From Picochlorum sp. SENEW3 (taxonomy: Eukaryota): DNA of 64,000 bases. The stretch is taken from NCBI GenBank assembly GCA_034226945.1, contig CP120453.1:868001-932000 (forward strand). Reading direction: 5' to 3'. Shown piece after piece: positions 1 to 64,000 of the stretch (position 1 is its first letter; each line of letters starts with the position of its first letter). The notes beneath the pieces were generated by a model. That model ran no database searches, was not told the DNA's origin, and saw only the letters and a program-made list of their open reading frames with translations. A program made the translations under genes and the position numbers.

Positions 1-226
1 GTCGTTGGATGGGAAGGTTGTGCGTGGCATTCGGCCCATCATGTTGTCTCTAAACAAGCAGAGAATGCACCCTAGAGGATAAGAAAATATATTACATATA
101 GAAAAAATATTGTAACTGGACGTTCGTATCCAAATGAGATAGAGAAGGAGGGCGTGCGTGACTCTGCAGAACTGCTAGGAAACACAGGGTGCCGTAAACC
201 ATTTAGATCGCTCCTTGACTGGATAG

Positions 227-1060
227 ATGGGTAAAGGTGGAACAAAATTTGTCGGAGATTCTCTGGCAGCGCGTTCCGGGAAGGTGAGGGGATTCTCGAG
301 AAAGGACAGAACAAAAGAGTTGGACCAGTTTCTGAAGACAGGAAGGCACCCAGCATTCGGTACTCATGAGGGCAACCTTCCACAGCTACCTGAATCTAGA
401 TCTACTAGACCCCACATATTTTTCGATTACTCGATGAATGGAGAAAAGGTTGGGAGGGTTGTCGTAGAATTGTATCAGGACATAGTGCCTGCTGCTGTGG
501 GGCATGTTCTGACACAATGTGTCAACGGTGGCTCATACCAGCATACGAGAGTGCATAAAATCCTTAAAGGCCTGGCCTTGTTTGGAGGGAAATCGAAGAA
601 GCAGGAGATTATGAAGTTTCGAGTGGAGCCTAGTCTCTGTCATGTGGATGGATGCCTCCTATCTGTTGCTCGTGATGGTTTGTCATATGCATTAACATTG
701 ACAAGGGCCCTACATTTAGACGAAACGCATCAAGTTGTAGGGAGGGTCGTTCGGGGGGCAGAAGTAGTAGATGAAATTTGTAGTATGTCTGCCAAGGCAG
801 ATGATAGTCCTGTGAGGCAGATTGAAGTTTCGAATTGTGGTACGACAGATAAAGATGGAGAAATTGAGTTTGATTCATTCAAAAATAAGGGAGCAATTGA
901 TCCAAATGAGAGTTTGGTTGAGGCAAGGAAAGAATTGCAAGAAGCGTTGAAGGTTGGCATCAAGCGTCATGAGGAATCTGAGATGGCCTCAAAACCCAAA
1001 AAGGTCAAGAAAATTATGGCATTAGATGACTCTTCAAGTTCGGATGATGAAAGTGATTAA
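227..1060 (+). CDS. Divergent cyclophilin-like protein with basic N-terminus and K/S/D-rich tail
   Basis: Motifs PHIFFDYSMNGEKVGRVVVELYQDIVP and HLDETHQVVGRVVRG follow the cyclophilin fold; several active-site positions are substituted. Confidence 0.8.
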   Translation: MGKGGTKFVGDSLAARSGKVRGFSRKDRTKELDQFLKTGRHPAFGTHEGNLPQLPESRSTRPHIFFDYSMNGEKVGRVVVELYQDIVPAAVGHVLTQCVNGGSYQHTRVHKILKGLALFGGKSKKQEIMKFRVEPSLCHVDGCLLSVARDGLSYALTLTRALHLDETHQVVGRVVRGAEVVDEICSMSAKADDSPVRQIEVSNCGTTDKDGEIEFDSFKNKGAIDPNESLVEARKELQEALKVGIKRHEESEMASKPKKVKKIMALDDSSSSDDESD

Positions 1061-1082
1061 ATATAGAAGCATAATGTTTCAA

Positions 1083-3109
1083 CTATTGAGAGAAGAAATT
1101 TGAGAATTCCTGTTTCTGTTTCTGAGAGGCTGCTCTGGCTTTCCTCCGCAGAATTGCTTTTTCTCGTGCAATATCTTCTTCTAAAGACGAATCTATCTTA
1201 ACGATTTGATTGAAATCGTCTAAAAGCTTCCTCAAAAGGGACATAGATTGCTTTGCCTTTGCTCTTCGAAAATATGCCTTTGTGCTTTCTGGATGCTCAC
1301 TGCAAGAATACACATGTGTATATTTGTTGTTATTACCATACCATACCATTGTAGAACTAACGCATGTGCCCTACCTGAGAGCTCGCTCACACCATTCAAT
1401 TGCCTCACCAAATGCTGAATTCTTTTGGCAACAAGCAGCCAAGTTGAGCATGCATGATATCTTTAAATTAAATGCAGCATCAGAATCGTCGCCTGTAAAC
1501 TCATACGATTTGCTAACACATTGAAGGGCCTTGTCATATTTTCCTTTTGCTAGAGATATTTGATCCTGTTTGTACAAGGTATTTCCTATCTCTTTCAACG
1601 CGGAAGCTCTCTGAAGCTTTGCCTCTGGAGACAGAGCTTCTACTGGTACTGCCTCTTTAAATGCAGTTAACTCGATCTCAATCTCCACCTTTTCTCCTCT
1701 AGGATATTCCAAAGATTTCGATGGCATGTGAGATGCAAGATTGTCATCAAATGTTGTCTTCAAAACAGACTTCTCGTGCAAGAGCATCAATCTCACAGCA
1801 GTATCCAAGACAGTGGGAAGAAGTCCCATTCCTGTCGATACCTCTAGAGCCTCTGTCTCATTTTCTGTCAGAAGTGGGTTCCATGTCGACGCACCAACTT
1901 TGCGAATTCTTGTCCGAATGGAGACAGATGTATCTTCCATGGGACAGTCAATGGGGAATTCACCAGTCCCTTTGCAGACTATTCGCTTGATTGTCTTCCC
2001 ATCACCCATCAAATCTCTAGCCTGAAGGAAATCTATTAGCCTGACATGGAACTCTACAAAGGGCGTCTGAATCTCTGGCAATGTGCTCCCTGGCAGATCC
2101 AAAGCTTGCACCATTGGATGCTGTATCTGAGCAGGGCAAAATATGATGGACTCTTCCCCCTTCCTCATAGCACAAATGCCTGCTTCAAGCCCTTTTGGAA
2201 GAGATCCATCCCCGATATCACACGTGATGGTTGACTCTGGATGTATCACTGTAGAGGGAGATACTATTGATTTTCCTGTAACAACCACCGTCACTGTATA
2301 TGGCTCTCTAGGTGTCTCCCATCCTTCTCCATCACATAATTCTTCTTTAAATACATTGCTATTATCATCAATCTCTATCATCTTGGCTTGTGATCTCCAC
2401 ATGATGAGTTCTATATCTGCTTTATACGTCTCTGTGTCATCTATAAAGGATCCATAACTCTTCATGGCCTGAGCCATCGAGGACTGCGACACTTCACGAT
2501 GCAAAAAACACATGCTGGGCTTCATAACCACTACTGATCTCTCTCCAGCAGTCATGGACAGCACAGCAATCTCAATTCCCCGCAATGGCCGAGCAGAGGC
2601 CTTTTCCAACATGTACAGACATGGCTGTCCTGTCCCACCATGTTCGTGTCTTGTGGAAAAAAGGATCGAATCGTCCTTGTCATGAGCAATAGTGACATGT
2701 AAGAAGACCTATACCAAGAGCAACGTGTATGACTTAGTGTCGGTTACAGGTCCAGCACGCCATGCTACAGAGTTGGCGTCATATCAGATACCTCAAGCAA
2801 AGACACCTACCAAATCTCCCTTCCGAGGCGTTTCACCTCCTTCAGCTCCTGGCTGAATTACTGCCTTCATAACCCCTCCTGAGATCAATTCATCCTCTTC
2901 TCTATACAACATGGGCAGAAGAGTAGCAACAAAGACACGGGGCCAACATGTCCACACAGACGCACATTCAGTCAACAAACATACCTTGACGCAGATCCAT
3001 CATCAATTCCGAGTTCTTTATAGTCTACCTCTGCTTTTATATCATTTAAATTGATCAAATCCCTCCGAATCGCCTCAAACTTGTCCTGCAGATCCTGGAG
3101 AGAACGCAT
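1083..3109 (-). CDS. PAS1: Multi-FKBP + TPR immunophilin, PASTICCINO1/FKBP72-like (spliced)
   Basis: GGVMKAVIQPG, GEGWETPREPY and GDGKTIKRIVCKGTGEFPIDCPMED resemble plant PAS1; TPRs KEIGNTLYK...LNLAAC...KAYFRRAKA. First exon MRSLQDLQDKF from ATG 3109; GT-AG introns. Confidence 0.85.
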
Positions 3110-3265
3110 GGCTTGATTGCTCCTTTGAGTTTCGGAGAACCAACAGCACAAGTCTCCTCAAAACGGTACCAACACGTGGTTTCGATTGTAAGAAATTATC
3201 TACTTTAATTATTATTACGAGGAGGAGAAAATGTGTGTATGGACATTCAATGTCGAAGATGATTT

Positions 3266-3955
3266 TTAATTTCGAACTGACAGCAATTTGACATCCATGA
3301 GAAGAGTTCGGTTGAAATCTTGTAGTGTTGGGTTGTCAAGGACGAAATCAAGAGCTCTCTGCCCACCTAAATCATTTGGCTGTGGACCATACCTGTATTT
3401 GTACAAACTGCTCTCTTCGCTAGAGGACAGGAAACGTTGTGATCGATCCCTTGGATACCCCAACTCTGGATGGTTTCCTACAATCTGAAGCCTCCTAACC
3501 CCCCCTACTTTCATACCAGACACAGCCTCTTCAATAGCTGGAATAGCTTCCTTGCGACCCAGCCGAAATTCATACGGTTCATCTTTCAATGAGGAATTAC
3601 CAAAGCGTTTCCCTTGATAGCCCTCAGTGTATCCAGCCCAGTGAATCACGCATGTGCTGCCTTCCTTTGGCAATTTCCCGGATCCTTCTTTAATATCATA
3701 GAATCTGAGTCCAGAAGCAGTCTCTGTGAAGTCATCCGCTGCCCAGGCTGGTTTCTCCAAGTCCAAACCAATGCTGCAAGAAGCATAGAGGAAGCATAGC
3801 AAGGCTCGACGATCTATCAGCTCTACAGAGTCGCCATTATCGAAATTTCTGATCGATCTTACAGGTTTCAGTACAGATGCACGATGGATGGCTCTTCTCG
3901 AAACTAGTGGACTCTTTGGATTGCCGGTTTGCAAATGCACAGTCGAGGCTTGCAT
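3266..3955 (-). CDS. Thylakoid-lumen FKBP-type PPIase (FKBP19-like)
   Basis: Transit peptide with Tat-like DRRALL...AWA; FKBP motifs TASGLRFYDIKEGSG, GMKVGGVRRL, GQRALDFVL. Confidence 0.85.
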   Translation of the reverse strand: MQASTVHLQTGNPKSPLVSRRAIHRASVLKPVRSIRNFDNGDSVELIDRRALLCFLYASCSIGLDLEKPAWAADDFTETASGLRFYDIKEGSGKLPKEGSTCVIHWAGYTEGYQGKRFGNSSLKDEPYEFRLGRKEAIPAIEEAVSGMKVGGVRRLQIVGNHPELGYPRDRSQRFLSSSEESSLYKYRYGPQPNDLGGQRALDFVLDNPTLQDFNRTLLMDVKLLSVRN

Positions 3956-4009
3956 CTCAATTGGATATTACACGAAATATTCATATATTATTATGATATG
4001 CACAGATGG

Positions 4010-5541
4010 TTACATGCCCATCTCTCGGAAGAATGCAATAGTTTCTTCCAAAGACTGGACAAAGCAATCTACATCTTCGAGTGTATTGTAAATGTACGGG
4101 CTTGCTCGGATCGACGCTGCGACACCGAGACTTTGATGCAATGGCTGCGTACAAAGATGGCCAGACCTGACTGCGATGCCGTTCTGATCCAGGATTGTTG
4201 ATAGGTCAGTGGGATGGATGCCTTCCACATTGAATGTTGCCAGGGCAGATCTGCCCTGATCGGCATCATATGATGGACCATACACTGTCAGACCTTTGAT
4301 ATTTTGTAACTGCACCACACAAAATCATGATTTAGTACCGCTATCCTAGATGCAATACCATGCATACACACACACCTTTGAATGCAAATACATGCCCAGA
4401 TGCTTTTCATATGCCTCTACATTGTCCATTCCAATGTTCTGCAAGAAATCACATGCTGCCCCGAAACCAATAGCCTCTGCAATTGCTGGGGTGCCTGCTT
4501 CAAACCGAGACGGTGGTGCGGCGAACGTGGTCTTCTCAAGTGTCACAACATCAATCATCTCACCTCCTCCCATCCATGGTGGCATGGACTCTAATGCTTC
4601 CGTGGTTCCCCACAGGAACCCAATACCAGTTGGACCGCACATCTTGTGAGCAGACCCTACTATCCAATCCACCCCAAGCCTCTGCACGTCAATGGGAATA
4701 TTTGCCACGGACTGGCATGCGTCCAAAAGAACTTTTGAACCCACTCGCTTGGCCATCTCTACAACCTTGTCCACAGGCAGATGGCACCCCAAAGCATTGC
4801 TCATATGCACCAGAGAGATCAACCTCGTCCTGGGTCCAACCAGTTCTTCTAACACATTCATGTCCAATCTCTGATTCGTATCCAATGGTACAAACTTGAG
4901 CACCACACCCCTTTTCTCAGCCAAGAGTTGCCATGGGACAATATTGCTATGATGTTCGGCCACAGACAGAATAATCTCGTCACCCTCCGATAGAGTAGAA
5001 CCCCATGTATTGGCCACCAGATTGATTGCCTCCGTGGCATTCCTCGTGAAGACGATATTCTCTGGAGTTGAGGAATTGACAAAACCTGCCACCTTTTGCC
5101 TGGCACTCTCGTACTCTGTCGTCGCCCTTGCACTGAGTGCATGGACACCACGATGCACATTGCTATTATATTCTCTATAGTACTCTGTCATAGTACTAAT
5201 AACGCTGTCGGGCTTCTGTGAGGTGGCAGCGTTGTCCAGATAAACCAGGCGTTTGCCGTGAACCTCTTGGTCCAATACGGGAAACTCTTGTCTAATTTCT
5301 TTTCCTAATTCAGCAATTGAATCGACGCTAAGAGCTCTCTGCAATGGATGACGGTCGTGAGAAGGATACTTGTGTGTGTTCGAATAATACAGACTACTAC
5401 CACCTATTTCAAAACAAAACGCACATGAACAGTTGGAGAGAACCTAGTACTATGTATGTTAACTCTAGTAGATCCTTTTACGCTGTTAAATGCCCCAATA
5501 TGGCCTTTTGGGCCAGAGGACAGTGACACTCGTTGGGCCAT
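4010..5541 (-). CDS. SUFS: Plastid cysteine desulfurase (SufS/NFS2 type), spliced
   Basis: YLDNAATSQKP, SAHKMCGPTG (PLP lysine), FEAGTP, AVRSGHLC (group II). First exon inferred from ATG 5541 with a ~47-nt intron. Confidence 0.95.
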
Positions 5542-5759
5542 GGTGTGCTGGAATTGACCCAAATACGCTCAAGAAATGGAAATTACAACGTTGATAAAAA
5601 CAAATTCAAAAATAAAATGGACAATTAGAAGTCTGCACCGTGTATTATAGCGTAAATCAATCATTTTTTATTCTCCAGCCAAACATGCCCGATTACCACT
5701 GGTGGTGATCACCATGCCATGGTTAGTGCTTCCACCAAAGATCATGGGTGCTGGACCAC

Positions 5760-6899
5760 CTACAGTATCAGTTCTAGATCTTTGATGCAAATATTTGCAG
5801 TCTCTGAACCCAGATTTTCAAAGTGGAGTCTATTCAGATCTGCTTCGCTGATATCGTCGCAGGTAAATGCACTCATATCAAAGGAAAACTTCTCCCAACC
5901 TCCCTCGGCTCTTTCAACTTTTGTTGCCCTTGGAAGCTTTGTACGAGAATCCCAGCAGCCATTTCCCTGATCGTTATTGATCATGAACGCTACATCTGAC
6001 ATGGACCCACTGCTTTTTGCTAAAAATTCAACCCTCTTGGCTTTTTGCATCATCTTCTCAATCTTTGGCTTGTGACTCCGAAAGTGAAATCCGCCATAGG
6101 TGAAAATATTGGCACACAATGCTTTAGATCCATCTTTGAGATCCACTAAATTCGGATGATATGTCTTAATCGAGTTTTTTTCGTTTGAATATACGGTTTT
6201 CTGCCACCCGAGCCCAATCTTTCCCTGGACAAAGACTTTGGGACTTATTCCTTGTTGGAAATTTTCCTCCCATGTCTTCCAATCACTATCAACTAATTCC
6301 CGAAATTTTGCAACGCAAGGGACTGGCCTATAAGACAATCCAATAATACCTTTTCCTGGATCAGCCAGCCTCCCGAAAGCCTGCTCAGAAAGGTCGAGAT
6401 GATCCATATCTCCACAGCACCATTCTTCATTTCCTGAGCAAGGACATGTATCTACAACCTTGACTACAATCGACATGGACTCATTATAGCATGCATCCTC
6501 ACGAGGCAGATTTACTTGTCCACTAGAAGAAATTGCACGAATTCCCCTGCATTTTACCTCATAGCATAGGCCACAAGAGCCTCGGAAGTCAGGATGTACG
6601 TCTGGCAGGGCAGCCACAGAGTCTATTCCGAAATCCGCTTCGTAACCATCGACCCCTTCCAATTTGCCATATCCGCAAGAACCTTGTCCAGGATGGTTAT
6701 ACCATGTTGCCCTCCCTTTCTTCCAATCCACAGCAGCTACCACTGTAACAAACAAGAACAGCATGCATGCTGTTTCAACCACAAAGCTATTCATCTGATT
6801 CCTGGCAATATTCTGTGTTTTGTTTGAAATTATTGAGATCGTGAACGCCAATACCCCTGATGGAAGTACTGATGCATTAAATGATTGATTCTGACGCAA
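5760..6899 (-). CDS. Secreted expansin-like (DPBB) protein with an extra C-terminal beta-rich domain
   Basis: Hydrophobic signal, then GRATWY...GSCGYG, CGLCYEVKC, VVDTCPC, HLDLS, YRPVPC. True start may be a downstream Met. Confidence 0.85.
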   Translation of the reverse strand: MRQNQSFNASVLPSGVLAFTISIISNKTQNIARNQMNSFVVETACMLFLFVTVVAAVDWKKGRATWYNHPGQGSCGYGKLEGVDGYEADFGIDSVAALPDVHPDFRGSCGLCYEVKCRGIRAISSSGQVNLPREDACYNESMSIVVKVVDTCPCSGNEEWCCGDMDHLDLSEQAFGRLADPGKGIIGLSYRPVPCVAKFRELVDSDWKTWEENFQQGISPKVFVQGKIGLGWQKTVYSNEKNSIKTYHPNLVDLKDGSKALCANIFTYGGFHFRSHKPKIEKMMQKAKRVEFLAKSSGSMSDVAFMINNDQGNGCWDSRTKLPRATKVERAEGGWEKFSFDMSAFTCDDISEADLNRLHFENLGSETANICIKDLELIL

Positions 6900-7117
6900 G
6901 AGGGGATGACGCTACAGCGGGGGACTGGTCAACTTCTCCTTGGCTTGTTTTGCATGAATATGAAGCAGATGTTCATGATCCTCATGCATTTTGCTGGCAA
7001 GATAAGTCGTACATCCTCATGAGGAGAGTCGAACGTCGCAATGGTCATACATGCTTGATTGGGATGGATCGAAAAGGGAAATTGGCCAAGTTGATGCATC
7101 CTAGAAAATTCAAATGT

Positions 7118-7148
7118 GTCTGACAGGCGTGTCAGACGGATGTCAGAC
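7118..7148. promoter_or_regulatory. TGTCAGAC triplet (one inverted, one direct repeat) upstream of the expansin-like gene
   Basis: GTCTGACA 7118-7125, TGTCAGAC 7130-7137 and 7141-7148; function is inferred. Confidence 0.35.
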
Positions 7149-7221
7149 GACGAACATTACACATCAGTTGGCAAATACATTTCCACAGGACGCGCAGTAA
7201 AACAATAAATACGTGTCAGGA

Positions 7222-9094
7222 CTACTGCCGAATATGGCCCGAATAGTCCTGTCGAAAATCAGTGTTCACAGTATCCCAGTCCTCGGCAACTGTTTGCTCA
7301 AAGGAACCTCGAGACTTTGATAATTCTTTTGAGATCAAGCTGAAATCTTGAGCCTGTTCTTTCTTCCACCTATCATAGTCAAATTCGTTTCTACGCGTGA
7401 TTTCTTGGTATCCTCGATCCGCAGCTTGGACGGCAGCCTCAAGGGCAGCAATATCATTCTTTGAGGACTCAATCTTTTTCGCTATTGACGGATCACTCAT
7501 GGCACTCGCATTCTGAGTTGATTCTAAATACACCAATGAATCTTTGGCCTTTCGTAAATCTTCTTGCAGATTTGTCAGGGTGAGGAATGCAGTCTCCCTT
7601 TCCTTCAATGCATCCAGTGCTGCTGGTGCCATAGCCAGCTGCCCATGAATGGGATCGAGAGAGAGAAGCGTCATTTCTGCAGCATTTCTTTCCTGCCTGC
7701 TCATCTTCACTGCCATCATACCTACCCTTCTAGCATCCGATGCCAAAGTTTGCGTCGTCGAGGTGAATTCAGAGTACTGGCCTGTTGGTCCACCATACTC
7801 GTCCTCATATTTTGCAAGTCGAATGAGCGACAACCCGACGTCACCTGTAATACTAGCGAATCGTTCCATTTCTCTGACAATTTTCTCTGATTTTCTGGAC
7901 AAGTCAACCAAAGAATCTGAGTATGCTTCTATCCCTGCTTTCAGTTCCTGCACACATGTATAAAGCCTTGGTCAGTCTTCACCTGCACCAAGCAAACTCG
8001 TTACAAAACGACATACCCTAAGTTTAGATTCCTTCTCTGGTAACTGTATTGAAGAATGCGACACTTCTTGTCGCATTTTCTCACCCATCTCCCTCAACAT
8101 TCGCAGTACATCATTAGTATTTCGAGCATTCTTAGAAACATCGTTCACATTGGGAATGGAGGTCTCTGACCCCATCAGCTGGCTGGGAAGTCTAGATACA
8201 CCTTCAATAATACTTGCCCGCAGAGGCTGTAACTGCTGCCATTCCAAACTCTCCAAAAGCTTTCCTTCAGCTGTGAGAAAGACTCGCAACTCATCCCCAC
8301 AGCCAATGACAGGATGCTCACACAACCTACTCAAGTACCGTTGTAAGTCAGCCCTTCGATATTCTATAAAATCAGCCTCTGGCCGCCCGTTCGTAGCCGC
8401 ATCAAGCGTTCCCTTTTCTGGCCGTGGGAAAATGAAATACCCACGCTGATTCTCATTCAAAAGATCTGCTAATGCCTATAGAAAACACAATGCCGTGCGT
8501 CATGACTACTTCGAATAGTTCAATATCTTTGACATGAAATTGTCCACACGTACCACGAAATCGCTAAACCTGCGCCGAACTTCCACCTGCCGAAACTCAG
8601 AGGACAACACTGAACTTGAAAACACAGACGTTATCAAGTACTCATAGTGTGATGACGTCAAACCAGGGATATATGGATGATCAGATACGTGCTTTATCGG
8701 ATCTGTAACAGAAACTGTGATTGTTGAACGTCCCTCGGACTCTTCTCCAACATCCTGACCGTTTCCTAGAGCAGTTGTCACTTCCAAGTCTCGCTTGTCT
8801 CTTGGCCCCTTCTCCTTGGTCTTCACAGTTAACTTGCGTTTAATTGAAGCTTTATTTTCGTCTTCTTCGATTAATGGTCCTTTTTCCTCATCGATTTCAG
8901 TCAAACCCAAGGGAGTAGAGTGAGAGTCCTCCTTCGAACTAGACTTGGAAGGACGTGGCTCTTCTCCAACAGTGACCTCTTCATCCTGTATAGAAGAAGA
9001 TAAATATCATTTTCATTGATATATAATCATCGTGAGTACCAAGACAACCAACCTCTGTCGTCCCAAGGGCGCGAAGTGGATCTTCCACCACCAT
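7222..9094 (-). CDS. SNX2: Sorting nexin 2/Vps5-like (PX + BAR), spliced
   Basis: PX motifs VSVTDP, VRRRFSDF, PRPEK, FIEYRRADLQRYL, HPVI; C-terminal BAR coiled coil; first exon MVVEDPL. Confidence 0.85.
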
Positions 9095-9289
9095 AATGCC
9101 TTGTATTGTATTCGTTATCAACGAATACTGATAAACCAAATCCAAAAGTAACAATTTTCAATTGAATGTACCAGTTCTGGACGCATGTGCTCATGTATTT
9201 GACCACAAGATCTGTTATGAGATCTGATCAGATGCTCATCATGGCATGAGAGCATGTAGAACAGTACCACATTCTCATTCAAAATAACC

Positions 9290-10030
9290 ATGATTGCAGC
9301 AAATAAGAACTATTCACCCCAGTTGGGGCTGTGTCACCCCCATACTATTCGAACTAGTAGTGGAGTTGGCAGACGAGTTACACATGGATTTAGGCGAGCC
9401 TTCCACCCAGTGCGGGCGGAGGATGGTGATAGAGTACAAAATATAGCAGAAAATGGTATGAATTGATGAGAGTATGAGCACACCAAGGTGCGATGTCTCT
9501 TACGTGTTTGGCTGTGGTTTGTTGCAGATAAGCAAGAGATAAACAAGGTAGAGGAGACTGCCAACGATGTCAATCTGGATAAAGAGGTCACCAAATTTGC
9601 CAGGAATGCGGCTACTACGTTTGCACCCAGGGCATCGGGTGCGACAAAGAATCCAGCATACAAGGGGAGTTTGCTGTACACTGTATTTGATGTGCAGGCC
9701 TGGGTGGCCCTTGTGGTGGGAGGATTACTGTCATTCAACATTATTTTCCCATCTGATGAGCCAGATATTGCTCGTTTGATGGGAATGTGGTCTATTTGGA
9801 TGTTTACAATTCCCTCTTTACGAGCACGCGAGTGCACGCAGCCCGAAAAGGATGCACTGAACCTTCTCTTTCTGGCCATTCCGCTTGCCAATGTCTTGTT
9901 GCCATTTGTGTGGAAGAATTTCGGCTTCATTTTCACGGCAGACTGCGTGTTATTAGCTGGGGTATTTGCATGGAAAGGACTATTGCCAGGTGGTTCGGCG
10001 TCAACAACACAAGACGATGCGGCAGTGTAA
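9290..10030 (+). CDS. RPH1: RESISTANCE TO PHYTOPHTHORA 1-like plastid membrane protein (one intron)
   Basis: TFAPRAS..KNPA and SFNIIFPSDEPDIARLMGMWSIWMFTIPSLRAR match RPH1 as recalled; transit-like first exon. Confidence 0.85.
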
Positions 10031-10216
10031 TACACACATTTGCATGTGAGATATCTCTGGAGAGACGGAACCTTCGACATCAACGCGCCACCTGATGACG
10101 TGGATAGATGAAACTTGACGAGTCCTATTCATTCACTTTCATTCATTAAGTAAAATGTAATATCATACATACATAAAATAAATATCGACTATTTAGACAT
10201 ATATACCTGCTTTATA

Positions 10217-12022
10217 ATGCTGCGTTGGATAGCTGCTTCGCAGCAGCCTGCAATTGCATTTATCGAAGGGCTTTTGAAGAATCGAAAGCCCGACTATAAA
10301 CCTTCCGTCTACGGTGACAAACCGGAAGGGATACAACCAAGTAGTACTAAAGAAATAGAGGATATTTTGGTGAGACTAGATGGACAAGCCATGGAATGGC
10401 GAAAGAAGACCAGGAAGGAGAAGGCCAAGGTCTTACGACAGTGCTGCACAAGTTTGACAGATATGGCAGAAGAGCTGGCTTCACTGTCAACAGAGCATAA
10501 AGGTACATATGGTCAGGGTATTGGTGAGGAGTATTTGGGCGTGATCCCAATTGCTTCCTACTTGCTAGAGGTATCTGAGTCATTGGAGTCTGATGGGTAC
10601 ATGAAACCATACAAGATTCGAGCGTCTCCGGATCAGACCCAGTGGATTGTGGATGTATTCCCCACAGGTATCGACACCCTTTCTTTTGGAGGATTCCAAG
10701 GGGAACTGTGGATAAGCCCTGGCCATGGTGTTACGCAAGGTCACACGGTGAGCAATGCAGAGAATGATGATGTCAATGCTCCAGGGGTGGGGCTTGTGCT
10801 CGGAGCTGGGAACCAGTATCCATTAGCTATCTTGGATATTTTTCACATATTGGTAATGCAGAGTCGTGTGGTTGTGTGTAAGATGAATCCTGTGAATGAA
10901 TACATGGGGCCTTTGTTGAGACGAGCATTGGCACCTCTTGTTGAGAATGGATATTTGGAATTTGTATACGGAGGTCCAAAGCAGGGATCGTTCTTAGTTG
11001 ATAATCCACTGATAAAATCTATTCATTTGACGGGGTCCTGTAGCACATATGATAAAATCCTGTGGAAAGGCAAGCCAAAGAATGGTGAGCCAAAGTGCCA
11101 GAAGGATGTGAGTGCAGAACTGGGATGTGTGACGCCATACATCATCGTTCCAGGGAAATGGAATGCAGAGGATATAGAATATCATGCAAACAATGTAGTC
11201 TCTGGACTTGTACACAATGCTGGTCACAATTGCTTGAAGGCAGAGGTCTTGGTGACGGATGCATCATGGCCCCAACGAGAGGAATTTCTAGATGCTGTCA
11301 GAAGAATTTTGAGTTCAACGCCTCAGCGTTCTGCATACTACCCTGGCAGTGAGGAAAAATTTAATAGATTTGAGAAACGTTTTCCGGAGTGTGAGAGCTT
11401 GGGAAAAGATGTAGCATCCGAGGCGCCATCAGGCAAGGAATATGGGTCTCATCATCCATGGAAATTCCAAACGGGGCTGGACGAGGAAACATGCCATGTC
11501 TCTGAAGAGAACTGGTGTGGTGTTTTGCAAGAAGTCTCGTTGGATCGTCGGGGTGATTCTGTCTCCGAGTTTCTGGATGTAGCATCAGATTTTGTGAACG
11601 ACAAGTGCTGGGGGACATTATCTTGCTCTGTCTTCATAGATCCCAGAACACAGAGGAAACATTCGAGCGAATTCAATACTTTCATAGCTAATCTTAAGTA
11701 TGGATCAATATGTATCAATGTACCTGGAATGGTGGGCTTTGGGGTGACTAAACTGACCTGGGGAGCCTATGGAGATGATAACACCTGCAACCCTACCCCC
11801 AGTCATGATATTGGAAGCGGTAATTGCAAGGTCCACAACTCCTTACTTTTTGACAATGTACAAAAATCAGTGATTCATGGACCATGGCAGTTTCATCCAT
11901 TCCCATACTGGCTCGTGTCGAACAGGAATACAGAGGAGATTGGCAAGAAGGCCCTTGAGTATTTTGTCCACAAGTCCTTCAAGACATTGTCAGGCGTTCT
12001 TGTGGCTGCCCTCAAAGGGTGA
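10217..12022 (+). CDS. Aldehyde dehydrogenase superfamily protein (atypical subgroup), intronless
   Basis: GAGNQ (Asn), KMNP, HLTGS, AELG (Glu), NAGHNC (catalytic Cys), GSICIN. Confidence 0.85.
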   Translation: MLRWIAASQQPAIAFIEGLLKNRKPDYKPSVYGDKPEGIQPSSTKEIEDILVRLDGQAMEWRKKTRKEKAKVLRQCCTSLTDMAEELASLSTEHKGTYGQGIGEEYLGVIPIASYLLEVSESLESDGYMKPYKIRASPDQTQWIVDVFPTGIDTLSFGGFQGELWISPGHGVTQGHTVSNAENDDVNAPGVGLVLGAGNQYPLAILDIFHILVMQSRVVVCKMNPVNEYMGPLLRRALAPLVENGYLEFVYGGPKQGSFLVDNPLIKSIHLTGSCSTYDKILWKGKPKNGEPKCQKDVSAELGCVTPYIIVPGKWNAEDIEYHANNVVSGLVHNAGHNCLKAEVLVTDASWPQREEFLDAVRRILSSTPQRSAYYPGSEEKFNRFEKRFPECESLGKDVASEAPSGKEYGSHHPWKFQTGLDEETCHVSEENWCGVLQEVSLDRRGDSVSEFLDVASDFVNDKCWGTLSCSVFIDPRTQRKHSSEFNTFIANLKYGSICINVPGMVGFGVTKLTWGAYGDDNTCNPTPSHDIGSGNCKVHNSLLFDNVQKSVIHGPWQFHPFPYWLVSNRNTEEIGKKALEYFVHKSFKTLSGVLVAALKG

Positions 12023-12077
12023 AAACAGCAATGCATTTCTATTTTTTACATAATTAATTATAGTCAATAAGACCTAT

Positions 12078-12689
12078 TTATTTTCCCATGACAAGTGTAA
12101 GCTCTGCATCACAGACAAGGTCCTCTCCGACATAAGCCTTTGCATCCATTTTGCAAATTCCAAACCTCTTGTTGAATTTCGTCACATCCACACGCATCAT
12201 CAACACATCTCCTGGAACTACTGGCTTTCTCCAGCGAAGGTTATCAACACCTCCGAAGAAAAAATTGTTCTGCTGGGCCGCATCAGCTGGGTCGATCATA
12301 ACAATCCCTCCCAATTGTGCCATGGCTTCAACTTGAAGGACTCCTGGCATGATTGCTCTCTGGGGAAAATGACCTGGGAAAAAGTTATCATTGATAGTGA
12401 CACACTTGTATCCAACAGCCGACTTTCCATACTCCCATTCCAGCACGCGATCAACCAAGAGGAAGGGGTACCTGTGAGGAAGAATATCCATGATTTCCTG
12501 GATCTCTTTCAATGGCTTCATGTTTGGCCCAGTCTTCTCGACTCCGGTTTCTCCATCACCTGATCGCACAGTAAAAGAAGCATTATGTTGTCTTACTGCG
12601 CATCTTGCACGGCGAGAAGTCACTGTGACTGCAGGCATCACTGGCCTGGAGACAGTCTGCTGTGAGAGCCCAATTGTTGCGGAAATCAT
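12078..12689 (-). CDS. FABZ: Plastid 3-hydroxyacyl-ACP dehydratase
   Basis: LPHRYPFLLVDRV and FFPGHFPQRAIMPGVLQVEAMAQ; transit peptide from ATG 12689. Confidence 0.95.
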   Translation of the reverse strand: MISATIGLSQQTVSRPVMPAVTVTSRRARCAVRQHNASFTVRSGDGETGVEKTGPNMKPLKEIQEIMDILPHRYPFLLVDRVLEWEYGKSAVGYKCVTINDNFFPGHFPQRAIMPGVLQVEAMAQLGGIVMIDPADAAQQNNFFFGGVDNLRWRKPVVPGDVLMMRVDVTKFNKRFGICKMDAKAYVGEDLVCDAELTLVMGK

Positions 12690-13060
12690 ATCGATGTATT
12701 TCAAGTGATTTATAATATACAATGTATGTCAATGGTGAGTAAACAATCACAGTATTATGCGAATTGCCACAGTGGTGACATCTGCCGACTATCGATTGAT
12801 GCCTCCGTCCGGACCTATCTTGAGTATGGCCATGGCAATCGATCGACCATTGCATGTGATCGAACGATTCGAATCTGCGATAAACCCCAACACTTGCTTC
12901 TTCGGGACCAATCTGGTTTGTGCCGAAACCATATGTCGACTTTGGTTGGGATCACTAACTGGCTAAATCTTGTTGAAAATTTCAACACTCAGATCTGGTA
13001 TTATCCGCATAGTTCTTCTTCAGTCGACAGTTTACGCTACCACAGATCAAGCATTCGACT

Positions 13061-14758
13061 ATGGGTTGCTCTTCGAGTAAGCCATCTGATAGCGTGGAAG
13101 AGGTATGAATTATATTAAACATCTATGTAGATCCAATCCTGGTCTCATGATGGCTGTGATTGATGTGCAGGTCTCAGGGAAGACTGCCCCCAAATCTGTC
13201 CAGAAATACAGCAAAGATAAGAGGGAGAACAGCGTCCTTGGTCGGGGATTGAATGTGCGTGACTCTGTAATTTTGAATTATTTTGAATGACCAATGGCTG
13301 ACCGATGCATCGAACTTGTAGGACGTCAATACTGATTATCGCCTCGGCAAAGTGCTCGGTCGTGGTCAGTTTGGAACAACTCGGCTCGCCGAATCTGCCA
13401 AGGATAGGAACAAGTATGCTTGTAAGTCGATTGCCAAGCGTAAGTTAAGTTGTAAGGAAGATATTGAGGATGTTCAGAGGGAGGTCCAAATTATGCATCA
13501 CCTGAAAGGGCATCCCAATGTGACATATTTGAGGGGTACATACGAAGATCCTCAGAATGTGCATCTCGTGATGGACTTGTGCGGAGGTGGAGAGCTATTC
13601 GACGCCATTATCAAGCGTGGAAAATATTCCGAAAAAGATGCTGCCGACCTGATCCGTACAATTGTGTCTGTTGTGGCTCATTGCCACAGCATGGGAGTGA
13701 TTCACCGCGACCTCAAGCCTGAGAATTTCTTGCTTCAGTCCAAAGATCCAAGTTCACCAGTGTTGTGCACTGATTTCGGTCTGTCTGTCTTTTTCAAGCC
13801 AGGAGAAAAGTTCAAAGATATTGTGGGATCAGCATACTATGTCGCACCAGAGGTTTTGAAAAGAGACTATGGTCCTGAAGCGGACATCTGGTCATGCGGT
13901 GTCATTCTCTACATTCTGCTTTCCGGAATGCCTCCTTTCTGGGGCGAATCTGAAAATGAGATTTTCCGAAGTATTTTAAGAGGCAAGCTTGACTTCAAGA
14001 CAGATCCATGGCCTTTGATCTCGGACGAAGCAAAGACGTGCGTGGCAAAGATGCTTGAGATGAATCCAAAGAAACGTGCCACTGCAGATGAAATCTTGAA
14101 CGATCCATGGATGAAAGAAAATGGTGCTGCAAGTGATAAGCCTCTGGACAATGTAATCTTGTCTAGATTAAACAACTTTGCCACCATGAACAAGTTCAAG
14201 AAGGAAGCAATGAAGGTTATCGCAGCAAGCATGCCTGCTGATGAGATTTCTGGACTCAAGAATATATTTGAGAGTATTGACACTGACAAGAGTGGAACAA
14301 TCACAGCCCAAGAATTGAAAGAAGCTCTGGATAAGAAGGGCACTCTTCTCAAGGAAGAGGATGTCCAATCTCTTCTCAACATGGTTGATGTTGATGCCAA
14401 TGGTACCATTGATTATGAGGAGTTCTTGGCAGCTACATTAAGCCAGCACCAGATGCAGCAAGAGGATAACCTTCGTGCTGCTTTCAAACACTTTGATACG
14501 AATGGTGATGGTATCATCTCTGAAAGCGAACTGAAAGCAGCAATCTCAGAAGGAAAGCTTGGAATCTCTGAGGAAGAAGTCAAACAAGTTCTGGCAGAGG
14601 TTGACAAGGATGGAAATGGAGAGATTGATTACAATGAGTTCACGGAAATGCTGACAAATTTGGCCGCCCCAAGTATAACCACAGCCAAGAAGGACACTCG
14701 TGGAGAGTTGAATGCATACAAGGCTGCACACAAGCTGTTTGGCGGAGGAGCTGTGTGA
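13061..14758 (+). CDS. CDPK: Calcium-dependent protein kinase (kinase + 4 EF-hands), N-terminal MGC acylation motif
   Basis: First exon [31 protein letters not shown]; four EF-hands; introns ~13103-13170 and ~13254-13321. Confidence 0.95.
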
Positions 14759-14846
14759 GCGAATAATGGTCAAACACGGGTGTTTCACCAACAGAAGTTG
14801 CTATTCGAATTTCAAAAACCAAGATATATTATGTAATGACTTGATT

Positions 14847-15641
14847 ATGTATGGCATGCAATACAAAGTATCTTTACCAAGCAAAAGCACGAGACTTGCA
14901 CGCACTCTTCACACATGGACATGCCGATGCGTCAGTGCTCAGGATGATGCGAATGCATGCAATAGGAGGTCAGTGATATCCCTCATATCTCTATTTCCAT
15001 TGATAGGAGCAGATCTGACAGCTGCTGCAGCGCAGCCCTCATATGACGAGTACGCAGCGTCATATGACTCGCTGGATGATGGGCCTCTCGCATCTCTCCT
15101 TGGTATGGATGGACAAAGGCAGCGTCTGCTATCCAGAGCCAGGGGCGACGTATTAGAAGTAGGAGTAGGTACTGGGATCAACTTGAGGTTCTACGATGAT
15201 TCTCGAGTGCATTCTCTGACTGCATTGGACATATCAGAGAAAATGCTGGAACAGGCCAAGTCCAAACGCTCCCTTCTTGGTGGCCGCGAGTCCACCTTTG
15301 TGCAAGGCAGCGTGGAGGAATTGCCGTTTCCAGACGAAACATTCGATACAGTTATAGACACATTTAGCCTCTGTGTATACAGCGACCCAGCAAAAGCTAT
15401 CGCAGAGATGAAGAGAGTGGTCAAAAAGGATGGGAATGTGTTACTGTTGGAACATGCACGTAGCAAAGTACCCATGTTGGGAGCGTATCAGGATCTCACT
15501 GCAGAATCAGTTGCCACTTTGGGAAAAGGGTGCTACTGGAATCAGAACGTCGATGCTATTCTGAGAAGCAATGGATTGATAATCTCCAATCGTGAGGAAT
15601 ACCTTGGGGGTTTACTTGTCAGCTACATCCTTGCCAAGTGA
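14847..15641 (+). CDS. Class I SAM-dependent methyltransferase (METTL7-like), probably plastid-targeted
   Basis: VLEVGVGTG, LDISEKML, LPFPDETFDTV, LLLEH. Confidence 0.85.
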   Translation: MYGMQYKVSLPSKSTRLARTLHTWTCRCVSAQDDANACNRRSVISLISLFPLIGADLTAAAAQPSYDEYAASYDSLDDGPLASLLGMDGQRQRLLSRARGDVLEVGVGTGINLRFYDDSRVHSLTALDISEKMLEQAKSKRSLLGGRESTFVQGSVEELPFPDETFDTVIDTFSLCVYSDPAKAIAEMKRVVKKDGNVLLLEHARSKVPMLGAYQDLTAESVATLGKGCYWNQNVDAILRSNGLIISNREEYLGGLLVSYILAK

Positions 15642-15708
15642 AGTATGAAAGAACTTTGGGATTCTTGCTGACAATTTTGATAGTAGAAATAAAAAATCTT
15701 CAAAAATA

Positions 15709-16764
15709 ATGTCGAATCAGTTAGGAAGCAAAACACTGGTACATGCGAGGCCTTTTGCAAACACGCGTGTGGCCACAAAGACATGTGAGTGGTCCAGGCG
15801 AAGGGCCATCGATACATCTAGTAGGATCCCTGAGAATTCAAATAATGTTTCTATAGGCACATATGAGTGGAGAGGGCACAACATTGCGTATTCCGAAAGT
15901 GGTTGCGCAGGCCAAAAAGCAGTATGCCTGATACACGGGTTTGGTGCTTGCGGAGGTCATTATCGAAACATTATTCCGGCATTGTCCAAGCAGTATAAAG
16001 TGTATACTTTGGATCTACTAGGGTTTGGAGGCTCATCGAAACCAAAGATTGAGTACTCCATGGATCTTTTCAAGGAACAAATAGAACATTTTATCAGTGA
16101 ACACATTCCTGATCAGGAAGGATCTGTAGACTCTAGAATCCATCTCGTGGGGAATTCGATTGGATCACTTGCATCGCTCATGGTAGCTTCTAAAAATAGC
16201 GACAAAGTCGAATCATTGATCCTGTTGAATTGCGCAGGTGGTTTGAATAATAAAGCTCTTTCGGATGATTGGAGAATCAAGCTGGCAATGCCCATCTTTC
16301 TGCTCATTGATGCATTGCTGAAAAATGAAACCATTGGGAGATACTTATTTGATAGGATACGATCAAAGGAGAACTTGCGAAACATTCTGCAGTCTTTATA
16401 CCCATCTAATGCTCTTGTCGTTGATGATGAACTTGTGGATATCATACACGGGCCATCAAATGATGAGAATGCATTGGATGTGTTTGTGAATATCATTACA
16501 ACAGATAATGCAGGACCATCCCCTGTCGCAATCATGGACAATGTCACATGTCCAATGCTTCTCTTATGGGGAACAGAAGATAATCTAACCCCTAGTGACG
16601 GCCCAATAGGCAAGTACTTTCAGAATCTCCACAGAACAAGGGAGGATACAGCCTTTGTACCTCTCGATGGCGTTGGCCATTGTCCTCATGATGAGGCCAG
16701 TGAGGAATGCCTGAAACACATGCTTCCTTGGCTTGAAAAGTACACAACAGAATGTATGCAATGA
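15709..16764 (+). CDS. Alpha/beta hydrolase (pheophytinase-like family)
   Basis: LIHGFG, DLLGFGGS, GNSIG nucleophile elbow, GHCPHDE. Confidence 0.9.
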   Translation: MSNQLGSKTLVHARPFANTRVATKTCEWSRRRAIDTSSRIPENSNNVSIGTYEWRGHNIAYSESGCAGQKAVCLIHGFGACGGHYRNIIPALSKQYKVYTLDLLGFGGSSKPKIEYSMDLFKEQIEHFISEHIPDQEGSVDSRIHLVGNSIGSLASLMVASKNSDKVESLILLNCAGGLNNKALSDDWRIKLAMPIFLLIDALLKNETIGRYLFDRIRSKENLRNILQSLYPSNALVVDDELVDIIHGPSNDENALDVFVNIITTDNAGPSPVAIMDNVTCPMLLLWGTEDNLTPSDGPIGKYFQNLHRTREDTAFVPLDGVGHCPHDEASEECLKHMLPWLEKYTTECMQ

Positions 16765-16824
16765 ATGATGCTTACATTTGAAAAAAAAATGGAGACTAAA
16801 AACCAATAGAAAATTCGTTATTCA

Positions 16825-17709
16825 TTATTCATCCAACAATGCCAACTCGATCGCAAAGTCATCCCTCTCAATGCTTTCTGCGTTTGGATCCGTGGCTCTC
16901 TCCTCAAAGTACTGCCCAAACTGCAAATCATACACCTCATCTTCCTCCACAGTCTCAAGCACTAAATCCGACCTTGGATATCCAATGCACATGAGAGCAT
17001 ATCCCATCTGCTTCAATGGGTTGCTCACCCCCAGCCCCTGAGGCTGATACATGTCACCCTCCTTGACCTTCACAGCACACGCAGTACAGCATCCCATACG
17101 ACATGCATACGGAAGAATAAGACCCTGATCTTCGGCCTCCCATAAAACATACCTATCCTCTGGAACCTCTACGTCCACCTCTTGATCCAAAAACTTGTTG
17201 AATATCTTCACCTTGTGCCGAGGAGCATCGCTCTTCCCACGACCCTCTCCAGAAAATTGCCCAGCTTCACCCCCAAAGTGCACAGCCCTTCCTCCGATCA
17301 ATCGAGAAGCTGCGTTAAATTCCTCCTTGACCCACAAATCCACTGTCCCATCAGCCTCATACTTCTGTCTCCACTCCTCCGTCGACATGGATGCAATGCT
17401 CTCCATAGGACCACTCTCTTCATCATATGATTCATCAGAGCTATCCTTTAAATCACTCCCGATCGTCAAACCAATCGGACCCAGACTCACCCCCGCAGAG
17501 TCTGCCACATTCTGCAACATTTGTGCTCCACCACTCTTCTTCTTCTCCTCCCTCTCCGACATTCGTTCCTCCTTCTGAGCAGCACATGTAAATGAATAAC
17601 CTCTCCTGTGTCTTCCCAGAAGAATGCTTCGATGGAAATGGACTCGTGCTGGTACGCTCACGTGAGACCCATGTCCCGTTCTTGATACGACTCCTCCTTG
17701 CAAAGACAT
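16825..17709 (-). CDS. C-type 2Fe-2S ferredoxin (FdC2/FDX6-like) with long N-terminal extension
   Basis: LPYACRMGCCTACAV...YALMC and C-terminal IERDDFAIELALLDE typical of FdC2. Confidence 0.9.
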   Translation of the reverse strand: MSLQGGVVSRTGHGSHVSVPARVHFHRSILLGRHRRGYSFTCAAQKEERMSEREEKKKSGGAQMLQNVADSAGVSLGPIGLTIGSDLKDSSDESYDEESGPMESIASMSTEEWRQKYEADGTVDLWVKEEFNAASRLIGGRAVHFGGEAGQFSGEGRGKSDAPRHKVKIFNKFLDQEVDVEVPEDRYVLWEAEDQGLILPYACRMGCCTACAVKVKEGDMYQPQGLGVSNPLKQMGYALMCIGYPRSDLVLETVEEDEVYDLQFGQYFEERATDPNAESIERDDFAIELALLDE

Positions 17710-18278
17710 CTTCTCGTCTACTACGTATACTAAAATATATTGATAAATGTAAAAAATCTTCTATCCAATGGCGGTCACAAGGTGCCCTGTGAATGATGGC
17801 CACGGGCACGTGGATGGTTATCCAGATTTCATCTGCCACTCAACTTGAGTTGGCAAGCTCAAGCTTGGCATTGCTAATCCTCAAGCAAGAAGGGACTGCG
17901 TAGATGCCCATGAAGCCTCCTCTGGATCTTTACAAGATGCATGTATGTAATGAATGATGGCCATCCTGTCATCTACATGGGGATGCACAGACAGCTGATG
18001 TATCCTTGACAGGCCTGGCACCCATGGGCGTACCCAATTTTTTTAAGTAGGGAATGGAAGCGCATGCATCATGCGGCATGTGCCTTTGTTTCTCACATCG
18101 CATTCCCTGTATATATTTAATGCATTAGACATAAACAGTTCCATTTGGTGGCACTGTCACACACAGAAATCGTTCATGAGTTTGCTGTGTACGTTTGGAA
18201 TGGTCGTTGGACAGAAAACACAACCTTGAACCGCAGGTTCCTTCTCCCCTTCCTGTTTTAAAATTTCAAGGGCTGTGA

Positions 18279-21200
18279 ATGAATCGACAAGAAGTGCGAT
18301 GCACGTCTTTCCTCGGGAAGGGTGTGGTCCGGAATGTTTGCCATTGTCATTCCTCTTTTGTGACGCGTCGTCTGTGTCGGATAGAGTGCGCTTCTGGGGT
18401 GTCTGTAGCATCGTCTCTATTGTCTGTGGATAAAGGGGTGGTGCGCCATGGTGTAGCAAGGCATGGGCTATATGTATCCCATCGAAACGTGAGGGCGTGT
18501 GCCAAGATTGGGAACGTACATGTGACGCCTGCGAGTGTGAGCGAGTTCTTTTCTGACACTGTCCGGCCGTATATGACCAGATGTGTTAGGATGTTGGTGT
18601 ATGTGTGGAAGACAAAGCTGGAGCAATGGCATAAGAAGATGTTCTTCAATGCTATAGGGTTGTTGGGAGGGTTGTTGGTTGTGCATGTTTCTTTGAATAT
18701 TTGGATGGTGCCGAGGCTGAATAAAACATTGCCGAGTGTATCGAAGAATTTGAGTAAAAGCCTTGGAAGGAATGTGTCAATACATCGGATCGAGTGGATT
18801 GCACCGACTGGGCTTGCTGGCTTGAATCCTATTGGGCGGATGAAGGGTGTGTCAGTGGGTCCTGGCTCTATGGAAAAGAGTCATGCGTCGATAGACACTC
18901 TTGATGTGCATTTCAATCCTTTTAAATCTGTGTTGTATGGGAGGATAATGTTGTCGACGAAGAGTGAAGGAGCTGAGTTTCATTTGAAGCAGGCAGAGAA
19001 TTTCAGTTGGTTTGGGTTTCCAGATGATACGACACCGTCTTCTCGGTTTGTTCCTCCTGCATCTGGAGGGAGCAGTGGGAGCAATTCAAGAGTGAAAAGA
19101 TCTCAGACGTCTGGAGTCCGTGTGAGTGCATCTGAAGCATTGTCTTCAAACTCTCTGGAAAAGAAGAGAATGGTGAGCATGGATGGCCTGTTGAGATGGC
19201 ATGAGAGCAAAACACAGTCTTTAGAGCAGTCTCTGAGGCAGCATGGAGACTATACGTACGAAAATATTTTTTTATGCTCTTCTTCAGGTTCTGGACGAGG
19301 ATCAGATTCCAGGAATGGTTTGTTCAGGGAGCAGAGTGAACTGGCTGGCTGTGAGGATGTTCCATCCACGAGTGGTAAATTGAATGCTAATCTCTCCTCT
19401 CTTACGATTGACCTGGATAATTTATACAGCTTGAGGTCATTGGAGAGTATTTCTACTGATTCAAAGAATGAAAGGCCTGCACCTCATGCACATTCCATAG
19501 ACTTGGAGAAACTCTCTGCTCTTAACAGTCTCAATGTTCAACGCGATTCCACAAAGTTGGATGAAAGCGTTACGTCGGAAATGAAATCAAAGGAATCTTT
19601 TAAAATATATTCTAAGTTAGTCGAGGACCCAGGTACTGTGAAGAAGAAGTTGGTTGGTTCGAAAGCTTTGCAAAAGGCAAGAAATTGGACTCCTGCAATA
19701 CCGAAGCATCACATGGATGCCCAGGGTACTACAAGAGGGACGCCTTCTGCTTCTGATGGAGTCAAAAGCGTTCCTTCTGTCGTAAAATCGATTCCAAAGC
19801 GGCATATCATCATGGATGGGAAACAGCATCCGACTGGGAAGCTTAAAAAGACTGTGGCAATAGAGAAGCCTACATATACGCCTGCCCCTCCAGAGGCTTT
19901 AGCAGAGAGAAAGTACAAAAAATCAGTCTTCAAGCATTTATTGGAAGCTATCTCGAATATTGTTGTTCAAAGAATCTCTCTAGAGTCATTTGTGTGCCAA
20001 CATGGGACATTGTATGGCTATATTTATGATGAGCCTTTGCCAAGGACGTTTAGAAATGTGGTGGTGGTACGACATGCTGTATTGCGGTACATGATGCGGT
20101 ATATGGGACGCAAGTATAACTCAATTTGTTTTGCATTTGCAGAAATCTCAATTCAGTGGAAATTATAATAAATTGAAAATTGATATCACAGCAGAACCTG
20201 ACAAGAGATCTCTTGATGCTTATAGATGGACCATGAAAACCCCAACTGCCCCTCGACATCTTCGAGATTATATTGGATCGGATTATTATAAGAATTTTGG
20301 CAGCTTATTTGAAAAGATTGATGAAGATGAAACAGGTGGACAATTAGGCGTGCATATCGAAGCAGATAATGTAGTCAAGAATGATATGCTTGCTGGGGGT
20401 CCAATCTATCCATCCATGAAAATAGCCATTAATGGGAAAAATCTTCATGCGCCACTTATTGAAAGAATCGTAGAGCTTCCTATGGACATGAAATCAGGAC
20501 GTTTGGATGGTCATTTTATTATATCTTCGGATGATGCATCATCATGGGCATTCCCAAAGTTTCATGGAAGGGTGGCTGTTCGAAACGCCAATTTTCACTT
20601 TTGGGATTCGTCCGATGAGATCATGAATTCCGCAATGGATTTAATATTTGAAGGAGATAGAGTGTATCTTCACAAGGCCACAGGATACTTCGGTGCTGTG
20701 CCCTTGAAAGTGACAGGGGATCTTGATATGAATCCTCTATATGGTGAGTACAGGGTTTCTGCATCTGTGCCAAGCGTAGAGATTAACGCTTTGAGGGCTA
20801 CGCTAGGTGTCCGACCAACACCATTTCCTGTCTCTGGGGCAGTCAGTGGAACAATGCATGTGACAGGTCCTCTTGAGAAACCAGTGTTTTCAGGACATGC
20901 ACACATACAACGACCAACTGAGGAGATGATAGCTCAGGCTGAGCCATCTTTAGCTCTGGAGGCGCTGCAAGCTACCGAAAATGCTGTTGGAGCATACGAA
21001 AGAATTCCTTTCCAGGAAGCAGGGGCAGTATTTTCGTTGGATACTGCCACGAACGAGATGGTCCTCCATGCTCTCCATGGAGATCTGGTTGATGGAGGAC
21101 AGCTTCAAGGTGCTGGAAAGATGAATGTCGCACCTAGCGCAGAGTTGGACCCAAATGCGCTGGACATTATTGTGAGAGGAAGTGATATCAATCAGGAGGC

Positions 21201-24200
21201 ACTTGCAAAGCGCTATTCATCAGATGTTGCCCTACCCTTGGAGCTTGGCAAAGGCCTGTCATCTGGTACTGTCGCGATGAAAGGTGCACATTTGTCGCCT
21301 GTGATCAACACTCTTTTCACTGTTTCCAATGGAGCTCAAGGATCTGTGAGATTCCAAAGGGAGAGTACATCGTTGGAGGTTTCATCACCTCATTTTGAGG
21401 CATCAGGCTCTGTTTATCTGAATCCACCGTCATACGCATCCATGAAAAGTGCAGTCACACAGGCCCAGGCCTCAGACTTGGCCAAGCCAAATTTTACTGG
21501 ATGTTCGATGAATATCAATATGAAAGGATTTGATATGATTCCTTTCCTTTCGGACAATGATGCTGTTCGAAACCTGTCAAAGACTGCTGGGGAGCCTCTA
21601 AAGCTCAGAGTGAATGGACGTGTCAAGCTTGATGGGGACGTTAGGAACACAAAAGCAATCGACTATGGCGACAAAGAGAGGAATTCTGGGTGGCAATTTT
21701 CTGGAATGCTTGGTTTTGAAGACATTAGGTTGAATCAAATGAAGCTTTACAGGGATTTGAGGGGCACCATTGAGCTGAATGATCAGAAACTATCAGCCCA
21801 TGGCAAGGGCATGCGACCAGATGAAACACTGGATATAGAGATAGACCTACCCATCATATCTCAAAAATGTGAGGTCAAGAATACTTTCGGTGATAGCTAT
21901 ATGAATTTGAGATACGGAAAACTGCAAGCTTCTGGTGCAGTCATGGATGATGGTGCTTTGATGGATTTCAGGATTGCGAACATTAAGTTGGATGAATTGG
22001 AGCTTGCATCGTTGAGAGGGGATCTACAAGAAATCTCTTGTGCAGTAAACTTTAAGGCACAGACAGGAAGAGGCAGAGCCAGCATCTTGGCCCCAAAGTA
22101 TTCAGGGATACAGGGAGAGAGCTTGAGTGGAGGTTTCAGATGGGAGAAGGACGTTTTCAGACTAGAAAAAATTGCCCTGCAGCAAAAGCAGAGCAGATAC
22201 GAGCTTCAGGGTGAATACGTCCTTCCATCCTCATTCCAGCTTCCGTCGAATGCTGCTGATTTGTTTGGCCCTGATCAATCCATAGCACAGAGTGGAGCAA
22301 ATGGTAGGTGGCGACTACGAGTTGATGCGCCATATGCAGAAATTCAGGACTTGACGCCTGCCGGAAGGTTTCTACAGTCCGTGAATGATCAGTTTCCAGC
22401 AGACTATGAGAGAGCAAAAAATGGATTTATTAGGGCGTTGACTTCAGCATCTGTCAGATTGAATGATCTGAACGAGATTCTCGATGTCCTGATAGATCCT
22501 GTGAATCCCAAGTCAGGATTTATCGCTGAACCAAAGCATGCAGACATAAATCTCCATTTCCCAGCACTCCAGACATCTCAGGGTTTCTGGAAAGGGAGTA
22601 TTCAGGCTTTTGGTGGGGGAGAAGGTGCTACCAGTTGCGATTTTGATATCCGTGGGCAGAATTGGGTGTGGGGTGACGCAACTCTTGACTCATTTGTTGC
22701 CAAAGGTAGTGGTCACTCGGAGGACGGAATACAGCTTCAGGAGGTACGCGATCTCAAATTGATGAAATTTTCTTCCTATATTCAAGTGATGCATTTCTTG
22801 ATTTAATGCAGTTTGTTCTCAATGCTGGTGATGCGAAACTACTGATTCGTGGTAGTCTATTGAATGAAAACCAAGATGCAACACTTTTGCTAACAGATTT
22901 CCCTGTTTCCACTTTGCGACCAGTCTTCCAAGCTATTCCTGCTTTACAGCATGCCTCGCCAGCCGTTTCTGCGCATGAACCAGAGCCCATTGCATCTCCT
23001 CTGCCCCTTGGTATCATTGCAAGTACAATGAGCAAAATGTCTGACAAGGAAGTGACAGAAACTTCTCCTATAAATGGACAGCTATTCATGTCAGGATCTT
23101 TGACAGGAAGCAAAGATTCCCCTTCAGCGAATGTGACAGTGAGAGTATATGAGGCTGTTGTGGGACGAACTAGGCTTTCCAATGCTCAGGCATCGGCACA
23201 GATGACTGATGGCAGCGATCTTAGTTTTGATGTTAATATCGTTCCTTTGGACGGTCAGAGAAGCTCTGGACAAATAGTTGCGTCAGGAAAAGTACCATTG
23301 CAACACATATTTAGGAAAGGTGGGGTAGATAGCGACTCAGGAGAATTGATGGATATAAATCTGAACATTCGAGATGGTGGTATGGCTGTTGTGACTTCAA
23401 TCTCTCCAAATGTCAGATGGAGACAAGGAAGTGCTGATCTGACAGCAAATATTTCTGGTAAGATAAAAAATCCGGTGATAACTGGAGAGGCTCGTCTATC
23501 TAAAGCTCTGCTCGATTGCCCAGTTCTGAAATACCCCCTCAACCTAGTTACTGCTGATATCAGATGCAAGGATGATACAGTTATGGTCAAAGGTGTTGAT
23601 GCCCGAGTTGGAAGAAAAGGTAGGATCAGAGTCAGGGGCACCCTGCCCCTTAAGCATGATCATTCAATGGAAGGAATGAAAAATTCGAGAATCACTCTTG
23701 ACTTGCATGGCTTGGAATTGAAAGCAAGAAACATGTATACTGGCCAGCTGGATGCCTTGCTTACCGCCAGGGATAGTGTTGAGAGGCCTATAATTGGTGG
23801 TTCTATGCGTTTCAGCAAAGGATCGCTCCTGCTAAATCCTCAAGGTCAGGATCTGAATGCTTCGAGCCAGACTTTTGAAGATCAAGTTTCAGATATCGAG
23901 TCTCCGTTGGCTCCATCCGTGTCAAAGGTGTTCACTTTGCTGACCAAGGGTGATACTGGACTAGCTACACAATTGGAAAGTGCCGTGAAAAACGAGGTGG
24001 AGGCTATGGAGATGATTGTGGAAGAGTCTACAGGATCAAATGCAGTTCTCGATGGCTTGGCAGTCCAATTTGGCCCTGACCTTAGAGCACTTTATCCATT
24101 AGTCATGAACTTTGCGGTAAATGGAGAGCTAGTAGCATCTGGACCTGCTCATTTAGATTCTGTCACACTATCTGGATCATTGAGGCTTCCAAGTGGAGAT

Positions 24201-24893
24201 ATAAATCTCCTAGCAGCACAATTTGAGCTTGATCGAGAGCATGAGAACATGATCATATTTGGAGCAAGTGGCAATCAGGCATCAGCGGAATCAAATCGTC
24301 AAGAGCAAGTAGGAATTGACCCATTGGTTGATGTATCACTAACTAGCGGTGACTTGAAAGTCTCTGTCACCGGAAAAGCGAGTGAATGGTCCGAGCATTT
24401 GACAATGCAAAGTGCTGGTAGAGGCTCAACTGGCATGGATGCTGGAGAGAAGCTGGATGCTTTGGAAGCAGCGAAACTTCTGGAATCCAAACTTAAAGCA
24501 GCTCTATTGGCTGATAATGGGCAAATAGCCCTCAATAAATTGGCTGGAACGACTATGGCTACATTCATGCCAAAAATTGAAACACAGGGAAGTGTCGGAG
24601 ACACCAAGTGGAGATTGGTCAGTGCCCCTTCTGTACCAGGACTGCTTGACCCGCGAGAAACAAGTGCATCCAATGTCTTGGATTTTTTGGCCCTTGGAGC
24701 GGAAGTTGAAGTAAGCTTTGGAAAGAAACTTCAGGCAGCCATGGTTAGGAAATTGCGAGAATCAGATGTCATGACAAAGTGGACTCTCAACTACAATCTC
24801 AACTCAAAACTACGAATGCAATTTGACGTATCATCTGCTCCACCATACCCAAAGACTTTGACATTCCAGTATTCGTCTGAGGGTGGTGAGTAA
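18279..24893 (+). CDS. TIC236: TIC236 (TamB/AsmA-like) chloroplast envelope protein, three exons
   Basis: Transit peptide, one TM, long beta-taco repeats, FSWFGFP, C-terminal TamB-like region ending LTFQYSS; introns near 20065-20141 and 22744-22811. Confidence 0.9.
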
Positions 24894-24912
24894 CTGTAAT
24901 ATATTACATAGT

Positions 24913-26097
24913 TTATTTCTGTTTTGATCTCCATGCCTCAATCCATTCTCTTGCTTCTTTTTTACGTAACGCGGCATCATCTTCACCAGCTGAAGGAGTT
25001 GAGGTGCCTTGCACAGTTGCTGCATCGGTGTTCTCAGATCCCCCTGCAACAGCTGCAGCAACAATCAAGGTGGCAATACTTCCACCAATCAAAACAATTG
25101 GTGAATTGCCTGTTGTTGGAGGAAGTTTAGATTTGTTGGGAGACGATGTAGATTTCTCCTCTTTTGCTGCCACCACAGGAGCAGTTGTCTCTCCTTTAGT
25201 ATCTGATTTCAGTGGTGGTGCTGCCACAATAGGAGCATCAGCAACCGGTTTTTGTTCTGAGGGAGTCTTGCTAGCAGTTTTCTGTTCCACCGCTGGCAAT
25301 GGCTCTTTCTTCACAATTGCTGGTTTTTCCTCGGAGATTGGCTTTGAGCCCACTGCCATGAATGCTCCAATCACAGCCACAAGTCCAACAAGCAACGCAG
25401 GAGCAGCTCCATTTGAAGATTCAGACTTCTCTCCCTGCTTTCCTTGCGTTTTCCTCGTTACAGTTCCCACCTTTTTCGTCTCAGAACTAGTTTTCCTCTG
25501 AGTGCCAGCTGCCGATGTTGCTTTCCTTGTTGTTCCTGCGCTCAGCCTGACAGTCCCAGTTGGCACCTTCTTCTTCTGTGTCTTTGGCTTTGGAGGAGAA
25601 GATGCCTTTTTACTAGAAGACGCTCCACCTTTGGACCCTTGCTGTCCAATAGCCACCACACCGGCCAACCCAGCCAATCCCAATCCCACCTCCACTGGAT
25701 TCGCAGCAGGTCCTGCTGCAGATCCCTTGCTAGGCTTTGTTGAGAAAGATGACGACGTCGATCCCTTACCGGAACCACCCTTTTTTGCGCTTTTTATCGT
25801 CCCCTTCTTCTTCTTACCCCCCTCAGAGGAGCTCATTTTCTTGTACTTGCTCAGCAAGTCAGCAGTATCCAGCCTTTTGGTATTGCTCAGCAACTCGTCA
25901 TAATATGGATCAGTGCGGGCTTCCGCGTCGAATGCCATCAACAATCCCGCACTAAGAACACTCAAAGATTTAATAATCCCGTCCCTACGCGATACAGTAT
26001 CGGGATCAACTGCCTTTACGACAACTCTGGTGCGAGTCCCATGTCCCCCTACAACACCCCTCGTCTTCGCAAAACGACAAGCCAGATCCATCGTCAT
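24913..26097 (-). CDS. Uncharacterised plastid/thylakoid membrane protein with three hydrophobic segments and K/S/T/P-rich linkers
   Basis: Intact 394-aa ORF; transit-like start, RR + hydrophobic + AEA, terminal EAREWIEAWRSKQK. Confidence 0.7.
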   Translation of the reverse strand: MTMDLACRFAKTRGVVGGHGTRTRVVVKAVDPDTVSRRDGIIKSLSVLSAGLLMAFDAEARTDPYYDELLSNTKRLDTADLLSKYKKMSSSEGGKKKKGTIKSAKKGGSGKGSTSSSFSTKPSKGSAAGPAANPVEVGLGLAGLAGVVAIGQQGSKGGASSSKKASSPPKPKTQKKKVPTGTVRLSAGTTRKATSAAGTQRKTSSETKKVGTVTRKTQGKQGEKSESSNGAAPALLVGLVAVIGAFMAVGSKPISEEKPAIVKKEPLPAVEQKTASKTPSEQKPVADAPIVAAPPLKSDTKGETTAPVVAAKEEKSTSSPNKSKLPPTTGNSPIVLIGGSIATLIVAAAVAGGSENTDAATVQGTSTPSAGEDDAALRKKEAREWIEAWRSKQK

Positions 26098-26503
26098 CGA
26101 CTGTAATAAATCCTAGGTATAATTGAGTTGATCCACTCTCCCGATGAATGCCATCAGATCAGTACAACGTGCGCATTTTCATGTCGTATTCCCAGGATAA
26201 CCAAAGATTGCCCTGATCTGATCAGTTCATGAACTGCCGGTTCATGGACACATGTGTACACGGCACGGGCGTCTCGACAATGGGGTGACACGTATTTTGG
26301 TTCCAGCTGAAGCCTCCACCCAGTCTCATCATTGACCATGAGAGATGTGTTTGGATGGGATACTGACATCGATTTCGACACCCTGCGAAGACGAGGCTAC
26401 AAACCATGACAGGTGGCGGGTGTTCCAATTGACCGTGCATTGCCATTCATAGACATATAGCAATGACCTGTCCGTACCATATATGTGAATAATTTTTTAC
26501 AGT

Positions 26504-28804
26504 ATGTTGAATACGATGTCATTGCGATTGGGTGGTGTGGGGAAACGACCTCAGTGGGTACCTCCCAACCACACCAAGCAGCAACGTCAGTTGTGTGCAA
26601 TAGAGGCATGCTGTGTACGTTATAGTAGAATGAGATCTTGTTTGGGTGGTTTTAATGTCACATTGTGTGTGCTATCGCAGAATTCACGAGAATGCGGAAA
26701 GGAAAGGACCTGTGGGGTCTCGACGATTGGTCAGCAGAGGAAGCAGGCTCTCGTGTGCCATGCTGTGGCACATGAGGAAGTAGAGCATTCCTTTCATGCA
26801 TTGATGACTAGTAGAGATAGGAAATACGTGATGGTGAGTGGTAAGGGGGGTGTGGGAAAGACGAGTCTGTCGGCCTCTCTAGCTCTTCAGTTTGCTCGGG
26901 CGGGGCATACAACGCTGCTGGTATCTACCGATCCAGCTCATTCATTGTGTGATTCCTTGGATCAAGATGTGAGTGGAGGGTCTCCTGTGCAAATTGAAGG
27001 AGTTGATTATCCTCTATGGGCGATGGAAATTGATCCAGAGGTTGAGAGGGAAAAGTTCAAGGCATATACATCTGGGGATGGTCGCAAGGCGGTGGATTCG
27101 GTGGCTGGAGGTTTTGGACTGACCGGTCTATTTGAACAATTATCTGATATCAAATTAGGAGAGTTGTTAGATTCTCCTCCACCTGGGTTTGATGAGGCTG
27201 TGGCCATTGCCAAGGTGCAGCAGTTTGTCACAAAGGAGGAGTTTGCAAAGTTCACAAGAATTGTTTTTGATACCGCCCCTACGGGACATACATTGCGTTT
27301 ATTGACTGTGCCAGACTTTGTGGATGCTTCTTTGACGAAGATCATTGAGCTTAGACAGTCTATTTCCCATGCAAGTCAGGCCGTTAGGTCCTTATTCAAT
27401 TCTTCTGAAGAGGACAAGGTGGACAATCTTGTTCAACTCCAACAGAATATCCGCCAAGTTAAGTCATTATTTCGAGATTCTGAATCCACCGAATTCATAA
27501 TTGCTACGATTCCAACGATGCTAGCGGTGAATGAGAGTGTTAGGCTGATCCATGCTCTGCGAAAGGAAAATATTCCTTGCCATAGGATAGTTGTGAATCA
27601 AATCATCCGCGAGGGGACCGGTGATGCATATTTAAAAATGAAGCTTAAGGGACAGGAAAGGGCTTTGGATGAAATATCCAGTGATGAACAGCTGGCATCA
27701 CTGAAGCCAATCTTGTCACCATACTTGGACTTGGAAGTGAGAGGGGTGCCAGCATTGTCGTGCTTGGGAAGTAGAATATGGGAGAATATGCGAGCTGAAC
27801 TCTCATCGGGTGAGGAAAGGAAATTTTTCATGCTTGGTGGAAAAGGCGGTGTTGGTAAGACGAGTTGCTCTGCTAGTTTGGCAGTAGAGCTTGGGCAATT
27901 CGGATTTCGCACTTTGGTCGTATCCACAGATCCTGCTCATTCGTTGAGCGATTCATTCGACCAAGACTTAAAAGGAGGCTATCCCGTGGAGATTGACGGG
28001 ACTAATGGAAACGTTTGGGGGCTTGAAATTGACATTGAGGCTGCAAAGGAGGACTTGAGAAGTCTTGGAAAGGGAGAAAATGGAAAGGACTTTGATGACT
28101 TTTTGGACGGGCTCGGTTTGGGAGGCATAACAGATCAGTTAAAAAGCCTACGATTGGGTGAAATATTAGATACGCCTCCACCAGGTATTGATGAAGCAGC
28201 TGCGATTGCCAAAGTAGTGCAGCTCCTCAAGACTGAAGAATATTCCGGCTTCAACCGAATCGTATTTGATACGGCTCCGACTGGACACACGCTCCGATTA
28301 CTCACACTACCAGAATTTGTTAATACCAGCGTGGGTAAAATTCTCCGCATCCGTCAAAAGATTGTCGGATTTGCAGACTCTGTGAAAGGAATCTTCACAG
28401 GGGGTGAAAAGGTGGACAAGACAAATGAGAAAATAGAAAGGTTTCAAAAGTCGATGACAGAGGCTAGAGAAATTTTCAGGAACGAGTTGACTACCCAATT
28501 CATAATCGTCACGATACCAACAATGATGGCAGTGTCTGAGAGCTCAAGACTTGCTGAAGCTCTGCGTAAAGAGGACGTGCCAGTCAAATATGTTCTGATC
28601 AATCAAGTCTTAGATGGTTCCACGACGGATGTATTCTTCAAGAACCAATACAAGGATCAGCAGCGAGCCCTCCAATTTCTCAAGTCCGATGTTGATCTTG
28701 GAAATTTGGAAATACACGAGTCGCCTGTATTTGATCTAGAGATTCGTGGAACAGCCGCACTGCAGTACTTTGGTGATGTCGTCTGGAAGGAGACACAGCC
28801 CTGA
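26504..28804 (+). CDS. ARSA1: Tandem (two-domain) GET3/ArsA ATPase, organellar ARSA1-type
   Basis: Two copies each of GKGGVGKT, STDPAHSL, PPG.DE and DTAPTGHTLRLL; N-terminal targeting peptide. Confidence 0.9.
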   Translation: MLNTMSLRLGGVGKRPQWVPPNHTKQQRQLCAIEACCVRYSRMRSCLGGFNVTLCVLSQNSRECGKERTCGVSTIGQQRKQALVCHAVAHEEVEHSFHALMTSRDRKYVMVSGKGGVGKTSLSASLALQFARAGHTTLLVSTDPAHSLCDSLDQDVSGGSPVQIEGVDYPLWAMEIDPEVEREKFKAYTSGDGRKAVDSVAGGFGLTGLFEQLSDIKLGELLDSPPPGFDEAVAIAKVQQFVTKEEFAKFTRIVFDTAPTGHTLRLLTVPDFVDASLTKIIELRQSISHASQAVRSLFNSSEEDKVDNLVQLQQNIRQVKSLFRDSESTEFIIATIPTMLAVNESVRLIHALRKENIPCHRIVVNQIIREGTGDAYLKMKLKGQERALDEISSDEQLASLKPILSPYLDLEVRGVPALSCLGSRIWENMRAELSSGEERKFFMLGGKGGVGKTSCSASLAVELGQFGFRTLVVSTDPAHSLSDSFDQDLKGGYPVEIDGTNGNVWGLEIDIEAAKEDLRSLGKGENGKDFDDFLDGLGLGGITDQLKSLRLGEILDTPPPGIDEAAAIAKVVQLLKTEEYSGFNRIVFDTAPTGHTLRLLTLPEFVNTSVGKILRIRQKIVGFADSVKGIFTGGEKVDKTNEKIERFQKSMTEAREIFRNELTTQFIIVTIPTMMAVSESSRLAEALRKEDVPVKYVLINQVLDGSTTDVFFKNQYKDQQRALQFLKSDVDLGNLEIHESPVFDLEIRGTAALQYFGDVVWKETQP

Positions 28805-28847
28805 ATACGAAATTATGGCACAATATACATGTTAATTGTAAAAGTTA

Positions 28848-30088
28848 TCAGTTTTTTTTCTTCGAGTCGATATGGTAAATATTTCGGGCAGGCCTCCCAG
28901 CCAAGGAAAAGCTCAAAACTATGTACGCCACAAAGAGTACCCCAAGAATTGAATTCCATGGACTTGCAATTGCAACATATGCTCCTCCCACCATCTTCAC
29001 CACGCTCCAAATTAATGCCAAAAGAATTGCAATTTCTACTGGGCAGACGAGGAGCAAAATTAATGCATTTCGTAGTGGCAAATACCTGAAAGGCTCTGGA
29101 TCAGGAAGCTCATTGAGATCTGCAGCACAACCATGAATTCAAGGAACTGGAATTTGCACCTGACCCGCTGCATAACAAACGTACCTTTCCAATCTGCACT
29201 AAAGACCTCTACCCACTCCGTATCCCATGTCGACTGAACAGCCTTCATGAATTCCTCAAAATCCTTAAAGTTCTCAGGGTAAATTACATCCGAATATCCC
29301 ACAGTCACAGTCTGTCCAAACCCGACTAACATTTTTTTCTCTGACAAAATTGCTTCTTTATTCCCACCGATGACAATCTGAACCGGAATCTTTCTATCAT
29401 ACGCATAGTGCAGCATGCCCCGTTTCAACGGCAAGGATTCACCATTGGTACTGCGATGCCCCTCAGGATACACACCCAATGCAGTCTGCGTACTCTTCCC
29501 CCATTCATCGTCAATCCACTTGTTGAATTTCACTTTATTTGCTATGCTCCCCCTTCTAAATATCAAAACTGCCCGAACAAACCACATGGGAATCATAAAC
29601 AATGGAAACACATATGCAACTGCCCATCGACTCATAAACAACGTCCTCCCCTCCGTCACATACTGATCCACCATGAAATCTGCCCAACTTCGATGGTTGC
29701 ACTACGCACATGCACAGAATATCGTCAAATACCAAGAATAACCCTCCAAGAGTCTCAGCAACGTACCAAATACACAACCTTATCCCTGTACAGATCCCTC
29801 TTCCCGACCTTTAACACTTTAAATCTGTAAATACTCTTCATCCCCTTTGACCTGCAAAGCACAGGGATGGCGTAGCTTGGTCGCACTCGACTCATTTCAA
29901 ATCTTCTCTCAGACAACAACGCACCAACCGAGGACATCATTCCTCTTCCTCCAAAGATTCAACCATTCTAAACTATGAGTCAGACTGAAAATCGGAATAG
30001 ACCAAGTCAGGCAAAATACAGTGAAGAGAAATGGAGGCAGACGAAACACAAGACTGTCCATGGCACTGAGCCCCGACATCCCCGCCAT
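28848..30088 (-). CDS. LPAAT2: Chlorophyte-type lysophosphatidic acid acyltransferase (LPAAT2-like), spliced
   Basis: Rebuilt exons give LPPFLFTVF..WSIPIF..KRNDVLGW, CNHRSWADF, YPEGHRS, PLKRGML, plus C-terminal TMs. Confidence 0.85.
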
Positions 30089-30277
30089 CGTCGCAATTCA
30101 ATTCAATTCTAATCTATGAATAAAAGTGCCCAAGCCTAACGTATATGAGGCCGTGATACGAGGACATCAAATCTTCCTTATTTTGTTTTGTATCCAGACC
30201 GATCCCGCAGCACCCACGCCTTCATTCATCACGAGGGCAATGCCCATCCATTTAATGTACAAATTTTCACCACAACC

Positions 30278-30654
30278 ATGTCGCAAGTCGATCCCCAAGC
30301 AGCCATGCAAATGGCTCAACAGGAAATGGAGTATAGAGTAGACCTATTCAACAAGTGCGTCAGCAATCTTGCCGACTAATGGACAGAGATGATGATAATA
30401 TTAATAATTTTGAATGTGCAGAATGGTATCATCGTGTTATGACAAGTGCATCGACAAAAGGTACTCTTTGCCTCTCCTCCTTCTTCCACACCACAACTCT
30501 ACTGGCTCACTACTCTACTACTGTTCATTGCAGGTATAAAGATGGTGAATTAAGCGTTGGAGAGAATACATGCATAGATAGATGCTCCTCCAAATACTGG
30601 CAGGTGACTGGAATAGTTGGTCAGATGCTTGGTGCCCAGCAGGGTGGTCCTTGA
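30278..30654 (+). CDS. TIM10: Mitochondrial small Tim chaperone, three exons
   Basis: MAQQEMEYRVDLFN, twin CX3C (CYDKC / CIDRC), GELSVGEN. Confidence 0.9.
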
Positions 30655-30725
30655 CACGTCTATGAAAAAGAATTCCTTCATGTAACAACAATCATTAGAT
30701 ATTAACTAGATCTTCCAAGTTCATA

Positions 30726-30846
30726 TGCCAGGCTTGTAGCGAGACCTTGCTCGCTTGGGCAAGGTTATATGCAAGTGTTGACATGACCAGCAGCTCGTTT
30801 GAACTGCTACATCAGTATCTTCAAGCTAGCTCGTGATTGAACACAT
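30726..30846 (+). ncRNA. Candidate box H/ACA snoRNA
   Basis: Two hairpins. H box ACATGA at 30781-30786 and ACA at 30841-30843, each exactly 14 nt after the base of its upper stem. Confidence 0.65.
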
Positions 30847-30999
30847 CCCATTGGATAGAGCCCCCCAAGTGGGGGAATTCGCAGTTTCGATGCACTGATT
30901 TAATTCTATTTCATACAGTTATTATCTGGTGGTACCATACCACCGGGTTTCTTTGATTTGATTGGAGCAGAAGAGTTTCGTGCGGTCGGCTCCTTGGCC

Positions 31000-32028
31000 A
31001 TGGGGAGCCACTCACATGTCATCGGACGGGGTCCCCCCGTGCCAGCGACCCTGGGTGCAAGGCAATATGTCCAATTACATAGAAGAAATAGTTGCAGGCA
31101 GGCGAGGTATGTTTCGAAGCAATGGAACTTGCCCTCGGAGGGAACCACGACACTTGTCGCGAGGGCTAGGAATGTGGATAGTGCAGCGGTGGATCTGGGA
31201 GAAGAGGAGAGGAGAAGCAAGGTAGTAGGTAACGTAGCTGTTATGGGTGCCATTGGATGTGCTGCAGCCTTTGCTCTTCTTCGTCTAGACTCAAATCCTT
31301 GGGAAGCGTATCAGGCAGCGGTCAAAATGAATCCCATCGAGACAAAGGCATGTATCTCTGGAATTGTGTACAGTTTTGGTGATCTGATTGCACAAAATTA
31401 CGAGGGAAGGGACATTTCTGACTGGGATAGAGGGAGGATAGTTCGTAGTGGGTTGTGCGGGTTGTTGGCTCATGGTCCCTTGAGCCATTTGTATTATGTG
31501 GGCCTGGACAAAGTATTTGCCCAGCAAACCCTGATTGATGTGAACGGTTGGCTGAGTCCAATCATCAAGGTTGGTATAGACCAGACAGTGTGGAGTTTGT
31601 TCTGGAATAGTACATACTATGTTCTCCTAGGAATTTTGAAAGCCGAGTCTCCAAAGACAATTGTCTCATCTGTGCAGCAGAGTTGGTGGGATTTGCTGAG
31701 GGCAGGTTGGCGACTGTGGCCAATTGTTCACATATGCACCTACGGCATCATCCCTGTGCAGCACCGACTCTTGTTTGTGGATGCTGTCGAGCTTGTGTGG
31801 GTGTGCATCTTGAGTACCTATGGTCAGCAGCAAAGAGAAGCACGGGGCAACAATCCAGATTCGCCATCATGGGTTGCTTGTGCCTTGCCAGGACAGGCCG
31901 GTGAGGGTGGTGATCCTGCTGAGGAGATTATTCGGGGAATGGAATCTGAGAGCCAGGTTGTCTTTGATGTTTGCGGGGAAACTGTTGTCAAATCCCCCGA
32001 ACAGGTGTATTCTGAGGTTGAAGCCTGA
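31000..32028 (+). CDS. Mpv17/PMP22 family membrane protein
   Basis: NPIETKACISG..GDLIAQ, KVGIDQTVW, GWRLWPIVH..YGIIP..RLLFVD.VE. Confidence 0.9.
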   Translation: MGSHSHVIGRGPPVPATLGARQYVQLHRRNSCRQARYVSKQWNLPSEGTTTLVARARNVDSAAVDLGEEERRSKVVGNVAVMGAIGCAAAFALLRLDSNPWEAYQAAVKMNPIETKACISGIVYSFGDLIAQNYEGRDISDWDRGRIVRSGLCGLLAHGPLSHLYYVGLDKVFAQQTLIDVNGWLSPIIKVGIDQTVWSLFWNSTYYVLLGILKAESPKTIVSSVQQSWWDLLRAGWRLWPIVHICTYGIIPVQHRLLFVDAVELVWVCILSTYGQQQREARGNNPDSPSWVACALPGQAGEGGDPAEEIIRGMESESQVVFDVCGETVVKSPEQVYSEVEA

Positions 32029-32256
32029 CCATTCGTGCATGATGCATACATATTTTGCATGTAACAGTAATGGACGTATCACCTTTTTTCCCGTGATGCT
32101 TGAGCTCAACATGGCGATCGATACATCATCGACGATGAATCATCACTCCCTTACATATATATGGTCATTCTGAGTTGATTAATTATTAACAATTTTCCCA
32201 TAGATTCTCTCTAACGTACTGTAGATTCCAATTGCTATTGATCACGATTGCAACAG

Positions 32257-33246
32257 ATGATCTTCTCGGCGCGTCTTTTCTCTGCAAGCGTCGTGCTTGC
32301 CTTGGGTATGTTTCTCATGTGACTACAGATAATATAATTCATCCATCTGGGATGCTTGTTGACCCGATGATTGCATTACATGGTGCAGTTGGTTGCGCTG
32401 CGGCCGACGTTGAGGTCAAGGCTTGGTTCCCTGATAGCCCTTCTTTGGAGTTTGTGGTCGGCCAGCCAATAACAGCTATTCTTGGAGTCAGAAACAACGG
32501 ACCAGAAGGGTTTAATCTGACTGCAGTGCAAGGGAACCTTGCTCTAGTCACTGATCCAAGTGGGAACGTTTTTAACTTCACCGGAGCGGTACGTGCAATC
32601 TTTTGATTGCGATCACCTTATGCATGATCGGCATTTACGTTTTTGATGGATGCAGGCCTATCAGTATCCAGAGATGGGAGCTGACGAGGAAGTGGTGGTT
32701 CAGTATATCATGCCTCTGCCACAGAATCTCCCACCACGTGACTTCTACCTGAGCTTGAAAGTTTTCTCCCAGGGTGAGGATATTTTGATGAAACAGGCGT
32801 TCAATGAGGTACGTGAGAGTGATGTTGAGTATGCAAGCCTGGGACGGTGGTCACCTGTATGAGTGATTGTTGCAGACCATCAGCTTTGTTGAAGAGTCCA
32901 AGTTGATTGACTTTGAGCTTCTAGGGCTGTACGCTATTTTCATCGCCATCGTCGCAGTTATTGGTATGTGTCTTTTTCTGATCGTGGTCAAGCGATGCCT
33001 AAATCTAACATATATGCCCATGTGCCTGCAGTCTACAGCGTGTACTCGTACGCAGTTGGTCAGGGCTGGGTTAAGAAGCCAAAGGCAGCCAAGAAAACTG
33101 GTATGTTGGTTCTTTCTATCATATTCGTGAGGGTGCTCGTCTTAACCTTGTGATACTCTTCCTCTGCAGAGGTCCGAACTTCTGACAAGTCTGAGTGGCT
33201 CAAGGGAACAATTGCAGATAAGAACAAGAGTTCCAAGCAGAATTAG
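32257..33246 (+). CDS. Translocon-associated protein alpha (TRAP-alpha/SSR1-like), multi-exon
   Basis: Signal peptide, GVRNNG..FNLT, FNFT, AFNET ISFVE, one TM, basic tail with EWLKGT. Confidence 0.75.
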
Positions 33247-33572
33247 ATCAATATGTTGTAAAAGTGATGTACAAGTATGGCTACAAGTGATAGGTTCCCG
33301 ACATGCTTCTGCGCAAGGATGACGTTGACAACGTTACTCCATTCAAGATGTGTGTCGAATGCCATATGGCCATGCATGGAGATCTGCAGATCTCTACTAG
33401 AGGCCTTCACGACACCGATGGCGCCACGTGACTGCATCTTTCTCTCTTTTCGGACCTACAGGTCTGATGTCGAGGCGATGCTCCCAAGTGGAAAATATTA
33501 TATACTAGTTATCCTGAAATATGTATGATATCTATATAGATCCTGGTCCTGAGGACTAATACCCGTCTAAAA

Positions 33573-34951
33573 ATGGGCAAGAGTACGTTGGTCGCATGCA
33601 ATAACCCAATAGTGTATGGCCTCTCTCAGTGGGCATCTACTTATCAGAGATTTACATTCTATAGAAAAGAACAGTAGATGCAATCGGAAGAGTCGCAGGG
33701 ATGAGGAGGAAGGTGTCCAGGATGATTTGCAGGAGGAAGAGTACTCTGGCTTGGTTGACGAAGCTCTTGATATGATTTGTGATGCATCCAAATCAAAGCG
33801 TCTTGGTGGACTCGCAGCATTAGAAACATATCTGTTGCATCATGCTGGGAATGCGGAGATCGAGAAGCACGAGAATACTTTGGAGAGTGTGCTTTTTGGC
33901 TGTTTGAGAAGGGGCAAGGTAGAGGAGCGGTGCAAAGCTGCAACTGTCCTTGGTATGCTATTGCTCTTCCTCCGTCCTGTATTTTGATGCAAATGATGGT
34001 ATTATTTGAATCGCAGGTCTGATTGTATTTCATTATGGAATTAACGATTTCACAGAGGAGATACTTGAGAAGATGGAACGGTATGCTGCTCGCATCTTGT
34101 CAGATGTGCAAAAAGATGACTACAGCGAATTGATCCGATCTACTGCTATTATTTATTTCGTCCTTTGTGATAATCCTAGTGACACATTTGAATTCATGAG
34201 ACTTTTATTGTCGGTAGCGGACAAAGGTATGTACCTAATAACCTCAAAGTGAATTGGTGTTACTCAATTCCTGTTTTGTTCAGGGAAAAGCGATTCGCAG
34301 CGAGAAAGTGCGTTGCGCTGCTGGACATTTTTACTCATAGATATTGCGTCGATCAATCTGGGAGGACCTGAATTTGTGGAGGAGGCCCTCAAAGTTATGC
34401 ACCGATATCTGTTTCATACAGAATCAGGAGTGCGGCTAGCCGCTGGGGAGGCCATTACAATGCTTTATTCTCAATATGGACTGGCATCTTTGAATAGTTA
34501 TGAATCTCAAGATACCAGTAGGCAAGACGACGAGGCAAAATCTGGACTTGAGTTGATTCTTGGAAGAATGAAGGACATTGAAAAAAATATTGGAGAAACA
34601 ACGAGGAAGAGTAAGAAGGACAGGACAGAGCAGAGAGGCGAATTCAAAGAATTCTTGAAAATTATAGACGGAGAAAGTCCAAAGCAGAGTAAAATTTCTT
34701 TGCCAAATGGCCAAACCTTGATAGTTGATACTTTTTCAAGAATTGTGCAGCTGAACATGCTGCGTCTCTTTCTGGGAAGCGGATTTCAAGGCCATTTGTT
34801 GCATAACGCATTGATGCACGAGATATTTGACTTTGAACCACTGGAATTCGAAGCAGAGCGAACGAATTCAGACGAGAAAAAGGTTCGAAATAAGGAGCGT
34901 AACGAAGAAAGAAGGCTCAGTTCTGCATTGAAAAGTTCAATGATTTTATAA
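33573..34951 (+). CDS. IFRD (interferon-related developmental regulator) family protein, spliced
   Basis: Micro first exon (MGK); VRLAAGEAI, KKDRTEQRGEF, FLGSGFQGHL.HN.LMHEIF. Confidence 0.85.
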
Positions 34952-34992
34952 CGCTGCCCACGAGTTGAACATTGTTTCAAATAAATATTCTA

Positions 34993-37900
34993 TTATGCTT
35001 GATCATGAGACACTATTTGACTAGCCACTTCAAATAAAAATCTTGTCACGAGATCCTCAAATGACCTTTCCCTATGAGAAGGAATCCAATCTGCTACTCT
35101 GTTTCGTAATCGTCTCATGCATGAGTACCCCGGAAATTTTTCTACCGCAATCCTGTGCAACTGCACATCTCTGACGTCCTCTAGCCAAAGTGAAACAATG
35201 GTTCGAACTGAAGCATGGATTGAAAAGAATCAGAGACACATACAGAGAGAAAAAGAGTACACTATCAACAAGATTTGCATCATACCTGCTGATTTCAAGT
35301 CAACAGCATTATGTACATTGGCATTCGTCACCCATAATGCCGCTCTCCATTTTGGCATGATATTTAACATTTCCGTCAGCGTGTCGTGTTGAAGATTTCG
35401 AAGGTCGAATTTGGATGGAACGAAAGTCAAGTCCAAAGGAAACCCCTTGCATTTGACCGTGCACCTCTCCTCAGCTGCTTGCGGGCTATTTCCAACATCC
35501 TCCCAGAAGATATCCTTCATCTCAAACTTCGAGGGAAGGTCCCTCATCCACAAAAGCAAAGCCTGATGAATGACTAATTCAAGTTTGGAGGACTCCAAAC
35601 ACAAGTCTGCAACATTGTACAGGGCTTTCAGAATGGTGAATTGATTTTGCACACAGCGGCAAGTACCTTACCTAATTTCGGACCAACACTTGTGAACTCC
35701 ACCTTCATTGTAGTTGGGCGGCAGGTAGTTTGACGAATACAAGCACACTTCACTTCCCTTAGCCATTGGCGAGGAGACGAGAACCAGGACTCTACACTGG
35801 ACAAAGTCAGAGAGCCCCTCGACGAGGCTTGATCACACTGAAAGACTACATCTCTAAGTGAGGTTTTGAGCGAAGCATCGAACTCAGCAGGATCAATATC
35901 GGCATCATGAATCCAGATAGTCAGATCCCGGGCGCAGACTTCAAGAGCAACAGAGATCTCATTTTCCTTGGCAGTAATGTATGACTCAATTATTAGATTC
36001 TCCAAACCAAGAGACTCTGCCGTCAATCTGTAGGTACAAAAGATAATAACTTCACAGATCAAGACTATAACAGGGTGGATACTCAAATTCTCGATCTTAT
36101 TCACGTACCGTCTCTCGTTCGTTGAATATTCGAAGGGCTCTGCAAAAAGTCGTTCTTCTTTCATATCCAACGAAGGCTTAGATCGCTCCGAATCTCTTCG
36201 ACAGTTTATCAGAAGCAAGGAAATATCCTTCTCTAAAGTTAACACAGTTCGCACTACAAATACATCGATATTCAGTATCAATGACTCAACTTGACATGAC
36301 ATTTTCTGGTCGATGACCGCGTCAAGATCGCACACTCGAGCCACTTCCGATAACCTGCCATCCATCCTGAATCTGATGTCGATCTTTTCCGTCTTAACTT
36401 TAGTACATTCATTTCGATGAAGAAACTTCGCACATACAAAATCGAGATTAGTCTCCATCCAAACTGTGAAACGAATCTTGAGCGATATATGAATGCGCTG
36501 AACCCCAATAATAATTTCCCCAGCACGGCTGGTATTCTTACTGCTCTCGGTTTCTTGCAGTAATATGCTGATTATTTCAGGTTGAGGAACCTCCACTACC
36601 GCCTTGATTTCTGCAAAGTAAGCAACTTGTCTGAATATTCTAGATAAGTAAGATTGAATAGTCGCCAAAACTTACCTTCAGCGCTTACAACAGTCCGGTG
36701 GTCTCTTCTGCAAGCTTGAAAGGCGCGGTAAATCATAAGAATATTGTGATCAGCATATTAAGCAAAATACATACTTGAGAGATCCATCAACTATTTTGAA
36801 AGTCGCTGACCACGTAAAACTCGATATCCGATCCGTTACGGTCAATGTTAAATCAGGAATCCGAATATGCACAGTTCTTGAGTCTCTCTCGGAGTTCGAA
36901 TGTCCCGCGAAAAGCATAGGAAAGGAATGTTTAAAGACCTTAAGGCACTCCACAGGATTCATCGATACATCTAGCGAGCTCTTAGTGCATGACGAGAGGT
37001 CAGCTATAAGCTCTTCTTGCATGATCACTTGAAGTTTGACCCCTACGAATTTCAGTGCGCAGTAAGCGCAGTTCATAAATGATCTCACATTTTGGGATAG
37101 CGTACCGTTTGTTTTGAAGGATTCTTTTTTACCAGCAAAAGGGTCAATCAGGAATCCAGCGATTTCACCAGAGCAAAGTAGGACGGACTGTGATCGATCT
37201 TTCACAAAGAAATGCACCGGGTTGTTCAAATTGGAGCGATCTTTATTCAGATCAGCTCTCACAACTAGCGCTTTACTCAAGGTATCTTCACCGAAATTCC
37301 CAATCGCGAGCCATACTCTGCTCAGATCCAATGCTATTTCCAGAGAGATGCTAGGATCAGGTTGGCTGCCTGGAAAAGAAAAGAATTTTAGAACCTGGCT
37401 TAATATATGCTCATTTATCCAAGCATAGATGTCACTACTTTGAACATCTATGCATCGCGCGGTGCCCGTGTATTTGTGTCGAACTTTTAAGGTGGTCAGT
37501 GAGACCACTGGGTACGAGTGCTGTGATACAAGCGATCTTTGATCTGCGTGAGTGAGGCGAATGTTGATTAATATATCGAAGGTCATCTGTTTGATCAGTC
37601 AACATACCCTTCGCTTTTCCTGATAGGCTTTCATCAAAGATGTCAAACACTGCCAAAGATCGTTTCCTGGATATGTTGGTGCTGCCGGGAGGGATGATTG
37701 ACATATCCATCTGTGCAATACAGCACTTAGCGATGTTTTGAATCGTCTGCAAGCAGTTTGATTATATATATGTAATAGTTATTGCGCAGGGATGGTTTCC
37801 ATACGTGAGAATATTGTCGTACAGTTGTCTGTAAATCGATGAATATATCTCTAAGAGCAATTTGCAGCTGCTCTTCATTTGACAGGACCAGGTGTTCTTC

Positions 37901-39205
37901 TTGGGCTGGTAGGACAATACTGCGTCTTTGCTGTACTGTCAGGAATGCAGCTGGAATATCCAGGTGGGCATTGCAAGTAATTCCCTGCAAACACTTGTTC
38001 AAAAGAAATCGTTATTTGGATGATAAATACTGCATACATGGTGAAAGTGCAATTCAAACGGACCATATCATGTGCCTCGGTTGGCGAGTCCTCCCAATAA
38101 AAGCTCTCGCTTGTAGACATGAATAATGTTGACATGAGTTCTGCCATGGAATCGATTAGATCTTCGTCACTAACTGAGCTAGCATTGTGAGACACAGCAT
38201 TAGACGTGATCCTAATATCCTCTGAAAGCATGGGTAGATTTAAAGCTCTCAGGATTGAAATGTGCAAAGTACTGGTATCATTCCCCGTCGTCTGTTCCCC
38301 ATGTGTTGTCATGCTAGCAAAGATACGCGCGTATGTGTCCACGAAAGAGGGGCAAATATATATTCTCAGCGGTCCATTTAAAGAGCAAGACACGGACGTT
38401 TCCTCCAGGGCTTGTAGTGAGACAGCTGTGGGGAACCTGAGCACACCCGAGGTATCATCTAGCCCAGCTTCTACATCACCATCTTTTGACCTCACTTGGA
38501 TATTCATTCCAGAAAAATCAAACCACCTTTGTCCATCATCGACCTGCTTCAGTTGAAAACAGTCTACCTTTCCTTTCACTTCATCACCTCCCTCGGAATG
38601 AAAGGAAACGATAACATCTCTTGCAATCATTGAAAAATTATCCATCAAATACTTCATGCACTCTGATATAGCATGGACGCCTTTCTCGATATCCTCAGTC
38701 CGATCGTAATCCGCAGAAACCTGTTCTTCGAACTTGGAATATATGTGCACATCGTTGCTGTCCCTCTTGACTTGCTTCGTCTTCATCATGACACCTTGCA
38801 AATCCAAGCAAAGATCCTCAATACAGACTTTCACCTTCTGAACGAAGACCGACTCAATATATAGGTACCTAGATCCCTGTACATACAAATGTACCTATTA
38901 ATGTTGGATGTACTCGGTTAAAAAAAAGCCTTGCCAACCATTAAAACAAGCAGGATGCCATTACTCTTGTTGTCCCTGTTCTCTAAGGTGGCACCAAAAG
39001 TCAACGTCCCATAATGCCTTACCAGTTTGGAATTCAAAAAGGATGGGTCCAGCAAACAATCGCGCATTTCGACGACCCCGTTCTCGATCTGCACTTCCAG
39101 CTGTTCGACATCAACCTCCGTAGCAAAGAGGTGTGCAAGGTTCTTCTTCAAGAACAGTTTGATCACCCGCCGAAACACCCAGTCGCTGATCATTGATACC
39201 ACCAT
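34993..39205 (-). CDS. ATG2: Divergent, short ATG2-like lipid-transfer protein, multi-exon
   Basis: Chorein-N start (RRVIKLFLKKNL...VDVEQLEVQIENGVVEM); late LDLTFVP..FDL..L...EMLN and WLEDV..QLH motifs; internal exon boundaries not all resolved. Confidence 0.7.
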
Positions 39206-39544
39206 ATTTGCTTCTATGGACCCAAGTCCGCAACGATAGATGCTGCAGACTTTAGGAGCTCCGAGTTCCCATTTGAAAAGTCAAACGTGTCGTAGGGCTC
39301 GAAAAAGACCTCGGGGTTGAAAAGCTTGTCGAGACACGGGAACGCATACTATCCTCGATATATTTTGCAATTATAATTGATGAGACCATATATAATTACC
39401 AAATGAGCCTCAAGACATGCCGGTCCCAGCACAAATCCACTTGGAACCCAGCTGAAGAGATCTTGAGGAGATCTGCTGCAACCTTGATGCCAGTCGCATT
39501 TGGGAGCTGCGATTCTGTAGCGGGGCACTTTATTCGATTGTAAA

Positions 39545-39969
39545 ATGATTTCATGTATTTCTAATATTCGCACGTGCTGCGTGACTCGCACCCTGCCAAG
39601 GCCTCTTTCTTTGGGTATCCGGCAGAGAGCCCGTAGTTTGAGGAGTGTAAAGGCCTACGATGGGTCGAAAGACAGGAATAGCATAGATGTGAACGAAGAT
39701 GAGGAGATAAAAGACTTCTGGGAGGTTTGTTAAGCATGGAGCTCGTCTTGCCACACTAATTATCGATGAACTCGAGTTGTGTATTTATACTGCAGGGTGA
39801 GCAGTGGAACTTTCTAGGTGAAATATCGAGTGTTGCTTTACCAGTACTCGTAGTCCTCGGCCTACTTGTTGGAATATTTGCTGCGCAAACATACAATCAA
39901 GATGCTGATGTGTTTTTGGAGAGTCCCAAATCAGAAGATGGCAGTGCCAAGCTCTACAGATTTGAATGA
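39545..39969 (+). CDS. Small plastid single-TM protein of unknown function (two exons)
   Basis: Transit-like exon 1 ends DFWE|gt; exon 2 GEQW...TM...AAQTYN, a pattern I recall from green-lineage thylakoid proteins. Confidence 0.7.
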
Positions 39970-40004
39970 TTTCGTTACTTCAAGTGTCCTATGTAATACA
40001 TGGA

Positions 40005-41420
40005 TCAATCCCAATGCTTCGCTTCATAATCTTCCTGTGTCATGAGGGTTGCCTCGACGATTCTGCCCCCGAATTTCCTCCCATGCAATTTATTGCGAGC
40101 TGTTAAGGCTTCCTCAGGTTCTGAGAACTCTACCAATATCTTCCCGACACCAGGAGGAGGCGATGAATCGTCCTTAGGAGGTCTAGGGATGTGGAGTGCA
40201 ATAACTTTGCCAAATTTGCTCATTTCGTCATTCATGTCATCCAGGATATCCTCGTATTCATCGTCATCGTTCAACTCCTCCATTGTCACAGCTTGAACCA
40301 ACTTGATCACTCTCGGCTTTGTGACAGTGAACATTGCTCGATGAGATCCATCACCATCAGTATCAGGTGCTTGCACTTGTTGGGGAACATTTGGTAGTTC
40401 TGCTTTACGGACAGACAGTGTTCTGTCTCCCAATTTCATTCCGTTCAGGCCTGCAATCGCTGCATCTATGACAGATTTTTCTTCGTAAATAACGAATCCG
40501 TATCCTTTAGATACACCAGTATTTCTATCTCGAATTAGTCCAAAATATTTGATTGTGCCAAATGTGCCCAGCAACTCCCTACACTCTGCCTCAGACAGAT
40601 AGTACGGAAGGCCACCAACGAACAATCTGTCTGGGTCATCACTGAATGGGTTTGATTGGGGTGCGACGGCTACTTGTGCTTTTGTTTTATCCAGAGCAAT
40701 TGCTGCCAGATTCAAATTTGGATTTGGAGCAGAGGGACCCAGCTTTGCAGCTGCAACAGGGTCATAATCTGCTGGCCTCCTAACTCGCACAGTTACACCT
40801 TCAAACATGACACCATCCAAAGCCATCGCGTTAGATGCCTCTTCAACTGTGCGCAATTCGGCGAAAGCGAACTTTTTTTCATAATTAATATAGACATTGA
40901 TGACACAAGGACCTGGACCTGCTGTTGTCCCACCAACTGCTGCCAAAGCATTGCTACAAAAGGAAAAAAGAAAGAAATTATACAAAACACACGAGAATAA
41001 AATCACAAACTAAACTTAAATAAGGTCTTCCTACCTGAAAAATGTCGCAATACTATCCTCTTTTGCATGTGGTGGCAATCCACCAATGTAAATTCTCCTT
41101 GCATGTCTTGTTGCCTGCTGATTGGCAGCGCCTGTCTGAGCGGCATTCGCCATACTTGCAGGCAAATTATCTGGAATCACTTGAACTGCCCCTGGTAAAT
41201 CTGATAGCGGGGGAGGAGCCCCTCCAACCGGTTCAATATCAAACCATGTAGGTCTCCTCCTCTCCTTATTCGGGTCATATCCGGTATCAGGGGATTTCGA
41301 CCTGCTACGATTCCTTTCGCGCGATCTACTTCTCCCATGTCTTTCACGGGATGTTCCTCTATGCCTGTCTCTCGATCTGGAACGAGAGCGCCGACGCTCG
41401 TCCTGTCTGTCCTCTACCAT
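40005..41420 (-). CDS. U2AF65: U2 snRNP auxiliary factor large subunit
   Basis: RS domain, QQATRHARRIYIGGLP, three RRM/UHM domains, GRKFGG. Confidence 0.95.
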
Positions 41421-41816
41421 GATGCTACTCAAGTTTAGTTGCCAATCCAATGGCAAGAACCGTCAACCCTTGGTATTCTGAAAATTTGAAATCAATATTG
41501 ATGCTCACGGATGACACTGCACCGCCTTTGCAACAAAGATACAACAGTAGCCAAGTCAAATCCTTGTCTTGTCAGTCCGACATGAGGTTGCTGCTCTAAA
41601 CCAAGTAGAGATTATTTAAGTTCTAATAAATAATTTTATTTGCCCAGTACCTGTGTCATTCACAGAACACATGAACCGCATCAAGGTGCATGGGCTGTTC
41701 GAGCCCCCACTGCATGGAAATGAGGACCCATCTGATCCTTCTACTACTGCATGACACCGCCTGGGCTTTTAATTTCTATGAAATAATGGGATCACAGAGT
41801 TTAGAAGACGGATCTG

Positions 41817-43016
41817 ATGTCGATGAATGGATTGAGACAGGGAGGAAAATATGCACGACTATGGGCACCGATGCTAGAAAGTACAAAGTGGCACAGTCGT
41901 CGCAGCTTCAGGGTGGAGGGTGATATAGATGCTCCGATAGATCAATATGTCACAAAAGTGGCTCTGGTAGGTGCTCCAAACGCAGGGAAGTCGACTTTGC
42001 TGAATGCAATGGCAGGTCAGAAGGTGAGTGAGGTACTCTTAGTCTCTTCTGTGACGGCTTGATGACCGAATTGTATGCTGCCGTAGATTTCAGCTGTGTC
42101 GCAGAAGACAAATACCACGTTTCGCAGCAAAGTTGGGTATTTCATCGAGAGAGGCACACAGGTTGTCATGTATGATACGCCTGGTTTGGTAGAAAAGAGG
42201 TGTGGATGTATACATCACTGTATCCCATCTAGCATGACACGTCAGGGATATGTTTATACTTGTGCAGTCAGTATGCCGATCAGAAGCATGGTCAAAGAGT
42301 AGAATCTGCATGGAATATTGCGGGCTCCTGTGATGTAGCCCTGCTTCTTGTAGATGCCCATAGACAACATGCTCGACCTGATCCTAGAGTGGTATCTTTG
42401 ATAGAGAACTTTGCGAACAGTTTAAGCAAAGAAAAGGACAGCCTAAAGCCAAAGACTGCGTTAGTACTGACAAAAATAGATAAAATTATCGCGGTTGATG
42501 AAGACTTTGCGCAAATGGTTCGAGATTTATTCCAGATCTCTCAAATGAATGAATTATTCTGCATCAGTGCTCTCAGGGGTATGTTGAAAGGTTGCCAAAT
42601 AGCCAAAGTGGAATAACCATGTTGATTTGACTGTCCGTGCAGGCAATGGCCTTTCTAGGCTACAAATGTATCTTCAAAACTCCTCAAAGAGGTCTCCGTG
42701 GCTCATTGATACTGAGGTGTACAACAGAAATTACAGAATGGACATTGCTGAGGAAATCATTAGAGAGAAGCTTTTCCGTGCATACTACAAAGAAATACCA
42801 TACTCAATTAAAATCATCATGCAAGAAATTCGGCATGACGAGGCCACTGTGACCGTCAGGGCCCTGCTTTCTGTTGCTTCGCCAAGTATGAAAACTATCA
42901 TCATTGGAACCAAGGGCTCTGCCATAAGATCTGTTGAAAAAGCTGCACAGTATGATTTAGAAAAGATCTACAAGTTGAATGTTCGAGTCATTTTGAGTGT
43001 ATCAATTCGTTCGTAA
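41817..43016 (+). CDS. ERA: Era-family GTPase with KH domain, spliced
   Basis: GAPNAGKST, VSQKTNTT, DTPG, TKID, ISA, EIIREKL..EIPY, IIIGTKG. Confidence 0.9.
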
Positions 43017-43453
43017 GCATGTGAGTAGGGATGATGAAATGTATCCTGACAAGTGGCAAGTTATCTTGAACATCAATGTTCCGATTGAAACCAAGCAGCA
43101 GATCTGCTCGTGTTGGCATCAACAGACGAAAGTGAAAGCAAATTCGTTCAGAATATAGCTTTGCGACAACAAAGCTATATTGGTATCGTGGTGCCAATGC
43201 ATCCATCAACATTGTCCTGCAGTCATGTCTGGTGCCGAGAACATGTAGGCGATACCACGCTGCAGTACCAAATGCTATCTCGATATCGACCATGGGTCAC
43301 GCATTACGCTACGCCTTTCGGATCCTGTGAGTGATTTGGCCAATATTTGGATTCAACCCTTTTCTTGAGGTATCTACATAGACTAAAAAGTCAAAAAGAA
43401 TCAAAATTTGTCTGATACAGTGACAGGAATACACATTTGCCATACTGACTGCG

Positions 43454-44573
43454 ATGTTCACCGTCCCGCACTGCAAGGTAAAGTTGAGTACTGTGCCCGC
43501 TACAAGCGGCCTGAATGATGACAATTCGGCTTATAAGATGATGCATTCCGTTTTTTACGTAGATTAAGATCTTTATTCTTGCGCTCCTACTCCTTGGCGT
43601 TGGAGCCCAGAAGACCTATGACCCCAACGAAACTTCCGAAGATGAAAGACAGTACATCATCGAGACGCTAGCTGGAGAAGCTCTAAAACAGTATGCCAAG
43701 GAATCTGGGTGTGAGCTCGAGTTGTCAAATAATTTGTATCAAACATACAATATGGCACCATTTGTTGAACTCTTGTACAAAAACGGAAGTGAATCAGATG
43801 AAGGTGTCTATTATGATGTCTGGAACTCTGACCTGGTGCAAGATCAGATCAATACGATTCAGGAAGGTGCCTTGGATCTCAGCGGGGACGAACCTGATGC
43901 TCCGAACTTCAATAAGCGAGTATTGATGGATATGAATATAATGTGCTACAAAACTCAAGAGGATCTGGGTCAAACTCCGTTGTACAAGTCATATCCATTC
44001 GTCTCTGATCCCAACATCACAGTGAAATTCAAGTACTTTGCATCTGTACGTGTCGCCAAGACAAACAAAAGTGGTTCCAACTATGAATTCGATAACCCAA
44101 ACTTTGTTTATCGATGGAATACATTTGTATACTATCCCATGACAACTATTTACACGTTGTCCCGCTTTGATGCTGACAACAGGTTGGAAATTTATGTGAT
44201 GCAAGCTTTCGGAAACAAGGTTAATAACCAGTATGCACCTGATCAGTTGGTTCTGAATCCTGTGACAGAGGCAGCAGCGACCAACCCATTGACGCCGTCG
44301 ATAATCACACCAGATGGAGTCACATTTGGATTCATCAGATTGAGTCAATACCTGATTGTTCCATCTAATGGTGCCGCGCAGATAGTCACTGACAATCTTT
44401 ACAATGCATACATGTTGATTCCTCGATCTGCTGCTCCGTGGCTGTACGAACAGTATGAGAATGGCGTCAAGACGAATGCACCTTCTTCTTCTTCTTCTTC
44501 AAACATGTTAATGGCAGCAACTGCTGTCGTTGCATGCCTTGGAATCTGGTTGAATGCAGCCCTGCTCAACTGA
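43454..44573 (+). CDS. Uncharacterised secreted, probably GPI-anchored protein (two exons)
   Basis: Exon 1 MFTVPHCK|gtaaag joins IKIFILALLLLGVGA (signal) in frame with ORF 43722-44573; Ser run plus hydrophobic C-terminus. Confidence 0.75.
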
Positions 44574-44703
44574 CGAATTTGCCTGTGTTTATCCACTTGA
44601 GAGGAATACCGCAGTATCGCGTCTGTCTGTTTTCTTGTTGTAATCAATACGCCGAACTTGATTCAATCCCTCTCGTACTGAAAACCACGACTATGTCCTT
44701 TAC

Positions 44704-44790
44704 GGTGTGGTGTGGTGTGGTGTGGTAGCTACAGGCCTGTACACCTAGGTGTGACGCCTAGGCCTGGGCGCTGGCCACGGCCGGCCGTGG
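44704..44790. repeat. (TGTGG)4 microsatellite followed by a chain of overlapping perfect palindromes
   Basis: GTAGCTAC, TACAGGCCTGTA, ACACCTAGGTGT, GCCTAGGC, CCACGGCCGGCCGTGG read directly. Confidence 0.9.
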
Positions 44791-44892
44791 GCTAATTGGG
44801 AAATAAATAAATCATCTGTGACATGGAGGAGGGATCTACAACTTGGATTTTCCTTGTCTATGCAAAGTTGTTTTACGTATCATTGAGCAAAG

Positions 44893-45756
44893 ATGAAATC
44901 TTTTTCTGTTATTTGTCTCGGACTGGCTCTGAGTAGCCTAGGGTTGGGACAGAAGGCTGAAGTACCATCAGCTGGAAACGTCTTGGATCTCTTGCAAGAC
45001 CCAAAGCTCCAACCTTTCATTCAAATCGTAAGTGGTTGTTTCGAAGACATTTAAATAGATTTCTGGCATAGCTGAATCCGTATCTGGCGTCTCTTAACAC
45101 GCGGATGGTTGGAACACCAGAGGTCCATGTGGTGCTTGGCGCTGTCCTGCGGCCAAGAGCGAGCATTCGTTGGGGTTTCCTGTAAAGGCGCCGACTATTT
45201 GTGAAGTACATAAGACATCGTGACCTTACTAGGGTTTTGGTTGCCTGTGTAGGTACTCAACAATGCCACAGTATGCCTGTCTGATCCATTCATTCTTGGA
45301 GGGGACTTTGATCTCGGCGATTGTCCAGGAATTGAGACATTGCTAGAAGCAGTCGATGAAAAAGTATCAAACCCATCAATTTCTTGTAGCAAAACATGCG
45401 TAGATCTGTTCTCAAAGGTACGTTGATGTTAATCCCTCTCGCACCTCAATTCAAACACCAAAATACTTCCAAAACTTAAACAATGCATGCAGCTCGAACC
45501 AGATTGCTCTATGGCATTGCGTACTGCATTCAGTGAGGCCTCAGGAGATACTGGGAAATTCGCATCACAGTTTTTCAGCAAGTGTGACGAGGTGGAGAAT
45601 TCAGTTACAACAACCTCAAGAGGTTCACAATATATTACTTGGGAGGTACGTCAATCACGTATTTGATAAGAATTATGTATATTTTCCTACATTACAAGAC
45701 AAATGGGTGTACAGGTATTCGTCGTAGTATTGTCAGTCATTGCATTCATGTTGTGA
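44893..45756 (+). CDS. Small secreted Cys-rich protein with hydrophobic C-terminus (164 aa, 4 exons; not in ORF track)
   Basis: Exons 44893-45027, 45253-45417, 45493-45645, 45715-45756, all phase-0 GT-AG; signal MKSFSVICLGLALSSLGLG; TGTAA at 45783. Confidence 0.75.
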
Positions 45757-47081
45757 AGCGCATGTGAATTCCTTTGCTGCCTGTAAATTGATCTACTAGC
45801 CCCCGCCTAGAGAGGCCCTTTATCGTGACGGACACAGACTTTCTTGATCCATCATATACAAGCACTCCCCATGTATCACTGGTTCTGTCACAGACGCAAA
45901 TGCATCCACCATCATCTGCGAGATGTGTGCCATGATCAAGCAGAGTCGTTGCAACTGCTCTTGTGTGATGACTGCTTGAACTGACCTTTTCTCGAGGTGA
46001 GCAAATATATCTCTTCCTGATATCTTCCTGTGTACAGTATCTCGAACCGGGTATGTGATTAGAAATCCTTGCAGACCCACCCCAAGTTTGTATTGCATCT
46101 ATAGCATCTTCAACAATTCTGCCAATTTGACCGACAGATACTGAGCCAGGTTCGTGGCCAGTTGGTGTAGCGAAAACAAGGAATGAATCTTGTCCTATGA
46201 TGAAAATATGGCTCTTGTTCCTTGTGTCTACTACATGTAGCCGCGTAGTTGACTTGTGCCCTGCCCAAGCCCCCATCATCTTTGGTGCAGGATGCTGCCA
46301 AAAGAATCCATATATTCCACTAATGACAAAGCTCCCCAGCAAAGCCGTGGTTTCATCATCAAAGGAACTAAACAAGCACGTATTATCTCTGAAAATCACG
46401 ACATCGGCATGGTTTTCAAATTTGGTTGCAATTAATCCAGACAGCCCTGGGGGAAGATCTGTCCAGCTCACTCCGTGGGTCAGACAGAATGGGTTTCTGA
46501 GCTGCTTTCTCAACCATGACCCCTTCTGACACAGATTTTCACCAAAATAATTAAGTATCTTGTTTATCAGACTATTCAAGGTCTACAGGACGACAAAACA
46601 TGTTGAGATTGCATCAGAAGAAGCGTATGCATAGCAAAGATGTCTCCTGACATACCTGTGGAGGGCAGTCTGGGAGCAGGAGTTGAAGAACATCATCAAA
46701 ATTTCTTATCAACCCTGACAAATTTCCCTCGGTAACATGGTGCCCTAGATCAAGCTTTTTCACAAAGATTGCCAAGAACAACTTGGGAAAAGATAAGCCC
46801 CCCACAACCCAGTATCCGTCTTCAAACTCTGCAGTCTCAACTTCACCAGGTGCCTACAAGAGCACTACTTGATTCGATTAAAATGCCAGAGTATATCAGT
46901 ATTGAGTTAAATAACGCACCGAATCAAATATAGATAAGAACTGGAGCAAACCTTGTAAAAGACCTATAGACCTAACTTGATACTCAACTTCAGTAGTCAC
47001 AGGGTACCACGCAACTATCTTCTCCGCCTCCTCGCCTTCTTTTCTGCCTTTATTGTCATCAAATATTCCTAATTGGAACAT
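45746..47081 (-). CDS. CCZ1: CCZ1-like vacuolar fusion (longin) protein, spliced
   Basis: IFD..KGRKEGEEAEKIVAWYP...IGLLQGL..F...FEDGYW resembles the CCZ1 longin-1 domain. Confidence 0.7.
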
Positions 47082-47402
47082 ATCTTGCAGAATCCAGCTT
47101 CAAACAACGGCTTGGTTGTGTGCCTTACAGTGTTCAAGTTCCGAAGAGAGTCAAGGTTGTGTTCCCTTTCACGCACATGGATTCAATAATACACATTTTG
47201 AGCGATATTCCAATCTGTCGAAATACTATTTGAAATGACTAATCAGTCTACGAGGACTGGTGCTTTAAACCTGCCCCGCGAATTTGAGACCCATCCGAGT
47301 CGTGAAATTTGAAAATGTGTCATCTCGAATTGCAACCTCCTCAAGTACGATCACATCTGCTACCAACCAAATCATATGATCTACATCTATTTACTCTTCA
47401 AC

Positions 47403-48643
47403 ATGGAGGAAACAAAGATGGAAGGGTTGACAGCAGAAGAAGCAGCAGTGTATGATAGGCAGTTACGAGTTTGGGGTGTGGAGGCTCAACAAAGGTATGA
47501 TGGCGCAGTACATATGTCAATAACCATTAAATGATAGAACTTGGCTCAGACGTATGTATACAATCACAGGCTAAGGAGTGCAAAGGTGCTAGTTCTTGGT
47601 TGCTCTGGGGCAGCTATGGAGGTATGTCTGGTGTTGGGTGTATCTTTCATTTACAGCAATGATCGATTCTGCTTCCTTTCAGGTAATTAAAAATCTGGCT
47701 TTAGCTGGTGTTGGAAGCATTGTATTGGTTGATGAACGTACAATAGGGCAGGTGAATCAAGGAAATTTTCTCATCTCCTCTGAAATGGATGAAAACAGAC
47801 TGCTCAGTGAGGCATCTGCATGCTCGCTGAGGGAAATGAATCCGCTCGTGAAGATAGATCATAGCGACAAAAGTCTCACAGATTTTCTAGAAAACGAGCA
47901 GGTGGAGAATTTTGGGATTGTATTAGCATTTGATCTATCTTCAAGTGATGTAGACAAGGTTGATTCTCTTTGCTCCGCTAAAAGCATTCCTTTCGCATGT
48001 TGCATTTGCAGGGGAGTTTCTGGGTGGATCTTTTCGAATCCTCAGAATCATGAATACGTTGTGGAGGTGAGTGAAGGAACCTTTTCCAATTATTTGTATG
48101 GATTGAGAGTTCTAATACTAATCTTGATTACTTGAAGGAGTCTAAAGAGAACAAGAATGGCGAAATCGTCAAGAAGCTGAAACAGAAGCGAATCACAGGG
48201 ATCAAATTTTTGGAAATGATTGAACAAATACAGTCTGCAGCTCCGAGAAGAAAGAGTCCAATGTTGGACACACTCAAAAGTGCGTGATGAGAAGAAACCT
48301 TCTGTATTACTCTTGTTCAAAGACCTGTTATTGCATACCGTCTAACATTGTTTCCTAATATGTAGTTTGCATGAAGTATGAGCTGAAAGTTGGGCGGAAA
48401 GTATCGTCAGATGACTGGGAAGCTCTGCACACAGACTTGAAAGCACTTCCTTCTTCAGAGCAAAATGAATTGGCCCTTCAATCGTACATCCAGGAGGACT
48501 TTGGCATCGCCCCTGTTCTGGCTGTTCTTGGCGGTATTCTCTCCAACGATGTCATCAAGGTCATTTCAAAGAAAGGAGACCCATCCATTGATAGATTATT
48601 TGTGTACAGCATCTTGGATGATGCCGGATGGACTGGTTTTTAA
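47403..48643 (+). CDS. SAE1: SUMO-activating enzyme subunit 1 (AOS1-like), multi-exon
   Basis: LTAEEAAVYDRQLRVWGVEAQQR, KNLALAGVG, LREMNPLV, APVLAVLGGILSNDVIK. Confidence 0.9.
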
Positions 48644-49034
48644 AGCCCTGTAATGCAATAATGTTCTTGTACGGTCATACAACCTGTGGGATGGTCACAA
48701 GAAACCTGGAGGAGGATCTCCGTAAACAACCACATTCACACATATCGCAGGAGATCCGTTACTCACATATTCAAATAGTCATTTAACAAGTGGATTGAAT
48801 CACATCCACGCACCGCATCTGTATTCAGAGATACAGCGAGGTGAGTTCCCCCGGGCAACACCTTGAGGCAAGTCTCTCCTGCGATATCAGCGTACGGTTG
48901 CACAACAAACATAGTATATTTATGGAAATAACTTCACGAGATATCATCTTCTTGGCGAATCCACTAATGAGGAGTGATGCGCTGCAGAGTCACCCACTGG
49001 CGTAAACAGGAAACGAAACAGACGGGCTTCCAGG

Positions 49035-49325
49035 ATGGGCAAGGTTCCTGTGCGACTGAAGGAAGTAGTATATACTCTCTCACCTTTTGAGCAGAGCGTC
49101 ATGTCAGGGTTGTGGAAAGATATGCCTCACAAGACTGCCCACTACATGTCAAAGGTGAGTCTTGTGTACTCTCGTTCTCTGCAATGTTGACAATTCTGAT
49201 GGCATCCTTGTGTTCCTGTATTGTAGGCTAGAGAAATTGGACTCTGGTTTGTCTTGCCTCTCTCTGGTGTCTATTGGTTCTGTGATGATTTCAAAGAGAA
49301 GGAGAAGCAAGAGCATCGTTTCTGA
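49035..49325 (+). CDS. QCR8: Cytochrome bc1 complex subunit 8 (72 aa, 2 exons; not in ORF track)
   Basis: Exons 49035-49154 and 49227-49325 give MGKVPVRLKEVVYTLSPFEQSVMSGLWKDMP...EKQEHRF, matching plant QCR8. Confidence 0.9.
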
Positions 49326-49352
49326 GTATGCTTACAAGGGTAATTCAGCGAG

Positions 49353-49671
49353 CTATTTTCTTGGCATTAGCACAACAAATATGTAACAAAGGATTAAAAA
49401 ATTCACCACCGTTAGAAATTCTAGAAAGTAATTGCCTGGGAAAAAGTCAAAGGGCTTTAGGACTGTTTCCAGCAACTCCAAGCTGCCATTTCTCACCTGC
49501 ATGACCGATATCCCGATGCAAAGAATCAGTCACGCAATGAACAAGGCAAGAAACGATACAGATATTTCAAGAACCTACTTGTGTCGGAAGATCGTCAGGT
49601 ATTTCAAATCCCGGCAGTAATCCATTACCAGCAAACTGACTACTCAGAGCAAAACTTCGACCGCTTGCCAT
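49353..49671 (-). CDS. Small unknown protein with C-terminal TM (78 aa, 2 exons; not in ORF track)
   Basis: Exons 49671-49579 and 49496-49353, GT-AG phase 0; TGTAA ~16 nt past the stop. Confidence 0.55.
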
Positions 49672-50040
49672 CCTCCCATCTCTGACAAATAAAGTCGGTC
49701 TAGAGTGCTACAAACAGGTATATCACTGGTAAGAGTGATTGGTCAGTCTATTGTGTAAGATTTTGCAAACATACCAGTAGACTACCCGTCTGACCACATG
49801 TCAAGCTGCTCTGAAATCTCTTGGGACAGAGCATTGCTCAATTACATATATATGGGTAAAAATGCCAATTCAAGTAAAAAATTTGATCCGATGATGGGTT
49901 CATTGGCATCTACATCCTTCACCACCTCATTCAGATCTGTCCAGATGGATGGGTGCCCATGGCATGGCATGGCCATCAAACTTTGAAACCTGGTCTTCCT
50001 ACCATTGAAGGCTCAGTAATAATTATGGTGAATACCAACA

Positions 50041-52132
50041 ATGTCACCCGAGACAAATAAAGCTGCGAATGAGCATCTTATGGAGAGCCATTTGATTGCT
50101 TCCATTCAAGAGTACCTGGACCTTCACTTGACCAGAAATGCCATCTTCTTGGCTGAAAGACTGGTAGCACAGTTTCCAAGCGAGAATAATCTGCATCTTC
50201 TGGCGACGTGCTACCATCGCTCCGGACAGACGTACAGGGCATACCATCTGTTACGAGGTTGGTTGTAAAGTTGTTCTGCGGAATGACCTGAGGCATCGAA
50301 AACAGGAATTTTTTAAATCTACTATTTGTTATTGCAGGTCTGAATGATACTCCTTGTCGATACTTGTTCGCTGTGTGCTGTGTAGACTTGGGAAAGTTTA
50401 CAGAGGCAGAGGAGGTTTTGTCGCCCTCAGAGTCATCAGGCGAGGCACCGTACGGCGCCCCTGGACTGTTTTTATTGGGTAAGTTGTATCAATTGACTAA
50501 TAGGCATAAGACAGCGCACACCCACTTCCAGCAAGCGCTGTCGTTAGACCCACTCATGTGGTGTGCATTTGAGGGACTCTGTGCTCTTGGAGTAGAGGAA
50601 GATACTGCCAATTATTTGCAAATGAAAGCACCTACAGGACAAGCTGAGCAGAAGAAAAGTGCGACAATCCAAGAAGCATCGCCCGTGGGCCATAATGGGA
50701 ACAGTCAAACAGTCACTCCAATCTCAGCACCAATTGGTGTGTCTGATCAAGGGAGCTTTGAGACGCCAGACGTGGTGCCACGAGCAATGCAGCCTCCGTC
50801 GATGAAGAAGGGTGGAAAGGATTCCTCATTTGTACCTTTGGTATCTCCTAGATTACTGGAGGATAATCAGCTTCTCCACAGTGGAAAATTCTTAGACGAG
50901 GGCACCTTACGGAAGGTATGTTCTTTTGCAAAGGCTACTCTTCTTTTTCACAGATTTATGATGATATAATTCTTGCGTAGATATCAAGTAAGTTGTTCGC
51001 GGATCCAGCAACAGCTTTGAAGATTGCGCGAGCTCATTCTGAACCTCCCAGTGAAGACAGAACTCAAAATGTGCAGTCAGGGATCCCCTCTACAGTCCAT
51101 GGGACCCAAAAGTCGCCAGAAGGACAGGCAGCTTGTGTATCACTTTTGCAGATGTTAGGAGAGGGGTATCGTCTCCTCTCTCTGTATCAATGTGGTGAAG
51201 CAATTGAGGCATTCTCAAGGGTGCCTTTACAGCATTACTCAACGGGGTGGGTATTGCAATGTGTTGGACAGGCATATTTTGAAATGGTGGACTATACTTC
51301 GTCTGAAAAAGTATTTCAACAGCTTCGCTCTGTAGATCCATGCAGGCTAGAAGGTCTTGAAGTGTACAGCACAGTACTGTGGCACATGAAGAAAGAAATT
51401 GACTTGTGCAATTTGGCACAGGAAGCAATTTCTCTGGATAGACATTCTCCCATTGCTTGGTGTATCATGGGAAATTGTTTTTCTTTGCAAAAAGAACACG
51501 AAACTGCTCTCCGTTTTTTCCAGCGAGCCTTGCAACTGGATCCGACATTCCCGTATGCATATACACTGTGTGGACACGAGTATTTTGCAAATGAAGACTT
51601 TGAGAAGGGTTTGACATGCTATAGACATGCTCTTCGTCTTAATCCAAGACATTACAACGCTTGGTTTGGATCTGGCCATATTTATTTCAGGCAGGAGAAG
51701 TATGGGATGGCAGAGTATCATTTCAGGAGAGCATGTTACATCAATAAGCGGTCTTCTGTTTTGAAATGCTACCTTGGTATGGCACTTCATAAGGTGAATA
51801 GGACATCGGAAGCCAAAGTGGCTCTGAAACGTGCAGTTGAATCGGATCCAAAGAATCCATTAGCTAGGTTTGAGTATGCTTCAGTTCTGCTCTCTTTGGG
51901 AAATTTAGAAGAATCAGTCACAGAGCTGACCCTCTTGCACGAAGTGGTTCCAAAAGAGGCTAGCGTGCTGTTCCAAAAAGGAAAAGTACTGAAGCGCTTG
52001 GGTCGACAGGACGAGGCATTGAAATGCTTTTCAGATGCTCTGGATTTGCAGCCTCCTTCAATTGATGTCAATCTGATAAAAGCTGCGATTGATAGAATTT
52101 CCATTGCAGATGACGGTGATGATGAGATCTAA
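50041..52132 (+). CDS. CDC27: Anaphase-promoting complex subunit 3, three exons
   Basis: NAIFLAERL, LLATCY, TPR array with YSTVLWH, GNCFSLQKEHETAL, YAYTLCGHE, RHYNAW. Confidence 0.95.
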
Positions 52133-52185
52133 ATTCATTCAAAGATGATTTGACTAGAAAAATATTTATTTTTTATGGATAGACA

Positions 52186-52938
52186 CTAGTTTCCTATCTT
52201 TCCTTGTTCCTTAACTAATGCTACGAATTCGTCTATCAAGTATGGCCAAGCACCAGTTGGATCATACTGCGAAAATGTATCGTCCATGACATCAATGAAA
52301 TCTAATAATTGCGTCCATGTATCCTTAGAAATGGCCTTTTTATGATGCTCTTGCAGGAACTCGCACCAAAGATCAATATATTTCCATTTCTCTTTGGTGA
52401 TGAGGAGAGGCCAGACTGACAGAGCCACATCCAATTGCAAGCATTTCTGGTTGTTCTCTCTACTAAACATGAAAGCGTACTCATAAATTTCTTTAAATTT
52501 CTTTCTATCGTTCAGTTCCTTCCTTAAAGATGGGATCGCTGCTTTCAGCGACGTAATTGAATCCACACCAATATCCTCCAATCCTCCCTCAAACTCTTCC
52601 TCTGTGAATTCACCCATTGTCTGGGCATCCATATGCCAGCATATCACTATCATGACTACATCTTCTGGCGCGATCCCAATATCTTCGCAAAACCGGATTA
52701 TTCCCTCGGCTAGAACCTTCTTTGCCGTCTTATCCTCATACTCCAAATACAAGTCGTGTAGAGCCTTATTCCTCCCTCTGCCCATGCTCCCACCTCTGCC
52801 TGATAGATACATATTGACAGCATGCTCCAAATCCCAATAACATGAGTTCAAGTATGTGACTGCCTCCTTGGCATTCGAGTTCGTCACGCGAACAAATGAG
52901 CTCACCTTTGCCTTTTGCTCTTTCGACATGCTCCCCAT
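52186..52938 (-). CDS. DCN1: DCN1-like neddylation E3 (UBA-like + PONY)
   Basis: WDLEHAV; EGIIRFCED, MGEFT, ISKDTW.QLLDF, YD..GAWPYLIDEFV. Confidence 0.95.
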   Translation of the reverse strand: MGSMSKEQKAKVSSFVRVTNSNAKEAVTYLNSCYWDLEHAVNMYLSGRGGSMGRGRNKALHDLYLEYEDKTAKKVLAEGIIRFCEDIGIAPEDVVMIVICWHMDAQTMGEFTEEEFEGGLEDIGVDSITSLKAAIPSLRKELNDRKKFKEIYEYAFMFSRENNQKCLQLDVALSVWPLLITKEKWKYIDLWCEFLQEHHKKAISKDTWTQLLDFIDVMDDTFSQYDPTGAWPYLIDEFVALVKEQGKIGN

Positions 52939-52950
52939 TGTTCAATTCGT

Positions 52951-53285
52951 CTATTCAATCTGCATGAACATCAAAGGAAGGTCGCACATTGTATCAACAA
53001 ACTGGTTAAAATCCTAATATTCGCCTACCTTGAACCCTTCAGCCCTAAGACACGCTTTGTGAGCTTCGATCAGTTTCTGACACTCTTCTGAATCGGGGCC
53101 GTGGAGAGCAATGCACTCGTCTCTCACTTTCTGCAGTATCATAACATCCCATGTAATTAATAGATGACCACAAATTCAAGAGGGAAAGGCGTCCAATGAC
53201 AAACCTTTGTCTCTGGGCAGGCGCAGCAAATCTTCTTGGTAGGTTTCTTTTCCTGCGTCAGATCCGTTGCGCCACTCGTATTCAT
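52951..53285 (-). CDS. COX17: Mitochondrial copper chaperone (63 aa, 3 exons; not in ORF track)
   Basis: Exons 53285-53205, 53130-53029, 52959-52951 give KKICCACPETK.VRDECI...CQKLIEAHKACLRAEGF. Confidence 0.95.
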
Positions 53286-53541
53286 TCTGAGGATAGAGTA
53301 CTCTTGAATGTATTAATTTGGAGCATTGCTGGCCACAGTATGACTCCTTAAGAAATTGTTCACCAGGATGGTGATGAGACACAGACCTGATCGAGCAGGA
53401 CTCATCGGTCAAGGAAATGCATCACCGTGTTACTATTGCATAATCGGGCAGATAAGACTACATTGTATAAATAATTGGCTTATCATCCATACATAGGAGG
53501 CATTAACGTTGAAAGGCCTTGGGTTGTGTGCCAGAGGAAGG

Positions 53542-55635
53542 ATGGACAAGTTCACTTTCCAAGTTTCGACGAAGAAGAATCCCTACCAGGTGGGTCACGA
53601 GGGCTATAGTTTTGTTAAAAAACATCTGAAATCATCGATAACTGGCTTGGATTCCGTTTGTGATGCAGAAACAAAAGGAGAGGGAAGAGAAGAGGAGAAA
53701 GGTATGTCTATGTGATATCATGGTTTGAAGACCGTGTCATGTCTTCCAGTGTTGTTCACTGGATGCTGCATGTATTTCAGAGAGATGAAGAAGAGACTGA
53801 GAAAGTTTTGCAAGATTTTGAAAAGGACTTTGGTGGCGTGACACATGCATCTTCCGGCAAAGGTGGGGGACAGGTTCGGAAGGTCAGAAGAAAGCAGAGT
53901 GTCTTTGGATCTGATCGAGAAGATGAGTCAGAGGAAGACTGCAGACAAGCAGAGCAAAAAGTACATATTAACCCGGAGGTATGTAGATCTTTTGTGCTGT
54001 TGTTCGCGAGGATTTATTGAAGTATGTGATTGCTTTTTTTTTTTTCTTGAAGGAGCCCTTGAAAGCTCATCACATGGTATCAAAGGGTGGCAAAGTAAGG
54101 AAGATGGATATACTTTTGGAAAATTTGAAAAGGTATCGTATTTACCTGTGAAGTAGTTATAATGTTCATGGTGGTATGAGGAGCAATTTGCCCGTTGCAG
54201 GGAGCAAGCAGAGAGAGAAATGAAGAAAGATTGTGGAGATGTAGGCATCAAGGAGAGCAGAAAAGAAGTCGAGTCAGAAGAGTCGACAAATTTGGTTCTG
54301 AAACATTTGGCACCTGATATTGATGAGAGCACTCTTATGCACGAGTTTGGTCGATTTGGTCCCATTGCTAGTGTCAAAATTATGTGGCCACGCGATGAGG
54401 AGCAGAGGCGCAGGGGTTGGAACACTGGATTCGTAGCATTTATGGCACGCCAAGATGCCGTGAAAGCTTTGAAAGAGATGGATGGAATCATGTTTCACAA
54501 TCATAGGCTGGGACTCGCATGGGGAGAAAATGTCCCAATACCAGCTGTCCCACTCTGGCCCCCTTCCTCTGCTGCGGTGAACCCAGAATCGACAAGGAAA
54601 AGATCGATCGATGGGCCACCAATTAAGGAGAAGATCAATGGTAAAGGTCCAGAAGTGATCATTGAAGTTCCAAAAGACGAAAGGACAAGGTTCATAATTG
54701 ACGCCTTGGCTCTTTATGTGGTCAAGGATGGATTTGACTTTGAGCAGGCAATACTACAAAATGAAAAAGATAACAAACTATATAACTTTGTCTGGGATAA
54801 AAAATGTTCAGATCATCTGTATTATCGATGGAGACTCTGGAGTCTGTCAAATGGAGACTCATTAAGCTCATGGAAAGTAGATCCATTCCTAATGTTCAAA
54901 AATAGTTCATTGTGGTTACCCCCTGCTACCAGCCTTATCAAATCTCTGAAAACTAGTAATTCTACACTAGTTTCCAAGACTGAGCATGGGCTTCAACCAC
55001 TTGGGACATTTGGGAGTGAACGCCTTAATGAATTACTTTCCAGCTTGACCTCTGAGAGAAAGTTGGTTGCGGATGCAATGGTCTTTATAATCTCCAACTC
55101 AGAGAGCTCTGTGGAAATATCCAGAATTCTGATGGAATTCTTCGTATCAAAAGAAAGTAACGTGCAGAAGAAATTAGACGTGTTGTACCTTATATCTGAT
55201 GTGCTGTATAATGCATCAGCACCTGTACAAAATGCCTCGCAGTACAGGCCAATTCTCCAAGATGTGCTTCCAGACATGTTCGAGAGTCTGCAAGAGTGCT
55301 ATTTAAATGCACCCAGTAGAATGACGCAAGAACATATTCGAAAACGAGTGCTTCGCGTGTTGAGGGCCTGGAATGGCTGGTATATATTTCAGGAAGAGTA
55401 TTTGCAAGGTCTGCAAGCAACATTTTTGAGAGGCCGGATAGATCCTTCTGGTGCAGTCAAAGTTATGGATGATCTTCCAAGCGATAGCGCTGTGCTAGAA
55501 TACAAGAGAAAATTAGAGAAAATGAATATTGCGGAGATAAAGAACGAATGCAAGAAGAGAGGTGTCAGCAGGAAAGGCACTCACAGTGACATGACCACTA
55601 GATTACTCACAGTCCAAACGTACATCAATCATTAG
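53542..55635 (+). CDS. U2-associated SR140/RRC1-like splicing factor (RRM, SURP, CID, SAP), multi-exon
   Basis: FGRFGPIASVKIMWPR, GFVAFM, HLYYRWRL, LYLISDVLYN, VLRVL..W. Confidence 0.9.
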
Positions 55636-55644
55636 ATCTTATCG

Positions 55645-58012
55645 TTACATTGAAAAGTTTGTGCACCGCTCTATGCCATTAGATATTAGCGTGACGAGTT
55701 CAGGGACTATCTCATCCACAGGTTTTGGTCCAGCAAACACTGTTGTTCCAGCTACAAGCGCATTTGCTCCCGCCTGCGCGACTAATGGAGCATTTTCAAG
55801 GTTGATACCGCCATCCACTTCAATGTTTATCTTACTATTACATCTGCGTAATGCTTCTACCTTGGGGAGTACGCTTGGCATGAATTTCTGCCCACCAAAA
55901 CCTGGCTTGACACTGAGAAGCAGAACGGTATCAAGTATGTTCTCATGAACCAAAGGAAAGATCATTTCTGCATCTGTTTCTGGAGCAAGTGCAATGCCGA
56001 CTTGCATTCCAGTTGATTTGATCTTGGAGATCAGCTGTCGCGCTTTCTGCAGATCATAATCCACTCCTAGGGTCTCAAAATGGAATGTAAATTGACTTGC
56101 ACCTGCCTTGTACATATCTGCAGGATATTTAAAAAGTGCTTCAATTTCCATAAGCACGCAACAAGGACAATGAAAAAATTTTCATACCATCTACATAATT
56201 TTGTGGATTCAGAACACACAAGTGGCAATCCAGAAATGCATCTGTATGCTTTCTCAGAGACTTGACAACTGGTGGCCCTATTGTCAAGTTTGGAACAAAA
56301 TTTCCATCAAAAATATCCACATGAATCCATTCAGATCCTGCACGATAGACGGCAGCAACTTCTTGGGCTAAATTTGCAAAATCTGCTGAGAGAATGGAAG
56401 GTGATATGATTGGGCGGAGCCCTTTCACAGAAGCTGCCATTTTCCTCTTCCTTGATGCCACAGTTTGTCGGGAATTTGCCAAGCTGTGATACAGAGTCTT
56501 ATATTGCTTCAAATAGGAGTCATATACTGATTTCATATCTGGGTTAGGCTTTACCACCCTTTCTACGTGGACCATGGCTTTCACCGCAGATGATACATCC
56601 TCGAATAAATTTGCTCCAACTGCAGCTAAGATGGCAGAGCCAAGGCACGGGGCATCAGATACCTTTGTGAGCACGAAAGGAATCTGGGATACATCGGCAT
56701 GACACTGAAGCCACAGCTCTGACTTAGTTGGACCTCCAGCCACTACAATCGATTCTGGGCTGTAAGATCCTTTCCTCATGGCTTCAAGGACACATTCCGT
56801 TCCATAGCAGACCGCCTCAATCAAAGAACGATACAGATGAGCACGTGTGTGCGCGAGGCTCAATCCAGTGATAGCCCCTCTCGATAAAGGATCAGTGAAA
56901 GGAGTTCGATTACCCTGAAAATGATCCAAACTGAGTACCCCGTCACATCCAGGTGCAACTCCCTCAGCCTCCCTGTTCAACACTTCATAATCTTCAGAGA
57001 GAAGCCTTTTCAACCATGCAAGGATGCTTCCCGTGGAGGTCTGACCACCTTCGACAATATTCATGCCATCAATTACAGCATTTCTGTACGTTCCCCATAC
57101 ACCTGGTGATTCAAACATCCTGTCTGTACAGCCCAGGTGCAAATGACTGGACCCAGTGAGTAATGCCATCTGGCCTGGTTTAATGACCCCGAGACCAATC
57201 ATGCCAACAAAAGCATCTGCCCCACCTTGTGCAACAGGCATCCCTTGAACCAGTCCTAGTTCTGACGATGCCTTCTCGCTCAAACCACCGACAATATCAC
57301 CAAGCTTGAGAACATCTTTGGGCCACTTTTGCATCAAATCAAAAATGCCCAACGACTGCAGCAACGATTCTGGCCACCCTCTCTCTGCATCATAGTGCCA
57401 GCGGATGGTCATATTGTTGATTGAGCCGCACATTCTTCCAGTAAGATAGTGGTTCACATAATCCTGATACTCAACAATATACGCAGCCTGTTCATACACA
57501 GCAGGCTCATTCTCTTTCAACCATAGAGCTTTTGGAACCATCCATTCCGCCGAAACAGGCCCCATACCCCCATTATTAACCCGTAATGCGGGATCATCCA
57601 GCTGTGATATACGATCAGCCTGTTCTGCGCTTCTCATGTCCATCCACAGTATCGCAGGCCTAAGAGCTACCCCAGCCTCATCCAGAGCAACAACTGTACA
57701 GCATGTTGTATCGACACACATGCAGGCTATATCAGAGGTTTTAACTCTAGACGTCTCAATAACACCCCGGACAGCCTTCTTCAGACTCTGCAACATCACA
57801 TGCAAGGAAAACTATCAGCAAACCTCTTGACTCCACTGTTTCTCAGGACGCACCTCTATCCAATCAGATGGCGTTTGCTCCGCCCATGAAGGCTGAGGAT
57901 ACGTAGTATCATATGGGGCAGAATATACAGCCAATTGGCTCCCTTGTAGATCAAATAGGGAGGCTCGAAGGCTCTCAGTGCCTCCATCAATGCCAAGAAC
58001 GTATTTGCCCAT
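55645..58012 (-). CDS. Fused FGGY carbohydrate (pentulose) kinase - ribulose-5-phosphate 3-epimerase, three exons
   Basis: Kinase: LGIDGGTESLRA, DTTCCT, ILWMDMR, GGADA, GNRTP. Same ORF continues into RPE: SPSILSADF, HVDIFDGNFVPN, DCHL, then exon 3 with PGFGGQ and EVDGG. Confidence 0.9.
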
Positions 58013-58256
58013 GTCGTATCACAATTGCACAGCACGCTAGACCACAATTTCGAAACTATTTAAATGATAGTCTACAATCGAGATGGATGTCATCCCATAA
58101 TAGGCTTTTGGCGCCATCTTCCAATCTTCCGTAAAAAAGGCGAGCAAAGAATCGATTCTTGATATCAACTGCATGAATCATATCAACAGTTGATATGGTA
58201 GATGCTTTCTACATCAATTTTGTGTTACAGCCATTCCTGATCCGCAGAAGAGACGG

Positions 58257-58976
58257 ATGAAGAACTGTATGCTTTCGAGTGTTTCGTCCACACAACTCCG
58301 TGGTTATCCCACGAGATGTGTCGCGCAGAAAGGCCATCGAATTAAGAGAAGTGTGATTGTTAGATGTGCCCAAAACGATGCGACTGCAGATAGAAGGAGC
58401 ATCATGCTTGCAGCAGGTGCCTTGAGTCTTACAACAGGAAGTCAGAAGCGAGCTTTTGCTGGGGATTCTCCTGATTTGACAATCACAGATAAGGTATACT
58501 TTGATATGACAGTAGATGGATTAGATGTGGGAAGGATTGTGTTGGGGCTTTATGGAGATACAGTCCCTAAAACTGTGAAAAACTTTGTTGAACTCAGCAC
58601 AGGGAGTCCAGGATATGGTTACAAAGGGTGTTCGTTCCACAGGGTGATAAAATCCTTTGTCTTGCAAGGCGGCGACTTTACTGCGGGTAACGGGACAGGG
58701 GGAAGGTCAATATATGGGAGGACATTCCCAGATGAGAATTTTGAAATACCTCATTTCACTGGCTGTCTATCCATGGCAAATGCTGGGAAAAATACCAATG
58801 GCTCACAATTTTTCATCACTCTTGACGAGACGAGTTGGTTGAATGGAAAGCATGTTGTGTTTGGAAAGGTTGTTGATGGCATGGATGTTGTGCGAACGAT
58901 TGAAAACGTTCCCACCTCTCCTAGAGGGAATCAACCCCTCAGACCAGTTATTATTAAAGATTGTGGCGTTTTATAA
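58257..58976 (+). CDS. Plastid cyclophilin (CYP20-2-like)
   Basis: Bipartite transit peptide; [37 protein letters not shown]. Confidence 0.9.
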
Positions 58977-59291
58977 GTCCTGTGTGGATCACATATGAAG
59001 ACATTATCAACTATTGCGGCGTCTGATGCTGTGTAATCAACAATTCTAGCGTGATACTTGCCGATTCCGAGATGACGTATCTGATTGCAATCTGCGACAT
59101 CTGGGCGAGACGAGAGCCACACACAATACGAGTCACGAAAACTTCTACTACCAGTTTGTTTTTAAATTTGACACATATTCGTTACTTATATTTCATTTGA
59201 GGAGGATATTTCATAGAAGAAAGAGGATTCTGAGGTCAGCGCACGTTGCTGTCAATTCATCACATTTCTTCACGTTCCAAAGTGAATTGCT

Positions 59292-59810
59292 ATGTTCAAC
59301 CTTGGACATACACGCAGCGATTTATATGTTGTGATTACAAAAAATAGCTATGGTTCAAGTCCGGTGCGGCCGAGTAGGGTTCTCTGTGGAAGGAGGCGTG
59401 CTACTTGTCTCGGGAGGTCAGTTCCACGCCTTGGAGGGCTGAACCCAGCGAAAAGAGGACTTACATGTACTTGCTATAGTGTATTAGATGTCTCTGATTC
59501 CGCGACGTCGTCGATAATGCTGGCTGGTCAGATTGCTTCTGCCCTTGCCTGGACTGCGGTGGCATGGATTGGATACCAACTCGTGTTACAGAGCGGCAAT
59601 GGAGAACCTGGAGCTCGAGAATGCGAAACATGTGGAGGTACTGGCGTTGTAGATTGTTTCTGTACACGATGGAGTGATGGGGACAGTCGTGGGTGTGGAA
59701 CATGTGGGGGTAGTTTAAAGATGGCCTGCAGCAGCTGTGGTGGTGGCGGTACTGCTGTGCCAATCCTGGGCAAGGTGTACATTAAGGACGAAAAAGACTA
59801 TAGGCTCTAA
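59292..59810 (+). CDS. DnaJ-like zinc-finger membrane protein, probably plastid
   Basis: One TM followed by CETCGGTG, CFC, CGTCGGS, CSSCGGGG. Confidence 0.8.
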   Translation: MFNLGHTRSDLYVVITKNSYGSSPVRPSRVLCGRRRATCLGRSVPRLGGLNPAKRGLTCTCYSVLDVSDSATSSIMLAGQIASALAWTAVAWIGYQLVLQSGNGEPGARECETCGGTGVVDCFCTRWSDGDSRGCGTCGGSLKMACSSCGGGGTAVPILGKVYIKDEKDYRL

Positions 59811-59942
59811 ATTGTTATTTATTTATTGTATATTATCATGCATATATGAGTAGATTGTAATGCACATGTGTTGGACATTTGAAAATTCTTCTGAGAACCA
59901 TTTTAAACAAACAAAAAAAAAAACAGAGACCATTAATGTTGT

Positions 59943-60829
59943 TTATGATCCAGGCATTGGGATGGATTGAGGGTGCTTACTCGGCGATAGTACGTAGTTC
60001 AATCCATAGAGTAATGGATTTTCAATTGGAGGATCTCGGAGCTGGACATTGTCTACTGTATGCTCATAGATTTTCCCCTTCTTGTCCAGTTTGTATGTAG
60101 AAATCCCATCTATTCGGCCTTCTGCTTCCCACCATACTCGAGGATATCCATTTACTTGCCACCTCATCTTAATTATGTACTCTTCTGGCTGCCATATTCT
60201 CAAAATATCGACATGCATGTGCTTGAAAAAAAGCTGTCCATGGAATCTCAAGGACCACAATATAATCTTGTAATTCTTAATGCCCCTAAACTCCAATCTA
60301 GAATCCTTGAATACGATATCCTCGCGATAAATACTATCTGCAAAACAAGTATACGGTCAACTACCATTAGGAGACACTGCCTTCTTCTAACCTCACCAAT
60401 CAACGTACAGTCAAACTCTTTTCGAAACAGTTGAGGAATATCTTCCCTCAAAGTTCGTATAGCATCGCCCATATTTGCATAATAATCCTCTTCCTTGTCC
60501 TCCTGGGGATCAGGCGACGTACGTTTCGCAGAAAATTCGGCACTCTTCGTTTCTGTGGCTTCCAAGAAGGGCACGGTCGAGAGAGTCGCCCCTCGACATG
60601 TATCTAACACAGCCATGCCTGGAACAAAGATTTCACATCTCTGTATTCCATCTAATCTATAGGAAGAGTCCGTTCCAATATGCTGCGTTTGGTCTCGTCG
60701 ACCACGGAAGACAGCATCGCCAGTCCTTGTCTGAGGCACCCACGGATGCAGGGATGCCTGTTCACATTGTACTCTTCCTCTAATATATTGCGAATTTTTA
60801 TGCAGAAGAGTTCCACCTACCCTCCTCAT
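59943..60829 (-). CDS. DUF2358/SnoaL-like plastid protein (one intron)
   Basis: YYANMGDAIRTLREDIP.LF, FRGIKNY, MRW...GYPRVWW, DGISTYKLD..GKIYEH.VD. Confidence 0.8.
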
Positions 60830-61266
60830 CGGAAAGATGGGCACGGAGAATTCAGCAGACCCGAGCAACAGTTCAACGCTCTCTTCAATTGTCGACTCCA
60901 ACACAAATTCAATTGAAAAGAACAATAATTACATTAAATTGTACCACTCGGGCACTTTCTTGTGACTATAACCTGGTGTCGACAGATTTGTGGATGATAC
61001 TTGACTCCACACAGGACTAGATGCATCTGGTCCAGCTGGCACACTCGTGACAGGCATAGTACACGTTTCACATTCATTGTTAAGGAGGTAGAAAGAGTCT
61101 CAGGCTCTGAAGCTACCCTATCCATGAAGGAGTGCCATGCATGAGCAGAAGGTTGATATCATATGTTCATGCAGTTCAGTAGTACCACGCCATCACCCTA
61201 ATGCTGCGACTTTATATCACACACGCTTGATAAAAACACGTAAAATTTATATATGATAGTAATTTT

Positions 61267-62211
61267 ATGAAGATGGAGGGAATTGAAAGGAAGAAAGCGT
61301 CAGCTTTCTTGCTAGCTACAAATGAGTTGATGGCTGAGAATTTTCAACGCGACATGGATAGGATGCGCAAAGAACTACGTCAAGTAAAGTTTGAGAATCA
61401 TATATTGAGGATAAAATGCGGTGATATTGCTGAAATTCTCACAGCAGAGGACAGTCTGTTACAAAAGGATGGAGACGTTTCTGCCTTTAAAACAAGCATT
61501 GCGTCTTGGGGAGAGGTTAGTGCCTTTCTACCTGAGAGACAAGTCAGATTTTTCAAAAAAATCTTCTTGTTTGCCATTCAGTCTGAAATAGTACGGAAGC
61601 GCGATGCAGGGGAGCTTATTTTCGATATCATGTCTCCTATATCTGCCCTGAGAGCCATGGTGAATGAATACTTGTCTCGTCAAGTGTGCATTTCTCAGAC
61701 AGAGTTGAATGATTTTCGAAATTTGATATGCTCTATGATTTGTCTGCGAGAATACAATATTAGACATGACGATATGCAAGGGATTGTGGAGATTTTCAAA
61801 AATGTGATTCTTCTGACATGCAACAACTGTCCAGCAGCTGACAGTTTCTTGGGAGTCCTCATGGGGAACTGCGTCTCTGGAATTTTCACTACCTACGTTG
61901 CATGTCAGATGTGTGAAGAAGTATCAGATAGTTTGGTGGGCCAGTCACTCGGAATGGCAGCTGCCATGGATAGCACACCCAAGTTACTTTATTGTTTGGT
62001 TCGCATATGTCAGGCATGCCTGTCAAATTTATCAGAGTGGTGCCGACAAACGGATCCCAAAGAGGTGATGATCGAAGATATTGCGAATAATGTCTCGAAA
62101 ATATCTGGCCATTGTGATGTTCTAAGTGCTATGTATCCAGAGGCAGCAATTGAGGGCAAGAGGTGCTCTTGCATTCTGGTTGCCTGCCTTCAGGCTATGC
62201 AACAATACTGA
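61267..62211 (+). CDS. Uncharacterised protein, N-terminal coiled coil then helical Cys-rich region
   Basis: Intact 314-aa intronless ORF filling the gap between genes; no family recognised. Confidence 0.6.
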   Translation: MKMEGIERKKASAFLLATNELMAENFQRDMDRMRKELRQVKFENHILRIKCGDIAEILTAEDSLLQKDGDVSAFKTSIASWGEVSAFLPERQVRFFKKIFLFAIQSEIVRKRDAGELIFDIMSPISALRAMVNEYLSRQVCISQTELNDFRNLICSMICLREYNIRHDDMQGIVEIFKNVILLTCNNCPAADSFLGVLMGNCVSGIFTTYVACQMCEEVSDSLVGQSLGMAAAMDSTPKLLYCLVRICQACLSNLSEWCRQTDPKEVMIEDIANNVSKISGHCDVLSAMYPEAAIEGKRCSCILVACLQAMQQY

Positions 62212-62254
62212 GACTCGTGAGTATGTCTTTTTACAAAATATCATTATTATGTCT

Positions 62255-64000
62255 TTATTTCAAATCCAATGTAAGTCCTTTCTGGATTTGACCCCATCCA
62301 ATCAGTCTCCAGTGCTTTTCCACCCTTCTGCTCAAGGCAATCTTTTCACCCTCTTTAGTGCACACTGGTGATGTTAATTGAAGCTTTGCCAAATCATGTT
62401 TGACAGCCAAAACCCTTGCTCCAGTACACATAGATCCAATATTCAACATTAAAATCTCATTCTTGCTCAATTTGCTGACCTTTCCTTGCTTCTGCTCTCC
62501 CTGAGTTCGAACTCCCAACAAGCGCCTCAACAAAAAGAAGTTGATCTCTAGTTCCGTGAAAACATCTGGTAATGCGCCCACCTCTCCTAAAACTTGTCCA
62601 ACAAGACGATCTGCTCTAGTTAATGTTGGATCGACGGCAGTTCCTACGCCGATCAGGCCACCAGGGACAGCATATTGGAGAGAGTTTTGCTCTGCAAACA
62701 AGGAAACAATTCTGGAAAAGATTGGAATACACTTGATTGCACCTGATGAGTCCTTTGTGACAATACCAGGTCTAATCTCGATTTCTTGCCCGTTTCTCAA
62801 TACACCCTGTAACGCACGAGGTAAAGAGTTTAAAAATTGGCTCAAACAGTGCATTCTTTGAACAGAATTTTGCAGTGTGGATTGAGCTGCAAATTCAGAT
62901 GATAATCCTTTCGCTCACCAAAAGGCACCGCATTCAATCTACCTTAGCGTGACGAGAGGCTCCTTCATACCATTCTCAGGAGCCTCTGCTTTTTGCTAGG
63001 CATACAAGCAAAACAAAAATTTTGAGGACGCACCTGGAGAATACTGCCACCTGCAACCCCACCTTTCAGATCATCAACCTCTGAACCCGGTTTGTTAACG
63101 TCAAATGATCTAATGACAATCATTTGAGGAGGAGAGGTGAAATCTCTAACTGGAACTGGAATTTTCTTCACTATATATTCACACACAGCATCGATATTAT
63201 ACTTGAGTTGTGCTGAGATTGGAACTATTGGGGCAGACTCAGCAATAGTTCCTTGAATAAACCTCGAGATTGACTCATGCTGATTTAAAGCTACTGCTTC
63301 GGTCACCAAATCGACTTTATTTTGAAGAATGATGATGTGCTCAAGTCTCATAATTTCAACAGCAGCTAAATGTTCAGACGTTTGAGGCTGTGGACAGGGT
63401 TCATTGGCCGCAATCAGAAGCAAAGCGCCATCCATTACAGCTGCTCCATTCAACATTGTTGCCATGAGAATATCGTGCCCTGGGCAATCAACAAAAGAGA
63501 CGTGTCGCAGAAGCTCCATCTCTGCTTCCTCAAACCCAGGAACTTCACACTTGGGAGAGTCTTCTTTGGAACTTCCATACGCACGGTACTTGGATGGCCT
63601 AGGACATTTTGGATCTTTGCATGCATAAATTTTAGCATTTGCATACCCAAGCTTAATCGTAATATTACGCTCTAACTCGTTCTTGAAACGAACAGTTTGG
63701 ACGCCAGAGATGGCCTTTACCACAGTCGACTTACCATGAGCCACATGCCCAATTGTACCTATAGAAAGGACAATCGCAATCAGTTTATTAAATCCATCAT
63801 CTCAGAGCCTTGAATTACGCATGATCTCTCGTACCGATATTTATAGTCGCCTGACGTGAAATGACTTCTGGGGAGAGTGGTGTCAACTTTGACACGTCCA
63901 GAGTGAGCAAATCCTACAGCAAATAGTCATTGTTGGAGAAAATCGACTTCGCAATACGGATATATGCGCATGCCAAGGTGTACCTGCTCCATCAGGCCCG
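62255..64000 (-). CDS. EIF2G: Translation initiation factor 2 gamma (5' end runs off window), multi-exon
   Basis: [50 protein letters not shown]. Confidence 0.97.
62935..63002 (-). ncRNA. Candidate intronic H/ACA-type pseudouridylation guide hairpin
   Basis: Perfect 10-bp upper stem, pocket AAAAAGC/CGTCAC, lower stem, AGA 14 nt after upper stem; lies in the ~224-nt eIF2-gamma intron. Confidence 0.65.

Follow-up and report, generated by a model that had tools for sequence, protein, structure and literature searches.

A single-chain FGGY kinase-RPE fusion gene in Picochlorum sp. SENEW3, a member of an uncharacterised algal fusion family

Does one gene of Picochlorum sp. SENEW3 encode an FGGY kinase and a ribulose-phosphate 3-epimerase (RPE) in a single chain, as an initial annotation of this DNA had proposed, and what would the two halves do together? 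The window, meaning the whole stretch of 64,000 nucleotides that was analysed, carries the fused gene on its minus strand at 58012-55645. When its three exons were joined by script, the resulting 2232 nt encoded one protein of 743 residues, with the sole stop at the end. The features are as follows.

57854..58012, minus strand: exon 1, 53 residues, begins MGKYVLGIDGGTES; read from the DNA
58012-58010, minus strand: start codon, in exon 1; read from the DNA
57988-57986, minus strand: DGGT phosphate-binding motif, D9, in exon 1
57788..57853, minus strand: intron 1, 66 nt, GT..AG; exactly these bases are skipped in the X2 contig
56188..57787, minus strand: exon 2, 1600 nt, a single open frame
56118..56187, minus strand: intron 2, 70 nt, GT..AG, phase 1, within the RPE barrel
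55645..56117, minus strand: exon 3, final two thirds of the RPE barrel, C-terminal tail and stop; coding 56117-55648
55647-55645, minus strand: TAA stop, end of exon 3
56477..58012, minus strand: FGGY kinase half, residues 1-490, split by intron 1
57217-57215, minus strand: GGADA aspartate D244, in the kinase half
56417..56476, minus strand: linker NSRQTVASRKRKMAASVKGL, residues 491-510, 20 residues, basic
56440-56438, minus strand: linker Met503, within NSRQTVASRKRKMAASVKGL
55648..56416, minus strand: RPE-type barrel, residues 511-743, split by intron 2
56323-56321, 56317-56315, 56224-56222 and 55815-55813, minus strand: metal ligands H542, D544, H575 and D688 of the RPE barrel
56311-56309, 56218-56216 and 55917-55915, minus strand: F546, C577 and L654 of the RPE barrel, at the positions of replaced methionines
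55905-55888, minus strand: phosphate-binding PGFGGQ of the RPE barrel

Exon 2 carries FGGY_N to its end and also encodes FGGY_C, the linker and the opening third of the RPE barrel. An open frame of 556 aa, from 57811 to 56141 on the minus strand, passes from kinase sequence through the linker into RPE sequence without interruption, just as the initial annotation had read it for the exon at 57787-56188. Transcript data agreed with this structure. In run X2, a single spliced contig of 2937 nt (depth 204) lies on 55560-58072, covers the entire CDS with the kinase-RPE junction, and omits exactly 56118-56187 and 57788-57853, the two introns. A contig of the oligo-dT metatranscriptome X14 joins 56117 to 56188, so that the GT-AG intron proposed earlier at 56187-56118 is skipped in both datasets; homologues lack the 23 residues that its retention would insert. 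Splicing that adds a stop before the RPE was not seen in the X2 contig, which is spliced across the whole CDS. Run X1 was set aside as RNA evidence, as its contigs cover intron 2 in a DNA-like manner, and it is silent on expression. These observations confirm that the fusion gene is real and expressed and encodes a single chain in frame. It should be noted that contigs do not reveal transcript ends, so that the RPE might also have its own transcript or be started internally. That two adjacent genes were merged in error, or that the assembly is chimeric, has a negligible probability. We found no evidence for such an artefact; the open frame crosses the junction within one exon, and the same join is present in the spliced contig and in the DNA run X15, which retains both introns. 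The architecture also recurs in 65 of the best 120 database matches and in transcriptome-derived complete ORFs of other algae (P0034 and P0090), and the two halves yield congruent clades.

The start codon is preceded by an in-frame TGA at 58021-58019, 9 nt upstream, and no ATG occurs in the stretch 58072-58013. From this start the N-terminus aligns residue by residue with bacterial kinases, in line with the earlier statement that the protein has no transit peptide. Given that it lacks an N-terminal presequence, the sole ground for placing it, the protein is most likely cytosolic.

The domain content of the fusion was examined with Pfam profiles. FGGY_N (cut-off 28.8) is matched over profile positions 1-49 on exon 1 (36.7 bits) and 53-245 on exon 2 (82.9 bits), and FGGY_C over positions 3-197 (129.8 bits against a cut-off of 27, 1.4e-37). 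Both domains exceed the Pfam gathering scores, which places the first half in the FGGY carbohydrate kinase family (PF00370 and PF02782). Ribul_P_3_epim (cut-off 21.1) is matched over positions 2-74 on exon 2 (87.8 bits) and 78-198 of 198 on exon 3 (117.4 bits); because the profile splits exactly at intron 2, the barrel is complete.

The Asp of DGGT, the Asp of GGADA, TGSS and AGG are phosphate-binding and catalytic motifs of FGGY kinases. D9 and D244 are present in the window kinase, and the motif columns are invariant or nearly so across 65 fused, 54 unfused and 80 bacterial rows. Among the fused rows, the DGGT Asp is kept in 37 of the 38 that possess an N-terminus, the GGADA Asp in 64/64, and the TGSS and AGGP glycines in 65/65. 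The best-scoring NCBIfam kinase models are all pentulose kinases, namely ribulokinase PRK04123, XylB and TIGR01315, and the same enzymes (AraB-type PRK04123/3qdk; XylB TIGR01312/2itm; TIGR01315/3gg4 and 3l0q) supply the top curated models and structures, with a two-domain fold and ATP-binding and catalytic motifs in common with the window kinase. However, no NCBIfam kinase cut-off is reached. The scores are 262-318 against 428 for PRK04123, 244-303 against 380 for XylB (TIGR01312), 227-264 against 409 for TIGR01315 and 217-254 against 583 for TIGR01234. Exon 2 alone scores 268 (PRK04123), 219 (TIGR01234), 243.5 (TIGR01312) and 242.7 (TIGR01315), while the full-length relative P0025 scores 318.4/428 with PRK04123, 254.1/583 with TIGR01234, 302.7/380 with XylB and 260.2/409 with TIGR01315, and P0005 and P0015 lie below P0025 on the pentulose-kinase models. 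The match to 3gg4 reaches just 170 bits, and the window kinase thus falls outside these equivalogs. Of the initial description as a pentulose kinase, the FGGY domains and the pentulose leaning of the best models stand; since no curated kinase cut-off is reached, the term pentulose kinase is one that we infer, and the models assign no particular sugar.

We then considered how widely the fusion occurs. The kinase-RPE fusion is present in 65 of the best 120 database matches; fused proteins come from green algae as well as Tribonema, Scytosiphon and Prymnesium, and a second search found further fused homologues beyond these 120. JGI labels some members 'ribulokinase/ribulose-phosphate 3-epimerase' (P0020, P0028 and P0036), and others are named for one activity, such as 'carbohydrate kinase' in Chlorella sorokiniana (P0025) and 'Ribulokinase' in Tetrabaena (P0048); Nannochloris P0015 is also a named member. 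The possible novelty raised for the architecture was lost with these entries. A literature search found no description of the kinase-RPE fusion, nor of the bacterial kinase cluster discussed below, and 'FGGY' occurs 0 times in an RPE phylogeny paper (PMC11976288). Having no characterised member, the algal FGGY-RPE family is known by an automatic label.

Separate phylogenies of the two halves, as suggested with the annotation, each gave one clade. An unfused clade (P0032, P0033, P0035, P0039 and P0040) is sister to the fused members. In the kinase tree, a branch with a support of 98 parts 65 fused and 7 unfused rows from 127 bacterial-type rows; in the RPE tree, every fused domain falls in a single clade with a support of 99. 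On these trees the fusion is shown to have a single and apparently old origin. The window protein has the kinase-linker-RPE order of the family, and its two halves fall within the two fusion clades. It shares 60-77% identity with family members over exon 2 and, like them, keeps the RPE metal tetrad and lacks the methionine set described below, while members outside its clade differ in having longer linkers. Compared with ten fused homologues, the kinase is 53-75% and the RPE 36-82% identical, and both halves are, to judge by their sequences, under constraint. The window gene is an orthologue within a catalogued, uncharacterised algal fusion family.

Proteobacteria have close relatives of the kinase, FGGY kinases of ~500 aa that are not fused (Pelagibius P0074, Denitrobaculum P0082, and the Rhizobium, Brucella and Paracoccus loci). 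They have identical motifs and are 55-57% identical to the window kinase across its full length, but they have no RPE domain and lie on the opposite side of the kinase tree. Their genes often adjoin those for acetoin-dehydrogenase-like E1/E2, an ABC transporter, SDR and Dak. Among 80 bacterial loci, acetoin-dehydrogenase-like E1 alpha and beta adjoin the kinase in 54 and 55, respectively, dihydroxyacetone kinase Dak1 in 12 and FucU in 8. No RPE-like gene lies within 8 kb of the kinase in any of the 80 (E <= 1e-3), and no ribulose, xylulose or ribitol operon was found around it at these loci. The acetoin-dehydrogenase-like E1 context is strong in one bacterial clade (54-55 of the 80 loci), and the clade nearest P0074 has mixed neighbours: Dak, FucU, BtpA/SgcQ, ribokinase, an IF-2B-type isomerase with a class II aldolase, and unrelated genes. 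We rejected a substrate assignment from this bacterial gene context, because the algal kinases fall outside both bacterial clades and no substrate is transferable from it.

These neighbourhoods do bear on an alternative reading of the fusion, which we regard as a tentative possibility. The architecture would be the same but the chemistry different: the pair would use neither ribulose nor xylulose but some further ketose, with D-allulose (psicose) as a candidate among hexuloses, erythrulose among tetruloses, and a 1-deoxy-pentulose as a third option, and a re-tooled barrel would epimerise the resulting phosphate ester. That the bacterial relatives adjoin genes for acetoin-dehydrogenase-like E1, Dak, FucU, short-chain dehydrogenases and BtpA/SgcQ, and not pentose genes, is consistent with this, as is a kinase scoring under every curated equivalog cut-off. 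On the other hand, the top kinase models are all for pentulose kinases, and the bacterial context may not transfer to the algal kinases, which the tree places in a clade apart from the bacterial groups sampled.

The residues of the epimerase half bear on the same point. The metal tetrad (H542, D544, H575 and D688), which the initial annotation had found intact, is present and aligns to the tetrad of solved RPEs; it is invariant among the fused homologues (65/65, 65/65, 65/65 and 63/63), as is the PGFGGQ glycine (63/63). In RPEs the two aspartates of the tetrad serve as acid and base. CrRPE1 has three conserved methionines, Met76, Met107 and Met178, which according to a preprint stabilise the enediolate intermediate (10.1101/2022.09.29.510120). 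In the window protein, F546, C577 and L654 replace these three methionines conserved in canonical RPEs. Short RPE-family matches have Met at 102/105, 105/110 and 109/120 of the filled positions, and the Met-Met-Met set is found in 0/66 fused sequences. The sets found instead are F-C-L in 30 (the window and 29 others), M-S-L in 14, F-A-M in 9 and others in 13; the replacements differ by lineage and are constant inside each lineage. Judged by these residues, the RPE half is complete but non-canonical: the full barrel and the tetrad bear out the complete RPE of the initial annotation, which had missed the departure from the canonical methionines.

Such lineage-specific replacements are what re-tooling towards another ketose might leave. 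Profile scores give a mixed picture in this respect. With TIGR01163 'rpe' (cut-off 212.6), two close relatives pass with their RPE halves, P0005 at 219.7 and P0015 at 213.0; the window's two pieces total ~200 as a rough sum, and Chlorella sorokiniana and Chlamydomonas incerta reach just 180 with theirs. P0005 (219.2) and P0015 (202.4) also pass NF004076 (cut-off 165). A complete barrel above threshold is thus found for the RPE family (PF00834; TIGR01163, NF004076), by Pfam in the window and by NCBIfam in P0005 and P0015. The failure of the Chlorella and Chlamydomonas halves with TIGR01163 speaks for another ketose, whereas the RPE halves nearest the window pass both RPE models and reach only 132-142 against 271 with the allulose-6-phosphate epimerase model, and the metal tetrad and phosphate-binding motifs are canonical. 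In its broadest form, the proposal is that the fusion handles neither ribulose nor xylulose and instead gives green algae, with some ochrophyte and haptophyte algae, a hitherto undescribed two-step pathway in the cytosol for another ketose; this is in our view somewhat doubtful.

The loss of two or three intermediate-stabilising residues might also mean that the RPE-like half is a weak or inactive pseudoenzyme, whose role would be to oligomerise or regulate the kinase. RPEs are oligomeric, and CrRPE1 is described in the same preprint as a hexamer (10.1101/2022.09.29.510120). We consider a pseudoenzyme unlikely: neither the metal ligands nor the catalytic aspartates vary (63-65 of 63-65 sequences), PGFGGQ is retained, RPE identity to the fused homologues stays at 36-82% over deep algal lineages, and the replacing residues are hydrophobic or small and non-disruptive.

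The best solved structure for both RPE pieces is the rice cytosolic RPE 1h1y (103.9 and 112.7 bits). This enzyme (PDB 1h1y/1h1z) has the metal ligands and the SPSIL, PGFGGQ and VDGG motifs in common with the window, but it is a stand-alone protein of 228 aa with Met at the positions of F546, C577 and L654. An exhaustive scan covered 1.84 billion representatives; ten of its high scorers were looked up and gave six names, five of land plants (Vitis, Adiantum twice, Acer and Withania) and one of a chytrid. In the RPE tree, a chytrid-containing group is sister to the fused RPE clade, with a support of 83 for the join. The land-plant representatives had been dropped from this tree because their N-terminal parts were unaligned and query coverage was below 185 residues; nonetheless, the dropped rows display DCHLMV and VMTVEPGFGGQ. 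On the score ranks and the chytrid-containing sister group, the RPE half is assigned to the eukaryotic cytosolic lineage.

The linker raised the further idea that translation or transcription from Met503 might yield a free cytosolic RPE alongside the fusion, that is, two products from one locus. Met503 sits 10 residues ahead of the barrel, resembling the start codon of a stand-alone RPE, and is common to the window, P0004 and P0005. The linker comparison did not favour this part of the initial annotation: P0006, P0007 and P0009 have Leu instead of this Met, and the linkers, short (~20 residues) and basic in the window's clade, comprise 40-60 low-complexity residues in the other lineages and are unrelated there. 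The X2 contig passes the Met503 site unbroken, though contigs cannot show starts. A free isoform from this site is therefore distinctly improbable.

We favour, with moderate confidence, a reading in which the gene encodes the Picochlorum orthologue of an algal bifunctional protein, a cytosolic FGGY ketose kinase and 3-epimerase that feeds D-ribulose or D-xylulose into the pentose-phosphate pool. In the protein, an ATP-dependent FGGY-family ketose kinase (residues 1-490) would be joined through the short basic linker to a 3-epimerase barrel that depends on metal (residues 511-743). The kinase's substrate would be a free ketose, most likely D-ribulose or D-xylulose, that may arise from phosphatase side reactions or pentitol turnover; once it is phosphorylated, the attached barrel would epimerise the product at C3, converting Ru5P and Xu5P into each other. 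Sugar salvaged in this way would join the pentose-phosphate pool in a usable or plastid-importable form; a plant Xu5P/phosphate translocator reported by Eicks et al. in 2002 is said to offer a model. The substrate, the direction of flux, any channelling and the location are inferences on our part.

The family probably includes a locus already named in Chlamydomonas reinhardtii, RPE2 (Cre02.g116450). Its own protein was not seen, being absent by name from the homologue search results, and the orthology is deduced from its sister species, as C. incerta (P0390) and C. schloesseri (P0093) both carry the fused protein. A kinase-only entry, P0391, has 520 aa and 88% identity to C. schloesseri, and may stem from an older gene model in which the gene was split. 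The preprint describes RPE2 as predicted cytosolic and 41% identical to RPE1 (10.1101/2022.09.29.510120). In the passages concerned, papers on Chlamydomonas carbon metabolism treat RPE2 simply as an RPE of the cytosol or the Calvin cycle and mention no kinase domain.

By itself, the window gene is one more orthologue of a database-listed fusion, and little about it is new. Green algae as a group conserve the family, which has also spread into other algae, yet no description of it was found in papers. Its members keep the metal centre with the mechanistic methionines replaced, so that either these methionines are dispensable or the barrel has a new specificity. Strain engineering could also use a single-chain kinase-epimerase as a compact module for salvaging pentoses. 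If the RPE2 locus is the fusion, to which its sister species point, models of the pentose-phosphate pathway in the algal cytosol would need correcting, and if the fusion acts on another ketose, the Chlamydomonas 'RPE2' locus would have been misread in papers.

The kinase half of the fusion gene passes into the ribulose-phosphate 3-epimerase (RPE) barrel inside one stop-free minus-strand frame, 57811 to 56141, as read from the window DNA.

Exons of the fusion gene, from DNA reading
58012-57854, minus strand: exon 1
57787-56188, minus strand: exon 2
56117-55648, minus strand: exon 3, then TAA

The two introns (66 and 70 nt) are both GT..AG, and scripted joining of the exons gave 743 codons with a single terminal stop. 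Pfam FGGY_N was matched by exon 1 (profile 1-49) and exon 2 (53-245), FGGY_C was also found, and Ribul_P_3_epim was broken exactly at intron 2 (2-74 and 78-198 of 198). The initial annotation had described a single chain of an FGGY kinase and a complete RPE; frame, Pfam and a spliced contig confirmed this, and its coordinates, linker, intron and metal ligands were all right by DNA reading, Pfam and motif checks. In P0004, a 99% identical database protein, intron 2 (window 56118-56187) carries no in-frame stop and has been translated into 23 additional residues, so that automatic gene calls on the lineage, which also lack exon 1, give slightly wrong proteins. In the window, the intron 2 frame closes at a stop (56143-56141).

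Four sequencing runs were compared with the locus as contigs, which inform on presence and splicing, not on transcript ends or levels. Run X2 gave a single contig (2937 letters, depth 204) that covers 55560-58072 and omits exactly 56118-56187 and 57788-57853, both introns; the whole coding sequence and the kinase-RPE junction therefore lie in one spliced molecule, and no stop is spliced in before the RPE, in line with the original gene model. A contig of X14, an oligo-dT metatranscriptome labelled marine, links 56117 to 56188. X15, near-identical DNA that may be the source of the window, has both introns present, and X1 behaves as DNA. The fusion also occurs in transcriptome ORFs marked complete from other algae (P0034, P0090).

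Neighbours of the fusion gene
54163-55635, plus strand: convergent gene, RRM + Surp + CID protein
58194-58976, plus strand: divergent gene, cyclophilin-type prolyl isomerase (Pfam 8.9e-49)
59286-59810, plus strand: 174-aa open frame with CxxCxG-like cysteine pairs CETCGGTG, CGTCGG and CSSCGGGG

The convergent frame ends (55635) only ~10 nt from the fusion gene stop (55645), so the 3' UTRs of the two genes must overlap; the X2 contig extends 560 letters past 55560 into this neighbour. The cyclophilin-type gene starts only ~245 nt from the fusion gene ATG, a spacing that may reflect a shared bidirectional promoter. If its product starts at the first Met (near 58257), ~80 residues precede the domain; among them, RR and then a hydrophobic stretch may direct the protein to an organelle or a lumen. 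The 59286-59810 frame had no Pfam match at E <= 0.001 and may encode a small zinc-finger protein.

The fusion protein begins with MGKYVLGIDGGTES, which aligns without offset to the start of the bacterial kinases. An in-frame TGA lies upstream at 58021-58019 and no ATG occurs between 58072 and 58013, so the known transcript has no room for a presequence. The earlier claim that a transit peptide is absent was thus upheld, which fits, but does not prove, a cytosolic location. The linker has ~20 basic residues in the window's clade and 40-60 low-complexity residues in other lineages. Its Met503, suggested earlier as the start of a free RPE isoform, is common to the window, P0004 and P0005, whereas the aligned proteins P0006, P0007 and P0009 have Leu there; a conserved internal start is therefore unsupported.

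The possible novelty of the fusion did not survive a domain search, as an RPE domain lies behind the kinase in 65 of the 120 best database matches to exon 2. Named carriers among these matches include green algae (Nannochloris, Parachlorella, four Chlorella species, Micractinium, Tetradesmus, Raphidocelis, Monoraphidium, Tetrabaena, Volvox, Pleodorina, several Chlamydomonas species, Dunaliella, Cymbomonas and a pedinophyte) together with Tribonema and Scytosiphon; a second search added Haematococcus, Scenedesmus, Astrephomene, Chlamydomonas incerta and the haptophyte Prymnesium. Several fused proteins are already named 'ribulokinase/ribulose-phosphate 3-epimerase' at JGI, and UniRef names are glycerol kinase, carbohydrate kinase or RPE. 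Literature searches for an FGGY-RPE fusion found no published description. The gene thus belongs to a database-labelled but unstudied family, and the fusion itself is already known.

Phylogenies of the two halves, run separately, each grouped the fused proteins. The kinase tree (FastTree) held 199 rows: 118 of the 120 matches, the window model and 80 bacterial loci, two matches with <380 residues covered being left out. A branch with support 98 split 65 fused and 7 unfused rows from the other 127. In the RPE-domain tree (181 rows, with one set of 105 thinned to 39), every fused domain fell in one clade (support 99). Stramenopile sequences (three rows) were nested in the green clade in both trees. 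This single fused clade, with stramenopiles inside it, indicates that the fusion arose once and then spread, and points to gene transfer from a green lineage as the source of the stramenopile fusion. Unfused kinases of 373-504 aa also lie within the algal fusion clade (P0032, P0033, P0035, P0039, P0040, also P0037 and the Auxenochlorella protein P0071); five of them are together sister to the clade of the window protein (support 100). Either the RPE half was secondarily lost or split off in these kinases, or their gene models stop short at an intron.

ATP and catalytic motifs of the kinase half are conserved in the alignment. The top curated models are pentulose kinases, with the cut-off reached by none, and the closest structure (3gg4/3l0q) scored just 170 bits. 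The nearest unfused proteins are proteobacterial (~500 aa, 55-57% identical).

Genes adjoining the bacterial kinase at 80 sampled loci
Acetoin-dehydrogenase-like E1 alpha: 54/80
Acetoin-dehydrogenase-like E1 beta: 55/80
Ribose-type ABC transporter: 31-32/80
Short-chain dehydrogenase pair: 26-28/80
Dihydroxyacetone kinase subunits: Dak1 12/80, Dak2 10/80
FucU-type mutarotase: 8/80

Other loci had unrelated neighbours, and an RPE-like gene was found within 8 kb at none of the 80. The neighbours observed do not form a ribitol, arabinose or xylose context, and the sugar is not readable from the bacterial loci because none of the bacterial clades sampled includes the algal one. We infer the 'pentulose kinase' label, proposed initially, from the best-scoring models and the fused partner; it agrees with the former, although all are under cut-off and the bacterial context is of another kind.

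The conserved proteobacterial cluster comprises the FGGY kinase, E1 alpha/beta and a lipoyl/alpha-beta-hydrolase E2, often with the transporter and the short-chain dehydrogenase pair, and in some cases with DhaK/DhaL and the mutarotase as well (for example L031:1404-11053 and L001:3051-9978). It seems to encode an undescribed pathway for a sugar or polyol with thiamine-dependent cleavage; a literature search for a kinase-E1 cluster found no published description.

For both RPE pieces the best solved structure is rice cytosolic RPE (1h1y; 103.9 and 112.7 bits), with apicomplexan, plastid, cyanobacterial and human structures scoring below it. When 1.84 billion representatives were scanned exhaustively with HMMER, only 7 matches reached E <= 1e-30, all of the fusion family, and a plateau followed from ~118 bits; of ten high-scoring matches looked up, six were named (Vitis, Adiantum (two), Acer, Withania and a chytrid). 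These similarities place the barrel in the eukaryotic cytosolic RPE lineage. RPE halves of the near relatives P0005 and P0015 score narrowly above the TIGR01163 cut-off and clearly above that of NF004076; those of Chlorella sorokiniana and Chlamydomonas incerta fall under the former.

The window retains the metal tetrad (H542, D544, H575, D688) together with the motifs PGFGGQ and VDGG, all invariant across the fused family; because the ligands never vary, the barrel is unlikely to be dead or to serve structure only. The pocket differs elsewhere. Five aligned solved RPEs all have H-x-D-x-M-D-G and D-x-H-L-M, whereas the window has HVDIFDG and DCHLCV, and rice V-M-T-V-E-P-G corresponds to LLSVKPG. 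According to a preprint on Chlamydomonas reinhardtii RPE1, the enediolate intermediate is stabilised in part by Met76, Met107 and Met178 (10.1101/2022.09.29.510120). At these positions, 66 fused sequences carry F-C-L (30, window included), M-S-L (14), F-A-M (9), C-A-M (3), V-A-L (3) or others (7); none has M-M-M, and none has Met at the second. V-A-L is common to the stramenopile rows. The ochrophyte and haptophyte carriers of the fusion are P0056 from Tribonema minus, P0067 from Scytosiphon promiscuus, P0046, and P0414 from Prymnesium parvum. Short RPE-family matches have Met in 102/105, 105/110 and 109/120 filled positions; the exceptions (3 Phe, 5 Cys, 11 Leu) are taken to be putative fragments of the fusion family. 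Five land-plant RPE 50%-cluster representatives (P0248, P0252-P0255) have N-terminal parts not alignable with RPE and lack H-x-D-x-M-D-G but retain DCHLMV and VMTVEPGFGGQ; their first exons are probably mis-modelled. Action of the fusion on a different ketose would suit the altered pocket, a kinase assigned to no curated family and the odd bacterial gene contexts, and we regard it as rather unlikely.

The gene encodes a single polypeptide whose two predicted catalytic centres, both intact, have been together since before the green-algal radiations. Phosphorylation by the kinase would trap a free ketose, and the tethered barrel would invert C3 of the product. In the simplest case, D-ribulose or D-xylulose would yield Ru5P and Xu5P in the cytosol, and the Xu5P form would let salvaged carbon enter the plastid. 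We lean slightly towards this cytosolic salvage or repair of D-ribulose/D-xylulose. Xu5P import into plastids reportedly belongs to the translocator model that Eicks et al. put forward for plants in 2002, and a D-ribulokinase repair idea is said to be that of Singh et al. in 2017.

C. incerta and C. schloesseri, both sister species of C. reinhardtii, have the fused protein, and C. reinhardtii RPE2 (Cre02.g116450) is by analogy probably the same FGGY-RPE fusion. Passages in Chlamydomonas papers handle RPE2 as a plain RPE, calling it cytosolic (10.1101/2022.09.29.510120), treating it as a Calvin-cycle gene (PMC8374494) or entering it in a table (PMC12290286). Overall, the single-chain fusion stands from the initial interpretation, pentulose specificity stays inferential and novelty fails; the interest of the gene lies not in the newness of the fusion but in the literature gap and its unusual epimerase pocket.
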